Positions 1-64,000 of a DNA stretch of 64,000 bases are shown one piece after another. Origin of the DNA: Mobula hypostoma (lineage: Eukaryota); the NCBI RefSeq assembly GCF_963921235.1, contig NC_086108.1, positions 64,978,001 through 65,042,000 of the forward strand. Reading direction: 5' to 3'. The notes beneath the pieces are model-generated. The model did not search any database. It saw only the letters and a program-made list of their open reading frames with translations, and had not been told where the DNA came from. The number at the start of each line of letters is the position of its first letter. Positions within the stretch are counted from its first letter, which is position 1. Made by a program: the position numbers and the translations under genes.

Positions 1-436
1 ATCAGGTTTATCATTATAGTTCTGTTTCTGATCATGTGATTATCTTACAAACTATTGGTCCTCCTACTGAAGAGATCAGAGTCTGGCCTTCAGTTAGCAA
101 ATAGAAGGAAATTGGTATTGTTATTATAAACATAGAGAAAAATCATTGCTCACCATTTGCCCACAGACCAAACAATCAGCACACAGTCACATATATCTGA
201 CTGACCTGTCACATTTTATAATCTTTGAACTTTTCTCAGTGGCAGAGAAATACAGGTCTTCTTTAGGATATGAACTATCAAGTGAACTATTCAACTATTC
301 ATAATCTAGACAATTTGCAAATTGGAAATACGGCCATGCATCATGTCCTAAGGCAGTAAATGATGCTTGCAACTGTGGCAAATTTATCTTGCTAGTCTCC
401 CAAACACTGATTTGTATGCATTGGCTATACCAAAGT

Positions 437-590
437 CACACAGAATGCTGGAGGATCTCAGTGAGTCAGGCAGCATCTACAGAGGGAAATGGTCCATTTC
501 CCTCCATAGATTCTGCCTGATGCATTGAGTTATTCTGCCATTTTGTGCGTCACTCCAGGTTTCCATCACCTGCAGTCTTCCTTGTGTCTG
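437..590. mobile_element. Penelope-like pseudo-LTR, inverted (hairpin) insertion, old
   Basis: cacacagaatgctggaggatctcag...gcagcatctacagagggaaatgg followed by its decayed reverse complement ccatttccctccatagattctgcctga...ttttgtgcg; same family as 40430, 56945 and 57635. Confidence 0.7.
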
Positions 591-2359
591 TACATAAGTT
601 AGGAATTTGTAGCTTGGGGAGAGTCTGTGTGTTGTTTCTAAACACACGCTTAAGTATTTTCCAAGAAAGAAAATTTTCATTATACGCTTAAAACATTAGG
701 ATAGCCGTTCTTACTTGCTGCCTTTATAAATATTTACAGGAATATTGTTGAAACAGTGCCAGAAACTGGAGAAACTGATCCTTACTCTAGGGGCTGTTCA
801 AAGGCATCACTTTGTAACTGGTACCACAGGATATTATACCATAACTGTGCCAGTCTATGCAACTCCAGCACAACATGCTATCAATAATTAAAAGAGATCT
901 GTTACTGTGGATTCTTCTAATAGTGGTGTTACTAGCAGTAGAAAGGTTTATGTATAATAGTTCTAATATTCTCTCCCTCTCTGAATAAACTAGAATTCCA
1001 TTATACCTAATGCTAGCAAGCCCTACGATTATTGTGATGAGTTAAATTTTATCTCTGTATCAGGAAAATAGCAGGTTTGTATTTCCATTGAGTTCAGTTA
1101 GAAGAAACATTGATACCAAAGGTCAAAATGTGAATGTGCTGGCAGAGTTGTACCCACTTGATATTTTTGAAAGAAATTGATTGAAATGAATATGCAAATT
1201 TACCAAATAATCCAAAATGAATCATTGCTGTTTTCCTTTGACCTCTGTGGCTTAGATCTGAGTTGATGTTACTCCCTCACTCTGTCAGAATGAAATTCAA
1301 TAACACTTGGTTGCACATCGATCTGTGAAGTAGGAGAAATTATGTCATTTGGCCAACAAATATTGATCGTCCCTGCAACTCAGAGTTTGGAATTAACAAT
1401 TTGGAAACTACTCACCAAATGTTCAAGTTATTTGCAACTTCCAGTATAATCTTTTATCTTTCAGTTCTGTAAGTGAAATATACTGCTTAATTAAAAGTGC
1501 TGCAATAATAATTCAGTAAGAATATATGGATGATTGGTTATGGCTGACTAAAACATCATTTGCTGTACTAACAACTAAAAAAACTTGAAAGAGCACCAAT
1601 GAAAATTGATAACTGAACTGCAGCATAAATTTATCATGTGAACACTCAACGTTTGCATATAACAATCTGCTATACTTTAATCAGATTACTTCCTCTGCAA
1701 AAGTAGCAGGTGATAAAACATGAACATCATTTAAGTATTCATCTGCTGGCATTGACTTTCATAATTTTGAACAATAGCTAAAAAGCCTTCAACACAGGTT
1801 GCTCCTAAAAATGCTTCATTGATGTTCCTTATTTATCTTAGTCAAGAAACAAATTAGTGACCTGTTTCAAATAGTATCAGCTGATGAGTTGTTCGGCAAA
1901 TTCAAAAGCTGGTCCTGGATTCTGTAGTCACACAGACACTGAAAAGACTGATGGAACGTCGGAGCAAGACCAAAATATGTGAAGAAGGGGGTTAATGTTA
2001 TCCATACTGTGATGGAAGAGTGAATTTTATGATATTTGTGTAGGGTCCAGTATTTGAGTTTATCACCTTGAGTTGTTATTTTGTATTTTACTGACATTAT
2101 TGCCTTGACCTCCCACCATTCCACTTGCCATCAGTTCTTGTACTCAGATTTTCCTGAAGTTTTCTATTGCGTTTTGGTCATGAAAGCAAGCCTGATCCTA
2201 GAATAGAAATGGCATTCTGTCATCTTCCTTCATTTGAAATAAACCAATCAGGTATTTGCAATGGAAAACATTCAAAAAATATTATGGAAGTCTAGAAGTA
2301 TGGGTCAAGTTGGAAATTTTACAGCACAGAGAGCATACTCTTGCTATTTTTGGGCTTCT

Positions 2360-2526
2360 GGCTATTTAATGGTGACGTGTGTATTTTACTTTTTTGTTAA
2401 TTTATTTGTGGTAATATTACTTTAGGTGTGTGTGAGTTATATGTTGAGCATCCTGGTCCAGAGGAATGTTGTTTTGTTTCACTATATACATGTATATGGT
2501 TGAATGACAATAATCTTGAACTTGAA
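2360..2526 (+). mobile_element. 3' end of a LINE-derived element (same family as 43380 and 58540)
   Basis: Shared ending ccagaggaa...tatatggttgaatgacaataatcttgaacttgaa. Confidence 0.55.
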
Positions 2527-3394
2527 ATGTATAAGATGAGGCATCCTACAGAAAGCTAGCACCCATTGCCTATCCTCAACCCGTCTTTTGAATCTCAGAT
2601 TCAAAAGATGGCAAAGGGACTCCCAATGCAGATGGACAGGGAGTTCCAGAATATCATCCCAAAGAAGATGAAATTATGTATTTCCGATCCAGAGAGGCTA
2701 CAGCTCAGCTGCTTCCTGCATTGTGATGATCCTCCTGGGAGTTCTCGATTGGATCAGTTTGCGGAATTAGAATTGTGAGGGTTGTAGAGAATGACAAGGT
2801 TATAGCACCATTTGGAGTTTGTACTAGGAGTCTCAAGGAGATATTTGGTGAAGTTAGCATACTTCATTAAGAGCTAGCTCTTAAGCGTTTTGGTAGTCTC
2901 ATGCAGGGATAGATTGATGGTAAATTTTGCAGAGGAATTTGCTAGGAAAGTGCTGCTTTCCTCTTCCTCACCATCAATTTTGTTAAATGAGAATGTATCA
3001 GCTGAATTCTTTTGACTGAGATTAAAAGAGTTGTATTTATCTTCTTTGGAAGCAGGAGCTTTCTTGCCCACCTAGGGAAGGTTAGATAAGTAGCCAGAAT
3101 CTGAATCTTGTCCAGAGTCAGGATATTGATGAATGTCTCAATAATGTGAAGTAGTTGGGATACATAACTCTGTTTTATTTCTTGCCTTGTTATTTATATC
3201 CATGTCTTGGGTGTTTCTATAGAAATCCTGTGAGCTAAGGTAATAGACCTTTTCAAAACTTTGCAAGGTAGATCTTCACCAGATTGTAGATAACTAGCCA
3301 TGTGAGTTAACTTGTTCTCATCAGTTTCAGGAGGGAGGTTCATGCTCGAGCGATCAGGTTATAGTTTTCAGCAGAGTAATCAAAAGGGGAGACA

Positions 3395-4170
3395 AGCATA
3401 ACATGATAACAGTATATTTGGATTATCAGAAGGCCATTGATAAATTAGATTGCTGCCAAACCATCAAGATATATTGAGTCAAAGAGGGTGGGTGGGGGGC
3501 ACCAAAATAAAAGCAAACTGTGCAAAGCAGGAGATAAGATTGTGGTAGAAGGTGCAGGTAGTTCATGATTCTCTTTGACCCCTGTGCCTTACATTGGATT
3601 TGATGAAGGAATATTATTGTTCACCATTTTCATTAACAATTTGGACTTGGAAATTAAACTTTTACAGTTCATACCAACATGGGATTAAGTAAGGAAGATA
3701 AACATGGGAAGAAATTGAGAAAGATAACACTGAGTGTCACAAAAAGTAATAGGCATGCAAAAATTATATGTCAGTAGTATATTCATTTGTATATGTATAT
3801 GAATGTGACCCAGTGTACACTATGTAGGCTAAAAGACAGTAAAATTATTACAGAGCTCAGAATTCATTTCTAGAGGAATAAAAATGAATGTCAGAAAAGG
3901 TATTTTGAACTTCTACGGAATCTTGGTTAATCCACACATAGTAATACAGAATGGATTTCGATTCATAATGGATTTCCAGGGTTGTTAACTATATGAGAGG
4001 ATACAGCTGTCTAACAATACTGAAACTCTTCTCTATAAGGTAGAAAGCTGAGGAGGGGCATAAAAGAGATCTAAAAATTAAAAGCATTTTCATAGAATAG
4101 ATGTTCATCTGAAATTAAAATTGCGTATATAAGATAGGCTCATAAGGAAGCCAGGAGAAACCCCTTTGAA
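3395..4170 (+). mobile_element. Heavily decayed CR1 LINE RT/3' fragment
   Basis: tatttggattatcagaaggccattgataaa resembles YLDFQKAFDK; ttcaccattttcattaacaatttggac resembles FTIFINDLD; later tggttaatccacacata (LVRPHL-like). Confidence 0.55.
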
Positions 4171-4177
4171 AGAGATT

Positions 4178-5628
4178 TTAAAGATTAGCTTTATTTGTCA
4201 CATGTCGTGAAACATGTCATTTGTTTCAAATTAAATCAGTGAGAACTGTGCAGGGCAAACCACAAGTGTTGCATTAATTCCGACGCCAGCATGGCAAGCA
4301 CACAGTTCCATAAGGCAGAAGAGCAGAATTAGGTTATTCAGCACATCAGGCATGCTCTACCATTCCATCATGGCAGATTTATTATCCCTCTCAACCCCAT
4401 TCTCCTGCCTTCTCCTTGTGACCTTTGACACCCTGACTAATCAAGGACCTATCAACCTCCCCCTCAAATATACACAATGATTTGGCCTCCACAACTGTCT
4501 GTTGCAATGAATTCCACAGATTCACTACCCTCTGGCTAAAACAAATCATCTTCATCTCTGTTCTAAATGGACAACCCTCTATTCTAAGGCTGTGCCCTTT
4601 AGTCCTAGACTCCCCCACTATAGGAAACATCCAGACCCCCTCCAATCTATCTTGGTCTGTCAACATTCAACAGGTTTCAATGAGATTTCCCCCCCCCCAC
4701 TCTTCTTCTAAACTCCAGTGAGTACAGGCCCAGAGCCATCAAATAGCCTAATAAATTAACCCTTTCATTCCTGAAATCATTCTTGTGAACCTCCTCTGGA
4801 CCCTCTCCAATGTCAGCACATCTTTTCTTTGATAAAAGGCTGAAAATGGCTTACAATACTCCATGTGCAATTTCACCAATGCTTTATAAAACCACAGCAT
4901 TAGATCTTGCTTTTATATTCTAGTCCCCTCAAAATGAATGCTAGCAATACCACTGACTCAACCTGTAATTTAACCTTGAGTAAATCCTGCATAAGGGCTC
5001 CCAAGTTGCCTTGCACCTCTGATTTTTGAATTTTCTCCCTGTTTAGAAAATAGCCTACACTTTTATTTCTTTGCCAAAGTGCAGGACAGTGCACTTCCCT
5101 ACACTATCTTTCATCTGCCACTTCTTTGTCCATTTTTCTAATCTGTCCAAACATTGCTTTAGATTCCCTGCTTCCTCAAAACTACTTGCCCCTCCATCTA
5201 TCTCTTGAGCCAAAACCTTAAAGTCCCATTCCTACATTATCCCAATCTGCAGACTCCTTGCTTCCTCAACACGGCCTGCCCCTCCACCTATCTTTGTACC
5301 GTCCACAAACCGCACCACAGAGTCGCCAATTCCATCATCCAGAGCAACACACACAAAATGTTGGAGGAACTCAGCACATCTGAATACATCTGACTTTAGC
5401 TTCTCCCTGTCAAACTGCAGGGTGAATTCTATCATGTTATGGTCACTGCTTCTTTAGGGTTCACTAACACTAACCTGACATACTGGAATGTTGGTGAAAA
5501 CCAGAGCACTGGAGGAAACCCATACAGTTATAGGGAAAACATACAAACCCCTTGCACGTAGTGATGGGAATTGAACCCCAGTCTGTGACAATTGTAAAGT
5601 GATGTACTAACTCCTACCTACCATGCTA
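4178..5628 (-). mobile_element. tRNA-derived V-SINE (HE1-like), split by a CR1 insertion (SINE parts ~4178-4308 and ~5462-5628)
   Basis: Minus strand has a B-box GGGTTCAATTCCC (~5567-5579), a V-domain GGTTTCCTCCAGTGCTCTGGTTTTC and a tail tgtgacaaataaagctaatcttt. Confidence 0.65.
4309..5460 (-). mobile_element. CR1 (HER1-type) LINE, 5'-truncated and rearranged
   Basis: ORFs 4391-4666 (FPIVGESRTKGHSLRI...FSQRVVNLWNSL), 4900-5094 and 5232-5435 (FVDGTKIGG; MIEFTLQFDREKLKSDV) are CR1 ORF2 pieces; a short pseudo-LTR piece sits at ~5343-5378. Confidence 0.85.
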
Positions 5629-5870
5629 CTCCTTACAATAACTAGTGTTCACGTGAGAGTTTATGCCAGGCAAAGTGAATCAAAAGATACAGATGCACTT
5701 TGTGAGAAAACTAAATAAATCCAAGTAGAAGGAAGGTCTAAATCGTTACACTGATGTGGTTAGATGAAGTAGGGTACATGGAATAAAACCACTAGTATAG
5801 ACCTCGTGAACTAAATGTCATATGCAATTATGTTTGAAATATAAGTGACAATATTCATTTCTGTCATATA

Positions 5871-6101
5871 TATTGAAAAGCCTTCAATAACTCCAAAAGA
5901 CTGAAGTTGGGTAGAATACTGAAAGGCTTTTATTCACTGTACAATACGACCTCCATGCTGAGTGTCTGCCCCTGGACTGAGGGGGAGGGGGAAGGCAAAA
6001 CACCTTTATTCAGGAAGCTGTGGGAGGAGCCACAGGGGCAGTCAGCAGAAAGGTGTGTCCAGACAGTTAACCCAGTTACAACATATATATGGTTTACCAC
6101 A
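5871..6101 (-). mobile_element. Probable solo LTR (~231 bp)
   Basis: Minus strand starts TGTGGTAAACC, has two AATAAA motifs and ends TTCAATA. Flanks TATA/TACA fit a degenerate 4-bp TSD. More GC-rich than its surroundings. Confidence 0.5.
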
Positions 6102-6302
6102 TACATGACAACTGGTTGCCTCAAATAGGTTACCATAGCACAAACAAATATTTAGAAGAGTTACCAACCAGGTATACATTACTGAACGGGGATTGTGATG
6201 GACACACACATCTATTAAGGTTTCCTATATCAAGCTGCTTACCATGGACGTTCATAAGAGGGAGCAGTGAATAGGTGGAACACTTCTTTTACAAACTGCT
6301 GC

Positions 6303-7242
6303 CAATCATAGATGAAAAAAAAAGCCGCTAAGAATTCAGCTGGGTGAATGACAGGTTGAGGACAAGTTGATTTGTCTGTTTAGTTAGAAGACTTAGTAGA
6401 GGGAAAAAGAAATCACTGCTGTACAGTAATAAGGTCTGGAGAAAAAATGCTGACACAGCTTCAATTTGATTTCAGCCGACAAAACCGTTGCAGGAATTCA
6501 TCATTCAAGTTTGCAGCTCAGCTCATTCTGGAAGGCTGGAGTATTAATGATATTACTTTTTGTTTGAGGTATTAGGCCGCTTTCCACCTAAATGAAAATT
6601 GTCCTCCCCTTCCCCACTATAAATATAAGCAGCATTCCTGATGAATGTGCACAAAACTGCTAAGACTTAATTGAATATTCCCACACAATATCAGCTTTTC
6701 TTTGAATGTGCACTGAATATTATTGTAAATAAAATTATTCCTGGAGACAGTAATTCCATCAAATAATTCGCCATTAAATAAAATATTTTTATTCAGTAAT
6801 TTGATATTCTGATAAATTATATTTTTTTGTTTATGATGAACATCCCTGTCATCTGCATCTTGCAGCAGAAGTGCTGGTTAGAATTACGCAGGTTATTTGC
6901 TTAATCATTCAAAAGTCATTCTTTGCCTAGTTATCTCTTTTAATCTAAAGTTAGAGACTTGGGACTTGGTTGCCATCCACTGAAATGCTTAATGGTGTTC
7001 AGTATTGATTGGCTAGTTCTCAGCATGTCACTAAGTTCCGAAGTTAACTTTGTTTTTGAAAACTATGATACTTCATGTTTATCCCATTTACAATCGTAGA
7101 TGAGAAAAAAAGCCACTAAGAATTCAACTGGGTGAATGACAGGTTAAGGACAAGTTGGTTTGTCTGTTTAGTTAGAAGACTTTGTAGAGGGAAAAAGAAA
7201 TCACTGCTGTACAGTAATAAGGTCTGGAGAGAAAATGCTGAC
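6303..7242 (+). repeat. 152-bp direct duplication (6303-6454 and 7091-7242)
   Basis: Both copies read caatc(a/g)tagatga...gaattca(g/a)ctgggtgaatgacaggtt...aatcactgctgtacagtaataaggtctggag...atgctgac; about 8 mismatches, offset 788 bp. Confidence 0.95.
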
Positions 7243-7639
7243 TACTACAGGGCGTGACGACCCTGCCTTACACGAGTCCCGGGCTCAGCCGGCTCCGGCT
7301 GGCACTACCCGGTATGGGCCCCTATCCAGGGTTACGGATCCCACTGCCTTGTGGGTATCTTCGGGGGAAGAGAAGGCTAAGGAATAAACCCTACACAAAT
7401 CTGGAGTGGAGCCCCTAAGGCGGTTGGATGACGTATCACGTCACCTCCCGGCAGCTCCTGCAGCCAAGCTGATGCCAAATGTACTGCTTCGCATTCCTTT
7501 GGACCACATCCGCGAGGCCGAGAGGGGGATCTTGACGTCTGGGCAGCCCAGGATCTCCATATTCATCGACCAGGTCTGCACTCTGAAAGAGCATATCCAT
7601 TGTCTACTTAGACAGATGGAGCCATTATATATATATATA
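7243..7639 (+). mobile_element. Young GC/CpG-rich non-autonomous retroelement with (TA)n tail, possibly RTE-related
   Basis: Sharp GC-rich block with many intact CpGs and several hairpins, ending in (TA)n at ~7626-7639. The segment aaggctaaggaataaaccctacacaaatctggagtggagcccctaaggcggttgg recalls RTE-clade leaders (from memory, unverified). Confidence 0.55.
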
Positions 7640-8150
7640 ACCCTAAGGAGGATCATAATATGATAGAATTCACCCTGAAGTTTGAGAGGGAGAAGCTAAA
7701 GTCAGATGTACCAGTATTAAAGTGGAGTAAAGGGGAATACTGAAGCATGAGAGAGGAGCTGGCCAAAGTTGAATGGAAGGAGACACTAGCAGTGACTACG
7801 GTAGTACAGCAATGATAGGAGTTTCTGGGAGCAATCCGGAAGGCCCAAGATAGATACATCCCAAAAATGAAGAGGTATTCTAAATGGAGGATTGCACAAA
7901 GGTGGCTGACAAGGGAACACAAAGACAGAATAAAAGCTAAAGAGAGGGCATATAATATCGCAAAAACTAGTGGGAAGTTAGAGGATTGGGAAGCTTTTAA
8001 AAACTAATGACGGAAGGCAACTAAAGGAGAGAAATGATGAAATATAAAGGGTAAGCTAGGCAATAAAGTGGAATAAATGGAATTACTGAGGCATGAGAGA
8101 GGAGCTGGCTAAAGTTGAATGGAAGGAGACACTAGCAAGGATGATGGCAG
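7640..8150 (+). mobile_element. CR1 ORF2 internal fragment with a small internal duplication
   Basis: DHNMIEFTLKFEREKLKSDVPVLKWSKG...; gcatgagagaggagctggc...ggagacactagca occurs twice (~7745 and ~8091). Confidence 0.8.
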
Positions 8151-8504
8151 AGTTCCAAGTGAAAACTGACGTGACTACAAAGCTTCCTTGATTTTTCTAA
8201 ATCTCACAATATAGTCCTGCATTTACTGAGAAGTACAGCCAGACTATCAAAACCTTCAACACATAGGAATTCAAGTCAACAAAGCAGAAATGAACAAATA
8301 TCAAAATATTGCAACAGAGGAGCAAAAAGAGCACAGCATAATTCTGTACTGTTGTGTTGTATCCTCAGTAGTGGTCACTAACTTCAGTAGGACTCTAACC
8401 ATACAACTTCTCTGCTTACAGCGAGTAGGTTCAATACTGCTTTGAGTTTGAGAAACAGCTGCAAAAAAAGAAGTGACACAAATTTAAAGATGAAAGTCAA
8501 ACCA

Positions 8505-9250
8505 GCATATGACTTGTACTATGAATGGTAGACACTAGGGAGTATAATAAAACAGATGGACATAGGAGTACAAGAGCATAGTTCATTGAAAGCAGTATCA
8601 CAAGTAGACAGGGTGGTGAAAAAAATGTTTAACACGCTGAACTTCATCAGACAGAACACTGAGTAAACAAATTAAGAAGTTATGTTGCAGTTGTACAAGT
8701 CATTAGTGGGACTGCACTTGGATGACTGTGTACAGTTTTGTTCACCCTGTTATAGGAAAAATGTGGTTACACTGGAAACAGTACAGAAAAGATTTATAAG
8801 AATATTGTCAGGACTAGAGGGCCTGAACTACAGGGTGAGGTTGGCCAGTCTTGTTCTTTATGCATTGGAACTTGGGAGAATGAGGGACGAATACTTAAAA
8901 TTATGGGAGGCATGGACAGGGTGGATGGTAACAGTCTTGTCCCAAGGTAGGGAAGACCAAACTTAGGGAGCATAGGTTTAGGTTGAGAGGGGAAAGATTT
9001 AAAAGGGACCTGAGGTAGCTTTTCATGCTGAGAGTGATGAGGAGATGGATCAATCTGTCAGAAGAAGTGGTTGAGGCAGGTACAATCATGTCATTTAAGA
9101 AATACTTAGGTAAGTATATGGAGGGACAGGACTGGGAGGGATATGGGCCAAATGCATGAACAAAATAGGTTGGATCTGTGGTTGGAAAACACTTACTGGG
9201 TCTGAGGCCTTATATCTGTGCTGTATTGCTCAGTGACGCTATGACTGTAA
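8505..9250 (+). mobile_element. CR1 LINE 3' fragment
   Basis: ORF 8682-8966 MLQLYKSLVGLHLDDCVQFCSPCYRK...VQKRFIRILSGL; 3' UTR ending ...ctgtgctgtattgctc..ctatgact. Confidence 0.85.
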
Positions 9251-10229
9251 GTTGGGTATGGCTCTGTTTATTTATTAAGTACGTGAACAATTACGGTAGT
9301 GAAGAATGTAATATGAGCAAATGGTTGGAGAATTTGAGAGTTGGTGTTTATCACATTCCACAATTTGTTCAGCAATTTGACCTCTGGAAATCAGGGAAAT
9401 CAGTGAATCGTGGAAAAATTAAGTTAGGAGGCTTCCTTTAGACCTTAACAAGCTCCTGCTATTTACCAGTTTTAATTTTAAGAGACTGAATGTTAAACAA
9501 ATGAAGTTATTGTAGATGTTGAATGTTCATTTGGGAAAAATAACATCTGGTCATACTTATTCACTGAGATTGATGTCTTTTGTGTACTGTATTTATGATA
9601 TTCCTCATCCCCAGCATGAAAATCCCTGAATGTCAGCAATAAATATAACTTCCATTGCAAGGGTCAATAAGTACAGTGACAGAGTAAGTTTTCATAAAAC
9701 TGCCAGTTTGGAGGGAAAGCAATTGTAGCTTTCATACTTAGAACTTCATATATTCAATGACAACTGAATGGAGTGGGAACTTTCCATTAATGGATCATTC
9801 AGATCCATTAATGATGCAAAAAGATATCCCACCATCACTCACTGTGATACTGATGAGATTGGTTTGCCCATTTTAGGTATCAAATACTTTGGCCTAGTTT
9901 TTGCTGGAAAATACCAATAGGTCGAGAGTGTCTGCATATGCATTGTTGGAAATCCCAAACTTTTCACTGGAAGCGCAACAAACATCTCCTGTCTGTGTTC
10001 TACTGCAGGACTCCTTCAAATATTCCTTAGCATTTTCACTGGAGAGTTCTCCCTTGTACCCTGTCACCAGTCTAGTCCTGGCACGACGACGGGTTATTCT
10101 GCACACAAATAATGCTGGCTATATGCACAGGTCTGTCATTATCAGGGTATAGAAAATATTGTCTGACCTACTGAATATTTTCCATTCTATTTTAGATTTA
10201 CAGCAGCAATAGTATTTTGTTTCTGTCTT

Positions 10230-10582
10230 CTGATGAGAGGGATTGATCATGTGGATAGCCAGAGGCTTTTTTCCCAGGGCTGAAATGGCTAACACAAGGG
10301 GCATAGTGTTATGGTACTTGGAAGCAGGTACAAGGGGGATGTCAGAGGTAAGTTTTTCACACAGAGAGTGGTGGGTGCATAGACTGCCAGCAAAGGTGTT
10401 AGTGGTGGATACAATAGAGTCTTTTAAGAGACTCTTAGATGGTTACATGGAGCTCAGAAAAATAGAGGGCAATGTGGTAGGGAAATTCTAGGCAGTTTCC
10501 AGAGTAGGTTGCATGGTCAGCACAGCATTGTGGGCCAAAGAGCCTGTAATGTGCTGGAGGTTTCTATGTCTCTCTGTTTCTA
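10230..10582 (+). mobile_element. CR1 LINE 3' end (same subfamily as 50091-54383)
   Basis: FFPRAEMANTRG...DTIESFKRLLDGYMELRKIEG and tail ttgtgggccaaagagcctgtaatgtgctg...tttctatgt. Confidence 0.85.
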
Positions 10583-11828
10583 TAATTGGTCTGAATAGGA
10601 ATGTCAGTAAAGCTGGAGCCTGGTGACCTGACACAAAACTAATGGAACTAGAGAGCATGGGTTGGATCAGGTATCAAAAAAATTTGAAGACCCTCAGTTT
10701 AGGTTCAATCAGGTCGGGCCAGCTCTTTAGAGATAATGTTCCAAGACTCAGTACTTTAACTAGTGCCTCGTTGTCTAGTTCCCAAACCTACCAGGATCCA
10801 ACAGTATGTATTGGATTCAAATCCAGGTCAGGTATCAAATAAACTAAAGTCCCTTGGGTTGCTGGATTTGGGTTGCCAGATTCAAGTTGGTACTTAATTT
10901 TCTGCCCCAGAAGACCACTAAGCAAAGCACTGGGTAGTTTTATTACCCATAAATTTACATCTCCAGGATTGGAATAAACTACCCATTGGAGATCTTTACT
11001 GAGAATGAAGGGAAAAACTTACATCATATCTATTCGTGTTGAACCATTTCCCTGAGGTAAGTCAGTTTTAAACTGTTTTCTTGAAATATCAGTGAGTTAA
11101 GTTATTTATCATTGTTTTTATTTATAAATAAATCCCACTTTTGCTGGATATACAGAAAACAATGTTATACTGGCACTAGTTTTTTCCTCAAGGAATTATT
11201 TTTTTCAGTTTTATTTTATTGAGATTGTGAGGTTGCCATTGCATTTCCTGGCTGCAGTTTCAAGCTGATTGACCAGCTGAGTAGCTATATTTTTTCCCCT
11301 TTTTGTTGCTCAACATTCAGCCCACTTGCAGCAAATTTCCAACATGGTTTGCAATACTCTTGTGATAATTTGTTTCTGTGCAGATGTTGAACTAACACGG
11401 GCTTGAGCATTTATATAGCGTCCTTTCTATGCATGTTGCCAACCATTCAGATTTTGTTTCCTGTTATGACAGCCTGAACCAAGAGTTTTCCAATCACTGT
11501 CCAGAAACACATTTTCTGAAGTAAAGAGCTGAAAATGTCTGCCTTAATTACTTACATTTCCAGAGCAGCTTGCAGCCAAAGAATTCTTTTACTATTTTTC
11601 CTGATTATTCCGTAATCTATTTTATCCCTGTAAAGGATATTTTTAGTTGCTTGTGCCACTACAAACATTAAGTTTAACTTCACTGCCATCCATTATGTCT
11701 TCTAATTGAAGCTTCATTTTAGCACATTCCTTCTTGTTCTTTTCTAGGACCGCAGGACTATGATATATATCTGCGAAATACTTAAACCTAGTCTTGCAGT
11801 TCCCATGACCATTAATAGTTCTATAGTG

Positions 11829-13611
11829 CAGTCATTCTTGATGTGGGCCATGCCGTATTTCATAGGGGCTGCAAGTAAATACCAAGAAATTGGGGGCCAC
11901 AGGATTTTCTGAATGGACCATGATTCATTTACCATTATGTAATTTTAATTTAATGATATATATGTAATTTTAGAGTGCGTATAAAACTATTCAAGCCAAC
12001 CCCTTGAGCAACTCATCAGTATCAAGGTGTATTGACCAAATGTCAGATGATGTGGAAAAACAACTAGTTGCACAACTGCAAGTTAAGAAGTTTTTTCCCT
12101 GCAAATCAATAAAAGCACATTACGTGATAATGAAGCCCTTCTGATGGCATATATTAGGTTTTTGAATGATGATCAGGCTAGTGAGGAAATGCTTTTTGTC
12201 CAAAAACTTAAGACATATACCAAAGCTGAAACTATTTTTAAAGAAGTCAAGAGCTACTTCTTGGGAAACAATAATCCACTAAAAAATATAATGGCTTGTC
12301 CAACTGATGGAGCTGCTTTAGTGTTAGGAAGATGCAGAAAATTCATTTCTTATTTTAAAAATGCTATGCCAGACGTTTTTTACATACACTATGTCATCTA
12401 CCGCCAGTATTTGGTTGCAAAATAATTGGGAGGGCATTTGCATGACACTCTTGCTGCTGTAATAATGGCTGTCAATTTCATCAAATTGATTGCACTTCTA
12501 GATCATGTTTTTCAACAACTTTCGGAGGAAAACAGAGAAGATTTTGAATGCCTACTAATGTATACAGAGGTCTGGTGATTATCAAAATGAAATTGTCTTC
12601 ATTGCTTTGTTGCACTTTGGGATGGTATTCTAGCATTTCTAAGTGATAAGCAGCTTGGAGAACAAATTGTCACTGCTAAGTCTGACATGTTTTACCGGTC
12701 AGCTATATTTGAGAAACTGAGTTTATTAAACAGTTACAATGAAAAAAAACTGCATTTTCATATCATGCAGTGATGCTATTATGGCTTTCCTTGGAAAACT
12801 CAAACCTTTCAGCTGCAAAATTGGACATCACAAGTTTATACAATTTCCTTCACTGGCCACTCTTAAAATAAAATTGCAGGACAATGATCTGATTGTATAC
12901 CTTGATCATTTGAAACAACTGCAGACTGATATGGAATTTCAGTCAGAGTCATGCTGGAGATGCATATTCCAGATTGGGTGGTGGATCCATTTGGGGTGAA
13001 TGTGAATGATGTTGAGCTGCAGACTGATTAACAGCTCAAGCAAAATTCAAACGCAGCTGCAAAATTTCTGGATAACTAGTGATTATCAAAATAAGTCTCT
13101 ACAGCTTTCGGAGAAAGCAAAGTTGTTTTTAATTGGACTTTCCACCTCTTATCTGATTGTTTGTGGTTTTAGTTAAGTTCCTCACCTGCTATCAAAAGCC
13201 CATAATCATCTTGATGTTGTAAAAAGAGGTGATCTTCAATTATTTTTAACCAAGTTACAAACAGATGGTCAAAAACTTGTTGGTTTGGATCAGTCACAAG
13301 GATCTCACTAAATACCCAAAGTGACAAAAGTGCTTTTTCATTGCTAGTTGGAGTATTATATATATTAAAAATAAAGTGCTCTATTCACAGCTTTGAAATA
13401 GGTTTATTTTCATATACACCTGTAACATTATATTTAACATATAATAATACCTATAACCTGTGAAAACATAAATATTGACCATATATTAGAATAATTAGTA
13501 CGGTTGTCCAAAAAAACTTCAGCAAATAACGGAGACTATGGAGAGTGGGTGCTACAGAGGAAAATGAAAGTCACAAGTGGTCCACAAGCAGTAAAAGGTT
13601 GAGAACCACTG
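11829..13611 (+). mobile_element. hAT Charlie/Buster-type DNA transposon, internally deleted, transposase pseudogene
   Basis: Decayed transposase PLSNSSVSRCIDQMSDDVEKQL...SLQINKST, EEMLF...AETIF, CPTDGAAL, HYVIYRQ, YTEVW*LS. Right TIR aaaaggttgagaaccactg (13593-13611; reverse complement CAGTGGTTCTCAACCTTTT). Degenerate left TIR cagtcattcttga at 11829. Candidate 8-bp TSD ctatagtg/ctgcaatg. Confidence 0.8.
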
Positions 13612-13959
13612 CTGCAATGAATAGATATTATCCAGATTAGATACTCTGCAACTTTAGAAATGCCCTTCATAGTGAAGCTTGAGCTTGTAGTTACTTCCTC
13701 AGTTTAAATGCCCTATTGTTAATGATTGTGACTCTGTTGTCACACTTCTAGCCCTGGAATTCCCTCACTAAAATGTTTCAATGAGTTCATCGCTCTTTCT
13801 CCCTTTACAGTTATTATTTATACCTATATCTTTTACCAAGCATTTAGTCATCTTGCCAATATTTCCTTTTGTTTGGCTTTGTGAGAAAATGTGATTGTCA
13901 TCACCCTGTAAATGCCTTAGGGTATTTATTAAAATTCATAAATTTATATTTGCATTGGA

Positions 13960-15940
13960 ACTGTGGGCAGACACATCTCTAGGCCCTCATAAATTTCATC
14001 CTATGATTGTAGAAGAAGTCACTAATGAGATAGCTGATGCATTGGTTTAATTTACCAAAATTCCCTAGATTTGAGGATGTTTCCATCAGAAAGTAGAAAA
14101 TATTTTAATCAAAAACTGAAGAGAAACAAACTTCAAGCCAGTTAGATGAGTATCTGTCTTAGGGGAAAGGTTCAAAGCTTTTATTAAATATGTTATAGTA
14201 TTTCACAGACAAAGTCAACATGAGTTTGGCCACTTCATTGGAGCTTTTTGAAAAAGCATTGTGCTGTGGATAATTGGGTGAATATGCCATATTTTGGTTA
14301 TTTGATAAGGTGTCACACGAAAGGTCATTACTGAAAATAAAATATGATTTGGAGGTAAGTTTTATTTATAAATAGATGTTCACCTTGAAAGCATGAAAGA
14401 GAAAATAGAGAATGGGCATAAAATACCTTTTCTCATTGGCAAAATGTAACACATGGGAATCAGAGCCTGGTCCTCAATAAATCACAATTGATATCGATGA
14501 TCTGGATAAAGATGTAGGTTCTGTGATTTTCCTGATGGAAAAGTAAGTTGTGAAGAGTCTTAAGAGGAAGTTAAGTAGGAATACAGATATAATAGAAGAG
14601 GTCAGAATCCAAAATCAGAGTCACTGACATATGTTGAGAAATTGGTGTTTTGTGGCTGACGAACAGTACAAGACATTAAAATTTACAATAAAAAAGTAAA
14701 TAAATAAATAGTACAAAAAAGATGAATAGCAAGGTAATGTTCATGGACCATTCAGAACTCTGATGGCAGAGTGGAAGAAACTGTTCCTAAAACATTGAGT
14801 ATGTAACTTCAGGCTCCTGTACCTCAATCCATCTCAATGCTGTACGCATCCTTGTCACCATCTGAGATTCTAGTGACAATGTTTGTGCCATAAGCGAATT
14901 TATGGATAGCATTTGAATTGTGTGTAGCAACATAGTCATGAGGGCAGATAGAGTGGAGCAGAAGGCGAACCATATATCCTTGAGCTACCTCCATGTTGGT
15001 TGTAAGTAAGGAGGAACGTTATTTTTGATTCACACTGACTGTCGTCTGAGGAAGTCAAGAATGTAGTTGCAGTGGGAGGTACAAAGGTCCAGGTTTTGAA
15101 GCGTGTTGATTAGTATTGGGAGATGATGACATTGAATGCCAGGCTGACGTAAGTACTGATTTAGTCCAAGTTGTCCGAGGCTGAGCGGACAGCCAATGAG
15201 TTTGCATCCATTGTTGATCTATTATGGGGCTAGGCATATTGCAATGGGTCCAGGTCCTAGCTCAGCATTAGTTAATTCGAACCATGAACAACCTCTCAAA
15301 ACTTTTGTTCTGAAATCAACCTCTGAGACAGAGATCACAGGGTTGCCAGATGTTGTGGGGATTTGCACAGGTGTAGTTTTATTCTCCCTTTCAAAGAACA
15401 CATAAAAGGCATTGCGCTTATCAGGAAGTGAGGCATCACAGCCTTTTAGAAACTAATAGGTTGCAAAACCTTCCAGGGCTGTTGTGCATCTGATTGTGCT
15501 GAAATCTAGCAAGTAGTGTATTAATTGGGGAAAAATAAAAATTGAAAAAAGCATACTATCAAAATTGTGAAAGATTGTGGAGCTTTGAAGACTTTAGAGA
15601 TCTGAATGTCTTGATATATGTTTTGTTGAAGGTTAATGTGCAATCCTAGTTAGGAAAGCCAACAATGTTATTATTTATTGAAAGATGAATTGAATCCAAA
15701 AGTTGAGGGACTAATTTTTTCAGTTATATAGAGCATTCGTGACACAACAGCAAGTATACTATGCAGTATTGATCTCCTTTCTTAAGAATAGATGTTGGTG
15801 CCTTTAAAGTAGTGTGGAGAAGTTTTACTGGACTGCAAAATAAATGGTTGGATTATCTGATGTGAATGTTTGGATAGTGGGCATGTAGCTCCTGAAATTT
15901 AGAAAAGCAAGAGGGAATTTTATTTGAAACATACAAGTTC
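13960..15940 (+). mobile_element. Old CR1 RT fragment interrupted by a minus-strand Rex1/Babar-type LINE (~14601-15490)
   Basis: CR1 motifs atttgataaggtgtcacacgaaagg (FDKVSH) and ttatatagagcattcgtgacacaacag; the inner element on the minus strand gives LLHSICPHDYVATHNSNAIHKFAYG-type RT motifs. Confidence 0.6.
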
Positions 15941-16189
15941 AGCATCTGAAATGAATGCATGCAAGGAACATCAGTTGGTGCCAACTTTGCAGAAAAGCTA
16001 AGCCAATAAAATGTGTAAGCAGGAATCCAGAAGCAGTACTAGGTTACTGTTATATGTAAATTTGCAGTATCCTCAGCAAAGGTATAATATTCAAGTGTTG
16101 TGTAATTGAGTTTGTTTGCCTTTTGCCTTCCTCCTCAAGTTTAGTCTATATGTGCTTCATTTCATCCAGACAGTCACAATAATAGTAAT

Positions 16190-17035
16190 GGAACATGACC
16201 CTCCATGGAAGACATCCCCATGATCTGAGCAGACTAGATGTTGACAAGGAAACATCGAACACCTGGCTCAGAGTTAAAGACCTCTTTCCAGAAACAGAGG
16301 GGTTATATTGTGGCAATACAGAACCAGGGGATTAACGCAAGAAATATATATTAAAAAATACACAATAAAAGGCCAACAAATTCAAGGTGATAAATGCAGA
16401 AAATGTTGCCAAGAGAATCCACAAACAATCCAACACATTACAGGATCCTGTATTGGTTTAACTCAATCTGATTACTTATACACCCACAATCAAATGGCAA
16501 ACATTGTTCAACAAAATCTTGCTTTAAACTGCAAACACATAAAATACACCATACCTTACTATAAATACAAACCTGATCCAGTTTTAGAGTCAGAGTCCTA
16601 CAAATTATATTACAACTGATCCATTATTACAGATAGGACAATCCATAATAATCATCTGGATATAATATTGCAGGATAAACAAGCAAGAAAGTTTTACTTA
16701 ATAGATACAGCCATTCCATGCACACATAACATACAGAAATCAGTAAGTGAAAAATACCAGAAATATGATGAATTAAAAGAGTAAATTGAAAGACTATGGA
16801 ACATGAACAGGGTATACATTGCCCCAGTAGTAATATCTACAACTGGTATCATTCCAAAGCCACAACACAATAGCATTAAACAATCAGGGTTACACAGCAT
16901 TATCTATGTAAATCTGCAGAAAGCCACAATACTAAACTCCACTAGAATAGTCTAAAGGTTCCTAGCAATTGAGAAATAAGTGAGCATGGCTATGACTGCA
17001 CCTCAGATTGTACCTGCTGAGCTGAGAAAAATAAA
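16190..17035 (+). mobile_element. R4/Dong-clade non-LTR retrotransposon 3' fragment (CCHC knuckle plus restriction-like endonuclease)
   Basis: LHGRH...DKETSNTWL...LFPETEG; DKCRKC...TIQHITGSC; HNQMANIVQQNL; IITDRTIHNNHLDIILQDK...LIDTAIP; QKATIL. Flanked by TAA-like repeats. Confidence 0.8.
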
Positions 17036-17042
17036 CATAGAG

Positions 17043-17200
17043 TAATAATGATAACTTATTTATAGAGCACTTCTCATACAAATGATGTAGTTCAAAGTGC
17101 TTGACAATGGGATAAAGTAAACATAAAAATAAAAGACAAAATGATGTTAGTAAACAGCAAAGTTAAATCAATAGATTTTAAGCTAGCATTTAAAATTGAG
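17043..17200 (-). mobile_element. L2-type LINE/SINE 3' tail
   Basis: taataatgataacttatttatagagcacttctcatac...caaagtgcttgaca is the reverse complement of the L2-type end tgtaaagcactttg...gtgctatataaat(aa..tta)n. Confidence 0.55.
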
Positions 17201-18807
17201 TTCTGTAATTGTTCATGCATGCCATTGGAGAAGGCAGAGGATTAGACTTGGATATGAAGTGCATGTGATTGAATGAGCTGCAAGTCTTTGAGTTCTCTGA
17301 TTTCAGCTGCTTTGGTCCAAGAAATGGAAAGCTTGTCTTCTCTCATTTAAAAGATACTCCTCAGAGCCTTCTCTTCTTTAATCAAGCCTTTGGTTATCTC
17401 TCTTAATAAATCCATTTATAACAAGGTGTTAAATTTTGATTAAATGCCCTTTTGAATAGCCTTGAATGGATTTAATATATTTAAAACATTATACCTATTC
17501 CAGTTGCTGTTATAATATGCTAGATATTTGAATAAATACCCCTGAACATATGTAAGTAAATTATGAGCTGTTGCAATTTCAGATCTGCCATTGGGTGTGA
17601 GTATGGATTCGGTGGAATGTAATATTTTGCTGTCCTTAATGTATATAGCTGTACATTTTTCCAAAGCTCTTAACAATACACAAAAGGATTAGTGAGATGA
17701 GTACAGGTTGGCTGAAAAGCTATTAAATTTTATGAGGCAAACATATTTTACTTACAAATCATTTCATTTTTTCATTGTATTCAGTTTTTGTAAATATCTG
17801 CAGCACATATTGGATTGCACAGCTATTTGAATAAGAAATAAAGAGAAATCAAAATCTCAAAAGGCCAGAGGTTCCCCTTAAGGAAGAAAAAAATAATTTC
17901 CTTATATCCTTCTGTTTATGCTTATCTGCCTTTGGAAAATGACTTGCATAGAACATAGCAGTAAAACTGAGCATCAATCATAGCACAAATTGATTTACCT
18001 CTATAATGTTTTCCTGTTGTATATTAATTTATGGAAAGAAAATTTCCTTTAAATTCTGGTGGACATACTGTAATAAAATGCAATCTTACATTTGTAATTT
18101 GCATAACTAGCTCTTGTTTGGTGTTTCTAAAAGTTAAGATATTTGGAGAAAAGTCTTCATTTAATAACAAGAGAGACTTTTCAAAAGCCAATTATTAAAC
18201 CTCTGTTATTTGCATAATTAAGTGTTTAAGGGAATTCTACAAGCTGCAGTAATGAAGGACTGAATCATAAATTAGCTATATATTACAGTTTGTAATGGAT
18301 TGTGATTTATTACAGTGTTTAAAACTATAGATGATTTCTTCTGTGTGACCATTGGTAAATGCCTCCAAAGTTTCTATGTTGTTATCTTGCTGAACTGATT
18401 TGTTATTAACCATTGTCAGGAAGTAGTGTGACCCTGTTCTGATAGAGATCGCTGCCCTTTGCTACCTTCAGACTATTTGGTCTGTATCTAAAATGTTTAA
18501 AATACTTTTAATACCATGGAATTTGAGATTATGTAAAGTTCATCTAGTCAAAAGAAACCCTTAACTCTGTCACCTTTTCATACTGTGTGAATATTGGTGA
18601 CCCATTGTACTCTAAAGCTTTCAGACATTAAACACATCTAAAAAGGCAGTCAGCAATTGATAGTTGCATGACTTGTATTTTAATTGGGTAAAAGGTTAAT
18701 ATGCGCACAAGATGCCAAAGAGTCAAATGCATTTTAAAGATGTTATTTAAAACACAATTTATCATAAAACTTATCATAAGGATGTTATTTAAAGCACAAT
18801 TCATCAT

Positions 18808-19573
18808 CGGAACAGCTGTCCCGATTAGCCAAAGTTTCATGGAAATAGTTAAAAGATATAAAAAAGACAAACTACCATTTAACTGAGTAACAATTTATAA
18901 ATTTAAATGAAACACAGAACAAACTTAAACAGTATCAATACCTCTACAGTACTATAAAACTGTGTATTAGTTCCTAATAGTTATCAACGGAGGAATTTAC
19001 CAGCCATGTTCTTACGATTGACTGTAAATGAACAAAATCAGCATAGACACGTGGTGCAGAGTGTCTTCTTACAATGCTATAGACAATTGCATCTCCAAAT
19101 CTTCACTTTCGTTGTAACACTGAAGATGGTTGTGAATACCTTAAAATTATTAGTAGCTCCTAACATGCTGAAGTAGTGAAATGGTTACCTTTTCTCTATG
19201 GCTGTTTTTTGGCATCTCCAAGCTGGAATGCTTAAAAGCACAATGAGCAAAACAATTCTGAATTGTCTTACTGCTTATTTCTCGCCTACTATCAGTAACA
19301 AAAATCACTGCTTTTTGGATGCAAACACATGCAAATGATGCTGTTTAAGCCCTGTTCACTCTAAGCACGATGTAGTGTCTAACAGCCACATAAGTGTACA
19401 CAACTAACACTAATTAGAAACTGTTCAGCAACATTCTCCTGTCCGAGTTAAGTGGCATAGTTTCCCAAATAAACTAAGGGAATCCTGGGCTATATCTCTA
19501 TTTTTCTTTACGAACTGTCCCAAATAAGCAGCTACTCTAATTAACTGATGGCACAATAAACTGGAATCCACTA
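18808..19573. mobile_element. Tigger/pogo-like (Tc1/mariner) non-autonomous element, left end lost
   Basis: Ends ggcacaataaactggaatccacta (reverse complement close to CAGTGGATTCCAGTT). Internal sequence aagtttcatggaaatagttaaaag...aaactaccatttaactgagtaacaa is shared with 25225-25487. Confidence 0.65.
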
Positions 19574-19592
19574 TGTACGTATGTCATGTGCG

Positions 19593-19641
19593 TCTCTCTC
19601 TTCTCTTCTCTCACTCACTCACTCACTCACTCTCTCTCTGT

Positions 19642-19688
<47 letters not shown>
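19593..19688. repeat. Compound microsatellite (CT)n/(CACT)n/(CA)~23
   Basis: Directly visible; it produces the spurious HTHT ORFs. Confidence 0.98.
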
Positions 19689-19689
<1 letters not shown>

Positions 19690-21087
19690 CACATACTATA
19701 CAGTGGATCAGTGGATTCTGGTTTTCTATACTCTGAGCTGCTTCCAGATCTGGAAAAATAATTGTTTAGTGACCTCACAAACTCAAAAGTCACACAGTGC
19801 AATGAAGTATTTTTTTCTTACAAATATTGCATTGTTTATCAAATATATGAAACAAATATTTGAAAGTGAAATGTAATATGTCTGTTTTAATTCTCTGAAA
19901 AGATTAAAGTTGGACTTTTATTGAAAATAGCAAAGATAAGTTTAATGTAGCTTTATTATCTACTTATTGTTGCATAGGTGTTTCTATACTGTAATAGTAT
20001 GCCAGTGAACCAGATAATAATGCCAATTGAAAACGCAGCAGCAACTAACTAGAGCTTTGTCACAGTGAGTGTCTGATGAGGGATCATTGGGCTTCTTGTG
20101 TTTGAGCATAACAGTACAATGTGTTTGGCTTGATATTAAGTGGATCCTAGCAACATGTCACATCAACAGTGTAGTGTCTCACGTGGGGCTACTTGGAGCC
20201 TAGTAACACATCACAACAGATTGCGTCTGGCTTGGTGATATGTAATGCATAACAACACTCCATAGAAATGGTGTGACTCAGGGACCCTGGCATCTTAGCA
20301 ACATATCAGACTGGCAGAGTATGTCTGTCTTGAGGATATTTGAAGCTTAACAATGCACCATGACATTGTTGTGTATATAGTTACATTAGTCAGCACAGTT
20401 GGATATGGGTAACCCTCTACTTCCTCAAAAGTAGCTGCCCACAAAGCAAAAACCTTTAAAAAAAAATCAGACATATCCAGAATACCAGTATTTCCTGACA
20501 CTTAAGCTCGGCTAATTAGTATATTATACATTCATGCACTTCTGACCTGACTTCTGTTACCAAACTGTAGCCTGCCAATCATGGTTTATGAGGCCAACTC
20601 CCTAATATAGTACTTTTGAGTGTTTCCCAGATGGCTGTTCAGTATCCTTGATTGTGGTGTTAAATAAATGTTCTATGATCCCCTAGAAGCAAGTGGAAGT
20701 TTGACACTTCTCGCACTTTCAGTTTCAAAATCCAATGAAATTCTTTTGCAGGTTTAGTTTAGATACAGGAGCATGGTTTATGAATGTAGCTCATCCTTGA
20801 AAACATTTTCTTGCATGCATACTCTTTTCTCTATTATTAACCTGACAAGGAATGTTGTTTGAAGTTGCTAAGTAAACATACTGAGGCACCATAGAACGTG
20901 AATGATGCAGAATGCTTTTTGCGCTGCTTAACTCTTTCTGTCTGCAATCTCTTCCCTCTCCCTCCTCTTCTCTCTTCCCCCCACTCATGCTGCTTTTGCA
21001 CCCCTTTCCCTCCCCCTCCACATTGCACAGGCTGTCGTTTCATGACCTAGCATTATTAAAATTGCAATTATCAATCATTCTTGCCAG

Positions 21088-21216
21088 GAATGTCATCGCC
21101 TACTACATTAAAGAAGTCAGAGAAGTCTGGTTTCAGCAGTCCCACGCCTTCGCAGACCACCTCCCCTCGAACGGCATTTACACATCATCATCGGCCTGTG
21201 ATTACAGCACCCAGAG
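21088..21216 (+). CDS. NFIA: Nuclear factor I A, internal coding exon (equivalent to mammalian exon 7), phase 1-1, 129 nt
   Basis: Acceptor ttcttgccAG (21086-21087) and donor AG|GTgagg (21217). Translates (G)[42 protein letters not shown], matching the recalled human [47 protein letters not shown]. Not in the ORF track in this frame. Confidence 0.95.
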
Positions 21217-23544
21217 GTGAGGCACGGCCGCTGAGAGCCCTTCCCTGTAGCTCCTACTAAAGAGTCTAGGGTCTTGGCCAAGTAGCTTGTAGTTTGGTGC
21301 CTTGAATTACTGCTGATACAGAAAATAAAAACTCTAGGAAATAAAAATCCGTGTGTGCATTATGGGCTATAAAACTGAGAGGTGATGGTTCTTTTTTCCA
21401 GTTTGATTGTAGAATAAGAGGGAGAGGATTCATAGTATTGTCTTTTAAATATTTAAAATAAAATCAAAAAAAATTGTTTAGTTAACAGCTGGTTACTTCC
21501 CATGTTTTCTGTCAATTCAGTGATTTTTTTCAATCAGCTATTTTTATCCAAGCTATATTTGAAAACCTCTTTCAATGACTTCATTATATGTACCAATTAT
21601 AATTTGCTGTGTCTGGTTGCTGTAATAATTAATGACACATGTCTCAGCTAGGTCATTTTCCCATCTAAATCTCCTTTCATCTTGTTATTAAAATTAAGAA
21701 ATTACAAAACTGCTCAGGATAAGTGACTGCGAGATGCATTTTAGCTCTCGATGTTATGGAGCATTCAATTATCATACATTTACAACGTTAGCAATTAAAT
21801 ATGAATAAAACCACATTTTTCCAGAATTTGGAATATATTTCGATCCTGTTCCTTAGGACTGAAATTTAAAACCATAACTGAATATTAAAAAAATCCAATG
21901 CCCATGAACTTCTACATTCTGAAAATGCTGAAAAGTATTCCTCTAAGATAAAAGGTGTATCGAAATTACCATAACACATGTCTTTTGCTTTTCATAGGTA
22001 TAGCCTTCAGCCCAATTTATATTTTCATATATATGACAATATGCAGCTATTTCTGTCAGCAGAATGTAAGAGACCATTCTTATCAACTAGTTCAGAATAG
22101 TTCTTACTATTGAATGGAGTGTGCTGAGCATTGGAAATTGGTGCTGAGTGAGCACCAATATCTGCCAATAAAAAGTAATGGGGTGAGACAAATCTCCAAA
22201 ATGGCATGATTGGATAAAATCTCAACTGAACTCTATAGACCATTAATGGCTTGCTCCCTGAAGGGCACATGGTGATGTCAGTGAGGTCATTCTGCGGGTA
22301 TGTAATGCTGTACTAATTCATTCTTCCAGTATAGCTCCTGTGTCTCTAAAGGATTATTTGTTCATGATAGGTGTGTTACTGAAGCTGTTGCCGGTATTGG
22401 GCTGCAAGCTTTTAAAATGCCATTCTCCACATGGAGATTCCATTAATAGCCACTTAATGGGTGCCAGTCATGCCCCTAAGAGAGAAATGGCGGAAAATAT
22501 TTTGCAACACCTTTTACTGCATTATTGGAAACGTTTTAAGATAAAATGGAACTTCAAAGTAATTTAAGAAGGATATAAAGGAGTCACTAAATGGAAGAAA
22601 GTAATTTCCTCAAAGAAAAAACAAGGTCAAACTCTTTTAAACAAGTTCAGTTATCATTGGCACAAACATCATTCCTTAACTTCAAAAAATGAATTAAAGT
22701 TAAAGCAAATGTGGGGGCGGAGGACAGCCTTGGGAGTGTAAACAAAAAGGTGGTATTCTCCATTGAAAATTCAACATCTGTTCAAACAGTAACGATTTGT
22801 ATCATTGGCCCATTCACTTATCAGAACAATTCCCTGCCATATATTTCTGATTTTCCCACGTACTTATGATAATAGTGAGGGAGTGGGGAGAGGCCTATGT
22901 TTGCAAGTGTGATGTCTGTTCCCAAGTGGCAATTTGATGTGTCATTGACTAATAATTGTAGGGATAAGTTTCTGTCTAACTTGTCATTTCTCCTTGCCAA
23001 CTTGTGCTCAGCACCTTCCTTTAGTGAGATGACAGAAACTGGAAACCAAGTGAAACAAAGAAAATTAAAACTTGACGTCATGTGACATGGTTTAAACACT
23101 ACTCATCATTTTGAAAGATATTTGTGAATGATCAGCTTCATTTAAATATCATGCTATTACAAAACCAGTTTATGAAATTTAAAACTGCTCCTGTAGAAGG
23201 GAAGTGAGGCTAATTAGATAGCTCTTCATACAATGAGTTGAATGGCTTCTGCCTTTGATTCCAAAGATACTGAGTAGCTTATTTTAAATTTCAATTGTTG
23301 AACAAAAAATAATTAGCTGAAATGTAGTACCAGTTATCATTTCTATAAAGCATATTTTGTTTAAAAAAGCACAAATACTAAGATCCATTTTCACTTTTTT
23401 GGTACCAAGGTCATCACTGACAAAACCATGAATGTAGTCATAACTTCTAGCAGTGTAAACAAGCTTGAAGTATGCTGGATAAGTTTATTTGTAATATTGA
23501 AGAAAATAAGTATGAAGTTTATTAGTAAGCATCACTCTGCATGT

Positions 23545-23870
23545 TACTTGCACTTTTGCCTCTAAGTTAGAAGGTTGTGGGTTCAAATCGTACTCCAGAA
23601 CACAAACACACAATTTGCCACCTCATTGAGACATGAGTGCAAACTCCATTACTGAAGCTCTTTGTTGCCTTTCAGAAGAGATGTTAGAATAAAGCCCCAT
23701 CTAATATCCAGTTGGATGTGAAACATCCCACTGCACTAGTTGACAAGCTGGGGTGCTGTTGTGTTATTTTAGCTAACGCTTTCCTGAAGCATCTCGGCCA
23801 AGATGCAATGAACTGATCATTTTTACCAATGGGTTTTTGTTGCGTATAAGTTTGCCATTGTGTTGCTATA
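23545..23870 (+). mobile_element. Deu-domain SINE (SacSINE1/AmnSINE-like), decayed
   Basis: tRNA-like head gcctctaagttagaaggttgtgggttcaaatcgtactcc, then a Deu-like core tgcctttcagaagagatgttagaataaagccccatct...ggatgtgaaacatcccactgcacta. Confidence 0.6.
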
Positions 23871-25224
23871 TGTCGCTGCTCTTATTTTATTCAACAGAAA
23901 TGTTTTGTAAAATTTTCTGTGATATGAAAAATATGCATTTGATGCTATGGAAAAACAGTTTGGAGTTAGATCATGTGTTCAAAGTGTTCTTGAACAACAT
24001 GATTGTGTAGCAATTTTTATGAAGCTTCCAGTTTGAGCATTCCATTCTAAAATCTGCAGTTCCCACGGTCAGTGAGTAATGTGAATTAATTTAATATATT
24101 TACATGCTCTTTTATATCAAGTATCGCATTCAGCCACTCTGTCAACATCTAAAGCTGTTTCATGGGTAGTGTACAGCTAGATGCAGGATATACAATTTAA
24201 AAGCAAAGAAATCTAATGCAAACAACCTTCTTAAAAATTCTATCTAAAAAAATATAGATTGCAGGTTGCATATGTTTAGATGTCAGGGTATATAAATATA
24301 TTTATTCATCTGGACCTAAAAGTGAATATTCATTAGTCATAGCCTCCTAATCAATTAGTTCTGTAACTGTCATAATAAATGACAGGCCCTAAGTACTCCC
24401 TGTGCATTTCAATCTCCGACTACGCTATTACCAGCACTTGCCATTGTTTCCCTGGATTCTGCTACGTTCTTGAATTCTAAGATATTTATATTTGCTTTGA
24501 ATTACAAGTAAAATTGTGTTCATGGACTTGGCTTTGTTTGTAATACCAGCAGTCCAACACTTGAAGTTGTTGGTGACACAGTTATATTAGTTCTTGCCTT
24601 TTGTGCTTGTTTTTATGCTGCAGTGATTGGAAAGTTCCAGCTGACCTTGGGTTGAGATGGTTCAGGACTCAGAACAGCACAAAGTTATTTCAATTTTTCT
24701 ACAGATATATGATCATAGAAATCCCTAGAACAAAAATGACTACAGTACTTGGATGCTATAGTTCCAGACACGTTCCATAACTGGTTTATTATGTGTTTGA
24801 GAGGATAGGACACTTGGAGGGAGGGGTGGGAGATCATCATCTTTGGTTGGTGATTTTCTGTAGGAGAATCTTTTATTGCTTAAATGAGACAGGTGTTGAT
24901 TGGTTGCAAGTTGCATTTGACAGATAAAATCTGATCTTGACAGCATAACTTCCTGGATGCCAGAGGCAATGATGCTACTGTGATTGTGATTGCTAAATGC
25001 ACAGGGGAAGGACTTGGTCTCATGAGAGGAAAATGCTGGACAATTGACCTGCCAGATGTAGCATTATTAATTTTAATCCCACCCTTGCGTTTCTTTTTCC
25101 TTTACCACACGTAGCCAAGCTGATCTCATTGCATTTCTGCCGTTTCTTTATGCACCTTACTATTGGAATACATTTTAAAAAGTAATCAAGCAAATTTTAA
25201 AATAAAGCTGGTTGCTTATACATT

Positions 25225-25487
25225 AGTAGCGGGATACTGGTTAATTAGGGCACATCAGAGTGAGTTCATTTTGGTCCAATTAAGTGGCTACCGTAATTAG
25301 TCACAGTTTCATGGCAATTGTTCAAATGGTATAAAAAAGGCAAACTACCGTTTAACTGAGTAACAAGTTATGTATTTAAATGAAATGCATAACAATTTAT
25401 AACACTACCAATTCTACTTCAGTTCTATAAAACTATGTATTGGTTCCTAATAGTTATTCACAGAATAATTCATCCAGTGTACGCTGC
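25225..25487. mobile_element. Tigger/pogo-like element, left-end fragment
   Basis: tagcgggatactggttaattagggcacatc (decayed TIR); homologous to 18815-19010. Confidence 0.6.
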
Positions 25488-28400
25488 TATACGAAGCTAT
25501 GGTTTGGGAAGTATGGCCTACTGGCCTCACAGAATTTGTTCCACTTTATGGGATCTCTCTTGAGTGCAGAGGTTCAGATTGTTAAACCTTTCACAACTGG
25601 AAAGAGTAATTTTGAGCAGGCTGCTCGATGTCCACTGAGATCCAGCTTGATCAAGCCCATATTTTTGTTTGTATAGCTGACAGGTTTGCTCAAGTATTCA
25701 AAGCAAGGTAATGAAAGAATGGCAGAAACTACCTTTTTGCGCTTAGAAGTTGAACACCCCTTACAGAGACCCTAGTTTTTCCATAGAATGATTTTTAACG
25801 GGTTTTTCTCATCATTGTACACATTTCAATTGAACTAGGAGGCATTTAATCTAAAAAATGTTGACAATTACAGACTCTTCTATATTTTAAGTAGTTTCAT
25901 GAAAAATATTGGAATGAGTTTACATCATGTCAGCACAGCACTATGAAAAGAACAATGATGTTTTAGCTTTGTTGGTAATGTTACCTCTGACAATGCTCCT
26001 TCAGACTTGCTCTCCTGATGATGAAATTCAAGCAATCATTTGTCTTGGCTGGGGTTGATACATTTCTTTTAACATCAATAAATGAACTATTTAAAAATAT
26101 CCTATTGTTCTGTTTGGCCAAGGCTATGGCATTACTTCAGTAATCATTTCATTCCCATGCAGTTGTAAAGGTGAGATCCTACTTTGCTAGTAATCTTTAT
26201 GTAACCTATCTTATGGAAATTTTTTAGTTATATTGCATAACTTCAACCCCAACCCCCATCGTAGACTATCACTCAAATAACATGCCGTGCTTTATTATAC
26301 TTCCACAACAATAGTATGTAGGGTAGAAGCTGTAACAAGGTGATTTAAAATTATTTATTGGCATTACAGCTAAAAACAATTACAAAGGGCCTGGTTTGGG
26401 ATGATCTATCACAATGCATGGAATTAATGCTGGTGGTATTCCCCCTGATGAGCTCTCTCCAGACCAGCTGCGAGGTGGAACTGGCTCCATGCAGCAAGTA
26501 GAGCTTTGGTGCAGTTCCTAAGGAACTGCTCCTAAAATACTCTGATGGCTTTTGACAATTGCCTTTTGGAGCAGCTTTATAATGCCCTTGATAGAGGTAT
26601 CTAAATCTCTTCAAATAGTTTCAGAATTAAAATTAAATTTAACTTAAAGCAGCTTAAAATGCTAGCAAGTAACCAAAATAAATGTCAACAATATCTACAG
26701 AGTACTAATTTAGAGTTAAATCAAAAATAGCTATTTCGCTTTTCGGCTAAATGTATATTGGATTGAGCAGCCAACGAAATATACCATATTAGACAGATAT
26801 TAACACTCAGTGCCTCTTTGCTCCCCTCCTCTTGCTCTCCACTGGGGTCTATGAAGCTGCAGACTAATGGACTAGATTATACTCACCTCTACTAAGTGGT
26901 TCCATTAGGGAAATGAGAACAATCTGCTGCTTGATGCTCAACAGCTCCTGATAAAAATCAAATTAGTGAATCCTGTATATAGGCTTAATTTTTTATATAA
27001 ATAGAGGCTCAGCAATGCCATTCAAATAAATGAGATCATGATTCTAAAGGCATACAAACTCAGCTTTAAGGATGAAAAACATATCTGGACCTTGTCTCCA
27101 GCATAACATGGTAGCACTGTTGGGTTCATTAGCAACACCAGCAGTGGAGCAGGAAATCACAAACAAGGTCCAATCTCTTTGGAGTTCAGTGATCTAGATG
27201 TTTTAGATCACAGCATGGAGAGACAAAGTAAAATGCACCAAACATTAGGAAAAATCGAATAGATGTTTCAACAATTCATCAATCCAATATATATTCAGTT
27301 TAAAAGTGCACAGAATTTTTTTTTTGATTTTGCACTAATATATTGGCATGTTTATTCTGTTGCTGTATTGATTGTCTTTAATAAAATTAAGTAAGATTTT
27401 AATAATTTCTTTATAAATTAACCCAGTTGTTCCACGTATTTGCCGATGAGTGGACAAATGGCATTTTCATCTTCAAACGTCTATTTTGGCATAATTCCAC
27501 TCAGCTGCATGGAGATGTCATCTCTGTTTCTGTTTCAATGTTACCTCAGTCAGCACACTTAATAAGCAACTGAACAAATGTCAAACTTCTTTCCCTCCCA
27601 CGCCATACTGCAGCAGAAGGTTAGCACTGTATCATATCACCACCAGTCTTGAAATAACATCAGTCTTGGTCTGTTTATTGAAACCTCATTTCTAATACAT
27701 TAGCTGATATTAAAAAGTGTGTTAGCATCATAGATAGTTTGACAATTTATAAAATTGTTGAATATTATATGTAAGAAATAGGTCATTTGTTCCGTCACTT
27801 ATCAGATAATTGTTCAGGCTTTTCTGGCGTGCAAAATGACCATTGCTGGTTGTGCTAGTACCAATCAGATGAAAGGCAACAAAAAATACTTCAGGAATTG
27901 GTGAGAATCTGGTTTTCACCCTGAATCATGAGGTGAAGCTTATCCCCACGTCTCCTAATGGCAGGTGTATACCATTGCTATTCCGATAGCTGGTGACTCA
28001 AATCTTAAAGAGTACTTTCCATGGCAGCCACGTAAAAATAAAACAGCAAAGGAGGCTCCAATGGAGAAGAGGGCAACTGAGGGGTGAGGAGCAGACCTGT
28101 GTCTGTATGTCTGGTATCTTTCATTCACTGGTCAGGCACGGCAGACATGTGTGTTGTGAGTGGCCCAAGCCACTCTGAAATACAGGCTCATCAGATACCA
28201 ATGGCTGCAGCCTGTACACTGAGGGTAAGGCTACAGAGACACTGCAGTCCCTGTCAGTAAAGCTTGTGGTTAAAAATGGACACAGATGAATAGCCTGATA
28301 GAGGCTGTGGACAAAACAGTATCTCAGTGGGGATCTTTCAGTCCACATCTCTTTGCCAACTTGCTGCAGAATTTGCTTCTTGTTTTACTGTGAGTTATAA

Positions 28401-29439
28401 GTGCAGCTTATAGGTCACCTTTCACAGTCAATTTCCATCAGTAAATGGATAAACTGCCACTGCACACTGTATGATGTCATTGGATACTCATCTGATCCAG
28501 GGCAATCATCAGGCTTGCAAAACTATAATGTACCAGGAGGTGGGGTCAATTGGAAGTTAGGTTAATTTTCCAATAGTTGTTAATTAATGCAGATAAATAA
28601 TCAAACATGCACAAAATGAGTTTTCAATGCAAAATGAATCATGTTCAAGTGAATCCAGTTTCTAGCCAATATTTCCCACCCCCCACCTTTCATATTACTC
28701 CTTAATCTAAACTGTTTTGTATCTAAATGTATGTTAAATATTATATTATCGATTCGAATTCCTTGTGTTTAAGGGCAGTATACAATATATGAGGTTAATT
28801 ATTTTAGACCTGACAATTTTGCATACAGAGGTGTGTGCAAACCTTGATTCATTAAAATGCAAGTAGATTTAATATGCTAGTATCAATTGATATGTACCTA
28901 TTTATAGAACACTTCTTGACTGGTAGGACAAGAGTTACTCTCCAAATAATCTTTGCAGTTGTCAGGGAATGGTTAATCACTTAATTTAATTAAGGAAATT
29001 GTAGCTTTTGAAAAATGCTTGTATGAATAGGCTTCAAAGGAAATGGAGTGACACATCTGGGTAAATTCAGTTCAGGGTCTGTCGTCTGAAGCTTATAGAG
29101 AGATTGTGCTATCCTACTATCTCATACAAAAAGACCAAATTATATTCGTGGCTCATGTAACATGTAACATTAAGGCACTTCACAAACACATGGTTTTTTT
29201 TTTGACCGAGGAAATTATAAGTATTATTAGTCAGATTGAGGTTTTCAAATTTCCTTTTAAAAGTGTTGGATTTAATGAAGGATTGCTTTATGGCCAAGGT
29301 AGCTAAATGCCTTGTTGCAACCTTGTCAAACAAGAGGCAAGATTTGGGGCAAGTCAAAGCACATTTCAGATTGTTGGAGACATGAAATATATGTACAGAT
29401 AGCTGGCAATGTTAAACAGTAAGATGAGAAAAATAAACA

Positions 29440-29735
29440 GTAGTAAGCCATTTATACTCACAGCTCTTCTACCATATTGTGGTCAATATTTTACTTCAGC
29501 AATGCTTTATAATGCCAAACCCATATCCTTAGATTCCTTTAATATTCTAAAGTCTATCAATCTTGGTCTTAAGTATACTTAGTTATTAAACCTCCACAGC
29601 TCCCTTGGTGAAGAATTCCAATTATTTACTATCCTCTGGGTGAAATAATTACTCAGTCGTGATGGCTGGCTCTTTATTTAATATCTGAGCCCTGGTTCTA
29701 GATATTGCATACAGGGGAAGTATCGTCTTTACTGT
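29440..29735 (-). mobile_element. Old CR1 3' fragment
   Basis: ctccacagctcccttggtgaagaattccaattatttactatcctctgggtgaaata is the reverse complement of the FTQRVVNLWNSL-type segment. Confidence 0.6.
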
Positions 29736-30129
29736 CAAACACTGCAATTTGTATCGAATTATCCTGCAAGTGATTACATTATAGTGCAAAATAACACACC
29801 ATAGGGTATTAATGACAAGCAAAGCCATATATTTACCCGCAACATTTCCCACAATACCTTTGGCTACATTGGTGCATCACATGTCCACCAAGCTTCCCAC
29901 TAAAGAGGAACTAATGTACTGTACAGGAAAAATTGGAAAATATTCGACCTACCTTGCCTCAATCACAGAACCATATTCACCATAACTCCTACCATCGACT
30001 TGTATTGTGCAGCCACATGTTCTGAGCCTACCTTCAAATTATTGTTAACATTCACTAAACTCACGCACATCTAAAGAGTGCGTCTTGCAGTTTAGTTTCA
30101 ACAACGCGCAGTTTCTCAGCCAAACTGAC

Positions 30130-30835
30130 TACTGAATGACTTAACACTTTCGATAATGAAAGTCCCTGACAGCTTCCCATATCTCAGGAGGCAATTCTCA
30201 ATGCAGGCAGACGTGATAACATTTACCATTCAGTGCATCAGTACAGCATTTTCCCATCTGATGAAAAGAATGGCTGAAGATTAAGACTTTCAATCCAGCA
30301 TGAAGTTCTGTTCCTGTTGGGCAGCAATGATCCCTACTTTTGAAGACTTGAACTAATCAGACCGGGCACCTCATAATAATGGAAAGGTGCTACCTACATC
30401 ATCTGCCAGATTCTCCAAGTCAACACCTATGGTATTAAGATCCTAATTACATTCATTCACATCTAATTGAAAGGCTGCATCTTCATATGCCCAACACCAG
30501 CTTCCTGAAACAGACACTGGATGGACAAATAAACTAAATCAAAGATTAATGTTGAAACCTCCTTGAAAAGGTGTAATATTTCATCAACTGAGTGGAATCT
30601 CTGTCCTTGAATTACTTAAAATGGAGAAGGAATATCTGGAATGGCATTAAGAACTTTGAGTCCATGTGTCAGGAGTACACTGGAAGAAGTCTACCAAACA
30701 CACCCATGCACACTGTCAATCACCTCTTGTCCCAACTGTGACAGAGTCTCCAGAACCAAAATAGGACTCATCCATCACCTCAACAAGAATTGAAATGGAA
30801 GTAAGTCAACTTCAATCCAAAGAGGCCACTTAAAC
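30130..30835 (+). mobile_element. RTE/BovB-like LINE 3' fragment, decayed
   Basis: FPYLRRQFSMQAD (FPYLGS-like) at ~30175 and a C-terminal knuckle CPNCDRVSRTKIGLIHHL at ~30728-30781. Confidence 0.6.
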
Positions 30836-33800
30836 TGATAAATAAAATATATGCCCCAGCTACTTCACTCTGTTTTATGTCTTGTCCTTCCAGTCTATTA
30901 GTGAATTTTGACTTTAACTTTTCCATTTTATTTGTTTTTTAATTGGATATTTAAAACTATACATTGTCATTCAATTCAGGTCCAAATAACACCCTGCAAT
31001 TCCAACGTTATCTTTCTGTTAGTATAGAGACAACCTTCATGTTATGGGCATTGAAATAGAAATTCACCCTTGCAGAATTCACAAATCACAACCAAAAAGA
31101 TTGATTTATGGAATAAAATTCACTTGCATTGGATCTATGAGGAAAAATTGAAAATTTATATTTTTCAACTTGTCTTACGTGACACGTGCAGATAACACAG
31201 CTATGTGTTTAGAAAATCACGATAAGAATCCTTTCCTGGAAATGCAACTCTCACCATGGTAAGGTATTACACATCTAATACCAAACTAAATATTTCGGTT
31301 TTCTTTTTTATAATTATTTGTATGTGATTCTTTTCCTGCCCCTCCAGCAGATAGATTACATTTGAATTTACTTCCCAAATTTTAGCCTGCAATTATTTAT
31401 TTACAGTGTTCCACACTGAATTGCATTGTCTGTTCTGACTGTCCTAGTGCTTCTGCAGTCTTACACAACGTTTATCCAATCTGCTATCAGCTTAAATCTT
31501 CCTCTTCCTTTCCTTTATTTGCTATAAATAGGAAGTTTTAAATTTATTCTTTCACTTCCTAAATTCATGTTTGTAAGCAAATAAAGGTGGTTCTAAATTT
31601 GCTATTGTTAAAGATCATAGTATTCCTGTCCAAGAAGCTTCCTCTCGTTCCCATTATCTTCTTTCTGCCTTCCAAACATGTCTCCTTTTCTGTTTTGCCC
31701 AAATCTATCTTAATTCTATAACCCCTTTGTAAAAGTCACTTATTTCTTTTGAATTGTTGAATTGTGTTACTGTTTTCAATCAGTACAAATAATATCCATT
31801 GTTCCTTTTCTCAAGCTCTTCTAAGCAGTTTAACTAATCAGCTCTAAAAGTGAGTATTAATTTTACACTTCATTACCGGAATTTTTGTCAATAAACCTCA
31901 AAAGGTCATTTTAATTTTTAAAAATGTCAAAAAATATTTTTGTAATCTTATGTTGTGGGAAATTAAGCAAAAAGCATAATCAATGCAGGTGCTGCAAATC
32001 AAATAAAAACACAAAATGTTGGAAATATCAACAGATCAGGGAGCATAGTTCCCCTCCACAGATGCTGCAGAGGGGAAAATGGAAACAACGGTGCCTAGAA
32101 CTCTGCCTTCTCCAACCTTGCAATTCCTTCTTGTGCTTGAATAGAAGTAATAACAGAAGCTAATATTACTTTTATTGCCTTTAGTTGCTGAACTAGGTAA
32201 ATGTTATTCAGTAGTAGCATCGTTGAGTGAACCAGCTAGATTCTGAAGAATGTGGTCCATAGTAAGAGGCAAGAGAACTAAAGGACAGGTGAACTTTCTT
32301 CACCTTGTCCTGGTCAATCTATCTGCAATATATGTCCATGACAGTGTTGATGGATTGTGTGAGACTGAACCAAAGGTTATGTCTTCTCATCGAGGCCACC
32401 ATGCCAGGTAGTACTATTAACAGCATGGAATTGTAGTCCATAATGTGCTGTGCCTCTGGGTTGACCTCGTCTATACTAGCTACATCGACCTGACAATATG
32501 GAAAATTGTAAGGCAAAAAAAAACACACAAAGTTAGGCAACATTTGAGGAGAGGTAGAAACTAGTCAATAACCTTTCATTAGAATTGTGGAAAATTACCT
32601 GTTTGCCCTGTCCTCAAAAAAATGGACAAATTCATTTCAGCTACTTATCACTTCATTTCTCCACACTCCTCCATTAACAAAGTGATGGAACCTGTTTTCG
32701 ACGGTGTTGTTGTATAGCTTGCCCTGCTTACCAATACTCAGTTAAAATTTTGTTTGAATCACTCTGCATTTGACTATCTATGGTGCCACAATAAAAAGTG
32801 CAATTCATAGCAACGTTTTGGATATTTATCCACCTTCTAGAAGAAATCCTCCAAGGAAGGTATTTCAACACATCATTTTAAGAAAAGCTTCTTCCACTCC
32901 ACCATCTGATTTCTGAATGCTCCATGAACACAACCTTATTGTTCATCTTTTGCACAAAGTATTTATGTAACTTGCACAGTACAAACATCAATGATAATAA
33001 ATCTGATTCTGATATGGCTGTAGTTGTTAGGATCAATTATCTCAGCCACAGAACACTGCTGCTTTTTCTGAGAGATGTGTCAGTCATCTTTAGCTGCTTT
33101 AACAATGGCTTTTCCTCCATTCTGAGTTCAAATTTGGAGAATTCACTGTTTTCATGGTATGCAGTTCCATCTGCAACTTGTCAAAGAATGAAACAGTATC
33201 TGGTTACATGCATCAGGACCTGATAACATTTTGATAGGAACTGATAAGTAGCAAGTAATATTGGCATTATTACATACATACTGTGTGAGTCAATGGTCAT
33301 CTCCATCAAGTCTAGCATACCATTGCTGAGTCACCTTCAGCGTCCCTGGATCACCATTCTCCAGAAGCTCAACTACACCAGCCATATAAATGCTGTTCTT
33401 GCATGTACAGGCAAGAGATTAGAAATGCTCTGCAGTGTAAGTCACTTTCTGACTCCCATTGAATCTTTGCTGTCTATGGGGCACACCAGGAATGATAGAA
33501 TGCTCTCCACTTACGCTCATGAGGTTAGCTCCAAGAGCACTATAAATATTGACACTATAAATCTTGACACTATATTGGATAAAGCAGTCTTCTTGACTGG
33601 GAATCAAGTCTGCTGGTTCAAGAAAGTGGCTTACACCAATCTTTCAAGAACAGTAAGAGATAAATTATAACCCTAATGCTAACCTCGTTAGGTACTCATC
33701 CTCATGAATTAACAATATTCACAGTCTTTATACCTGTGATTGATATTTATGAAATATCTGAACTAATGCTTTTATGTTTTCATATTTGTCTGTGAGTGAA

Positions 33801-34614
33801 CTCCTTAGAGGAGCACAGTCATAGATTACCAGAAGGTCCTCCTACTGAGAAAGTATCATAGAAAACCATGATAGCGTATTTTTATGTTGTTGTAATAGCT
33901 CAATAATTACAAGGTAAATGCATAAGTAAAATATTTATTATACTCATCTTGTAGAATGATTTGCAGGGCACCATGCTGGGTAAGTTTGTTAATTTGCAGC
34001 AAGTCTCTGAAGAGGGGATGTTGGGAATGTGAGTTGCATTTATATGTGTCATGATGTAAGACGCTGAAGAGACAGCGATCTCTCCTCTTAGAGAAAACAA
34101 AGCAGTGAGGATTAAATAAATAGAATTCATCAAAGCTTTAACTTAGTATAATATTATCATACCTAGTGTACTCCTCTAGGAAGCAAATCAGATTTCACTC
34201 ATACAGACAAGTATTTTCTTAGCCTGTTCATCTTTCTAATATTGCTGCTTCATCTCAAAATTAATAAATATATCTGCATTGTTCTGAAGAAATTACTTTG
34301 AATGATTTCTCTATTACAACCATTATTCTCAATGTATCGCACTGTTGAAAAACAGATTTTGTATTGGGTTGACATTTTATAACACTCGAGCTCCTAAATT
34401 TTTCTGAAATATGGTCTCATATATGAGCATTGATTGCAGTATATCTTCAGCTGGTGAGCTTCAAAGCTGCTGCTTTGAAGCTCAGCATCAAAATCTATAA
34501 ATAATACAGATTCTGCCATATCACCAATCCTGATGGAAGAGAAATGGTTGTTGCATTTATTGTATTGGGATGATAAAAATCACATCTACAATAGTAAACA
34601 ATATTTGCGAAAAG

Positions 34615-35040
34615 CAGAAACATGAATAGGCTATTCAATCCCTATCATCTAGTTCAATAAATCAATTAAGAGCTTGGACTATCTTTTTTCTAACCTTAAT
34701 AATCTTGCCAGAAAAATCTGTCATTTTTATTAAATATTCAATTAACCCAGTCTTGTATGTTTAGAGTTCCAAACTTCACCAAACTCTATAAAGAAATACT
34801 TCCTGCCATCAAGCCTAAGTAGTTGAGCTCTAACTTTAAGGTTACGCCCTCTAGTTCTCAACTCTCACCAGAGGAAATGGTTTCTCCCTGACTACCCCAT
34901 AAAATCTTGTAATCTTTTTAATCACCTCAATTATATCACCTATTAATCTTCAGTACTCAGAGGAATACAAGATGAATTATTTCAACGTGCTCTCATAGCT
35001 TAACCTTTAAGCCAGGTTTTCAGTTTGGTATATCTGCTAA
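34615..35040 (-). mobile_element. Old CR1 3' fragment
   Basis: aagcagaaacatgaataggctattcaatccc tail; ttaaggttacgccctctagttct (reverse complement of the TRGH segment). Confidence 0.55.
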
Positions 35041-35715
35041 GTTTCATTTGCCTGGATTTGAAAAAGGTTTGTTTTGGAATTGAATTTTCATCCCATCTCT
35101 CTGCCCTGTTCTGAAATTAGCACTGTTGAAATAAATCTTACAGTACTGATTAGGTTGTGGGTGGATCCAGCTTTACACCATAAAATTATCTAGTACACAT
35201 CGTATCAATTTAGTTGTAGCTTTTTGAAAAAAATGTTTTGATGTGGTGGTATATGGCATAGGTTAAGCCTGAGAATTGATTGTTTTAAGATGATGTGTGA
35301 CCTTGTGATAAAAATCAGGTTCTGCCCGACCTGCTGCGTTCATCCAACGTTTTCTTTTTTCATTTGTGGACTGCGATTATTTCTCCATAACCTCTTTCAT
35401 GTGCCAATATTATCACGCTGTAACATTATTTAAGAATGGGCATTGCTGTTAGAGAATCCCATAGCACAATACAGAGTAATGACATCCAAGACAAAATATT
35501 TTTTTTCATCTCCTATGACCTGCCTAGAATGTTATTAATAACTAGCAGAAATGTAAACAAATTGGCATTTTGATTGAAGCACCACTGTATTAATAAAAAA
35601 AATACATTTGTGGAACTTGTAAAAGGTACATACAGTAAGCAGAGAACCCTTTCCTCTGTTCTCTCTTTCTCCCTCCCCACCCACCCCCCTCAGCACAGAT
35701 CATTGAAAAATGTTT

Positions 35716-36165
35716 AAGAACATAAGAAATAGGAGCAGGAGCAGAATATGTGGATCTTGAGCCAGTTCTGCCATTAAATAAGAATAGAGCTGATCTGATC
35801 TTGGTCTCAATTCTACTTTGCTGCCTTTCCTCTCAGTCTTTATCTCCTCTGTAGTCTGAACATCTCAGACTCCACAGTTATCTGGAATAAAATATTCTAA
35901 AGATTTGCAACCCTCCAAGGAAAGAAATGCCTTCTCATCTCCAGCTGAAGCACACGTGGAGTCCCCATATTCAAAAATATCCCCCACCCCCTAGCTCTAG
36001 ATTCACGCCACAAAAGGAAGTTTCCTCTCAACATTCAAGTATCGACCTTGCAAACCTCCTCTAAACTGCCTCAGTGCATGTGTGTCTCTTGTTAATAAGG
36101 AGACTAAAACAACTGTAGCCTAACTTTTGTATTTCAATATTCCACCATCCTTGTAATAAAGGTGA
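35716..36165 (-). mobile_element. CR1 3' fragment
   Basis: Typical reversed tail taagaacataagaaataggagcaggag...gccattaaataagaatagagctgatctg. Confidence 0.7.
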
Positions 36166-37306
36166 TTAAAAATGTGAAAAGCAGATATTTTGTACTGTAG
36201 ATTTTCTGGCACTAATCAACTTGTCCAACTTTCCCTTTCCCCAAGAAATATGAAAACATCACTCCAGCAGCCAATAACAACTGGCTGAATGAAACATCTA
36301 CTCTGTAACCTTTTGAGTTACAGACTTCAAGACACTGCAGTGACAGCCCCATAAATCATCCAAATGTTAAGTGAATTACTGTAGCCCCAAATTCTAGCTT
36401 TTATGTTGTTTATGTAGTGTCATCTTACTGCTTTAAACATGAAAAAGAGGGGCTTGATGTGCTGTATCAGCAATTCTCTGCCCTTTCTGCTACTGCCATC
36501 TGGCAAGGCAGCTCACAGATGCAGCAAATGTGGCTGCCACAATGCATTTGGTACAATGAGAGGAAACTGAAGCTAAAGTTATTTCTCTGGGTCTCCAGCC
36601 CTGTCTTTTAACTCCTCCCTTCTGCCTGAAGACAAATCTGAAAAGTTATTTCTCCTTTTGCTCGAGTTTCATAAATCACGTGTAATTAAAATTATGTGAA
36701 AGTATGCCCAATTTGGTGGATATTGTTGATCCATTATATAATTAACAGGTTTAATCCATTTTGTAAATGAATGCTCATATATTCTTGTCATATTGCAAAA
36801 ATTTGTCTGAAACAAAAATAAAACAATACAACACCTTTTGTAGTTCTTTAATTGTGCATATATTAGACTTAGATGTAGCTGAGAATAAAGGGGTCAAAGT
36901 TTACTCTATCTCGACATCCTATGTGAAATCAAGGTTTGAACTTCATTGGTGCGAACAGTCATGCAAGCTGCTCGTGGTTTGGCATTGATTCCCAATTCTA
37001 ACATTCACAGGATATGAAGATGAGCATATTGTTATAAGGTTAAACCAGACTGAATTACATTAAAACACAGTCAAAGGAAATTTACTTCACATCTTGTGTC
37101 TGCAAGGAGATTTCTCAATCCAGAAAATCTAGCTAGACAAATGTGCCTTAAATTTTATGCCTTCTATTCCAGCACTGCTATCTCTTCACTGCAGTTACAA
37201 TGGTAAAAGTAAATGAGGGATTCTTGTAATTTCGGATGGGATCTTAAATTCACCAAGCATATTTTGAAGTATTTACTTTGGGCTTTTGTTGGGTCAGCTG
37301 CAGCAG

Positions 37307-38215
37307 AGTTCAAAGTTCAAAGTAAATTTATTATCAATATAGATATATGTCACCATATATTACCCTGAGAATCATTTTCTTGTGGGCATTCACAGTAGAA
37401 CAAAGGACGAAAATAGAATCAATGAAACACTACCTGTAAAAACTGACAAACAACCCCTGAGCAAAAGAAGATGAATTGTGCAAATACAAAAAATATTTAA
37501 ATAAACATTATAAATAAAAGGTAATTAGATAATACTGAGAACATGTGTAGTAGAGTCCTTCAAAGTGAATCCATAGGTTATGGAATCGGTTCAGTGTTGA
37601 GAGGAATGAAGTTATCCATGCTGCTTTAGCAGCGTGATGGTTGAAGGGTAATAAATATCTAACCTGGTGGTGTGGGACCTTAGGCTCTTGTACCTCCCTC
37701 CCAATAGCAGCAGCAAGAAGAGTATAGCTGGAATAGAGGGAGTCCTTGGTCATGAGTGTTGCTTTCTTGTGGCAGAGCTCCTTGTAGATGTACTTATTGA
37801 TGTGAAGAGCTTTTTCTGTGATGGACTGGGCTTTATCCACCACATTTTTGTAGGCATTTCTATCCTTGGACATTGGTGATTTCATATTAGGCTATGATAC
37901 AACCAGTAAGGGTGCTCTCCACTGTGATTCTATAAACGTTTGTCAGCATTTTTGATGACGTGTTGAACCTGAGCAGACTTCTAAGAAAGTAGAGGTGCCT
38001 CTGTGCCTTATTTGTAATGGCACTTAACCTGCTTGTTACAGGACAAATCCTCTGAAATGATGATGCCAAGGAATTTAAAGTTACTGACCCTCTCCAATAC
38101 TCCGATCTGCTAATGAGGCCTGGCTTATAGACCTCTAGTTGTTATTGTGGCACAATTTCAATCTCCCTCCTTAAATCCGATTCATCACCCCATCTGATTC
38201 GGCTAACAGAAGTTT
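37307..38215 (-). mobile_element. Rex1/Babar-type (CR1 superfamily) LINE, 5'-truncated
   Basis: ORF 37887-38069 ITNKAQRHLYFLRSL...YRITVESTLTGCIIA; tail aagttcaaagtaaatttattatc. Confidence 0.75.
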
Positions 38216-38969
38216 CTGGCAGCAGTAAATTAATTAGTAGTGAACCTGGGATAAAGATATTGTAATGAAATACAACAACAGTATACACTGGAGCTAACTT
38301 GTTCCGTTTATCTTCTAAAGGGGATGCTCCACTGATAGGCTGTGGGCTGAAACAGCCCCTGCAACCTCTTTCTTCCTGCAGCTACACTGGGCAAAACGAG
38401 GTTGGAGAACAGGAGGAGTTGGCTCCAGTGATAAGGGTCATATAATATGCCCATTAGATACAGATTCAGGGATGCAGTGAAAAGATTAGAGGGTATCCTT
38501 GTACCTTACTAACAAATAACATTTACCAGACCATGCACTGTGTCATTGATTATGTGACTGAAAAGGTGAAGTGTAAAGGAGGTATCTGCACAACCCCAGT
38601 TTCAGGGGGAATCCCCAGCTGCAATATTCTATCCACTGCCAAAGAACATTCCTACTAGTGGAGATATCTTTTGCCCCTACAATTTACAAATGCAACTGGT
38701 CCCCACTGAGTCTGGACACTCTGGGTACAACTCCACATGAAGTTGGACTTGTGCTGCTTTCCATCCCATACCCTGCTCCTCTTATCCCAATGTACTAGAA
38801 TGAGTGAAGGTAGATATCTGATCTATCAAAATGGCCATTTGTAGGCCGATTCCTGTTGCTATGAGCAACCCCAACTGAGAAGAGGGAAGAAAGAGAGGGA
38901 TTCATCAGAGCTGCTTGTATGCTGTCACCTTCAGAAATTCTTAAAATCCAGTTTATTGTCACCTACTTA

Positions 38970-40006
38970 TTCAAAGATTCAAAGAACATTTATTATCAAA
39001 GAATGCATAAATTACACAACGAGAAGTGTTTGCTTACAAGCAGTTGCAAAGTAAGAAACCCAAAAGAACCCATTTAAAAAAGACAAACCCCCAATGTGCA
39101 CAGAGAAAAAGGGTGGAAACCCCACAAGCCATGCAAACAATAGAAGCAAGCAACAGCAACAGCATTCCAAACTGTGTTGAGTTCTCAGGACCAAGCCCTG
39201 GAGCAGCCTGGAATAGGCCTAAAGCCTTGGTATTCAGTTCGTCATTACATTAGTGGGGCAAATCACTGCAAAGTTCGCAGACATGAAGCACAACAGCCAG
39301 GAGCAATCTCACAGCCTTAGCATTGTGGAGAGAGGAGCCCCGGTCTATTTGGGCCAGTGTTTAAATTGTCTGAACAGTAGATTGGATCTCAGAATAGGAC
39401 ACAGGCTTCATCGCGGCGAAGAGCTTCAGGCCTAGATTTCACTGCCGAAGAAGCTGTTCTCGACCTCTCCATCCTACCTCATCCTAGCGATCCTACCTCA
39501 CCTGACTCTCAACACCCTGTCTTTCCAGTCTATCTGGGCTGGCATTTAAATTGTCCAAACAGCGGATTGTACCTCAGTTTAGGGCCCAGGCTCCATTGCA
39601 GCGAATCAGTCCAGGCCTAGAACGTGCCACCCAGTGATTCGCTTTGGACCTAGATATCACTGCCAAAGAAGCCATTCTCGACCTCTCCAAATTGGCTTGG
39701 TGCTCGGAGCAATCCAGCCTTACACCCGGGTTAGTTGGACGGACATCAGAGATCCTCTGCCTCACCTTCTCCTCTCCAATTCAGCATGGCTCCAACTCCA
39801 ATTGCATCGACTTTGCAATACACCAGCAGGGCACATCTCTCGAATTCTCTTTGCCTTCGCTCACCTCTTCATTGTTTGCAGTGATAGTTTACCACAATTT
39901 ACTTCAAAAAAAATTTTATTGGTGATGTTTTTAATCGAATTTTTCTGCTTTCGAACCTCCAGTAAGCTGTGGCACGCCTTTGGTAGCACCATCTTAAACC
40001 AGAAGT
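38970..40006 (-). mobile_element. Non-autonomous LINE-derived element (5' leader plus 3' UTR) with internal repeats
   Basis: Minus strand starts acttctggtttaagatggtgct (AAGATGG motif) and ends gataataaatgttctttgaatctttgaa. cctagat(t/a)tcactgcc...ttctcgacctctcca is repeated at ~39431 and ~39648; tttaaattgtc at ~39360 and ~39546. Confidence 0.55.
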
Positions 40007-40429
40007 ATGTCACATAATTTACTGTTTTGCCACAGCAGTACTGTGCAGGGTGTAAAAGTTATTATAAGTTACAAATAAATAGTGCAAAAGAGGAATATTG
40101 AGGTTCATGGACCTTTCAGAAATCTTTGGTGGAAGGGAAGGAGCTTCCTGGAAGAGAAAGGTTTGGGGTTAAAGAAACATCAATGTGAGACCCTTGTTCC
40201 TGGAACTGGATATTTTTCTGCTTCAGATGTAGGCAAGATTTAATAGTTCCTTGAATATAATGCACCATGTTATTGCGCCTTCCACAGTTTCCTCCTGTTT
40301 TGCATTATCTTTTCAATCAAACCAGCAATATTTATTGGGGGTATGGTTTCTTCCTAGCCTTCATGTAAAAATGACAAATATAGGTATTATGAATGAAGTA
40401 AAGTACAATACTTTAATTGATGTAGCACA

Positions 40430-40600
40430 AATACAAGAACATCTGAAGATGCTGGAAATCCAAGGAACATATGCAAAACGCTGGAAGAACTCAGCAGGTC
40501 AGGCAACATCTACGGAAAAGAGTCCAAAACGTCAACTGTTTATGCTTTTCCGTAGGTGCTGCCTGGGCCACTGAGTTCCTTCAGCATTTTGTGTGTTACT
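40430..40600. mobile_element. Penelope-like pseudo-LTR, inverted insertion
   Basis: caaaacgctggaagaactcagcaggtcaggcaacatctacggaaaag pairs with cttttccgtaggtgctgcctgggccactgagttccttcagcattttg. A truncated hammerhead 3' half (aaaacgtcaactg) lies at the junction. Flanks ttaattgatg/ttagttgatg resemble a TSD. Confidence 0.75.
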
Positions 40601-42225
40601 TAGTTGATGGATGTGTTTTATTATATATAAACAACCATCTCCTGTAAACAGTAATTCTGTGATAGGGAGCTTCTAAAGTATGCCCACTGCTGCTGTAAGA
40701 AGAACTATGCCTTATCGCTGGTGATCTGGGAGAGCGCCCATACCCAACAAGGCTGGCATTACAGATCTCTGAACACTTTTCTATTCTACTACAACACCTG
40801 AAGCACCGTCAATATTAAGGACATAGAAATTAATATCTCCAATTCAAAATAAGAAATTTGTGATTAAAATGCTGTTTCATTATTATAATAGGCATGTCAT
40901 TTTTGGAAACATTCCATTAGTTTATATTCTGGAAGGTTTTTGTCAGCTGGAGTTACCTACGCTCGGTATCCTTTCTTGTGGCTATATACAGTATGTCTAG
41001 GTCGAGAGCAGTTTTTCTTTGGAGATGACTTGCATATCAGATTCCTTTCCCTAGGAAGTCTGAATCACAACTCAAATTTTTGTCTTTATGATATCCTGAA
41101 AATTTAAATCTAAAACAAAAATTAGGATTGTGCCTCACTCAGCATGCAAACCTTGATTCAGATCTAACATTAGGAGTAAAAAAGTTTCATTCAGGAAGAA
41201 ATCTCTGCTTGTCTATTTTAAAAAAATGTTTTGAATTGGAAAATAAAATGCATTGTTGTCTCCTATACAGTATGTATTATCGCTGGGGTTCCATAAATGC
41301 CAGCTGCACATACTTTGAGCACACATAACGGTCACTTGGTTGACGTGATCAAATTATTGTCTTAAAATGATAAATTATTTCAACGGGTTAAAATCACATA
41401 GCTACTTCTTATGGTTGAAAATGCAGAACAAGGGGCCAAAATAAGATTGAATCAAGGCTGCACCAAGGATTTCTGATACTACAGTGCTGGAATGAGGTAG
41501 GAGATACAGAGTTAAAAACATAGCTCCATGCCAAGTGGAATGGTGAAGTCATAAATGATGTAGCTGAATTTCAGACTGGTTAAAGAAATGATAAATAGTG
41601 ATGCCTTGGAATTTTTATTACATCAGAACTACTATTTCAGTTTAATATTCAATGTGTTGTCAAAGACCAGATGTTGGATAAGCAACTGGACAATAGAGTT
41701 GTGCTGAGCTCAGTGGTGTGGCTGTGGATTCTGTTGTCTTTAGATGATACAAAGGGGCAACATGTAGGTAAGGAGAAAGAGGGAACCATGAACAGATATT
41801 AGGAGGCTCCAGAAACAGCAGTCCAAAGTGGAAAGAGCAGTCATTGCTGAAGATTCTATGACTATGATTAGACTGGGAAGAATAGAACTAAGTGAAGGAA
41901 GTGCAGCTGAGGTGGAGAGCAGAAGAGGAGCAAAGAGATGGGGAATGATGCATACACAACAAAGCAATTCACTTGTGATTTTTAATTGTGTCTATCTCGA
42001 TATTATGATAGGAGCGGAAGCCAAGTGGGCAGATTGAAACTTGAAGTCAGAAGGTTGAACTCTGATAGTGCAGTAAATTAAGGTTCAGTGGATTAAAGAG
42101 GTAAAGTTTGATGCTGTTACCACATTTCAGCAGTTTACAGATATGATAACCACATGGAGCTAAGAGCTTGAATGTATTAAGCCGACTAAATCCACAAGTT
42201 CAGTAAATATTTGTATTGTAATATA

Positions 42226-42738
42226 CACTCAGTAGCCAATTTATTAGATACACTTGTACACCTGCTTGTTAATGCAAATGCAGACATGGTCAAGTGGTTC
42301 AGTTGTTATTCAGACTAAACATCAGAATAGGGAAGGAATGTGCTTGAAGTGACTTTGACCATGGATGATTGTTGGAGTCAGAAGGGTTTTTTGAGTATCT
42401 CAGTAACTTCTGATCCCTGCAATCTTCTGGCACAACAGTCTCTAGAATTTACAGAGGATGCTGCGAGAAACAAGGAACATCCAGTGAGTGGCAGTTCTGT
42501 GGGCAAAAATTCCTTGTTAAAGAGATGTCAGAGGAGAATGGCCAGGCAGGCTCAAGCTGACAGTAACTCAAATAGCCATGTGTTACAACAGTGGTGAGCA
42601 GAAGAACATCTCTGAGCACACAATCACAGGACATTGAACATTGAAGTAGAAAGGCTACAGCAGCAGTAGACCACAAATATACATTCAATGGCCACTTTAT
42701 TAGGTACAGGAGATAGGTAATAAAGTGGCCACTAAATC
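42226..42738 (+). mobile_element. Tc1-like non-autonomous DNA transposon
   Basis: TA|cactcagtagccaatttatta ... taataaagtggccactaaatc|TA (TIRs and TA TSD). Internal Tc1 HTH remnant (IVGVRRVFLSIS...KTSSEWQFCGQK...RRMAR). An extra TIR copy at ~42682. Confidence 0.75.
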
Positions 42739-42804
42739 TAAATGGAATTTCTTTTGTGTAATAGGTAAGTATGAAGCAGTGATTTTAAAAAATATCTTTC
42801 TATA

Positions 42805-43349
42805 GATGTGTGGTGGGAAGCGTGGACTGGCTGCATTATAACCTGGTATGGGAACACCAATGCCTTTGAGTGGAAAATCTTACAAAAGGTAGTGGATTCG
42901 GCCCAGTACATCATGAGTAAAACCCTCCCAACCGTTGAGCACATCTACAAGAAACATTGCCATAGAAAAGCAATATCAATCATCGAAGATCCTCACCACT
43001 CAGGCCATGCTCTTTTCTCACTGCTGCCATCAGGTAGAAGGTACAAGTGGCTCAGGGCTCACTCCACCAGGTTCAAGAACAGTTACTACCCCTCAACCAT
43101 CAGGCTCTTGAACAAAAGGGGATAAATACACTCATTTAAGGACTCTGTTATGTTGTTATTTCATGCTCGCTATTTGTTGCTATTTATTTATATCTGCATT
43201 TGCAGTTGGTTTGTATTTAATAGTTCCTGATGTTTACAATTTACAGCTACTATTCTATAGATTTACTAAGTATGCCTGCAGAAAAAGGATCTCAGGGTTG
43301 TATGTGGTGACGTGTGTACTCTGATAATAACTTTTACTTTGAACTTTGA
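42805..43349 (+). mobile_element. Rex1/Babar-type LINE 3' fragment
   Basis: ORF 42808-43125 TGCIITWYGN...LQKVVDSAQYI...HALFSLLPSGRRYK...RFKNSYYPSTIRLLN; tail actttgaactttga. Confidence 0.8.
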
Positions 43350-43379
43350 AAATCCATGAAGAAAGATAAATCATCCTCA

Positions 43380-44033
43380 AATTTATCAAGACAAACCAGA
43401 GAAGAAGTTTAAGTGCAAGTTGGATCGAGATGTCAGAGTTTAGAGGCCAGAATCATGGAATTTAGGGACCACAAGTGTCTGCAGCTCAGAGTGGAAGCTA
43501 TGAGCATTGTGTGCCTCATCTGTGGCATCTTTGTTGTACTGTTGTGTTGTAGCCTGGATTTCTTGTATAACATTGGATGGTGCACAGTGCAAGTGAGTGT
43601 CTTGGACAGTCTTATTGTGATTGCAAGTCCCTGTGGGACATTGGTAATGCAGAATACTGCGTGTCTGGTTCACTGATTCATTGGCAAGGACCAGGCCCAC
43701 ACCACAAGGTAGCCTGTTGAGCTGATCAGGAGAGAAGCTGAGGCGGTGTGAGAGAGCCTCCTTGGTGCTGCCCTCTGGTGTCTCACAGTGGAAGAACAAG
43801 CTGGGCCAGGACAACTTACCATCACTTCTACAGTCATGCCACTCAGCGACTCAGGCTACTCAGCTATAATTTTTTTCTTTGTGACTACATGGTTTTCTGA
43901 AATCATAACCATATGCACTATGTGCAGCATGCTGTGTGATGTTGGTAATGTGTTTTGCACCTTAGCCCCGGAGGAACACTGTTTCATTTGACTATATTTA
44001 TGTATGGTTGAATGATAAATAAACATGAACTTT
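43380..44033 (+). mobile_element. Non-autonomous LINE-derived element
   Basis: 3' end gccccggaggaacactgtttcatttg...tatggttgaatgataaataaacatgaac, shared with ~2450 and ~59240. Confidence 0.5.
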
Positions 44034-44399
44034 TAAATAGAGTTGAAAAGGAAGTGGGTATTCTCTGATGCTACATCTAAGGGCCAATTGTGAGCACTGG
44101 CAGATTGCACACTGCATACCATTCTTGTTTAATGTATACTTATTGGGGTAGGAATATTGTATGATGTATCTTTCCCTGACTTTTTAAAGTAATGAAGCCA
44201 ATATAACATCCTTCTATCATCAGTGAAAATGGCATGTTCTCTAGATCCATCTTGGGAGTTGCATTAGCTTTATGGCTGCGCTGCTCTTTATATTCAAATT
44301 ATTAAAACACCGTGGCAGCATTGAGATATGTTAAATAAAAAGGTTAAAAAATTACTTCACCTGTGATCTCATTCTGAGAACAGTATAGCTAAAAGTCAT

Positions 44400-44852
44400 T
44401 CAAAGTTCAAAGTAAATTTATTAACAAAATACATGTATGTCACCATTTACAACCCTGAGATTTGTTTTCTTGTGGGCATACTTAATACATCCAAAACCAT
44501 AATAGAACAAATGAAAGACCACACCAACTGGGCATATAACCAGTGTGAAAAAGACAACAAAATCAGGCAAGCAATAAATATAAAGAATATGAGATGAAGA
44601 GCCCTTGAAAGTGAGTCCATAGGTTGTGGGAGTATTTCAGTAATGGGGCAAGTGAAATTGAGTGAAGTAATCTCCTTTGGTTCAGGAGCCTGATGGTTGA
44701 GGGCTAATAACTGTTCCTGAACCTGGTGCTGTGGGTGCTGTGAGTTCTGAGGCTCCTGTAACTTCTTCCTGATGGCAGCAGTGAGAAAAGAGCATGACTT
44801 GGGTGGTGGGGGTCCCTAGTTATGGATGCTGCTTTCCTGTGACACTGCTTTG
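44400..44852 (-). mobile_element. Rex1/Babar-type LINE 3' fragment
   Basis: caaagttcaaagtaaatttatta...; homologous to 37307, 48560 and the reverse of 42805. Confidence 0.75.
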
Positions 44853-44932
44853 TCAAACATTGATTTTACCTGAAATTTGTGCAATTGACCGCTGCATAGT
44901 GCAGGTGAATTGACCCAGCATTTCTACTCAGT

Positions 44933-45417
44933 GTCATAGAGTCCTAAAGCACTACAGCACAGAAGCAAGCTCTTCAGCCTATCCAGTCTCTGCTGAACTA
45001 TTAATCTGTCTTTTCACATCAACCTATACCCAGACCATAACCCTCCATACCCCTCCTATTCATGCACCTATCTAAATTTCTCTTAAATGTGGAAATCGAC
45101 CCCACATCCACCACTTCTGCGGGCAGCTCATTCTATGCTCTCACTATCTTTTGCATGAAGAAGTTCATGCTCATGTTCTTTTAAACATTTCACCTTTCAC
45201 CCTTAACCTATGACCTCTATGACCAACTGTCTCACCGAACCTCAATAGAAAAAGCCTGGTTACATTTACCTTAACTAACCACCTCATAATTTTATACACT
45301 TCCATCAAATCTCCTCTGCTTCTCCCAGGCTTTAGGGAATAAAATCCTAACCTGTTCAATCTTTTCTTCTAAATCAAGTCCTCAAGTCCTGGCAAGATCT
45401 TTGTAAATTTTCTCTGC
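44933..45417 (-). mobile_element. CR1 3' fragment
   Basis: ORF 45171-45359 RLGFYSL...RGDLMEVYKIMR; tail tcatagagtc. Confidence 0.8.
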
Positions 45418-48400
45418 ATAAGAGATTAGGTGACTAGAGTGAAGTCAGAAGCAGTGCAGCATAAATTTTGAGTGAAGCTGTTACATATGTCATTTTCATA
45501 GAAGTTGTTGGCCATTCACAGGAAATAGTGTTATCTGAATGAACTTCTATGCCACTACATTAAGAATAGCTAATCAACTTCATCTTTCTTATGTGAATGC
45601 CTTCCAGATTTTTCCACTTCCCTCTTGCTCCTACAATCTCATAAGGACCAGCCCTTTCAGTGTCCTTTTTAAAGAGCGGCTATGATGGATAACCACAAGA
45701 GCATTGGTCTGGAAGGGCAACTGGTGGATACATTGTCAGAGTAAGGAGCTGGTTTGTAGTTGCTGACGTCAGGCATGGACTTGAATATCACCTGAAATCT
45801 ACTGGAGGAATAGTGCTGACCATTCTCAGATGAGAACATTTTCATGCTCGAATAAGGTAGTGGAACTGCCCTGGAATCAGCCGTGCAACTGTCTTGACCC
45901 AGATCTTGTATCTGTCTTTAAAACCAGCAGTTCTATTCCAATACAAACAATAAACTACTACAAGGCAGCTGCATATTCCTATTTGTCAGTCCTTTGTTGT
46001 TGCAGAACAGCAACCTCCTCCCAGACAACTAAGAGGAGGCACATCATCCTGGGTGGTCTCTGGATGACTATCCTGTAAGTTGAAACATGCAGTATCGCTC
46101 ATGCCCTCAGGGACACGCACCAATTCCAGGCTGGAAAGTCCTTCTTCACATCTCCTACGTTCTTTCATGCAGGCAGATTAATGCAACAAGTATTTCTACA
46201 TGCATCTGTACTAACTTTCCCACGTATGCTCCTTTATCCTCTTTCAAATTGACTTTTTCCCCGATATGTGACCTGACACTCTTCGCTGCCTCTCAAGTAC
46301 AACTGCAACCTGCACTGTTAGATATTTCCTCCAAGTGAAACATGTGCCACCGATCTAAGCAACCTACACTGTCAGGTATTTCCTCCTCGTGATACACAGG
46401 CCACTGATCTAGCTTATCCAATTCTTACACTGCTGCTTAGAGATGTTCTTCCTCTATGGCTTGGTCCTCCTGGATAGGATTGGTGTGGGATAAAGCAGAT
46501 TGGGAGTTTAGCTTAGGAATGGTAATAACATAAAGCGGAGCATAGCATGAGTGGGCATTTGTTGCAGTGAGACAGAGTGGTCAGCTCACTTAGAGACTCA
46601 TTCAGATAATTAATTATGTATGTAAATTACACAGATACCTGTACATCTAGGTTACTTATCAGGCCTTCACCTGAATAAAGGGCTATGCCTGAATTGTGCT
46701 AATGCCAAATGATAAAGGGGTCCTCTTCTCTAGCCTGGAAATCCCTTGTGAGTAGAAGGATTTACTTTCATTCTGCTGCTGCAAACATTTGTTGTGGATA
46801 CCATTAGTTTGGAACATGAAAGCAGAGCTTATTTTCAAAGTGCAATGATGTTGCCTTAGTTTTGTTTGTGTGTGTGCGCGTGTGTGCGTTCAAGAAATTT
46901 GTTGGGACTGTTGGCAGCGGTTGCCATTATTTATCTGGGAGGGGAAATCTGGAATGGGTGGGCAGGGTCATGCAAGGGTTGACAGTGATTTAGACTGAAA
47001 TCAGTGTAAACTGAGAGTATTTAACTTGACTTTTCCTGAAGGCCCAATGGGATTTCTTGTGCCATTGTCCCAGTTTAGGAGAGGGAAGTGGAGGAAGGAC
47101 TGAATCTGCTGTCACCCTCTGTCAATACCTTTGTGTATATGTCCATGGTCCTTCTGGCAAATCCTTGGAGCAGGGGGCATGTTCTTTGCTCTCTGCCACA
47201 GCCGTGAAGTCCCCCAAAAGAGAATGCTGTTTCCCTGCTGTGCTCCGTCAGTTACCCCCACTAACACAGCAGTACTATGGCTCAGCAGAGAGCTCTCCAT
47301 GAGGCCTAGAACCCTGGCATCAATTAGCACGGGAATGTGCCAACAGTTGTGTTAAATTGTGGTGGTAATGATTGGGATCTGCAATGCAACACACAACTCA
47401 AATATGCCTGCAGATTTATAGGAGGAGCATGATTCAACTTGTGAATAGGAGTGGGTTAATATGCTGCCCAGGATTAGTACTCCTATTTAACAGCAATCCA
47501 ATTTCTAGACAGCTACGTCTCATGCTATTAAATGCTTAGGTATTGGATTAGTATGCAGAAGTTTTAAAATTGCTAGATTCCCAAAATAATTTTATTTCAT
47601 AAATGGTGGTTCGTACAAAAATATGTGACCTATCCGGCTCTATAATGCACCATACAGCCATTATAGACAAATGGATGCGGCATTGATATAATTTATTTTT
47701 TTCATATCTAATAGCACTTTTAAAATGATTTATGCCTCACTTGGTCAAGAAACAAGATGGGAAATATTACTGCAGTATAAATAATTTACAGCAGTACATT
47801 TAAATTCAGTTTAGAATTGCAATGTGAAGACATTATTTCCTTGATGCTACACATTTCCCATTTCCACATGTGCTGCTGGCTATTATAATTTCCCTTTAGG
47901 GAGAGAGTAGCAGCAATTTGAAACCTGCTCAGCTTTTACAGCAACCAACAGTCCAAACGAATGTTGGGGTAAAGTCTTTCTGCATTGCCATTGAAACCAG
48001 ATTCATTGTATAATATCAAATAAGCACGAATAATTGCAATATTCCAATGTGTCTCAAAAATTGACACAAGCTGCTTAAGTTCCAAGGACTTTATTCCTCC
48101 CAATGGCTTTAATGTTTGGAACTGTGTAAACTAGTTACTCATAGTGCTGAGCTCATTTTGCTGGCCCCTGCCTCTCTAAGTGGAGAAGAAAATGGTGTAG
48201 AAACATAGGTGCTCAACAAAGCGGTCTGTGACATTTGGTCATTGGTCATTTGAGCACCTTCATTTTGACTACAAAAGGCAGGATCTCTCAGTGGCAATCC
48301 ATTGCAGTTCAATTTCCCATTCCCATTCCAGTATGTCTGTCCATGGCCTCCTCTACTGCCAAGATGAGACCAAACTCAGGTTGAAGGAGAAACAACTCGT

Positions 48401-48559
48401 ATTCCATCTGGGTAACCTCCAACCTACCATGAACATTAGCTTATACATTGATTTCTACAATTTCCAGTAATCTCCCCCCCCCCACCTCTAATTCTCACTT
48501 TTTCTATTCCCCATTCTGGTTACTCTTTCACACCTTTTTTTCCTCACCTGCTCATCACT

Positions 48560-49753
48560 AAAGTTCAAAGTAAATTTATTATCAAAATACATATTTGTCA
48601 CCATATACAACCCTAAGATTCATTTTCTTGTGGGCACACTCAGAAAATCTAATGAATAATAGCCATAACAGAATCAATGAAAGAACACCCAACTTGGGTG
48701 TTCATTCTAATTGCAGAAAATAACAAACTATGTAAATACAAAAAGAAAAAAAATTATAGTAAAGAAATTAGGAATAAATATCAAGAAGATGAGATGAAGA
48801 GTCCTTGAAAGTGAGTCCTTTGGTTGTAGGAACATTTCAGTGATGGAGCAATTGCAGTTGAGTGAACTTATCCCCTCTGGTTCAAGAGCCCGATGGCTGA
48901 GGGTAGTAGCAGTTCCTGAACCTGGAGATGTGAGTTCAGAGGTTCCTGTACCATTTTCCTGCAAAGAGAGCATCCCTGCGGGGTGCAGATCCCTGATGAT
49001 GGATGCTGTTTTCCTGTGGCAGCATTTCACGTAGATGTGTTCAATATGTGGGAAGGTATTAGCCAAGATGGACTAGGCTGTATCTCCTACATTTTGCAGG
49101 ATTTTCCATACAAGCGCATTGGTGCTTCCATGCCAAGCTGTGGTACAGCCAATATACTCTCCACCACACATCTATAGAAGCTTGTCAAAGTTTCAGATGT
49201 CATGTTGAATATCCACAAACTCCAAAGGAAGTAAAGGCACTGCCGTGCTTTCTTTGTAATTGTAGTTATGTGCTGGGCCCACGACAGGTCCTCCAAAATA
49301 ATAATGCCAAGGAATTTAAAGTTGCTGATCCTCTCCACCTCTCATCATCCATTAATAACTGGCTCATGGACCTCTGCTTTCCTTCTCCTAAAGTCAATAA
49401 TCAGCTCTTTGGTCTTGCTGAAATTGAATAAGAGGTTCTTTTCATGAAACCACTCAGCCAGATTTTCAGTCTCCTTCCTATGTGCTGATTCATCAACACC
49501 TTTGATTCAGCTACAGCAGTGGTGTCATCAGCAAACTTGAATATGGCATTGGAGCTGTGCTTAGTCACACAGTCATCAGTGTAAAGTGAGTAGAGCAGGG
49601 GGCTAAGCACACAGCACTATGGTGCACCTGTGCTGATGGAGTTCATGAAGGAGATGTTGTTGCCAATCCAAACTGACTGGGGTCTGCAAGTGAGGAAATC
49701 AAGGAACCAATTGCACAAATAGGTATTGAGACCAAGGTTTTGGAGCTTACTGA
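48560..49753 (-). mobile_element. Rex1/Babar-type LINE, 5'-truncated, RT pseudogene
   Basis: [43 protein letters not shown]...FKFADDTT; FKFLGIII...KKARQCLYFL. Confidence 0.85.
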
Positions 49754-50498
49754 TTGGTATTGAGGGGATGATGGTTCCCCTCAGCTTCCCCTCCTCCTTC
49801 CCTTTCTTCCATAGTCTACTGTCCACTCTTATTAACTTTCTGCTTCAGCTGTTTAACTCTTTCACCTTTCACCTCCCAGCTTCTTACTTCATCCCACCTT
49901 CATCCCCTGACCTGGTCCCACCTGTCACATGCTAGCTGGTACTCTTTCCCCTCTGCCCTCCTTCTTTTACTGGCTTCTGTCCCCTCGGACACTACCTCAT
50001 TTCTTTTTAATATACAGTATTTCTGTTTTTTGCACTATTCTTAATCTATTCAATATATGTATACTCTAATTGATTTACATATTTATTATTAAGATTTGGA
50101 GCAAGAAGGCTGCGGGTGAACGGCTGATTTTTCGGAGCAAAGGGAGATTTTTACTACCGGGGTAAAAGAGAGGCGAGACTGCGCAGGCGTGTGACGTCAG
50201 CCAGTAGCGCGTGAAAGGTTTAAAAAGGCAAGGAACCTTCAATGGTTTTTGATTCAGAGCAAGAAGGCTGTGAGTAGTGAACGGCTGATTTTTCGGAGTG
50301 AAGGCAGATTTTTACTACTCAGGGTAAAAGAGAGGCGAGACTGCGCAGGTGCGTGACATCAGCCAGTAGCACGTGAAAGGTTTAAAAAGAAGACCGCAGT
50401 ATCCATCGGGCAGCAGAGTGGTATGGCTTTGGCTCAATGGGCTTAGGTGGTGATGGGACGAGGCGAGGTAACTGTGTTAATTGTGGAAAGGAGGTACT

Positions 50499-51419
50499 AT
50501 GAGTATGAAGCCAGTTTTCTGTGCTCGGTGTCAGATCTGGGGGTCTTAGAGTCTCCCAGCCTCCCGGACCGCCATATCTGCACTCAGTCCCTCAGGAGCT
50601 GGAGTTAGGGAACTGGAGATGCAGCTCGATGACCTTCGTCTAGTCAGGGAGAGTGAGGAGGAGATATATGGAGTTATATGCAGGAGGTCACACCAGGGCC
50701 ACGGGAGACAGACAGGTGGGTCACAGTCAGGAGGGGGAAGGGGAAGAGTCAGGTACTAGACAGTACCCCTGTGCCTGTACCCCTTGACAATAAGTACTCC
50801 TGTTTGAGTACTGTTGGGGGGGGACAACCTACCTGGGGGAAGCGGCAGTGGCCGTGCCTCTGGCACAGAGTCTGGCCCTGTAGTTCAGAAGGGTAGGGAA
50901 GGAAAGAGGAAGGCAGTAGTGTTAAGGGAATGTATAGTTAGGTGGTCAGACAGGCGATTCTGTGCACGTAAGAAAGAAACTCAGGTGGTAGTTAGCCTCC
51001 CAGATGCCAGGGTCCAGGATGTTTCGGATCGCGTCCAAGATATCCTGCGGTGGGAGAGAGAACAGCCAGACGTTGTGGTACGTATTAGTACCAATGACAT
51101 AGGGAGGAAAAGGGAAGAGGTCCTGAAAAAAAACTGCAGAGAGTTTGGAAGGAAGTTGAGAAGCAAGACCACAAAGGTAGTAATCTCGGGATTATTGCCT
51201 GTGCCACGCAACAGTGAGTAGAGGAATAGGATGAGGTGGAGGATAAATGTGTGGCTGAGGGATTGGAGCAGGGGGCAGGGATTCATATCTCTGGATCATT
51301 GGGACCTCTTTTGGGGCAGGTGTGACCAGCACAAAAAGGATGGGTTGCACTTGAATTCCAGGGGGACCAATATCCTGGTGGGGAGGTTTGCTACGGCTAA
51401 TGGGGAGAGTTTAAACTAG
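50499..51419 (+). pseudogene. CR1 ORF1 (zinc finger/leucine zipper plus SGNH/GDSL esterase), frameshifted
   Basis: MSMKPVFCARCQ...; ELEMQLDDLRLVRE; WVTVRRG; VPLDNKYSCL; AVVLRECIVR (GDS-like), VVVRISTNDIG, VVISGLLPVP, DGLHLN..GT. Confidence 0.85.
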
Positions 51420-51519
51420 AATTGTTGGGGGTGGGAACCGAACTGAAGAGACTGGGGAAGAGGAGGTTGGCTCACAAATAGAGACAGATTGTATACAGTG
51501 CAAGAGGGAGGATAGGCAG

Positions 51520-54281
51520 GTGATAGAGAAAGGACGAGCTCGGACCGAAGGTTTGAGATGTGTCTATTTTAACTCAAGGAGTGTTGTGAACAAAGTGGAT
51601 GAGCTTAGAGCGTGGATCAGTACTTGGAGATATGATGTGATGGCCATTACAAAGTCTTGGATGGCTCAAGGACAGGAATGGTTACTTTCAAGTGCGGAAT
51701 TTTAGATGTTTTAGAAGGGACAGGGAGGGAGGCAAAAGAGGTGTGGGCGTGACACTGTTGATCAGAGATAGTGTCACAGCTGCAGAAAAGGTGGACGCCA
51801 TGGAGGGATTGTCTACAGAGTCTTTGTGGGTGGAGGTTAGGAACAGGAAGGGGTCAATAACTTTACTGGGTGTTTTTTATAGGCCGCCCAGTAGTGACAG
51901 GGATATCGAGGAGCAGATAAGGAAACAGATCCTGGAAAGGTGTAATAATAACAGAGTTGTCATTATGGGAAATTTTAATTTCCCAAATATCAATTGGTAT
52001 CTCCCTAGAGTGAGGGGTTTAGATGGGGTGGAGTTTGTTACGTGTGTTCAGGAAGGTTTCTTGACACAATATGTAGCTAAGCCTACAAGAGGAGAGGCTG
52101 TACTTAATTTGGTATTGAGAAATGAACCTGGTCAGGTGTCAGATCTCTCAGTGGGAGAGCATTTTGGAGATAGTGATCATAATTCTGTCTTCTTTACAAT
52201 AGTGTTGGAGAGAGATAGGAACAGACAAGTTAGAAAAGCATTTAATTGGAGTAAGGGGAATTATGAGGCTATCAGGCAGGAAATTGGAGGCTTAAATTGG
52301 AAACAGATGTTCTTAGGGAAAAGTACAGAAGAAATGTGACAAATATTCAGGGGATATCTGTGTGGAGTTCTGTATAGGTATGTTCCAATGAGACAGGGAA
52401 GTTATGGTAGGATACAGGAACCGTGGTGTACAAAGGCTGTAATAAATCTAGTCAAGAGGAAAAGAAAAGCTTGCAAAAGGTTCAGAGATCTAGGTAATGT
52501 TAGAGATCTAGAAGATTACAAGGCTAATAGGAAGGAACTTAAGAAGGAAATTAGGAGAGCCAGAAGGGGCCATGAGAAGGCCTTGGCGGGCAAGATTAAG
52601 GAAAACCCCAAGGCATTCTACAAGTATGTGAAGAGCAAGAGGATAAGACGTGAAAGAATAGGACCTATCAAGTATGACAGTGGGAAAGTGTGTATGGAAC
52701 TAGAGGAAATAACAGAGCTACTTAATGAATACTTCAGTATTCACTATGGAAGAGGATCTTGATGATTGTAGTGATGACTTTCAGCAGACTGAAAAGCTTG
52801 AGGATGTAGATATTAAGAAAGAGGATGTGCTGGAGCTTTTGGAAAGCATCAAGTTGGATAAATCACTGGGACCAGATGAGATGTACCCCAGGCTACTGTG
52901 CGAGGTGAAGGAAGAGATTGCTGAGCCTCTGGCGATGATCTTTACATCATCAATGGGGACAGGAGAGGTTCTGGAAGATTGGAGGGTTGCGGATGTTGTT
53001 CCTTTATTCAAGAAAGGGAGTAGAGATAGCCCAGGAAACTATAGACCAGTGAGTCTTACCTCAGTGGTTGGTAAGTTGATGGAGAAGATCTTGAGTGGCA
53101 GGATTTATGAACATTTGGAGAGGTATAATATGATTAGGAGTAGTCAGCATGGCTTTGTCAAGGGCAGATCATGCCTTACGAGCCTGATTGAATTTTTTGA
53201 GGATGTGACTAAACACATTGATGAAGGAAGAGCAGCAGATGTAGTGCATATGGATTTCAGCAAGGCTTATTGATAAGGTACACCATGCAAGGCTTATTGA
53301 GAAAGTAAAGAGGCATGGGATCCAAGAGGACATAGCTTTGTGGATCCAGAGCTGGCTTGCCCACAGCAAAGAGTGGTTGTAGATGGGTCGTATTCTGCGT
53401 GGAGTGATTTTTATAAATGACCTGGATGAGGAAGTGGAGGAATATTCCTCTGGAGGAATAAGTTTGCTGATGACACAAAGGTTGGAGGTGTTGTGGATAG
53501 TGTGGAGGGCTGTCAGAGGTTACAATGGGCCATTGATAGGATGCAAAACTGGGCTGAGAAGTGGCAGATGGAGTTCAACCCAGATAAGTGTGAAGTGGTT
53601 CATTTTGGTAGGTCAAATACAATGGCAGAATGTAGTATTAATGGTAAGACTCTTGGCAGTGTGGAGGATCAGAGGGATCTTGGGGTCCGAGCCCATAGGA
53701 CACTCAAAGCAGCTGCACAAGTTGACTCTGTGGTTAAGAAGGCGTACAGTGTATTGGCTTTCATCAATCGTGGAATTGAATTTAGGAGCCGAATGGTAAT
53801 GTTGCAGCTATGTAGGACCCTGGTCAGACCCCACTTGGAATACTGTGCTCAGTTCTGGTCACCTCACTACAGGAAGGATGTGGAAGCCATAGAAAGGGTG
53901 CAGAGAAGATTTACAAGGATGTTGCCTGGATTAGGGAGCATGCTTTTTGAGAATAGATTGTGTGAACTTGGCCTTTTCTCCTTGGAGTGACGGAGGATGA
54001 GAGGTGACCTGATAGAGGTGTATAAAATGATGAGAGGCATTGATATTGTGGATAGTCAGAGGCTTTTTCCCAGGGCCGAAATGGTTGCCACAAGAGGACA
54101 CAGGTTTAAGGTGCTGGGGAGTAGGAACAGAGGAGATGTCAGGGGTGAGTTTTTTACTCAGGGAGTGGTGAGTGCATGGAATGGGCTACTGGCAACGGTG
54201 GTGGAGGCGGATACGATAGGGTCTTTTAAGAGACTTTTGGATAGGTACATGGAGCTTAGTAAAACAGAGGGCTACAGGTAA
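51520..54281 (+). pseudogene. CR1 ORF2 (AP endonuclease plus reverse transcriptase), multiple frameshifts and stops
   Basis: CVYFNSRS, GVFYRPP, MGNFNFP, SDHN; NYRPVSLTS, QHGF, MDFSKA, FINDL, FADDTK, WQMEFNPDKC, VRPHLEYC. The GVPQGSVLGP motif is deleted. Confidence 0.92.
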
Positions 54282-54584
54282 GCCTAGGAATTTCTAAGGT
54301 AGGGACATGTTCGGCACAACTTTGTGGGCCGAAGGGCTTGTATTGTGCTGTAGGTTTTCTATGTTTTTTTCCTATGTTTTTTCTATTATTATTTTCTTCT
54401 ATATTATATATTGCATTGAACTGCTGCTGCTAAGTTAACAAATTTTACGTCACATGCCGGTGATAATAAACCTGATTCTGATTCTGATTCCTTTGCTGTT
54501 CTGATAAATGGGTTTGGTCTGAAACATTGTCTGTTTATTCCCATCCATAGAAGAAAAAATCTCAGAGTGGGAAGGTGAAGGGTA

Positions 54585-54970
54585 ATGCCCCTCCCTTAAC
54601 CTTTCCTCAGTCCCTTTTCTCTCTGTCACCTCATCTCCTTACCTGCCCATCACCACCGTCTGGTGCTCCTCCCTCTTATTTTTCATCCATGCCCTTCTGC
54701 CCTCTCCTATCAGATTCCCCCTTCTCCAGCTTTGTATCTTTTTCACAATCATCTTCCCAGCTCTTTACTTCACCCCTTTCCCCCTCCAGATTTCACCTAT
54801 CACCCTGTGTTCCATCCCCACCACCACCACCCCAACCAACCTTCTAACTCTGACTCCTCATCTTTTTTCTCCAGTCCTGATGAAGGGTCTCAGCCCAAAA
54901 TATCGACTATACTCTTTTCCATAGATGCTGCCTGGCCTGCTGAGTTCCTCCAGCATTTTGTGTGGGTTGC
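54585..54970 (+). mobile_element. Penelope-like 3' UTR plus pseudo-LTR
   Basis: Polypyrimidine region, then ccagtcctgatgaagggtctcagccc...gatgctgcctggcctgctgagttcctccagcattttgtgtg. Confidence 0.8.
54872..54909 (+). ncRNA. Degenerate hammerhead motif in a Penelope pseudo-LTR (probably inactive)
   Basis: CAGUC-CUGAUGA-AGGGUCUCAGCCC-AAAAU-AUC-GACUA; GAAAC-GUC has become AAAAU-AUC, consistent with CpG decay. Confidence 0.65.
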
Positions 54971-56059
54971 AAGGGTAGAGACAGAGTCTAGATGCCAATT
55001 GTAGAACCTGAGAAGGGAGTGATGATGGGCAGATAGAAACAGGTGGTAGAGGGGATAGAAAAGACAAACCAAAGGAGAAGAAACCCAGCCAGATGCATCT
55101 ACACGGGCAGATATAACCAGGTGGGAACTAGAGGTAAGTTAAGGAAACAAAAAGGCAAGGGGATAAATGGTTACAGGAACAAGAAGGGACAATAGAGTAA
55201 GAAAAAATCAGCCATGATTGAGTATGGATTGGGATAGATGAGCCAAATAGTTTATTGCCTTATAATCTGAAGGAAGAGAGTGAGAACCTGGGTGAACTGA
55301 ACGAAATGGGAAACAAACACAGAGTTATGCATAACCTGAAATGGGAAAATTCAATGTTTACACTATTTGGTTGTAGGCTACTCAAGTGGACTATGAGGTA
55401 CTCTTCTCATTTGCTTTCACCTCATTATGGCAATGAAGAAGACTGAAGATAGACAGGTCACTGTGGGAATGGGAAGGAGAGTTCTAATAACATACAACTG
55501 GAAGCTCCACTCTGCAGACAGAGTGTTTTGTAAAACAGTCACCTAATCACTATTTGATCTCGCCAGTGTATAGTGGGCCACCATTTGCAGTAGATGAGGT
55601 TGGAAGGGATGCATGTGAATCTCTGCCTCATCTGGAAGAGCTGTTTACGTCTCTGGAAAGTGGTGAGGAAGAAGGTACAGGGATGTGTTGCACCTCCGGT
55701 GGTCGCAGGAGAAAGTAATCAGGAGGAGTGGGTGGGAAGGGATGAGTGGACCAGGGAATCACCAAGCAAGTGTTCTTTTTAGAAAGCAAAAAGGAGGACT
55801 GTAGGGAAGATGTGGGGGGTTATGGGATCCCATTTCAATGAGTGGAAGTAGTGGAGGATGATGTGTTGGACACAGAGGCTAGTGGGGTGAAAGGTGTTGA
55901 TCAGGGGAATTCTACCTCTGTGCTCTCTGGAGAGAAGGGTGGTGTTTGGCATGAGTGGTGAGGGTAGAGATGTGTGTAAAGGGCCCATCAACTACAGTAT
56001 GGAGGAAGCCACATTTTCTGAAGAAAGCTACACCTTTTGTAGTAAGTGGGAGGAATTAA

Positions 56060-57377
56060 GGCATTTGACAAGGTACCCCATGCAAGGCTTATTGAGAAAA
56101 TAAGGAGGCATGGGATCCAAGGGGAAATTGCTTTGTGAATCCAGAACTGGCTTGCCCACAGAAGGCAAAGAGTAGTTGTAGATGGATCATATTCTTCATG
56201 GAGGTCGATCACCAGTGGTGTGCCTCAGGGATCTGTTCTGGGACCCCTGCTCTTCGTGATCTTTATAAATGACCTGGATGAAGAATTGGGGGGATGGGTT
56301 AGTAAATTTACTGATGACACAAAGGTTGGAGGTGTTGTGCATAGTGCGGAGCGCTGTCAGAGGTTACAGCGTGACATTGATAGGATGCAAAAATGGGCTG
56401 AGAAGTGACAGATGGAGTTCAACCCAGATAAGTGTGAGGTGGTTCATTTTGGTAGGTCAAATATGATGACAGAAAATAGTATTAATGGTAAAACTCTTGG
56501 CAGTGTGGAGGATCAGAGGGATGTTGAGGTCTGAGTCAATAGGACACTCAAGGCTACTGTGCAGGTTGAATCTGTGGCTAAGAAAGCATACGGTGCATTG
56601 GCCTTCATCAATCATGGGATTGAGTTTAGGAGCTGAGAGGTAATGTTGCAGCTATACAGGACCCTGGTCAGACCCCACTTGGAGTACTTTGCTCAGTTCT
56701 GGTCGCCTTACTACAGGAAGGATGTGGAAACCATAGAAAGGGTGCAGAGGAGATTTAACAGGATGTTGCCTGGATTGGGGAGCATGCCTTATGAGAATAG
56801 ATTGAGTGAACTCGGCCTTTTCTCCTTGGAGTGATGGAGGATGAGAGGTGACCTGATAGAGGTGTATAAGATGATAAGAGGCATTGATCATGTGGATAGT
56901 TGGAGGCTTTTTACCAGGGCCAGAATGGCTAACGTGAGAGGGCAACACACATCAAAGTTGCTGGTGAACGCAACAGGCCAGGTACCTCTTCCTAGAGATG
57001 CTGCCTGGCCTGCTGCATTCACCAGCAACTTTGATGTGTGTTGCTTGAATTTCCAGCATCTGCAGAATTCCTGTTGTTAGCATGAGAGGGCACAATTTTA
57101 AGGTGCTTGGAAGTAAGTACAGAGGAAATATCAGGGGTAGGTTTTTTATGCAGAGAGTGGTGAGTGTGTGGAATGGGCTGCTGGTGCCGGTGGTGGTGGT
57201 GGAGGTGGAGGTGGATACGATAGGGTCTTTTTAGAGACCCCTGGATAGGTATATGGACTTCAGAAAAATAGTGGGCTATGGGTAACCCTAGGTAACTTCT
57301 CAGGTAAGGACATATTCGGCACTGCTTTGTGGGCCGAAGGGCCTGTATTGTGCTGTAGGTTTTCTATATTTCTATGT
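56060..57377 (+). mobile_element. CR1 LINE, 5'-truncated, same subfamily as 50091-54383
   Basis: AFDKVPHARL, GVPQGSVLGPLLFVIFINDLDE, FTDDTK, VRPHLEY; tail tttctatatttctatgt. Confidence 0.92.
56945..57077. mobile_element. Young Penelope pseudo-LTR inverted insertion inside the CR1
   Basis: 15-bp TSD taacgtgagagggca (56930-56944) / tagcatgagagggca (57078-57092). 41-bp inverted arms 56942-56982 and 57004-57044 with 2 mismatches. Confidence 0.85.
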
Positions 57378-57634
57378 TAATCAAAAGATAAGTTGTACAA
57401 GGCAAGAACAAATGGTCCGGAACCAGTTGGGCCCTTGGTCCAGAAAGAGGAAGACCCCAGAAGGAGGATTTAGGTTTATGGAAACTGGACATCTATGTCA
57501 AACCATCTATGAGGCATTTTGGACCAGGAAATTGGAGTTATCAAAATGGGGAGCACATGAGAGGTGTTGTGGATGTACATAGGAAGGGACTGAACAGGGG
57601 GAAACAGAATGGAGTCCAACTGTGAAGAACTCAG

Positions 57635-57870
57635 ACAACAGGAATTCTGCAGATGCTGGAAATTCAAGCAACACACATCAAAGTTGCTGGTAAACACTAC
57701 AGGCCAGGCAGCATCTCTAGGAAGAGGTACAGTCGACGTTTCAGGCCGAGACCCTTCGTCAGGACTAACTGAAGGAAGAGTTAGATGAAGGGTCTCAGCC
57801 TGAAACGTCTACTGTACCTCTTCCTAGAGATGCTGCCTGGCCTGCTGCGTTTACCAGCAATTTTGATGTA
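57635..57870. mobile_element. Young Penelope pseudo-LTR inverted insertion carrying hammerhead motifs
   Basis: Perfect 12-bp TSD TGAAGAACTCAG (57623-57634 and 57871-57882); ~85-bp inverted arms 57675-57759 and 57785-57869. Confidence 0.88.
57730..57767 (-). ncRNA. Minimal type I hammerhead ribozyme in a Penelope-like pseudo-LTR
   Basis: Minus strand reads UAGUC-CUGACGA-AGG(GUCUCGG)CCU-GAAAC-GUC-GACUG: helix I UAGUC/GACUG, core CUGANGA, helix II AGG/CCU, GAAA, vestigial helix III (palindromic ACGU) and a GUC cleavage triplet. Predicted cut between 57735 and 57734. Confidence 0.75.
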
Positions 57871-58539
57871 TGAAGAACTCAGTTCAGTGGGAGAAGATCA
57901 GTCCCAAGCAATTTGTATACGAATGCAGTCCAGTTTGTGGATCTTGGGTGAGAGAAGTGGGAAATATGAGGCTGGGACATTATCAGGTCATAAGCTGTGA
58001 AGGGAAATCTCCTGAGGTGATGAGATCGGTAATGGTGTTGGAAGCAGAGGCCTGCTGTTTGTTAGTGGCATCATGATCCAGGGGAAGATATGAGGAGGTG
58101 TCCAAGATCTGCCGTCTAACCTTTACATGGCAGAAGTCAGTGTGCCAGACCACAAGGGCATCACCATTATCTCCACTCAGTGTATAAAACCAAGGAGAAA
58201 CAGAATGGTTTTACTTTGCCATTTTCCATCAACTCTTAATTCCAGGTTATGTATCAGGAGGACAGCTGCAGCCAAGCCTCTGGATAAAAATAGTGAATGG
58301 ATGATGTTGGCATTATACAAATAATGTTCATAAAATCAAACAAAACATTAAAAGGAATTTTTGTAAGTCGATTGTAACATTCTGACATTCCCTTTAGGAT
58401 ACCAGTTGTGCATTCACTTATTTCCAATTTACTCCATGAAGACGTTTAAGTGAAAAATAATATCATAAATGTTGAAGTATGAAACCTCTAAAAAATTTGC
58501 CTCTGTTCAAAAATTATTCTATTTTTGAGATGTTTTGTG

Positions 58540-59318
58540 GTAAAATGGTGGCGGACTCGGACACAGCAACTTCTATGGAGTCAACCAAAGGTGCAATCGT
58601 CTTTTAAAGTATATTTTCTATGATCACAAGACCCTGCTGGACATTAAGAATTTAAAGTACTACAAGTCAGCAAGTTGTTTGTTTGCAGAGAAGCTGAAGG
58701 AGTTGGATTTGATGCAGACTGTGATGCTGCCTGCTACAGAGAGGTATCAGTGCGCGATGGAAGTGTGCAGTCTAACAGCGAGTAATTGTCTTAGTCTTAG
58801 TCACTCTTCTTGTGATCACAAGACCCTGTTGGGCTTTGGTGGAGTGGAATGCTGCAAGTCCAATTCAGTGGTTTATTGGCGAACGGCATGGGAGCTGCGT
58901 GGTCTTGGTTGTAGCAAGGTCTAGACCTCAAGCCATGGTGTCGCCTGTTTGCAGCCACCCATGGTGAGACTTTGGAGTTGGGTGCTCCACATGCTGGAGG
59001 CGTGTGGTGCAGAGTCCATGCTGGAATCAGTGCTGCCACCCAGGTGTTTGCTCGGCAGAAGACAAGGTGTATTGTGTTAGACTGTAGACTGCTGCAATGT
59101 TCATGGATTCAGGGACATAGGCTATATATTTTTTGTGTGACTGTATTTACTGCTATTTTATATGTGCTTGCTATCTTATATGTGCTATATGTGGCTTATG
59201 CTGTGTGTGACTGTTGGTTCTGTTTTACATCTTGGCCCGGAATAATGCTGTTCAATTTGGCTTTATTCATAGGTATTCATGTATGGTTGAATAACAATTA
59301 ATCATGAACTTGGACTTC
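58540..59318 (+). mobile_element. Non-autonomous LINE-derived element
   Basis: Starts aaaatggtggcgg; tgatcacaagaccctg(c/t)tgg repeated at 58621 and ~58813; ends catgtatggttgaataacaattaatcatgaacttggactt. Confidence 0.55.
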
Positions 59319-60847
59319 AGAATCATTGATTGCTGAAATACACTACTGCTCTTTACCTTAAATATAACTAGTAGATTAATTTTCATCTCTAGGATTCTTC
59401 AAGGTATCATTACATTTAAAATATTAAAGAAAGTTGTTCTAAATCTATACATCGTCCTGTGCTACAAGATTGACCTAGAGTTCAGAACTAAATTATTTGT
59501 CTTTTTTCTGTGCCCTGCATCTTGCACAATTAGCAAGTGCACTGTTCATTAGCCTTGACAAACGTTCTACAACCCTCAACAAATTTTCTAGTTAATAGAG
59601 TTAAAGAACAAACTGATTTTCTTTGCTTTTTCATTCCAAAGCACTTTACTTCACTTTAATTCCCAGAAGAACACATGCTCACGAAACAACATACAGGTTG
59701 CTGGAAATCTGGGGAACAAAACTGAAGATACTGCAAGTATTCAGCAATCCAGGCAGCATTTATGGGGAGAGAAAGAGAGTTAATGTTTTCAGTCTGTGAC
59801 CTATCATTATAAAATTTGCTTTGCTATTTCTTCAGCCAAATCTTACAACTGTCTTTTAATATTCTTTACATTTGTTTAAAGATCTTTACATTTTTATGTT
59901 GCAGCTCATTTTACATTTTTGGTATTATAATGTAGCATTAGTTAAGCTTAGCTGCCTCCTAATAGAACAAGGCAGATATTATTTAGCCACTCAGATATAA
60001 TTTTTGAAACTGGGTGTGATTGGATTTATAGTCCTTGTTGTGAAATATTGTCTCCTATCTGTCAGGTAGAATAATGTTCAATATTTCTAATTGAAAATCA
60101 TCCCACTTCAGAAGTGACACATTCATCATCTTTATTCCATGACTTCTTCAATGGGCTTTAATTGTTTAGTTGTAGAGTTCTGTTCACCTTCAACTGTGCA
60201 AACAGATGAAAACAAAACTGATCTGGCATATTACATATCCAGAAAGATAGGAAATTATTCAAAATGACTAGAATTTGTTTATATTCTTCAGGAGGAGGTA
60301 GCTGTCAGAATGAGGATTCTTGGGAAAATATATATAATTAGAGACAATATTCTGAGAAATGTTGACAACTATGAAAGTGAAATGTCAACATAATGCAGTT
60401 TTGTAACATTCTGGTTTTGGACACACTGTAGATATTATCATGTTCCTCAAAATGAAAATTAACTAAATGATGGTTTCACTTATAACATGTGTAGCTTATA
60501 ATAGTTATTAAATCTGACCTCAACATCCGCAATATCCCGAGTTTGCAATGTATTTAGTTTTAAATTTACAATAGTTTTGTATTGATATGTTGATCCATTT
60601 GAAGAATACATAGTCTACATTGGAACATTCTGATAGAGGGTGAATTGTTTCTACAAATACTCTATAAATAAAAGTTAATGCATGGTAAGGAAAATTACAA
60701 TGTGGTAATTTTCTGTAAGGCATTTAACTATAATTATGTTCACAATTGGCATTTATTTGTGTAGTTTGTACTTTGAAAACAATGTTTGATTGCTGTAACA
60801 TTTTGAGCTGATTTGGTTTATAATATTTTCTCTCTTTTTTTTTACAG

Positions 60848-61035
60848 CAAGTCCTCATGCAACAGCCTCAACTCTACATTTTCCAACATCTCCCATCATC
60901 CAGCAGCCAGGTCCTTATTTCTCACACACGGCCATCCGCTATCATCCACACCCTAGTCAGGAGAGCCTGAAGGAATTTGTTCAACTTGTCTGCCCTGACA
61001 CCAGCCAGCAGTCAGGACAGGTGGGGTTTCTAAAT
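60848..61035 (+). CDS. NFIA: Nuclear factor I A, next coding exon (equivalent to mammalian exon 8), phase 1-0, 188 nt
   Basis: Long pyrimidine tract plus tttacAG (60846-60847) and donor AAT|GTaaga (61036). Translates (A)[62 protein letters not shown], close to human [64 protein letters not shown]. Joins the previous exon in frame (G|CA = Ala). Confidence 0.96.
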
Positions 61036-62377
61036 GTAAGACCACTTTTTACTTTTCATGTCAATAGACAGACTTATTGATAGAAAGTTCAAGCTTGATG
61101 CACTAAATAATCTGCATGTTGATATCATATGTCCCTTTTAGTTATGGCTGTTAAGGCCTCAAGTTATAAATCACTGAATGCTGTAAGCTCTGAAACAACA
61201 AATGTAAGTTTGCACCTTTCCCTAAATAAACTTCCCAAGATACTGATGTTAAATCATTTTTATTTCGTATGTATTTGAATTTTGTTTAACCTGTGATATT
61301 TACTCCCCCAATAGCATTTATTCAGCATGAGTGTTAATGGCTTATGATGGTGCAGTTAACAATCAAAAATTACCTATCAATTACGTATATAAATGCTGCA
61401 GCTTTGATCTCATATCGTCATGTCAAAGATTTCAATCTTTGTTGTGCTCTGTAGTGTACATTCATGACCAGGAGAAGTCATTCGATGTATCAGGTGTGAT
61501 CACATATGTGATGAAGCAGATAACAAAGCCCTGCAGCTTCTGAAATGGAAGAATAGGATTAATATTCCTGACCCCAGTGAGAATACTGAAGTAATTAGAT
61601 ATCATATATGATCTCTTGAAATCATATTTTATTTGAACTCACTGTGACCGTATTGGCAGGCCACATACTAGCTGTGACCAGATAAAGGAGTGTTTCTCCT
61701 CTGCTGTATAGCAGAGTAGTAGGTGGTATTCAGCAGAGAATTCAGACTGGCCTTTTAGCTCTCCCTCTTATAGCCAACCCCAGCACTGCTGAGAGTAAGA
61801 CATACCTAAATACCTTCATTCATAGGTTTAGAGTAGCATTTGCTGACAAGCAGCCAGGGCTGGAGACAGAAGACTCCCAAAAAACATATTAATGATAATA
61901 TATTAATGTCCTGCAATGCTGTTACTTCACAAAGCTCCTCCACTGCATGTCTCAAAGGAATACGATGCCACATGTGTGTCAGAGAGAGAAAGGGTTTGCA
62001 CTGAGCTTCCACACTGACACTTTATTTGCCAGTTAGTTTTTAAGTACATCTCTCTCTCTGTTTTTCAGACAGAAGGAAAAGCCAGATGTGTTAATACATT
62101 TGTTCTACTATGCCACGCAGGCCACTTTATTGAGGCCAGACATACAGTACATAGCCAGCTATGATATCAGATGTCAGATTCAACAACATTTGCAGCAAGC
62201 TAAAGCCACAGAAATATCACATTTTTTTGTTGGATTGCATAAACTTGAAAATTCAGGTGCCAGGAAAGAACTGTAACATGGGAGGGCATTTAAATTAGCT
62301 TCACCATGCAATAGCCAGCTAATGGGTGGACCAACCTACAGCCAGCGGAAGGGTTAGAGTTATATGGGTAATTTGTT

Positions 62378-63060
62378 CATAGAGTCATAGAAGAGTGCAG
62401 CACAGAAAAAGGCTCTTCAGCCCATCTAACCCATGCTGAACCGTTTATTCTGCCTACTTCCATCGACATGCACCAAGGTCATAGCCCTCCAAATCCCTAC
62501 CATCTATGTACCTATCCAAACTTCTCTTAAACATTGGCATCAAGCCCACATGCATCACTTGTGCTGGCAGCTCATTCCATACTCTTAGAATCCTCTGAGT
62601 GAAGAAGCTTCCCTTCATGTTCCCCTTAAACTTTTCACCCTTCACCCTTACTTCATAACCTCTGGTTGTAGTCCCACCCAACCTCAATGGAAAATGCCTG
62701 CTTGCATTTACTTTATCTATACCACTCATAGTTTTGTATCCCCTTATCAAATCTCCTCTCAATCTTCTATGTTCCAAAGAATAAAGTTCTAACCTATTGA
62801 ATCTTTCCTTATAACTCACATCCACTAGACCTGGCAACGTCCTTGTAAATTTTCTCTTTCAAACTTATTTACATCTTTCCTGTATATAGGTGACCAAAAC
62901 TGCACACAATAGTCTAAATTAGGCCTCATCAATGTCTTTACAACTTCAGCATAGCATCCCATCTCCTGTACTCAATACTTTAATTTATGAAGGCCAATAT
63001 GCCAAAAGCTTTCTTTACAATCCCATCTATCTGTGGCTCCACTTCAATGAATTATAGAGC
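62378..63060 (-). mobile_element. CR1 LINE 3' fragment
   Basis: ORF 62454-62837 MPGLVDVSYKERFNRLELYSLEHRRLRGDLI...FFTQRILRVWNELP; tail catagagtcatag. Confidence 0.9.
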
Positions 63061-64000
63061 TATATTGGTCATTGGGAATTTGTGTAACAAAGGAAAAAAT
63101 GTGTTGGGCTACCAATGAGAAGGAAGTAGCAGCAGTGGAGGTTCAGTAGTGAGGGAGGAAGAGGAAGAATGATCTTGGCATTTAGTTGGTGGTTTGAAAC
63201 AGGAAATGTAAATGGTGTGAGATCATTGGAATTAAAGCTTGTGACAGTGATGATCATGTTAAACTGGTGAGTTCTTTTATGACTTGTCGATCACAACTCT
63301 TTAACATCCTCATTGGTCTACCTTGATTTGCTCTTTCCCATCTTTCCTTTACCAGTATTTCTTAATGGAACTACTTTTTCACAGTTTATAAGTGATGCTG
63401 AGAGGGTGGGGTAGTGTGGCTGGGATGGAGGCTAACTATGCAGTAGGTAATGGATCAACATGACCTATCAGTTGATCTATTGAGATTTTACAAACATTGA
63501 CTGAGAACTGGGCATGGTGTAAAGGCATGATTCAAGATCAGTTGAGAGTAAAGAAACACTGAATAGTGGAGTCTGACTAAGAAACGTTCATCATATTGTT
63601 AAAGTTGTATTCTTTTTGTGGAATATTTTTTGTTCATTCATGTGATATAGAGGCTGTTGGAAATTCTGGTATATTGCTTTTTCCTAATTGCCCCTGAACT
63701 GTGAAGATCGTAAAGAATTGATGTGGACTCAAAATTGGGCCTACAATGGTAAGAATGACAGGCTTCTTTCAATAAGGAGACCTTCAAGCACATTTGTAAA
63801 TCTCTTGGATTTTTACCACAGTACAATGGCTTCATGGTTTCCATTGCTGAGATGAGTATTCAAACATACAGTTGAGATCTACCTAGTAAAATGAATTCAA
63901 ATTTCCCAACTGGCATTTTTGGTATTGATCACGGGTCAGTCTTCAGATTAATGATCCAGATCTTCGGCTACTCTTCAATGATTTAACCTCAACTGTACCC

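Follow-up and report, generated by a model that had tools for sequence, protein, structure and literature searches.

A minimal type I hammerhead motif in a truncated, inverted Penelope-like end, antisense in an NFI-family intron

Introduction

Minimal type I hammerhead ribozymes reside in the pseudo-LTRs of metazoan Penelope-like elements, including the fish elements Xena, Poseidon and Neptune (Cervera and de la Pena 2014, PMC4209133), as an earlier note on the present DNA had rightly stated. The motifs reported in that work lie mostly in truncated copies, and close pairs on opposite strands, as also seen here, were already described; two supplements of the paper contain no shark or ray terms. 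Elements of the Neptune clade, which belongs to the EN+ Penelope-like elements, encode a reverse transcriptase (RT), a CX2-5CxxC linker and, at the C-terminus, a GIY-YIG nuclease, and are arranged as a partial tandem with an inverted, 5'-truncated copy and, at one of the ends, a tail of 30-40 bp (Craig et al. 2021, PMC8557442). The Penelope element of D. virilis has an internal promoter (PMC2377424). For the Poseidon element PAc of Anolis carolinensis, ribozyme mutations were without effect on insertion in vitro, and no reads starting at the cut site were described (Frangieh et al. 2024, PMC11167929). Type I hammerheads of pseudo-LTR origin also occur in non-LTR retrozymes, defined as arrays of tandem units that each carry a ribozyme (bioRxiv 10.64898/2026.07.22.740005). 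The role of the ribozyme in Penelope-like elements is still open in the field (PMC8557442). Here we analyze a motif of this kind in a 64,000-nucleotide stretch of genomic DNA (the window).

Results

The hammerhead motif

On its minus strand, the window carries a 38-base motif that reads UAGUC-CUGACGA-AGGGUCUCGGCCU-GAAA-C-GUC-GACUG from 57767 to 57730. Its parts are as follows.

57730..57767, minus strand: minimal type I hammerhead, defined by sequence, descriptor match and aligned copies
57767-57763 with 57734-57730, minus strand: helix I
57762-57756, minus strand: CUGACGA
57755, minus strand: unpaired A
57754-57751 with 57746-57743, minus strand: helix II
57742-57739, minus strand: GAAA
57738-57735, minus strand: C15.2-G16.2-U16.1-C17

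The core elements CUGANGA, GAAA and NUH follow each other in order, together with helices I and II. As the earlier note had claimed, all conserved core nucleotides are present, helix I pairs UAGUC with GACUG over 5 bp, helix III is reduced to the palindromic ACGU without a loop, and cleavage after GUC would fall between 57735 and 57734. Positions are given below relative to this site, with C17 (window 57735) as 0. The motif thus resembles the minimal hammerheads of PMC4209133 in being type I, in lacking loop III, in the palindromic 15.2-16.2, in a helix I of 4-5 bp and in the unpaired nucleotide between A9 and 10.1.

That last likeness depends on the register of helix II, for which AGG/CCU had been proposed. 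A bulged A followed by GGGU/GCCU provides the better register: its first pair is kept, as G.U or G-C, in 22 of 24 aligned variant copies, which were hand-picked from one genome, while the first pair of the AGG/CCU register (A-U) is broken in 12 of the 24, since many copies have a C at position -8. Among the same 24 copies we found no compensatory helix changes beyond CpG-type decay; two-sided changes occupied three cells, a number reached by 104 of 500 shuffles, the copies resembling each other too closely.

A hammerhead descriptor run over both strands matched the window solely at 57767-57730, and in 60 dinucleotide shuffles its loose form gave 0.05 matches per window and its strict form none. 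An Rfam scan reported nothing at the gathering score and no hammerhead family even at E<=10. With a z of -1.24, an uninformative measure for the motif by itself, the 38-mer has an unremarkable folding energy; in isolation, the 38-mer is predicted to form one extended hairpin, and the preferred fold pairs core bases with the cleavage triplet. For dimers, the predicted energy was -12.7 kcal/mol for the double-hammerhead fold versus -31.5 for the best co-fold, with -22.1 for a natural G-C variant.

Across the family, core positions are kept in 89-97 of 97 young copies. Among 266 core matches, CGTC follows GAAA directly in 196, and the next commonest sequences are CpG-decay forms. The first pair of helix II, 10.1-11.1, is G.U in the window copy and in 84 of the 97 young copies. 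This dominant young subfamily, with a 4-bp helix II that opens with a wobble, thereby differs from the typical minimal hammerhead of PMC4209133. The pair G10.1-C11.1, absent from the window copy, is found in 12 of the 97 young copies and in 15 of 30 older ones; we do not treat it as defining, because it lies outside the PMC4209133 descriptor and is only typical there. Three loci (L117, L119 and L231) form a separate older subfamily with the loop II variant UCCG and G10.1-C11.1, for which the hammerhead fold is predicted to be more stable.

The 236-bp insertion

The motif lies within a 236-bp insertion at 57635-57870 that consists of two arms in inverted orientation, with a tail on one of them and a 12-bp target duplication around both.

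57623..57634, no strand: left target site duplication, 12 bp, from sequence and script
57635..57783, minus strand: element-sense arm, a 5'-truncated pseudo-LTR from -48 to +100 including the 3' tail, by 95-99% identity to its best matches in the genome and by continuity with the RT/GIY-YIG frame in longer copies
57635..57670, minus strand: tail of about 35 nt, on the element-sense arm only, delimited by the two clusters of arm 3' ends
57762..57768, minus strand: pyrimidine-rich YYAGTCC, -33..-27, from sequence
57784..57870, plus strand: inverted, 5'-truncated second arm, -25 to +61, from sequence and inverted repeat
57871..57882, no strand: right target site duplication, 12 bp, from sequence and script

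The two arms form an 89-nt inverted repeat (I3) of 91% identity. Missing from the plus-strand arm are C3-U4 and the 5' strand of helix I, and its +1 position reads T instead of G. On either strand, the insertion as a whole is predicted to fold into a long hairpin (z -19.2), in which helices I and II have a predicted probability of 0.0; the inverted arm is thus predicted to pair with the whole motif and to bury it. Self-cleavage of the window copy is unlikely, because the intact motif is antisense to the pre-mRNA, the sense-strand arm is without C3-U4 and the inverted arm would pair with the motif.

In introns, insertions that fold in this way could be taken for microRNA-like or A-to-I-edited double-stranded RNA, or could behave as such. 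Rfam MIR6020 matched the hairpin at 57717-57827 with 54.7 bits versus a cut-off of 118, a match due to the long hairpin only.

The host gene and neighboring family segments

Two exons on the plus strand flank the insertion.

21084..21218, plus strand: upstream CTF_NFI-domain exon (PF00859, E 1.9e-8, translation)
60844..61020, plus strand: downstream CTF_NFI-domain exon (PF00859, E 6.7e-20)

The location inside NFIA that had been claimed therefore stands as far as an intron of an NFI-family gene, with PF00859 exons on both sides; among the four NFI loci of the genome, the peptide suggests NFIA as the paralogue. With the host exons on the plus and the motif on the minus strand, the intact hammerhead is antisense to the gene. 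Its intronic position by itself might invite the idea that the ribozyme was co-opted to cut or regulate NFI pre-mRNA. We regard this as extremely improbable: the intact motif is on the wrong strand, on which ground host regulation was rejected, the nearby sense-strand segments of the family (57784-57870, 56982-57082 and 54873-54970) have no core or a broken one, and the insertion is a young copy among about 58,000.

Further relatives occur in the window. A second young copy at 56945-57082, an inverted pair without a ribozyme and with a 10-bp target duplication, has its sense arm on the plus strand starting at +5 and sits in the terminal part of a LINE-like repeat (about 56065-57371). The plus-strand segment 54873-54970 is a pseudo-LTR of an older subfamily whose hammerhead has decayed, with G12 changed to A and the cleavage triplet affected by CpG decay, and 437-549 and 40442-40595 are older palindromic relatives from which the ribozyme part is missing.

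The coding family

A 31-base pattern of the motif matched the genome 58,459 times and a 26-mer from the tail 54,933 times, the reversed control giving 0 in either case, and the 30 closest copies retrieved match at 96-100% identity over about 140 bases, in agreement with the description of a young, very common repeat. Target duplications of at least 12 bp flank 17 of these 30 closest copies. Most of the 30 extend upstream, within the up to 1,500 bases examined, into a frame encoding an RT thumb, a cysteine linker and GIY-YIG, which bears out the assignment to a Penelope-type pseudo-LTR.

In this frame, the RT precedes a C-terminal GIY-YIG, as in EN+ Penelope-like elements, and DKG, YIDD and a C-X4-C-X2-C linker are directly visible in translation, the linker in L061, L064 and L066. 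Pfam matches to RT (PF00078, RVT_1; E 7.5e-6; 26.2 of 29.6 bits) and GIY-YIG (PF01541; E 2e-4; 22.1 of 22.6 bits) fall just under the curated cut-offs, and the frame of L064 has no Pfam match; that of L062 was placed among animal RT clusters in the ESM Atlas. All six extended copies are interrupted, none having an unbroken frame. L061 is full length, with an inverted arm, a partial tandem, the frame and a second pseudo-LTR; its ribozymes lie 3,506 bp apart, which is the unit length, and its frame runs from an ATG at +139, 139 nt past the first cleavage site, to a stop at -325. The pseudo-LTR partial tandem, the inverted 5'-truncated copy and the 30-40 bp tail known from Neptune are all found in L061 and the young arms. 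On the evidence of these sequences, the 236-bp insertion is the 5'-truncated end of a 3.5-kb, putatively Neptune-type Penelope-like element encoding an RT and a GIY-YIG nuclease. The linker motif, which Nematis shares (PMC8557442), points to the Neptune clade. In contrast to Neptune as described in PMC8557442, clear target duplications of 12-16 bp are present here, and no microsatellite bias was noticed in the loci viewed.

Two side observations concern individual loci. The L061 unit has, at about -52..-30, a branch-point-like CTTACT(A/C)AC, a pyrimidine tract and two AG before helix I, and could provide a cryptic splice acceptor if sense to a gene. At L062 (G000:C62:54437000-54446500), a 404-residue frame, by eye RNase H/integrase-like of an LTR element, adjoins the Penelope-like copy.

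Where copies end

Copy ends were mapped in 90 loci that add up to 690,780 bases and lie within the first 4.8 Mb of contig C1, all picked by the tail pattern except one from the ribozyme list. The 226 arms found yielded 147 young arms (>=88% identity, away from locus edges), the other 79 being dropped from the end counts; arm ends were defined by BLAST and are accurate to a few bases only. Inverted pairs contain 99 of the 147, and 48 were scored as solo, a few of them misclassified. The 3' ends fall into two clusters, +48..+76 and +93..+105. At the other end, 57 arms begin at -45..-16, or 0.21 per 10 nt, compared with 0.028 per 10 nt at -15..+63 and 0.012 at -1000..-81. Altogether, 105 of the 147 reach no further upstream than 80 nt from the cleavage site.

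Such short copies could in principle constitute a separate non-autonomous, SINE- or retrozyme-like family that is self-cleaving and spreads as its own short unit. Apart from the shortness of the arms, this reading is favored by the one preferred start and two preferred ends of solo copies, by a report of retrozymes in one chondrichthyan (bioRxiv 10.64898/2026.07.22.740005) and by a single triple tandem, L247 (G000:C2:12241500-12244700), with three 145-bp repeats and intact cores on one strand, a natural setting for dimers. However, these tandem repeats are inverted pairs rather than head-to-tail monomers, as is the window copy, and short arrays of head-to-tail monomers did not come to notice in the sampled loci, which were viewed incidentally for this feature. 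Moreover, the short copies are 93-98% identical to the ends of long coding ones, lengths form a continuum up to 2.9 kb, and no sequence specific to the short form was seen. Retrozyme units would span from cut site to cut site, yet the copies here start about 30 nt earlier. A lack of coding capacity does not hold either, as 34 of the 147 young arms reach the frame. We therefore consider a family of its own very unlikely, and the stand-alone, SINE-like family proposed in the earlier note gives way to the ends of a coding element, the closest copies continuing upstream into the frame at 90-97% identity. The locus L223 shares a near-identical single junction and flank with L247.

Genome-wide, patterns that required three non-element bases before a given start, and that differ in sensitivity, found 3,185 starts at -31, 2,260 at -30, 972 at -29, 147 at -10 and 396 at +1; 10 of 30 inspected -31 starts belong to older subfamilies. 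In the first 30 loci of each set, solo copies with a target duplication numbered 2 at -31, 11 at -30, 5 at -29 and 0 at +1. Position -30 (window 57765) is thus the commonest 5' end of solo copies, exceeding +1 (p=0.0003) and -31 (p=0.01), while the difference from -29 is not significant (p=0.14).

Although +1 starts exceed the -10 control, 20 of the 30 inspected were scored as inversion junctions that use helix I microhomology, and several others are junction or deletion artefacts; three copies (L136, L142 and L156) are unexplained. One +1 locus, L133, scored by script as a solo copy with a target duplication, was rejected as a tandem duplication. With no solo copy with a target duplication among the 30, cleavage products were rejected as templates: cleaved RNA leaves no fossil sign of having been copied. 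Separately, L037 and L090, at a distance of 2.8 Mb from each other, have their 5' flank and a +6 start in common and differ 3' of the tail, possibly representing a duplicated or transduced segment.

Origin of the 5' end near -30

The pile-up of 5' ends might be purely mechanical, arising without any promoter from stalling of the RT, from fold-back of the new DNA after helix I or from a 5'-3' exonuclease that halts at a protein-bound ribozyme. The extended hairpin predicted for the 38-mer fits this idea, as does the extent of the peak from -16 to -60; most short arms, furthermore, lie in inverted pairs joined by microhomologies of 1-4 nt. In inverted pairs the peak is wide, and there it could stem from short microhomologies around helix I. 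On the other hand, a structural stall would be expected on entry into the ribozyme (+5), not on exit, and in seven of the eight solo copies with a duplication directly adjoining -30, the flank is not the source of the G, which looks like run-off at a template end. On balance we hold a mechanical origin to be unlikely, though a serious contender.

A 3' splice site ending at -30 would be another source. The sequence offers a branch-point-like CTTACTAAC, a pyrimidine tract and an AG at -31/-30, older subfamilies retain the pyrimidine tract and CAG in the -30 region, and the intron of D. virilis Penelope ends at helix I (PMC4209133, PMC2377424). Yet among 90 copies starting at -31, -30 and -29, none had a shared upstream exon joined to the motif, so that spliced copies were rejected, and solo copies adjoin the target duplication either immediately or across 1-6 additional bases. 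In RNA, no GT..AG joint was found among the 15 of 31 joints that were listed, from four contig runs of guessed type that show no starts or ends and so speak neither for nor against expression. We judge a splice site to be quite improbable.

Young and older copies alike retain the YYAGTCC at -33..-27; it presumably fits both an initiator-like and a 3' splice-site-like consensus and is a candidate for either. An internal promoter, as known from D. virilis Penelope (PMC2377424), is our first choice for the end at -30, ahead of stalling, exonuclease trimming and a splice acceptor.

Discussion

The ribozyme, its pseudo-LTR setting, the opposite-strand pairs, the inversion and the tail are all already published, and the finding as originally written is ordinary, since motif and setting have been known since 2014. 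In the published literature that we surveyed, with Repbase/Dfam and some supplements lying outside the survey, we found no description of this family or of its 5' end preference. The roughly 58,000 pattern matches compare with 4,000 and 9,000 motifs for coelacanth and Xenopus (PMC4209133), numbers obtained by different methods. Unlike the arrays of non-LTR retrozymes (bioRxiv 10.64898/2026.07.22.740005), the window copy is a single inverted pair from a coding family.

The closest parallel in behavior is the anole element PAc (PMC11167929). The two 3' end clusters, about 35 nt apart, are as predicted by its two internal RT start sites; as in PAc, both strands are probably extended here, and in both systems cleaved RNA gives no sign of serving as template. 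The start codon here lies past the cut site, while the frame of PAc begins inside the ribozyme, and none of the PAc features that we surveyed was a preferred 5' end at the edge of the ribozyme.

By analogy with anole Poseidon (PMC11167929), the element protein would nick both target strands, and target-primed reverse transcription would start inside the element's own RNA at two sites, about +65 and about +100, giving rise to one arm or to two head-to-head arms. The 5' terminus of much of the template RNA may coincide with the ribozyme's front, at about -30, such that the enzyme would run off after about 100-135 nt and leave SINE-sized copies with the whole, uncleaved motif. The family motif itself would cut weakly, and only as a dimer or with protein help (PMC4209133, PMC6765202, PMC11167929); as these studies suggest, cutting would not be what makes the short copies.

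Taken together, we consider it probable that the motif is a minimal type I hammerhead in a truncated, inverted Penelope-like end, antisense in an NFI intron and predicted not to cut there, and that SINE-sized copies of the family stem from run-off near -30. Much more tentatively, and as a proposal that could easily prove wrong, the transcript of this Neptune-type family may start at the first hammerhead bases, from a promoter overlapping helix I, so that run-off would mass-produce tens of thousands of SINE-sized, ribozyme-intact insertions without cleavage, the youngest subfamily having swapped G10.1-C11.1 for a wobble.

Repeat libraries may mislabel such Penelope-like ends as SINEs or microRNA-like hairpins. 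The approximately 58,000 young copies would amount to a natural record of which RNA is copied, namely RNA that was not cleaved and whose end lies at the ribozyme front, rather than products of cleavage. Such a record of uncleaved templates would support the in vitro result on the anole element and give a sharp prediction for the 5' ends of the RNA.
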